Shown: in pieces, positions 1 to 6,177 of the stretch
How the letters are laid out: the number at the start of each line of letters is the position of its first letter
How positions within the stretch are numbered: the stretch's first letter is position 1
Source: a virus
Strand: one strand, 5' to 3'
IMG/VR virus record: IMGVR_UViG_3300005099_000139
Coordinates: 1 to 6,177 of that record
Length of the DNA stretch: 6,177 nt
Translations under genes and position numbers: made by a program
Notes under the pieces: generated by a model
What the model was told of the DNA's origin: nothing
The model's database searches: none
The model's input: the letters and a program-made list of their open reading frames with translations, nothing else

Positions 1-91
1 AGAAGCCAATTTCGCACCATAAGGACGATGCAAATGATAATGCTCACCTACAAGATCAAGTACAAAAGCATTCAAGAATCTAGGTGATTGG
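1..91. repeat. Terminal redundancy, left copy (identical to 6087-6177), marking circular permutation
   Basis: Base-by-base comparison of both window ends gave 91/91 identity. The repeat runs to the window edges, so its length is set by the window rather than by biology. Confidence 0.95.
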
Positions 92-708
92 GTAATAAAC
101 CAAATATCATGCCCTGTATGACGATGTACCTGTAATTTTTGGACAATTTCATCTTTGTTTGACTGAGTACCCGATCTATAGCGTTCATGCTGCTGTGCTT
201 CATCATAATAAACAATAGAGCCGTCAGGCGTAGTACGCCAATCGTCAGGCGTTTTTAAAACGTGATCAACTTTAAGACCGTTAATGTCTGCATATTGCTG
301 GCGTACATCTAAAATATGCTCAAGTTTTAAATCAAGCTGATTATTAATTAAATTTAAGATGAGGTTATAAATAACCGTATCGTAAAAATATGATTCATAT
401 CGCTGTTCTAATGAAAAACCGCTAAAAGACTGAAACGAATCAAACAAGGTTGAAACAGTAATATTAGTCTGATCATATTCAGCTAAAGCGTTTCTCATAT
501 CTTCATAAACTTTCTGATCTCCATCAAAATCAGAAACGTTAATGAAAATCTGCTTATCACAATTATTTTCTATTTTCTCAAAGTTACGGTTAAAGATATG
601 TGGATTGAGTTTTAAATGCTTGGCATTGCTTTTTTCGCGTTCAACAATTGTATGAACTGCAAATAATGTTTTTCCGCTTCCTGGTGTGCCTGTTGTGAGT
701 ACGATCAT
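1..708 (-). CDS. Zot/pI-like assembly ATPase, N-terminal 236 codons (continues at 6086..5367; 475 aa in total)
   Basis: ATG at 708-706 is preceded by AAGGA (GAAGGATAATTATTATG). Hand translation gives MIVLTTGTPGSGKTLFAVHTIVE, with Walker A GTPGSGKT. It also gives SIVYYDEAQ (Walker B) and VHRHTGHDIWFITQSPRF, the pattern typical of Zot/pI P-loop NTPases. The frame is open to base 1. Confidence 0.9.
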   Translation of the reverse strand, partial: MIVLTTGTPGSGKTLFAVHTIVEREKSNAKHLKLNPHIFNRNFEKIENNCDKQIFINVSDFDGDQKVYEDMRNALAEYDQTNITVSTLFDSFQSFSGFSLEQRYESYFYDTVIYNLILNLINNQLDLKLEHILDVRQQYADINGLKVDHVLKTPDDWRTTPDGSIVYYDEAQQHERYRSGTQSNKDEIVQKLQVHRHTGHDIWFITQSPRFLNAFVLDLVGEHYHLHRPYGAKLAS

Positions 709-721
709 AATAATTATCCTT

Positions 722-772
722 CATAACTTTGGCGTGATGTGCGTTCACGGAACGCCACACGCCAAAGTTATG
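722..772. other. Compound hairpin at the pVI-like/pI junction: 15-bp outer stem and 6-bp inner stem
   Basis: CATAACTTTGGCGTG (722-736) is the exact reverse complement of CACGCCAAAGTTATG (758-772). Inside it, GCGTTC (741-746) pairs with GAACGC (750-755) around a 3-nt loop. The element overlaps the pVI-like stop codon (768-770) and ends 14 nt before the Zot RBS region. Confidence 0.8.
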
Positions 773-1055
773 CTGTTACTTTTTTCAGTCCGAGATTCAT
801 AGCTTCCATCGTTGCGCGAGCGATTAAAGCACCGATTAAAATTGAGATAGCGACATCAGCACCCGACAAACCTAGAAACGCCATAGCACTTGATGCACCA
901 GTAGACATTCCAGAAAGTGCTTTATTTATATAAACATTGATAATGCTTAAAATAATTTGACTTGAAACAATCGCAAGGCCAGCACCTACCAAAATTCGCT
1001 TTAATGCTGAACCTAGAACAAATCCAATAATCCAATATAGGAATCTTAAAATCAT
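768..1055 (-). CDS. pVI-like minor coat / membrane protein (95 aa)
   Basis: The ATG at 1055 overlaps the pIII-like stop (ATGA at 1055-1052). The protein is very hydrophobic with several predicted TM segments. Its position between the pIII-like and pI-like genes matches gene VI of Ff-type phages. The call rests on position and composition only. Confidence 0.6.
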   Translation of the reverse strand: MILRFLYWIIGFVLGSALKRILVGAGLAIVSSQIILSIINVYINKALSGMSTGASSAMAFLGLSGADVAISILIGALIARATMEAMNLGLKKVTA

Positions 1056-2515
1056 TCGCTTGACCCCCTAGACAGACCCATAACGATATAAGCACCAATG
1101 AGATAAGCGATAGCGATAACAAAAGGCCTAATCATGCTCATGAATTGACAAAGTGGCTGATATGAAAATTCGAGATTTTGAGTTGAACCCATAAAAGAAA
1201 CGGTAAACTGTTCACCAGCAGGACAACCATTAATAAAAGTGATTCTTTGCGTTTCATCTACCTGTATGTTTTGTTCTTCAGGTGTAATTTCGCCACTGTT
1301 ATCATTGCCCTGATCCGAACCCTGCTGATCTAAAAAAGCCCTGATTTCATCAAAGAAACCTAAAGTTTCATCAAAGAATTCCCTAGCACGATTAAAGAAG
1401 CTTTTTGTTTCTGCATAATGTTCTGCATCTTGTTCTTTGATTTCTTGCAAGCGTTCTAAATGCTGATCTAACTTTTGTTTTAATACGTCATTATTTGCAT
1501 TGTAATCAGTACGCCAATCCTTCCAGTCAAGATACCAATTACAGACTTGGACAGACCAATCACAGAATTCTGGAAATTCTACTGGTGGGTATTGTTCCGA
1601 CGGTGTGCCTTGTTCAGGATCAAAATTGTCTAACCATAGACGCAATTCATCATAAAACTGTTTATCTTGTTGTTTTACCTGTTCAAGCGTTAATGAATTG
1701 TTTTGGATAGCTTCCTTAATAGCTTCCTGCTTTGAATTGATTTCTGTTAATTGTTCCTTAGAATCCAAAGATAAACGCTTTAATTCTTCGCGATCTAAAT
1801 TTGCTTTTTCTTCATTGGCTGCATAGTCATTTGACCACTGTTGCCATTCTTTGTGCCATTGGCACATTACAGAAGCCCATTCACAAAATGCAGGCCATTC
1901 TGTAGGAGGAGGAGGAGGATCACCAGCATTTGGATCTTGAGTACAACGACCATTTACCATGATTTGACCAGCAGGACACTGATCATCACGCGGCATACAA
2001 TTACCATTTAAATCTAAGGCTTGACCAGCAGGACATTGTTTCTTTTGACATTGACCATTTACAAGAGTTTCACCAACAGGACATTTTTTAGGCTGACATT
2101 TTCCATTAGCATCTTTCTCATAGCCAGAAGGACAAGTTGTACAAGATTCATCATAATTATTATTTTTAACTTTTTGCGTAGCTAGAGAAAAATTTCCCAA
2201 ATAAGAATCTTTACCAGTATATTTAAATTGGCAAGTTGTACCAGTAATTTCAGTAAGAACAAACTCTGTATTTGAAGCTGCTTTATGTTGTTGCATACTA
2301 AAATTACAAGCTTGTGCAACTGTTTTAAACTGACCACCATAATAAGGACTAGTATAATATTCAACACCTAAACATTGATCTTCTGCCCAAGAACCGCCCG
2401 CACCACCACCACCAAAAGAACCACCAGCAGCAAAACTTTGACTTGATAAAAAGACTAATATCAAGACCGCAACATAATTAATAAAGCGAGTACAAATATT
2501 ATTACTATTAGCCAT
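1052..2515 (-). CDS. pIII-like adsorption/minor coat protein (487 aa from ATG 2515)
   Basis: There is a signal peptide MANSNNICTRFINYVAVLILVFLSSQSFA followed by a Gly-rich tract GGSFGGGGAGGS. Four CPxG..NGxC repeats, a PPPPP run and two Trp/Cys-rich repeats follow. The C terminus is a membrane anchor, MIRPFVIAIAYLIGAYIVMGLSRGSSE. The gene sits immediately after the major coat gene and its terminator. The ORF-track extension to 2635 begins at TTG and overlaps the coat gene. Confidence 0.75.
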   Translation of the reverse strand: MANSNNICTRFINYVAVLILVFLSSQSFAAGGSFGGGGAGGSWAEDQCLGVEYYTSPYYGGQFKTVAQACNFSMQQHKAASNTEFVLTEITGTTCQFKYTGKDSYLGNFSLATQKVKNNNYDESCTTCPSGYEKDANGKCQPKKCPVGETLVNGQCQKKQCPAGQALDLNGNCMPRDDQCPAGQIMVNGRCTQDPNAGDPPPPPTEWPAFCEWASVMCQWHKEWQQWSNDYAANEEKANLDREELKRLSLDSKEQLTEINSKQEAIKEAIQNNSLTLEQVKQQDKQFYDELRLWLDNFDPEQGTPSEQYPPVEFPEFCDWSVQVCNWYLDWKDWRTDYNANNDVLKQKLDQHLERLQEIKEQDAEHYAETKSFFNRAREFFDETLGFFDEIRAFLDQQGSDQGNDNSGEITPEEQNIQVDETQRITFINGCPAGEQFTVSFMGSTQNLEFSYQPLCQFMSMIRPFVIAIAYLIGAYIVMGLSRGSSE

Positions 2516-2543
2516 GACATTATATTTCCCCAAGTTTAAATTT

Positions 2544-2573
2544 AAAAAAGGACGATCCGAAGAACGCCCTTTC
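2544..2573 (-). terminator. Rho-independent terminator downstream of the major coat gene
   Basis: The minus-strand RNA is AAGGGCGUUC-UUCG-GAUCGUCCUU followed by a U run. The stem has one G.U pair and one U.U mismatch and closes on a UUCG tetraloop. It lies 22 nt after the coat stop, the same placement as the terminator after gene VIII in Ff phages. Confidence 0.75.
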
Positions 2574-2594
2574 TTGAAACGCTCACAAGCCGAA

Positions 2595-2807
2595 TTACAT
2601 CGCTCGGCGAATAAGTTTCCAGCCCTTGATACCAACCAAAATCAAGAGAATTGCAGCACCAATAGCAGCGATTGGAGCAGCCAAACCCGAAATTTCAGAA
2701 ACGATTTCAGTTGTTTCAATTGCAGCATTTGAAGCACTGGCAGCCATTAACGCACCAGCACCAATACCAGCAGGCAGGAAACGGTTTTTATTGGTTTTTA
2801 GATTCAT
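2595..2807 (-). CDS. pVIII-like major coat protein precursor (70 aa; predicted mature form ~42 aa)
   Basis: A strong RBS precedes the start (AAAAAGGAGATTCACATG). The leader MNLKTNKNRFLPAGIGAGALMAASASNA ends in an SxA site. The mature part has an acidic N terminus (AIETTEIVSEIS), a hydrophobic core (GLAAPIAAIGAAILLILVGI) and a basic C terminus (KGWKLIRRAM), the classic inovirus coat layout. Confidence 0.82.
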   Translation of the reverse strand: MNLKTNKNRFLPAGIGAGALMAASASNAAIETTEIVSEISGLAAPIAAIGAAILLILVGIKGWKLIRRAM

Positions 2808-2822
2808 GTGAATCTCCTTTTT

Positions 2823-3002
2823 TTACTTGAGAATTGAAGCAAGCTTTTTAAATCCCCATGCAGCAACAAGTACAAGACCTATCGCTACACAAAGTTGCCC
2901 CGCTTGTTCAACAGAAATATCGGGCAATCCGAGAAAGCCCACCTGTACCCAGTGGAGACACTGATTTGTAATTTCATCAATTTGGGTACATTGGTAAGCC
3001 AT
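2823..3002 (-). CDS. Small membrane protein (59 aa), candidate minor coat in the pVII/pIX position; absent from the ORF track
   Basis: Hand translation gives MAYQCTQIDEITNQCLHWVQVGFLGLPDISVEQAGQLCVAIGLVLVAAWGFKKLASILK. The RBS is AAGGA (CTAAAAGGATTTTAAAAAATG) and the stop TAA is at 2825-2823. The gene fills the gap between the ssDNA-binding candidate and the coat gene. Its C-terminal half has a hydrophobic core and a basic tail. Confidence 0.55.
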   Translation of the reverse strand: MAYQCTQIDEITNQCLHWVQVGFLGLPDISVEQAGQLCVAIGLVLVAAWGFKKLASILK

Positions 3003-3021
3003 TTTTTAAAATCCTTTTAGC

Positions 3022-3288
3022 CTAAGCAACAAGCGGAAGACCGTCAGAGCCAGTAATCCGCATAATAGACTGTTTCTTTGTAACAAGTAAACGTACAGGT
3101 ATTGTAAACTCATTACCAATATATTTTTTATATTCAGGAATCATAAACTCATGTTCTTTCGAAACCATGATTTGGACAGAACAGGGAACATCTTTACCAA
3201 GCCCCATATCATACTTAGTTGATTCAAATACTAAATTATTAAAATCACCCGTCTTTACATCAATTAAAACAGCTTTGAAGATATCCAT
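3022..3288 (-). CDS. Candidate ssDNA-binding protein (pV-like, 88 aa)
   Basis: The size (Ff gVp is 87 aa) and the position, downstream of rep and upstream of the coat genes, fit pV. The composition looks soluble. I could not verify any sequence motif by eye, and the RBS is weak. Confidence 0.5.
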   Translation of the reverse strand: MDIFKAVLIDVKTGDFNNLVFESTKYDMGLGKDVPCSVQIMVSKEHEFMIPEYKKYIGNEFTIPVRLLVTKKQSIMRITGSDGLPLVA

Positions 3289-3302
3289 GCTAAATTACCA
3301 TT

Positions 3303-3375
3303 TATGTTTACTTTGAAATATGTAAACATAAAAAAAATATGTTGTAAACAAGTATATTTGGCACAGGAGTAAACA
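3303..3375. promoter_or_regulatory. Cluster of GTAAACA / TGTAAACA motifs (candidate operators) in the divergent control region
   Basis: TATGTTTAC (3303-3311) and GTAAACATA (3322-3330) form a 9-bp inverted repeat. Further direct copies are TGTAAACA at 3343-3350 and GTAAACA at 3369-3375. Direct copies are spaced about 22-25 bp apart. The same octamer occurs at 4725-4732. Confidence 0.55.
3313..3343 (+). promoter_or_regulatory. Possible sigma70-type promoter for the plus-strand 65-aa gene
   Basis: TTGAAA (3313-3318) and TATGTT (3338-3343) are separated by a suboptimal 19-nt spacer. A GTAAACA motif lies in the spacer and more copies lie just downstream. This is the weakest call here. Confidence 0.25.
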
Positions 3376-3377
3376 AA

Positions 3378-3575
3378 ATGGTATTAAAAATGATCAAAAT
3401 GTTACGAATCAAAGAAGTACAGAGCGAAAATCTTCGAAAAAAGTGCATAGAAATTAATAAATTATTAATATCTATGAATAAAGAACCCCTCAAAGATAGT
3501 GAAATCGCTCACAAAATTTTAGACATAGGTATAAAAAGCATCTTTGTTAATAAATACGGAGAACTAGAAATGTAA
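3378..3575 (+). CDS. Small plus-strand protein (65 aa), candidate transcriptional regulator, possibly ribbon-helix-helix-like
   Basis: The ATG follows GGAG at 8-nt spacing (CAGGAGTAAACAAAATG). The composition is charged and helical. The pattern KMLRIKEV, then a helix, then ..KDSEIAHKILDIG, resembles the strand-helix-(S/T)E-helix layout of Arc/CopG-type repressors. It is the only gene opposed to all others, is convergent with rep, and overlaps the rep 3' end by 12 nt. Confidence 0.55.
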   Translation: MVLKMIKMLRIKEVQSENLRKKCIEINKLLISMNKEPLKDSEIAHKILDIGIKSIFVNKYGELEM

Positions 3576-4643
3576 TTCTTCACAAACGTCTATGAAATAA
3601 TCAAAAATAGCAAAATCATCATCACATCCAGTAGGGCGAGAGTAAGATAAATAATTCTGCATATCAAAAGCAGGAATATTTTTAGAATCAAAAGAATAAA
3701 GATCAGATGCAAAAGAAAATTGATCAAGATCATAGTGATAAAACATAGATACTGAAACAGGCATCTTATTGGGGTACATTTGCTTATATTTATCTAATTC
3801 AGTTATATCAACAACAGATCCAAAGCCTTTCCACTTCAAAACACGAGAATTATGATCAAAATGCCAAGGGGATGAAAAACCCTTTAAGGTGACACGATCC
3901 ACCCAATAACAACCAAACTTTTTAACACCGTTATTAATATCAAATAATTCACGAACCCAGGAAGGCGCACAAAGCCATATTTTAGAAATACGCATAGGAA
4001 CAGTTAGACCACCAGAACCATGCAACCGCGCATTTTTAGGAATTTTACCGTAAGACTGGGGATCAATACCCTTAGATGTATATTTGCAAAGATAACCAAC
4101 AGGTTTACGCGCCCAAACGCTGTTAGTCATGCCATGTTTCCACCATCCTTGTTTGTCAGCCTTGGGCATAGTGTGACCTTTAGGAATCCACCACATGACA
4201 TGATAATGGGGAACACCCTTTTTAGTTAATTCCATAACCCAAATATAATGAACAGAAAGACCCTTTCTTTTAGCCCATTGTTTAACACACTTAACATACT
4301 CAGTAACATGCTTAGGAGACCAATCAACATCAGGACGATAAGTCAAAGTAACCATTGCAGGCTTCATTCTTTGATTGAAAGCCTTAATTTTTTCTTCAAC
4401 AACTTCAGCAGTAACACGAACAGATTTTTGAAGACGCTTTAAACGCAAATAATCTTGAGAAGGCAACTCAATTTGATAAGGCGTGTCACTTGTTAATATA
4501 GAGACAAGCCCAGTGTCACGTAATTCAGATTTTATATTTTTAGCAGAAACGCGCGAAGAAGCAGCAGAAAGATTTTTTAAAAACGAAACATCAACAGGAT
4601 TACTAAGATCCAAAGCAGAAACAACTTGATTCATCGTAGACAC
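3564..4643 (-). CDS. HUH rolling-circle replication initiator (Rep), 359 aa from GTG 4643 or 356 aa from ATG 4634
   Basis: RCR motif 1 is MVTLTYR (4335-4355). The HUH motif is PHYHVMWW, with H-Y-H codons at 4200-4208. The catalytic Tyr motif is VGYLCKYTSK, of the Y-x3-Y type, at 4080-4094. This is the largest cytoplasmic protein and sits at the head of the operon. Confidence 0.85.
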   Translation of the reverse strand: MSTMNQVVSALDLSNPVDVSFLKNLSAASSRVSAKNIKSELRDTGLVSILTSDTPYQIELPSQDYLRLKRLQKSVRVTAEVVEEKIKAFNQRMKPAMVTLTYRPDVDWSPKHVTEYVKCVKQWAKRKGLSVHYIWVMELTKKGVPHYHVMWWIPKGHTMPKADKQGWWKHGMTNSVWARKPVGYLCKYTSKGIDPQSYGKIPKNARLHGSGGLTVPMRISKIWLCAPSWVRELFDINNGVKKFGCYWVDRVTLKGFSSPWHFDHNSRVLKWKGFGSVVDITELDKYKQMYPNKMPVSVSMFYHYDLDQFSFASDLYSFDSKNIPAFDMQNYLSYSRPTGCDDDFAIFDYFIDVCEELHF

Positions 4644-4669
4644 CGATTTAAAATACGTTTAGACACCGA
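4637..4669. repeat. Two direct copies of TAGACACCGA, 23 bp apart, spanning the rep start codon and 5' UTR
   Basis: Exact 10-mers lie at 4637-4646 and 4660-4669. On the minus strand each reads TCGGTGTCTA. The first copy overlaps the GTG/ATG start region of rep. Confidence 0.7.
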
Positions 4670-4702
4670 AGCCTAAAGAACGCCAATTCTTTAGGCTTTT
4701 TT
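4669..4702 (+). terminator. Perfect 12-bp hairpin followed by a T run, with plus-strand intrinsic-terminator geometry; on the minus strand it is a 5'-UTR stem-loop of rep
   Basis: AAGCCTAAAGAA (4669-4680), loop CGCCAA, TTCTTTAGGCTT (4687-4698), then TTTT on the plus strand. On the minus strand the stem is followed by CGGTGTC, which is not a U tract. Confidence 0.6.
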
Positions 4703-4730
4703 ATTATACATAGAAAAGTAAACCTGTAAA
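4703..4730 (-). promoter_or_regulatory. Near-consensus sigma70 promoter upstream of rep
   Basis: The minus strand reads TTTACA (4730-4725), a 16-nt spacer, then TATAAT (4708-4703). The predicted transcription start is near 4696. The -35 box is embedded in TGTTTACA, the reverse complement of the TGTAAACA motif. Confidence 0.65.
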
Positions 4731-4753
4731 CAGATTACATAGGCACAGATACA

Positions 4754-5032
4754 CTATACGAAATCAGTCTTTTTAAAATTAGGATTAATATTAGTAATAA
4801 ATTGAAGTGCTGCATCACGGCCATCAAATACATATCGATAATAATCGTGTGTTTCCATGACATAAAACCAAGTCTGACCAACCAAAAACTTACAAACATA
4901 TAATTCATGAGAATCAATATAAGCTTGAGTTATGTTGTGATGAATTGCTGATGATTCACGGTCTAAAATTCTTACCAACTCATAAGAATCTGATTGCAAA
5001 AATAATTCTTGTGATCTTTTAGAAATACTCAT
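4754..5032 (-). CDS. Hypothetical protein (92 aa), no recognisable family
   Basis: The ATG follows GGAG (CTGGAGAAAACAATG). The composition looks soluble. The ORF fills the space between the small-ORF cluster and the rep promoter. The overlapping ORF 4735..4917 in another frame looks like a shadow. Confidence 0.6.
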   Translation of the reverse strand: MSISKRSQELFLQSDSYELVRILDRESSAIHHNITQAYIDSHELYVCKFLVGQTWFYVMETHDYYRYVFDGRDAALQFITNINPNFKKTDFV

Positions 5033-5062
5033 TGTTTTCTCCAGTGGCTATTATCATTCGAC

Positions 5063-5088
5063 GAAAATGGGAACCCCAACCCATTTTC
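5063..5088. other. 9-bp perfect hairpin in the 93-bp non-coding gap
   Basis: GAAAATGGG (5063-5071) pairs with CCCATTTTC (5080-5088) around an 8-nt C/G-rich loop. No clear U tract follows on either strand. Confidence 0.6.
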
Positions 5089-5125
5089 TAAAACCTACCG
5101 ATATAAAGCATATGGGAGCTTGTAA

Positions 5126-5212
5126 TCAGGAAGGAAAAAACAACTTAAAATCTATGTAAATCAGTAAAGCTATGACAACGATACCCGCACCAAAACAAGC
5201 AATTAAACGCAT
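5126..5212 (-). CDS. Tiny single-pass membrane ORF (28 aa)
   Basis: Hand translation gives MRLIACFGAGIVVIALLIYIDFKLFFPS. The ATG overlaps the upstream stop (TAATG), AAGGAA lies 8 nt upstream, and the stop TGA is at 5128-5126. Confidence 0.4.
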   Translation of the reverse strand: MRLIACFGAGIVVIALLIYIDFKLFFPS

Positions 5213-5367
5213 TAATTTTCCTTATAGTATTGTTCTAAGCATGAATACAAAATCCATCCAATCAAAATACCGAAAAACAAACCAACAATAAAGCCCATTC
5301 CACCAACAAAAAATAAACCTCTATTTAATTCTAGAATTACTTCCTTAGAAACAATAAATTCTTGCAT
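5212..5367 (-). CDS. Small single-pass membrane ORF (51 aa), translationally coupled to Zot/pI
   Basis: Hand translation gives MQEFIVSKEVILELNRGLFFVGGMGFIVGLFFGILIGWILYSCLEQYYKEN. The ATG shares one base with the Zot stop (TAATG at 5369-5365), and GGGGG lies 7 nt upstream. Confidence 0.5.
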   Translation of the reverse strand: MQEFIVSKEVILELNRGLFFVGGMGFIVGLFFGILIGWILYSCLEQYYKEN

Positions 5368-6177
5368 TATATAGCCCCCTGAACTGGAACAATTTGATTA
5401 TTTTGCTGAACCTGAGCTGAATTAAATTGTTGCTGCTGCTGTTGTTTAGCGAAATAGTTGAAAGGACGATCACCATTTTCAATTAATTTTCTACAGTCTT
5501 CACTGGAGACATTAAGCTTAGTACCTTGTTGAGTGTAAGCATAATATTTACCGTTGAACTTAGTACATCCTGAGAAAACAGGCATAGCCGTCACATCATA
5601 TTGAATAGAATCCTGTATTTCTTGCTGATCAAAAGGCGTATCAGGATTATATGAAACACGCTGAACATTAGATTCGGAATTATTCTGCTTTGATTTTGAA
5701 TCAAACCATTGGACACATTCAGGCTTTTCAACATTTATGCCCTTCCGACATTCCTGATCTAGTTGATCTGGAGCTATAGAAGCTGTTTCTTGCTTATCCC
5801 CTTGCTGATTTTTTTCTTGATTTGGTTCTTCCTTAGCTGATTCAGGATTAATAAATTTTTGCGTCTTATCACTAAAAATCATATTCCAAACAAAGATACC
5901 CAAGCAGATTGCAACAGCACCAATAATAAAGAACTTTTTAGGTATCTTGAATTTTACGCTATGAGAAGTTGCAGACTTATAATGAGTAAATAAAGACTTA
6001 GGATATTTAAATAAAAACTCATTTTCAGCAAGTTCACGGCTTGCTGTAGATTGCGGTTGTTTACGGCAGCTTCGCCAGTAGTAAACAGAAGCCAATTTCG
6101 CACCATAAGGACGATGCAAATGATAATGCTCACCTACAAGATCAAGTACAAAAGCATTCAAGAATCTAGGTGATTGG
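5367..6177 (-). CDS. Zot/pI-like assembly protein, C-terminal part: transmembrane segment plus a ~168-aa predicted periplasmic domain (6087-6177 duplicates 1-91)
   Basis: This is the same frame as 1..708 across the circular junction. A TM helix FFIIGAVAICLGIFVWNMIF lies at about 5874-5933, as in pI/Zot topology, and the stop TAA is at 5369-5367. The 'M' at 6161 in the ORF track is a TTG Leu codon inside the gene. Confidence 0.88.
   Translation of the reverse strand, partial: QSPRFLNAFVLDLVGEHYHLHRPYGAKLASVYYWRSCRKQPQSTASRELAENEFLFKYPKSLFTHYKSATSHSVKFKIPKKFFIIGAVAICLGIFVWNMIFSDKTQKFINPESAKEEPNQEKNQQGDKQETASIAPDQLDQECRKGINVEKPECVQWFDSKSKQNNSESNVQRVSYNPDTPFDQQEIQDSIQYDVTAMPVFSGCTKFNGKYYAYTQQGTKLNVSSEDCRKLIENGDRPFNYFAKQQQQQQFNSAQVQQNNQIVPVQGAI
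6087..6177. repeat. Terminal redundancy, right copy (identical to 1-91)
   Basis: Same comparison as the left copy. Confidence 0.95.

What the first reader, a model, noticed from the sequence alone, without database searches (positions are those of the whole stretch)
1052..2515. pIII-like adsorption protein with an unusual doubly repetitive architecture
After the signal peptide the mature protein starts directly with a Gly-rich tract. It then carries four tandem CPxG(x4-6)NGxC modules at 1943-2134: CPSGYEKDANGKC, CPVGETLVNGQC, CPAGQALDLNGNC and CPAGQIMVNGRC. A fifth CPAGE lies near the C terminus. A PPPPP hinge follows the four modules. Two copies of a Trp/Cys-rich module lie within 1466-1903, EWPAFCEWASVMCQWHKEWQQWSNDYAAN and EFPEFCDWSVQVCNWYLDWKDWRTDYNAN. 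I count 14 of 31 identical positions over the longer 31-residue alignment of these two modules. Each copy is preceded by prolines and followed by a long charged helical stretch. This does not resemble the Ff N1-N2-CT layout. It suggests a duplicated disulfide-stapled receptor-binding unit and a repeat stalk that could vary in copy number.
Basis: partly seen in the sequence, partly recalled or inferred. Interest (0 to 1): 0.65.

Follow-up and report, generated by a model that had tools for sequence, protein, structure and literature searches.

The report
Acinetobacter filamentous-phage tip protein, modular repeats

Summary
The gene is on the minus strand (1052-2515, 487 aa). The window is a complete circular Acinetobacter inovirus genome, 6086 nt plus a 91-nt assembly overlap.

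The gene lies between the major coat gene and a pVI-like gene. Its last 57 residues match the TspB C-terminal domain (NCBIfam E=2e-21).

What I found:
- The "fifth CPAGE" is not a fifth module. It is the invariant first Cys-Pro of a Cys-flanked beta-hairpin that precedes the membrane helix, laid out as in Ff pIII.
- The Trp/Cys duplication spans about 100 residues (BLASTP E=1e-15). Its conserved hydrophobic positions keep a heptad register. It is the most conserved part of the protein (91-96%). Other phage tip proteins carry it as a single copy. It is therefore probably coiled-coil tip or entry machinery, not a receptor binder.
- Residues 44-127 fall into 63 sequence types among 103 relatives and vary independently of the rest of the protein. 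This is the likely host-range cassette.
- The four CPxG hairpins are stable: about 90% of relatives have four and 8 of 120 have five. There is no DNA-level tandem repeat. Xanthomonas and Stenotrophomonas phage tip proteins share them.

Verdict: a new variant of a known kind, of moderate interest.

The parts
1052..2515 (-). Complete CDS of the pIII/CoaA-type minor coat (adsorption) protein, 487 aa plus stop
   Evidence: ORF and translation. 259 homologues; the best is 99% identical and named 'virulence factor TspB C-terminal domain-related protein [Acinetobacter lwoffii]'. Conserved gene order in relatives.
2429..2515 (-). Signal-peptide-like N terminus (aa1-29, MANSNNICTRFINYVAVLILVFLSSQSFA)
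   Evidence: Read from the sequence: a basic n-region, a hydrophobic core and an S-F-A site. AlphaFold2 predicts helix 6-29. No dedicated signal-peptide predictor was available.
2387..2428 (-). Conserved Gly-rich tract at the predicted mature N terminus (aa30-43, AGGSFGGGGAGGSW)
   Evidence: G36, G38, G41 and W43 are invariant in 68 sequences. The tract is also present in relatives only 38-43% identical, P0119 and P0120. It is 90-95% identical at the DNA level in relatives whose next domain is unrelated.
2135..2386 (-). Hypervariable N-terminal alpha/beta domain with four Cys (aa44-127); proposed receptor-binding, host-range cassette
   Evidence: Identity to the window is 6-30% per 10-residue block, against 85-96% elsewhere. 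DNA identity is 44-51% against 85-95% in the flanks. There are 63 sequence types among 103 proteins, uncorrelated with the backbone. AlphaFold2 pLDDT is about 90-95. No PDB structural neighbour was found.
1943..2134 (-). Four tandem Cys-closed beta-hairpin modules, CPxG(x4-6)NGxC (aa128-191); proposed rigid stalk
   Evidence: Coordinates. One beta-hairpin is predicted per module, pLDDT 81-90. Identity across the family is 85-89%. The region matches the minor coat proteins of Xanthomonas Xf409/Xf109 and Stenotrophomonas PSH1/SMA6 (tblastn E from 4e-7 to 5e-4; sequence).
1901..1942 (-). Pro-rich hinge (aa192-205, includes PPPPP)
   Evidence: pLDDT is below 50. Length and sequence vary among relatives.
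1604..1900 (-). Helical unit 1 (aa206-304): Trp/Cys module 1 (nt 1814-1900), charged helix, and FYDELRLWL end
   Evidence: Internal duplication with unit 2, BLASTP E=1e-15. Helices 209-273 and 277-296. Heptad periodicity stays in phase over the unit, p=0.0005. The middle of the helix varies in length among relatives.
1301..1603 (-). Helical unit 2 (aa305-405): Pro-rich lead-in, Trp/Cys module 2 (nt 1493-1579), charged helix, and FFDEIRAFL end
   Evidence: (helix 320-397). It is the most conserved block (96% for aa321-330). Single-unit relatives keep this copy next to the anchor.
1226..1300 (-). Acidic low-complexity linker (aa406-430)
   Evidence: pLDDT is 30-37. The sequence varies among relatives.
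1052..1225 (-). TspB_C domain (aa431-487 plus stop): invariant Cys431-Pro432, predicted beta-hairpin, Cys456, then a C-terminal membrane helix.
   Evidence: NCBIfam NF041109 E=1.9e-21, aa431-481. Pfam PF05616 E=1.8e-5. C, P and C are the only invariant columns in a diverse alignment. Strands 437-441 and 444-448 and helix 453-483.
768..1055 (-). pVI-like minor coat gene (95 aa, DUF2523); overlaps the stop of the tip-protein gene by 4 nt and is its presumed partner in the virion tip
   Evidence: Pfam PF10734 E=4e-8. phrog_1242 E=3e-18. The same position is kept in all related loci.
2595..2807 (-). Major coat protein gene (70 aa), immediately upstream
   Evidence: Pfam Phage_Coat_B E=1e-16.
2540..2580 (-). 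Terminator-like hairpin followed by a U-run, between the coat gene and the tip-protein gene
   Evidence: RNA fold of -16.8 kcal/mol, z=-2.7. The simple consensus scan did not call it.

Best explanation
The gene encodes the pIII/CoaA-type tip protein of an Acinetobacter inovirus. I propose five functional parts.

1. A signal peptide exports the protein. The C-terminal helix holds it in the inner membrane until assembly.
2. The TspB_C domain is a Cys431...Cys456-flanked beta-hairpin followed by a membrane helix. Together with the downstream DUF2523 (pVI-like) protein it builds the fivefold virion tip, laid out like the H1 hairpin and M helix of Ff pIII.
3. Two tandem copies of a ~100-residue unit form the helical cap of the tip. 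Each unit has a small Cys-x6-Cys element, a Trp-lined amphipathic helix, a charged heptad helix and an F-[YF]-D-E-x-R-x-[WF]-L end. These units play the part of the Ff C1/C2 helices: virion stability and unlocking at entry. The unit is single in related phages and was duplicated in this lineage.
4. Four disulfide-closed beta-hairpins and a proline hinge act as a stiff spacer, in place of the glycine linkers of Ff.
5. The hypervariable four-Cys N-terminal domain (aa44-127) binds the primary receptor and sets host range. It is exchanged as a cassette between phages by recombination in the conserved flanks (the Gly tract and the first CPxG module).

Shown here: gene identity by synteny and domain match, the duplication, the conservation pattern, the cassette behaviour, and the predicted secondary structure.

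Inferred: disulfide pairing (nine consecutive pairs, as expected for DsbA oxidation in the periplasm), pentameric assembly with the pVI-like protein, the roles of the stalk and helical units, and the identity of the receptor (possibly the variable type IV pilin).
For: Identity as the tip protein:
- Gene order is coat, this gene, DUF2523, Zot/pI. The order is conserved in M02 and in metagenomic relatives.
- NF041109 TspB_C gives E=1.9e-21 and PF05616 scores above its cut-off.
- In A. baumannii phage Af1, the TspB-domain CoaA was assigned as the likely source of a ~49-kDa band seen in the protein profile of the phage preparation (PMC11209303).

C-terminal layout:
- Cys-Pro...Cys is invariant, with a predicted hairpin and a membrane helix.
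- This parallels f1 pIII Cys354-Cys371 and its M helix (PMC10175506).

Helical units:
- The duplication has E=1e-15.
- Conserved hydrophobic positions show 3.5-residue periodicity in phase across each unit (p<=0.0005).
- W213-M217-W220-W224-W227-Y231 form a 4-3-4-3-4 stripe.
- This is the most conserved region.
- A single copy lies next to the anchor in P0129-P0138 and in M02.

N-terminal domain:
- 63 types occur among 103 proteins, while the rest of the protein forms one cluster.
- 558 of 567 pairs with at least 90% identical backbones have N-domains below 35% identical (r=0.04).
- Identical N-domains sit on backbones only 69% identical.
- Nucleotide identity drops from 85-95% to 44-51% exactly over aa44-125.
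- The fold is predicted with confidence (pLDDT about 90-95).

Stalk:
- One hairpin is predicted per module.
- The module number is almost fixed.
- The array is shared with Xanthomonadaceae phage tip proteins.
Against: - No experiment on this protein exists, and its place in the virion is inferred.
- The monomer model is poor for the helical half (pLDDT about 50). Coordinates cannot be inspected, so disulfide pairing and helix packing are untested.
- In a continuous helix, Cys i and i+7 are too far apart to bond. The Cys-x6-Cys element is therefore unresolved: AlphaFold2 puts both Cys of module 1 inside the helix but only one Cys of module 2.
- No sequence or fold similarity to Ff pIII was detected, so the comparison with the Ff C domain is an analogy of layout only.
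- In Neisseria MDA phage, the TspB-family ORF6 is not needed for binding to pili (PMC12819557). A tip protein of this family is therefore not necessarily the primary adhesin.
- High conservation of the CPxG array would also fit binding to a conserved co-receptor.
Confidence: 0.62

Rival explanations
1. One reading: the two Trp/Cys modules are a duplicated, disulfide-stapled receptor-binding unit, and the CPxG array is a stalk of variable length.
For: The modules are real, paired and Cys-bearing. They have a strongly aromatic surface that could bind a ligand. CPxG module number does differ in 8 of 120 relatives.
Against: The modules are the least variable part of a protein whose N-terminal domain changes completely between near-identical phages. 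They keep heptad register with long helices. They lie next to the membrane anchor and occur in tip proteins with unrelated N-terminal halves. There is no DNA repeat that would drive copy-number change.
Confidence: 0.08
2. Two-receptor model as in Ff and CTXphi. The variable N-terminal domain binds a variable primary receptor. The conserved CPxG hairpin array is not an inert stalk but binds a conserved co-receptor such as periplasmic TolA.
For: The CPxG array is 85-89% conserved next to a hypervariable domain. It recurs in the tip proteins of phages of other genera. Ff and CTXphi tip proteins use a pilus and then TolA (PMC10175506; PMC12819557).
Against: There is no similarity to any TolA-binding N1 domain in sequence or fold. 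Small single-hairpin modules joined by K/Q-rich linkers look more like spacers. Module number can change, 4 to 5, without loss of the family.
Confidence: 0.22
3. The Trp/Cys modules are membrane-interface elements. They stay buried in the tip until receptor binding, then partition into the inner-membrane interface and help the tip open and insert, like the Trp-rich membrane-proximal regions of enveloped-virus fusion proteins.
For: After the signal peptide, the anchor helix and one Tyr-rich stretch of the N-terminal domain (aa53-63), they are the most favourable Wimley-White interfacial segments. They also have among the largest helical hydrophobic moments. The f1 model proposes that the C domain opens and that pVI and pIII insert into the membrane (PMC10175506).
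Against: This is purely compositional. The same aromatic stripe is equally explained by protein-protein packing in a coiled coil. Module 1 lies about 220 residues from the anchor.
Confidence: 0.18
4. The protein is mainly a TspB-like host-interaction or virulence factor (for example immunoglobulin binding), as its database name suggests.
For: The NCBI name and the Pfam/NCBIfam matches. The same idea was raised for Af1 CoaA (PMC11209303).
Against: Only the C-terminal 51-72 residues match, at positions 441-512 of the 517-position Pfam model. That segment is the membrane and virion anchor, not a ligand-binding region. The rest of the protein is unrelated.
Confidence: 0.03

Closest known systems
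CoaA ('virulence factor TspB C-terminal domain-related protein') of Acinetobacter baumannii filamentous phages Af1 and M02 (OQ693633)
   Same: Same genus of host, same gene order (coat, CoaA, DUF2523, Zot), and the same TspB_C anchor: 44% identity over aa377-487. M02 has one FPVFCEWAPTVC element just before the anchor. In Af1, CoaA was assigned as the likely source of a ~49-kDa band in the protein profile of the phage preparation (PMC11209303).
   Different: M02 CoaA has no CPxG array, no Gly tract, an unrelated N-terminal half, and a single, degenerate Trp/Cys element instead of two full units.
Ff (M13/f1/fd) pIII
   Same: Gene position, signal peptide, modular N-terminal receptor part, and a helical C-terminal part ending in a Cys-flanked beta-hairpin and a membrane helix that caps the virion with pVI (PMC10175506).
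   Different: No detectable sequence similarity (hhalign E=0.34 and 0.15). No N1/N2 folds. The Gly tract sits at the mature N terminus instead of between domains. It has a Cys-hairpin stalk, and a C-terminal half about twice as long that contains a duplicated unit.
Neisseria meningitidis MDA phage ORF6 / TspB (Pfam PF05616)
   Same: C-terminal domain family and the role of tip or entry protein of a filamentous phage (PMC12819557).
   Different: Only the last ~70 residues match. ORF6 is dispensable for binding to pili, so function cannot simply be transferred.
Minor coat proteins of Xanthomonas phages Xf109/Xf409 and Stenotrophomonas phages PSH1/SMA6
   Same: An array of four CPxG-type Cys hairpins followed by an acidic/Pro hinge, and a C-terminal Cys-Pro...Cys plus membrane helix.
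   Different: No Trp/Cys helical units, and a different N-terminal and middle region.

Membership tests
pIII/CoaA-type inovirus tip (adsorption) protein, as a functional class | Gene lies between the major coat gene and the pVI-like gene, followed by the pI/Zot gene | tested here: met
   Phage_Coat_B at 2595-2807, this gene, DUF2523 at 768-1055, and Zot-like across the window ends. The same order holds in L001 and L003-L009.
pIII/CoaA-type inovirus tip (adsorption) protein, as a functional class | N-terminal signal peptide and C-terminal membrane anchor | tested here: met
   Read from the sequence. AlphaFold2 predicts helices 6-29 and 453-483. These are the most hydrophobic segments. No dedicated predictor was run.
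pIII/CoaA-type inovirus tip (adsorption) protein, as a functional class | Cys-flanked beta-hairpin directly before the anchor helix | tested here: met
   C431 and C456 are invariant. Strands 437-441 and 444-448 are predicted, at low pLDDT. Compare f1 Cys354/Cys371.
pIII/CoaA-type inovirus tip (adsorption) protein, as a functional class | Five copies at the virion tip; required for infection | not testable with these tools
   Needs virion proteomics, cryo-EM or genetics.
Ff pIII homologue (N1-N2-CT) | Sequence or fold similarity to the N1, N2 or C domains | tested here: not met
   No Pfam pIII domain. hhalign against M13 g3p gives E=0.34 and 0.15. No PDB sequence hit. No g3p structure among the Foldseek hits.
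TspB C-terminal domain family (NCBIfam NF041109; C-terminal end of Pfam PF05616) | Score above the curated cut-off | tested here: met
   NF041109 scores 75.8 bits against a cut-off of 24, over aa431-481. PF05616 scores 23.9 bits against a cut-off of 20.
Full-length Neisseria TspB (PF05616) | Match over most of the 517-position model | tested here: not met
   Only model positions 441-512 are matched.
Named Cys-rich repeat domains (EB module, CC domain, DUF4215) | Pfam score above the gathering threshold | tested here: not met
   CC E=0.27 and DUF4215 E=0.52, both below cut-off. There is no EB hit, although some relatives are named 'EB domain-containing protein'.
Coiled coil (for the two helical units) | Heptad periodicity of conserved hydrophobic positions, in phase over a long helix | tested here: met
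   Power at period 3.5 exceeds that at 3.6 for whole units, with shuffle p<=0.0005. Long helices are predicted. The oligomeric state was not tested.

The most novel reading that the evidence does not exclude
The Trp/Cys module may be a natural 'tryptophan zipper'. Its invariant W-x3-M/V-x2-W-x3-W-x2-W-x3-Y stripe places bulky aromatics at successive core (a/d) positions. The module could therefore set or lock the fivefold symmetry of the phage tip and act as the latch released at entry. Its duplication would give a two-tier latch. Together with an N-terminal receptor cassette present in at least 63 interchangeable types, this would be a new, self-contained plug-and-play design for filamentous-phage tips.
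Probability: 0.15. Interest if true: 0.7.

Novelty: new variant of a known kind. Interest (0 to 1): 0.45.

Why it matters
Filamentous phages of Acinetobacter were first characterised in 2024, and their entry machinery is unknown. This protein family shows a clean division of labour. A conserved anchor, helical core and stalk carry a small, confidently folded four-Cys domain. That domain exists in dozens of unrelated sequence types and moves between phage backbones.

If the domain is the receptor binder, three things follow:
- It gives a ready-made catalogue of Acinetobacter-targeting modules for engineered phages.
- It gives a direct handle on what these phages recognise.
- It offers a case study of receptor-driven diversification in the smallest DNA phages.

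The duplicated Trp-lined helical unit is absent from the well-studied Ff model. It could show how non-Ff tips are held together and opened.

Tried and rejected
- Near-identity DNA search of the whole window against GenBank phages found no match.
- PDB sequence searches gave only chance-level hits, with the full protein and with a C-terminal profile.
- Foldseek against PDB found nothing with E<0.06, using the full model or a clean, high-confidence model of aa43-196 (mean pLDDT 87). Against BFVD only three unnamed viral proteins matched, with E about 1e-6 over the full length.
- hhalign against M13 g3p was not significant. Its best, non-significant alignment does superpose the second hairpin Cys and the anchor helix.
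- A homologue search with the N-terminal domain alone returned nothing. No candidate shared three 5-residue words with the query, although proteins with the identical domain are in the database (P0001). This is therefore uninformative.
- Tandem Repeats Finder found no array over the CPxG modules. Slippage-driven copy-number change was rejected for that reason.
- A twin Cys-x6-Cys 'helix staple' between modules 1 and 2 (CHCH-like) was considered and is disfavoured. Single-module proteins keep both Cys. Module 1 of P0122, P0123 and P0126 has Cys-x9-Cys while module 2 keeps Cys-x6-Cys. In helical register the Cys lie away from the aromatic stripe.
- P0127 (950 aa, 16 'copies' of the module) is a low-complexity repeat artefact, not a relative.
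- Rfam found no match in the window. The consensus scan did not call the coat/g3p terminator, but folding supports it.
Full report
**What the window is**

All long ORFs lie on the minus strand. The first 91 nt equal the last 91 nt. The window is therefore a circular 6086-nt genome with an assembly overlap.

In transcription order, the Pfam and PHROG searches identify:
- a rolling-circle Rep at 3564-4643 (REP_ORF2-G2P);
- two small proteins at 3022-3288 and 2823-3002;
- the major coat protein at 2595-2807 (Phage_Coat_B, E=1e-16);
- the gene in question at 1052-2515;
- a DUF2523/pVI-like protein at 768-1055;
- a 475-aa Zot/pI protein that runs 708..1 and continues 6086..5367;
- a 51-aa protein at 5212-5367.

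This is a canonical inovirus layout without a secretin gene. The closest protein, 99% identical, is from Acinetobacter lwoffii. The same phage sits as a prophage in an A. lwoffii assembly (L004).

**Checking the observation**

Translation of 2515..1052 gives 487 residues. The identity count of 14/31 is reproduced once the preceding P-x is included.

The duplication is much larger than the 30-residue module. Residues ~200-304 and ~305-405 align at 31% identity over 104 residues with E=1e-15. The match includes the ends FYDELRLWL and FFDEIRAFL.

The DNA 11-mer occurs three times exactly, against 0.06 expected with up to one mismatch. It only encodes C-P-A-G. Tandem Repeats Finder detects no repeat over the module array.

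**Identity of the protein**

Synteny places it where pIII/CoaA lies in inoviruses. The last 51 residues match NCBIfam NF041109 (TspB C-terminal domain) at E=1.9e-21. Pfam PF05616 is matched above its cut-off, but only at model positions 441-512 of 517.

An alignment of this C terminus with diverse relatives leaves just three invariant columns: Cys431, Pro432 and Cys456. AlphaFold2 places two short strands between the two Cys and a long helix after them.

This is the layout described for f1 pIII, a beta-hairpin with Cys354 and Cys371 at its ends, followed by the M helix (PMC10175506).

Sequence similarity to M13 g3p is not detectable (hhalign E=0.34 and 0.15). The comparison with Ff is one of layout, not demonstrated homology.

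For the A. baumannii phage Af1, the authors assigned CoaA, which carries the same TspB domain, as the likely source of a ~49-kDa band in the protein profile of the phage preparation (PMC11209303).

**The family and its conservation pattern**

The homologue search returned 259 proteins, nearly all from 4-8-kb contigs with the same gene order.

In a 68-sequence alignment (A1), identity to the window protein varies sharply by region:

| Region | Identity to the window protein |
|---|---|
| CPxG array | 85-89% |
| Trp/Cys module 1 | 90-92% |
| Trp/Cys module 2 | 91-96% |
| Residues 51-120 | 6-30% |

At the DNA level, three relatives are 85-95% identical on both sides but only 44-51% identical over aa44-125.

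Among the 103 proteins for which the domain could be delimited:
- The N-terminal domain falls into 63 clusters at 50% identity, while the rest of the protein forms one cluster.
- Of 567 pairs with backbones at least 90% identical, 558 have N-domains below 35% identical.
- N-domain identity and backbone identity are uncorrelated (r=0.04).
- Identical N-domains occur on backbones only 69% identical.

Four Cys are kept in 96 of the 103 N-domains. The domain is predicted with pLDDT about 90-95 as a small alpha/beta fold. It has no significant neighbour in the PDB (best E=0.14).

This behaviour is what one expects of a receptor-binding cassette under diversifying selection, exchanged by recombination in conserved flanks. 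That it binds the receptor is an inference.

**The CPxG array**

Each module is predicted as one disulfide-closable beta-hairpin (pLDDT 81-90).

About 90% of 120 relatives have four modules. Five proteins have an extra module at the N-terminal side, and three have one at the C-terminal side.

A similar four-module array followed by an acidic/Pro hinge occurs in the minor coat proteins of Xanthomonas Xf409/Xf109 and Stenotrophomonas PSH1/SMA6.

Pfam's Cys-rich repeat families are not matched significantly (CC E=0.27, DUF4215 E=0.52).

I read the array as a stiff spacer. Binding of a conserved co-receptor is the main alternative.

**The Trp/Cys units**

A profile of aa196-420 searched against 1.84 billion representative proteins finds only 23 clusters. 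Apart from one repeat artefact (P0127) and a few short fragments that I did not read, they fall into two groups:
- Two-unit proteins: this family, plus P0122, P0123 and P0126, in which module 1 has Cys-x9-Cys.
- One-unit proteins: P0129-P0138, including one from A. seifertii.

In the one-unit proteins, a single [LF]-P-x-F-C-x-W-x4-C-x-W element and a charged helix ending in F-W-x-K-V-x-D-[WF]-F-D-W sit directly before the TspB_C anchor. Their N-terminal halves are unrelated to this family.

Phage M02 CoaA also has one FPVFCEWAPTVC before its anchor.

The unit is therefore part of the conserved C-terminal machinery and was duplicated in this lineage.

Within the units, conserved hydrophobic positions show 3.5-residue periodicity in phase over the whole unit (p<=0.0005). 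Power at period 3.5 exceeds that at 3.6. This is the signature of a coiled coil.

The invariant W213, M217, W220, W224, W227 and Y231 form a 4-3-4-3-4 stripe. The modules rank among the most interfacially hydrophobic and most amphipathic segments outside the signal peptide and the anchor.

These data argue against a receptor-binding role. They favour helix-helix packing in the tip, with a membrane-interface role at entry as an alternative.

The Cys pairs are always kept together, even in one-unit proteins, and their spacing can change. This favours a bond within each module. That in turn requires the Cys-x6-Cys stretch not to be a regular helix. AlphaFold2 is undecided here, with pLDDT about 50-58.

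**Mechanism proposed**

1. The signal peptide drives export, and the protein stays anchored in the inner membrane by its C-terminal helix.
2. Nine consecutive Cys pairs are oxidised in the periplasm. This rests on established knowledge of DsbA, not on a test here.
3. The TspB_C hairpin and helix assemble with the pVI-like protein at the end of the filament.
4. The two coiled-coil units form the cap.
5. The hairpin array and Pro hinge project the N-terminal domain.
6. The N-terminal domain binds the primary receptor and determines host range.

Steps 1 and 3 to 5 are inferred by analogy with f1. Step 6 is inferred from the variation pattern.

One caution comes from Neisseria MDA phage. Its TspB-family ORF6 is required for transduction but not for binding to pili (PMC12819557).

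**Comparison and novelty**

The protein belongs to an already named but uncharacterised family, annotated as "TspB C-terminal domain-related" or "EB domain-containing". It is clearly a pIII-type tip protein.

What is new relative to described systems is the architecture:
- a conserved Gly tract at the predicted mature N terminus;
- a swappable four-Cys head;
- a Cys-hairpin stalk in place of Gly linkers;
- a duplicated Trp-lined coiled-coil unit.

I found no paper describing these features.

I rate it a new variant of a known kind, of moderate interest.

Noticed in passing
window 1-91 and 6087-6177: The two ends are an exact 91-nt direct repeat. The window is a complete circular genome of 6086 nt with an assembly overlap. 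The 475-aa Zot/pI gene runs across the ends (708..1, then 6086..5367) and is therefore missing from the ORF list as one piece.
   Followed up: yes
window 2540-2580, minus strand: A GC-rich hairpin followed by a U-run lies between the major coat gene and the tip-protein gene (-16.8 kcal/mol, z=-2.7). It resembles the terminator after gene VIII in Ff phages (the Ff comparison is from memory, not checked here) and would keep tip-protein expression low. The simple consensus scan did not call it.
   Followed up: partly
window 2387-2428 (aa30-43): The motif FGGGGA(S/G)G(S/D)W at the predicted mature N terminus is nearly invariant, even in relatives only 38-43% identical, yet it directly precedes the hypervariable domain. 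It may be a recombination anchor, a functional flexible tail, or both. It remains unexplained.
   Followed up: partly
window 722-736 and 758-772: A perfect 15-bp inverted repeat with a 21-nt loop lies at the end of the pVI-like gene, in the gap before the Zot/pI start. It could be a regulatory or packaging hairpin.
   Followed up: no
window 3378-3575, plus strand: The only convincing gene on the opposite strand is a 65-aa ORF in the AT-rich gap between Rep and the next gene. It matches phrog_5642 (E=7e-18, function unknown). It may be a regulator.
   Followed up: partly
window 4669-4698: A perfect 12-bp inverted repeat with a 6-nt loop lies just upstream of the Rep start. It is a candidate operator or origin element.
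   Followed up: no
L003, L005-L008 compared with window 3564-4643: Relatives with near-identical structural modules carry different replication proteins: Rep_trans (PF02486) or Rep_1 (PF01446), instead of REP_ORF2-G2P here. The replication module is swapped between these phages as well.
   Followed up: partly
L009:1466-4043 (GCA_003940445.1 contig): A more distant inovirus carries two tandem tip-protein paralogues (430 and 427 aa) between the coat and DUF2523 genes. They have different N-terminal halves and nearly identical C-terminal parts. Each has two Trp/Cys modules, and module 1 has Cys-x9-Cys.
   Followed up: partly
L004:1-5900 (A. lwoffii GCA_037027825.1): The same phage (tip protein 99% identical) is integrated in a chromosomal contig next to host genes, including an eptA-like gene and a two-component system. 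No integrase is encoded in the window, so integration presumably uses host recombinases.
   Followed up: no
P0127 (representative-library hit): A 950-aa 'protein' with 16 matches to the Trp/Cys module is a translated tandem DNA repeat (MLSFCHWENDCCRW...). It is a false positive of the profile search.
   Followed up: yes

Follow-up and report, generated by a model that had tools for sequence, protein, structure and literature searches.

We favour, with moderate confidence, the reading that the 65-codon gene orf65 of a small filamentous phage encodes a basic, sequence-specific DNA-binding regulator acting on TGTAAACA boxes, probably as a repressor of the initiator gene rep and as an autoregulator; the reading is drawn from sequence comparison. 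The window, the whole stretch of 6,177 nucleotides analysed (IMG/VR record IMGVR_UViG_3300005099_000139), repeats its bases 1-91 at 6087-6177 and hence represents a circular 6086-bp (6.1-kb) filamentous phage genome with a G+C content of 36%. Whole-genome megablast against 50,697 phage records gave zero matches, and no integrase is evident in the window by Pfam and PHROG scans. The contigs of the relatives are free circles of 5-6 kb from sewage and other metagenomes. The description of orf65 as the single gene opposing the phage operon is upheld, as the complete relatives carry only that gene call on the plus strand. An Rfam scan of the region gave nothing significant. The features are listed in Table 1.

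Table 1. Features of the window around orf65 and rep, in order of position
Feature	Position	Strand	Remarks
88-aa gene, gene-V position	3022..3288	-	ORF, PHROG 15713
Box A, AGTAAACA on the minus strand, clade-specific	3305..3312	-	Left arm of 11-bp inverted repeat
Candidate orf65 promoter: TTGAAA, 19-nt spacer with box B, TATGTT abutting box C	3313..3343	+	PWM scan, low confidence
Box B, TGTAAACA, candidate core operator	3321..3328	+	Exact octamer, -57 from orf65 ATG
Box C, TGTAAACA, candidate core operator	3343..3350	+	Exact octamer, -35 from orf65 ATG
Shine-Dalgarno AGGAG	3365..3369	+	8 nt before orf65 ATG
Box D, AGTAAACA, clade-specific	3368..3375	+	Between SD and ATG of orf65
orf65, 65-aa basic protein, putative box-binding regulator	3378..3575	+	ORF, PHROG 5642 member
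rep, rolling-circle initiator (PF23343, Cf1c/phiLf-like)	3564..4634	-	Pfam E 4e-32
Hairpin then T6 (on plus strand), conserved	4669..4698		Compensatory changes in L078, L074
rep promoter: -35 TTTACA (4730-4725), 16-nt spacer, -10 TATAAT (4708-4703)	4703..4730	-	11/12 match
Abutting 8-mers AGTAAACC + TGTAAACA on rep promoter	4717..4732	+	Span -35 and spacer

orf65 is a real, conserved gene. Its product matches PHROG 5642 (E 6.7e-18, residues 4-64 of 65 on profile positions 4-64 of 68), and the ORF is conserved across hundreds of contigs. The good ribosome binding site described before is confirmed, and GGAG or GAGG occurs at a comparable distance from the start in the relatives L071, L074 and L075. 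The gene is intact throughout the relatives at 71-98% identity, with synonymous codon changes at least as many as non-synonymous ones in the closer relatives and 18 versus 19 at 71% identity. The preliminary description had proposed comparing its conservation with that of the antisense ORF 3308..3493; the latter has stops or has lost its start in L071, L072 and L075-77 and was rejected as a gene. The 88-aa gene in the gene-V position, a conserved neighbour in all relatives, is divergent from orf65 with a common 89-bp spacer (3289-3377). On the other side, orf65 and rep are convergent and their 3' ends overlap by 12 bp. The rep product is 36-37% identical to Xanthomonas phage gene II proteins; its start is likely the ATG at 4634 (the ORF listing reaches the GTG at 4643), and Rep in the relatives has 356 amino acids.

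The motif GTAAACA is enriched and conserved. Searching both strands located seven matches, at 3305 (minus), 3322, 3344, 3369, 4726, 6058 (minus) and 6081, against 1.09 expected, in line with the rough estimate of about one made earlier; none of 5200 shuffles (a set of 200 and a set of 5000 dinucleotide shuffles) reached seven, and none had three or more copies inside 80 bp. The octamer TGTAAACA has three matches (3321, 3343 and 4725; 0.45 expected), all intergenic. The four upstream copies reported before are present within 71 bp (not 73 bp), and their inverted repeat measures 11 bp (3301-3311/3322-3332) instead of 9 bp. The copies inside the Zot gene (6058 and 6081) were rejected as operators: they occur only with the same Zot allele, are decayed in L074 and are probably incidental.

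Of the four upstream copies, boxes B and C are conserved and boxes A and D are not. Box B is invariant in the relatives though the flanking spacer has diverged, and box C is invariant across all of them. Box A becomes TATTTAC in L071 and L074, where box D is absent, and at 71-72% identity B and C are kept and A and D are not. The candidate orf65 promoter is the only rightward candidate placed alike in the window, L071 and L074; it has a weak PWM score and a long spacer. No conserved sigma-70 promoter for the gene-V-position gene was found in the spacer 3289-3377, and the structural promoter suggested for this region is not supported, since nothing convincing for the structural genes is present there. 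As the orf65 promoter is weak and uncertain and none leftward is evident in the spacer, boxes B and C may serve autoregulation, a roadblock or activation.

The rep promoter is the best promoter match of the window, and its -10 element is invariant in the relatives. As was noticed before, the octamer recurs at 4725-4732 with the rep -35 element in its complement (that of 4725-4730 reads TTTACA). The box pair of which it is one half is found in 12/12 loci compared (the window and 11 relatives) and is the palindrome GTTTACnnGTAAAC in L071, L074 and L075. The pattern GT..ACnnGTAAACA is invariant where the flanks diverge, and similarity among the relatives stops just past the pair. The hairpin on the rep side of the promoter could be a terminator of plus-strand (orf65) read-through, a 5' stem-loop of the rep mRNA, or both.

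The wider family places these boxes in a common architecture. The search for orf65 relatives gave 71 homologues, and 164 clusters at 50% identity. The inoviruses with members include those of Neisseria, Pseudomonas and Cellvibrio as well as of many uncultured hosts, and in what has been seen so far PHROG 5642 is confined to inoviruses and inovirus-like contigs. Conservation of the protein extends to about 25% identity, and R10, N27 and H45 are near-invariant. tblastn of the 50,697 phage records gave 8 matches, with an orf65 homologue in only 5 inovirus records, none of them named Pf4. Family loci were compared, 56 of them viral and 11 genomic; most are contigs of inovirus size and some are prophage regions. 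In those 67 loci, the homologue and the Rep and Zot matches lie on opposite strands, except in two near-identical relatives; overall, about 65 inovirus loci other than the window have it opposing the main operon. Where Rep is identifiable in the other lineages, the homologue is directly upstream of it and divergent. In eight lineages the Rep start is unambiguous, and there the two starts are ~100-135 bp apart; the divergent genes tested beside homologues are Rep.

Upstream of the homologue, these lineages have 8-bp palindromes particular to each lineage, three to four in number and for the most part TGYNNRCA; measured from the homologue start codon, they lie near -107/-99, -57 and -33. In genomes of 4-16 kb scanned for them, the lineage 8-mers TGCATGCA, TGTCGACA, TGTATACA, TGTTAACA, among others, occur exclusively or almost exclusively in the ~110 bp upstream of the homologue. 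The boxes hold conserved positions, and the gene-plus-box architecture is common to the family: the window retains a box at -57 and one at -35, with box B exactly where unrelated lineages have a box and box C matching their -33/-34 box. The rep promoter of the window shares with the divergent modules the repeated putative operator sites over the promoter. The window and its clade depart from those modules in gene order: orf65 follows rep and converges with it, instead of preceding it directly in divergent orientation. The best reading is that in this clade the regulator was relocated to the interval that separates rep from the gene-V-position gene.

In the AF2 model of orf65 (pLDDT 90; mean 64 for residues 1-10), residues 1-12 form a coil, followed by helices 13-32 and 40-54 and a hairpin (56-64). 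The net charge is basic by residue count from the translation. The analysis did not establish the Arc/CopG-type fold suggested originally; the model has two helices and a C-terminal hairpin, and its structural matches are not significant. Foldseek found no match below E 0.4 in PDB or BFVD and no RHH structure; hhalign against Arc and CopG gave a probability under 2%, and no RHH superfamily sequence or profile match was significant. Pfam, NCBIfam and PDB sequence searches identified no recognised DNA-binding domain, and a profile search of 5.8 billion proteins returned zero matches carrying any Pfam domain. When 138 members were scanned against Pfam at E up to 10, the matches were no more than scattered noise; NikA-like appeared in 4 (best 0.011), SelB-wing in 4 and DUF6290 in 2, the first two being the sole recurring DNA-binding names; the PDB sequence search also gave NikA weakly (E 0.18). 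The segment LRLxxxEQxxLRKK weakly aligns in register with the strand and helix A of NikA, Arc and CopG. Family members retain the pattern h-R-h-(T/S/K)-x-x-E and, as helix-B cap, ...DSE; AF2 models the N-terminus as coil and helix A with 20 residues. For a Cro/CI-type HTH_3/XRE domain there was no Pfam or NCBIfam match (two helices versus 4-5), and RstR surfaces in the BFVD Foldseek list only at E 1.6. Helix 40-54 with the hairpin resembles a recognition helix and wing with one helix missing; the winged-helix matches (DtxR/IdeR, Orc1/Cdc6, PCI) are weak, each with an E above 2 and a TM no higher than 0.52. A residue-to-box code beside the invariant arginine was rejected, since T-R-T pairs with both TGCATGCA and TGTATACA.

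Which boxes a locus has goes with its small protein and not with its Rep. Locus L012 has the same boxes as L011 or L062, with regulators 61-66% identical and Reps without significant similarity; compared with L056, its Rep is 61% identical, the boxes differ, being TGCATGCA in L012 and TGTCGACA in L056, and the regulators are only 50% identical. The family accompanies three Rep families in all (PF23343, PF05144/PF05155 and PF02486). This independence from Rep, together with the exact coincidence of the rep boxes with the -35 element and spacer and the lack of a nick-site-like conserved sequence beside the boxes, makes it unlikely that orf65 binds the boxes chiefly as an origin or initiation accessory to the rolling-circle Rep (NikA/TraY-like, or a replication enhancer) with secondary effects on transcription, although NikA is the sole recurring weak similarity and boxes lie on both sides of rep here and beside the rep start in other lineages. 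We consider it distinctly unlikely that the boxes are read by a host transcription factor or by Rep, with orf65 serving an unrelated role (superinfection exclusion, anti-host). Such a reader would fit the failure to identify a DNA-binding fold in orf65 and the absence of clean covariation between protein residues and box sequence, but in nearly every lineage examined the palindromes sit immediately before the homologue and are all but absent from the rest of the genome, and they switch between lineages with the small protein while Rep stays similar. A host factor would not account for so many box sequences, and orf65 is the only constant neighbour.

Action at the RNA level is very improbable. 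A transcript from the orf65 promoter would run antisense into rep and end at the hairpin and T-run (4669-4704), acting by interference or antisense pairing, with the peptide secondary. The convergent, overlapping genes are compatible with this, as is the position of the only strong plus-strand terminator, 1.1 kb downstream and just before the rep promoter, where it is conserved with compensatory changes. Against it, the gene is divergent from rep in most lineages, which therefore have no antisense arrangement, and a pure RNA function leaves the conservation of the protein, including R10, N27 and H45, unexplained. The idea that chance produced the ORF and the motif cluster in AT-rich intergenic DNA can be dismissed, for although three copies of some 7-mer per 80 bp are frequent in shuffles (281/400), four non-overlapping copies of any word arise in just 4/400, and the homologues and PHROG match, the intact relatives and the retained boxes refute a chance origin.

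Taking orf65 as a regulator of rep and of itself, the protein, probably dimeric, would bind 8-bp quasi-palindromic boxes, TGTAAACA here and TGYNNRCA in most lineages. Occupied abutting boxes over the rep -35 element and spacer would block RNA polymerase and keep Rep low. The same block should extend to the gene-V and structural genes downstream, as these are not separated from rep by any good promoter. The boxes at -57 and -35 flank or overlap the weak promoter of orf65 itself, which would permit autoregulation. Transcription of rep should interfere with expression of orf65, given the convergence of the two genes; the pair could therefore act as a mutual-inhibition switch, which would set replicative-form copy number and phage output. 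We infer that the protein binds DNA, that it is a dimer, that it represses and does not activate, that rep and the structural genes are co-transcribed, and that the pair works as a switch. The earlier idea of one protein controlling both rep and its own or the structural promoter remains the favoured reading for rep and orf65, with conserved footprints of the motif at both regions, and is not supported for a structural promoter in the spacer.

A broader proposal is put forward tentatively. PHROG 5642 may be an unrecognised master-regulator class of filamentous phages, possibly with a new variant of DNA-binding fold, which reads TGYNNRCA with a lineage-reprogrammed centre and travels with its operators as a cassette between unrelated Rep modules. 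In the window this cassette would be split, the gene and its own boxes lying downstream of rep and the box pair being left on the rep promoter; the arrangement would work as a toggle by convergent transcription, setting the copy number of a phage that does not integrate.

RHH proteins are known to read short repeated units, such as the MetJ metboxes and the omega heptads. The 7-8 bp units here, for which one unit per dimer is expected, likewise occur in both orientations, some alone and some abutting (4717-4732; in other lineages -107/-99); unlike those of MetJ and omega, they are mostly 22-43 bp apart and not contiguous, and homology was not detected. CopG (RepA) of pMV158 is a very small repressor of a rolling-circle rep promoter that binds a pseudo-palindrome over the -35 element; its gene is co-transcribed with repB, not opposed. 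Like CopG and Arc (RHH prototypes with Mnt), orf65 has an N-terminal hydrophobic-R-hydrophobic-polar-x-x-E...L pattern in register with the strand and helix A, but the alignments fall short of significance, its helix A is ~7 residues longer and a C-terminal beta-hairpin is added.

The Cro/CI-type HTH proteins RstR and FpsR have a mass near 13 kDa, and RstR of the Vibrio phage CTXphi has three sites in a compact divergent region (ig-2 operators) (PMC4762005). Like RstR and the FpsR of Shewanella phage SW1, orf65 is a small putative regulator opposite the main inovirus operon, with several short putative operator sites at the rep promoter as these have on rstA and fpsA, and its homologues in other inoviruses hold exactly the RstR position. 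Unlike both, orf65 has no HTH model match and two predicted helices, and in the window it is downstream of and convergent with rep, with candidate operators in two regions 1.35 kb apart. Pf4r (repressor C) of the Pseudomonas phage Pf4 is an immunity and replication regulator coded opposite the core genes (PMC8402870). orf65 is likewise coded opposite core genes but has no sequence relationship to Pf4r, and Pf4 is an integrating prophage, whereas the window has no evident integrase. As the homologues hold an RstR-like position with palindromic boxes, the preliminary wording, a function like that of RstR or Pf4r at another place in the genome, is fair; membership of an HTH or RHH family does not follow from our searches.

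The inovirus repressors that our literature search brought up are of HTH types (FpsR, Pf4r, RstR), besides an omega-like RHH gene in inovirus PMBT54 (PMC10534721), and none was shown to belong to PHROG 5642. Among the 8 tblastn matches there is no PMBT54 record, so PMBT54 ORF13 is probably outside PHROG 5642. Our literature search found no experimental work on any PHROG 5642 member, and as far as we could find the operator architecture and the regulator reading are new for this unannotated family, which thereby gains candidate operators, a proposed function and a circuit open to testing. How chronic, non-integrating filamentous phages are regulated is known for few models (Ff, CTXphi, Pf4 and SW1). 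Fixed box positions with lineage-specific sequences would make a compact natural set of orthogonal repressor-operator pairs, and the boxes offer a handle for predicting inovirus immunity groups. The repositioned cassette would be an instance of regulatory modules being reshuffled upon exchange of the Rep module.

The window holds a circular genome of 6086 bp (6177 bases in all, with a 91-bp terminal overlap; 36% G+C) in which the minus strand carries every recognisable inovirus gene. Its Rep is 36–37% identical to the gene II proteins of the Xanthomonas phages Cf1c, phiLf and XacF1, and no close relative of the genome was found among 50,697 deposited phage genomes. The ORF call starts rep at GTG 4643 (359 aa), with relatives called at 354–360 aa, mostly 356 aa; ATG 4634, the equivalent of the ATG used in the relatives, is the more likely start. 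In the centre of the pIII-like protein, Cys-containing motifs (CP.G.....NG.C) are repeated ahead of a proline run, and at its C-terminus there is a match to Neisseria TspB (E 1.8e-5). Sewage and other metagenomes are the source of the contigs.

Genes and putative regulatory elements of the circular genome
Feature	Position	Strand	Remark
Rep, rolling-circle		-	PF23343, E 4e-32
Gene in gene-V position, 88 aa	3022–3288	-
59-aa gene		-
Major coat protein		-	PF05356
pIII-like protein	1052–2521	-	TspB-like C-terminus
pVI-like protein		-	DUF2523
Zot/pI gene		-	spans junction of circle
Small unannotated genes (two)		-
orf65, 65 aa	3378–3575	+	AGGAG 8 nt before ATG
Antisense ORF	3308–3493		rejected as gene
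Box A	at 3305	-
Box B	3321–3328		exact octamer TGTAAACA
Box C	3343–3350		exact octamer
Box D	at 3369
Box pair at rep promoter	4717–4732		AGTAAACC abutting TGTAAACA (at 4725)
Hairpin	4669–4704		between rep -10 and rep start
92-aa gene	4754–5032		between Zot and rep promoter
Inverted repeat	722–772		15-nt arms

The one gene opposing all others, orf65, matches the PHROG 5642 profile over its whole length (E 6.7e-18), a family without assigned function; no paper on any member was found in the literature. There are 71 homologues in a set of 5.8 billion proteins, and an exhaustive HMMER search gave 164 clusters at 50% identity, nearly all of 60–110 aa. The preliminary description had named in advance the relative conservation of orf65 and of the ORF antisense to it as one test of its proposal. 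In relatives with 71–98% protein identity the orf65 frame is intact; synonymous codon changes at least equal non-synonymous ones in the closer relatives, and at 71% identity the counts are 18 and 19. Among these relatives, L071, L072 and L075–L077 have stop codons in the antisense ORF or have lost its start. The outcome favours orf65, which is a real gene.

The strongest evidence comes from comparison of the wider family. A pattern-plus-tblastn scan located homologues on 56 IMG/VR contigs and at 11 genomic loci, mostly inovirus-sized contigs with some prophage regions. Neisseria, Pseudomonas, Cellvibrio and Halieaceae are among the named records, and three saliva inoviruses, Dulem virus 63 and Pseudomonas phage NEU2023 carry further homologues. 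Throughout the scanned loci the homologue is opposite in strand to the Rep and Zot matches, the exceptions being two near-identical relatives of the window. Eight lineages have an unambiguous Rep start, and in these about 100–135 bp separate the start codon of the homologue from that of the divergent Rep. The neighbouring Rep belongs to PF05144/PF05155 in most lineages and to PF02486 in the Neisseria type, as compared with PF23343 in the window. Each lineage has its own short palindrome in this spacer (TGCATGCA, TGTCGACA, TGTATACA, TGTTAACA, TGCATACA, CACATGTG and others), most fitting TGYNNRCA, and the exact 8-mers are restricted, or almost so, to the ~110 bp upstream of the homologue in genomes of 4–16 kb. 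Box positions relative to the start codon are conserved, with an abutting pair at ~-107/-99 and single boxes at ~-57 and ~-33; boxes B and C of the window lie at -57 and -35. Many lineages conserve GTCAAC between the two single boxes, and its complement TTGAC is a -35 for the leftward rep promoter; the window has an A-tract in its place. L012 has TGCATGCA boxes in common with L011 and L062, and their regulators are 61–66% identical, the Reps being without significant similarity. L012 and L056 have Reps that are 61% identical, with different boxes and regulators only 50% identical. Box identity tracks the small protein rather than Rep. The Cellvibrio MAG contig L061 carries three TGTTAACA boxes at about 5540–5610 and again at about 11340–11410, 5.7 kb apart with identical 42- and 24-bp spacing, which suggests two tandem copies of a regulatory cassette or of a prophage.

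In the window itself, GTAAACA occurs seven times on both strands against 1.09 expected, as the preliminary description had counted. No shuffle reached seven copies (0/200 and 0/5000) and none had three or more in 80 bp. Because the word was picked after sight of the sequence, a further test allowed any 7-mer; four non-overlapping copies per 80 bp arose in 4/400 shuffles. The exact octamer is found three times (0.45 expected). The earlier placing of one of these over the -35 of a near-consensus rep promoter is also correct: this is the best promoter match in the window (11/12), with -35 TTTACA (complement of 4725–4730), a 16-nt spacer and TATAAT. The inverted repeat reported upstream of orf65 is present, but measures 11 bp (3301–3311/3322–3332) rather than 9 bp.

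Conservation of individual boxes was judged in complete relatives of the same clade. All have the order gene-V-position gene (-), 89-bp spacer, orf65 (+), rep (-), with a 12-bp overlap of rep and orf65. In L071 and L074 (71–72% relatives) the spacer has diverged at both ends around an invariant block, from TTTAC through GAAATATGTAAACATAAAAAAA to TTGTAAACA-GTA, that includes boxes B and C; boxes A and D are missing. Two abutting 8-mers upstream of rep are kept in every clade relative, forming the palindrome GTTTACnnGTAAAC in L071, L074 and L075. The -35 lies within the right-hand box and the left-hand box within the spacer of the rep promoter in all relatives. As the box is a near-palindrome (TGT-AA-ACA) and an AA to TT swap at its centre only reverses the orientation, direct and inverted copies stand side by side. 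Of the relatives, L079 alone, whose Zot allele is that of the window, has the two copies inside Zot (6058–6064 and 6081–6087, inverted orientation), and in L074 these copies are decayed; they are rejected as operators and are probably incidental coding sequence. The functional set would therefore comprise boxes B and C together with the rep-promoter pair, A and D being additions specific to the clade.

The ancestral layout would be a compact divergent switch, in which the promoter and start of rep are followed by a box pair, two single boxes and the regulator gene. The window's clade has another Rep module (PF23343), which lies on the other side of the regulator gene, so that orf65 is now divergent from the gene-V-position gene and convergent with rep; the new rep promoter bears a box pair, and orf65 retains its own -57 and -35 boxes. 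Relocation of the regulator is specific to this clade, and the phrase "like RstR or Pf4r but in a different genomic position" was apt because the divergent layout seen in homologues elsewhere has been rearranged here. Since the boxes cover the -35 and spacer of a near-consensus promoter, the putative repression of rep would act by promoter occlusion. No conserved sigma-70-like promoter for the gene-V-position gene was found in the 89-bp spacer, which suggests that the structural genes are probably read through from the rep promoter, like the single fpsA operon of SW1 (PMC4762005). Given such read-through, repression at rep would throttle the whole phage programme. Only one rightward promoter candidate is conserved in position, and it is weak (TTGAAA, a 19-nt spacer with box B, and TATGTT abutting box C). 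If this is the orf65 promoter, B and C would be autoregulatory, with uncertain sign. Because rep and orf65 are transcribed convergently, each would also interfere with the other. The perfect hairpin lies 1.1 kb beyond orf65 and ends just before the rep -10; its 12-bp arms (AAGCCTAAAGAA/TTCTTTAGGCTT) are followed by T6 on the plus strand. Relatives keep it, and L078 and L074 show compensatory changes. Its role could be to terminate antisense plus-strand read-through from orf65, to form a 5' stabilising stem-loop of the rep mRNA, or both.

The AlphaFold2 model of the orf65 protein (47 homologues) is confident (pLDDT 90). Residues 1–12 are unstructured, followed by a helix (13–32), the conserved loop EPLKDSE, a second helix (40–54) and a short C-terminal hairpin. 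The ribbon–helix–helix (RHH) fold proposed from the sequence pattern was not recovered: there is no sequence-profile match to a Pfam, NCBIfam or PDB family and no significant Foldseek match in PDB or BFVD, the weak matches being to several winged-helix domains and none to RHH. The N-terminal consensus of the family, M-x-x-x-(L/V/I)-R-(L/I)-(T/S/K)-x-x-E-Q-x-x-L-R-K-K, aligns in register with the strand and helix A of the RHH proteins NikA, Arc and CopG (NikA at E 0.18 across PDB). Helix 2 has a DSE cap similar to the NSE cap that helix B carries in Arc and Mnt. The protein could plausibly be an atypical RHH in which helix A is lengthened and a hairpin has been added, and a truncated winged-helix-like mode is just as possible. 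R10, N27 and H45 are near-invariant, and S41/E42 are found in most members. These residues, and the TG...CA that is conserved at the outer ends of the boxes, are consistent with a common recognition core around a centre that varies; no consistent residue-to-box code was derivable from the family comparison.

Known repressor–operator switches on the rep promoter are those of RstR (CTXphi), FpsR (SW1) and Pf4r (Pf4), but these are Cro/CI-type HTH proteins (PMC4762005, PMC8402870). Functionally, the orf65 system would be the inovirus version of such a switch. Its closest mechanistic analogues are CopG of the rolling-circle plasmid pMV158 and the unit-reading RHH proteins MetJ and omega, although the protein has no significant match to their superfamily. 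The family is unannotated and probably regulatory; its operator architecture is very regular, and in the window it is rearranged and split. The finding is solid and testable, is useful for annotating inoviruses and overturns no concept.

L078–L085, L071, L074, L075 and the window share a block of gene-V-position gene, orf65, rep and rep promoter, and differ in Zot (374, 394, 419 or 469 aa), pIII and coat. Across L078–L085 the orf65 product does not vary, and it shares 98% identity with that of the window. Similarity among relatives stops just past the rep-promoter boxes, a pattern indicative of module shuffling with its breakpoint at the operator. The 92-aa gene, without a Pfam or PHROG match, is replaced in relatives by 105-aa or 57-aa genes or by none called, and its slot behaves as a variable accessory site adjoining the recombination breakpoint. 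Between the stop of the pVI-like gene (768) and the start of Zot (718) lies a perfect inverted repeat of 15 nt (CATAACTTTGGCGTG/CACGCCAAAGTTATG), with 21 nt separating the arms and partly self-complementary by eye; it may serve as a packaging signal, a minus-strand origin or an attenuator.
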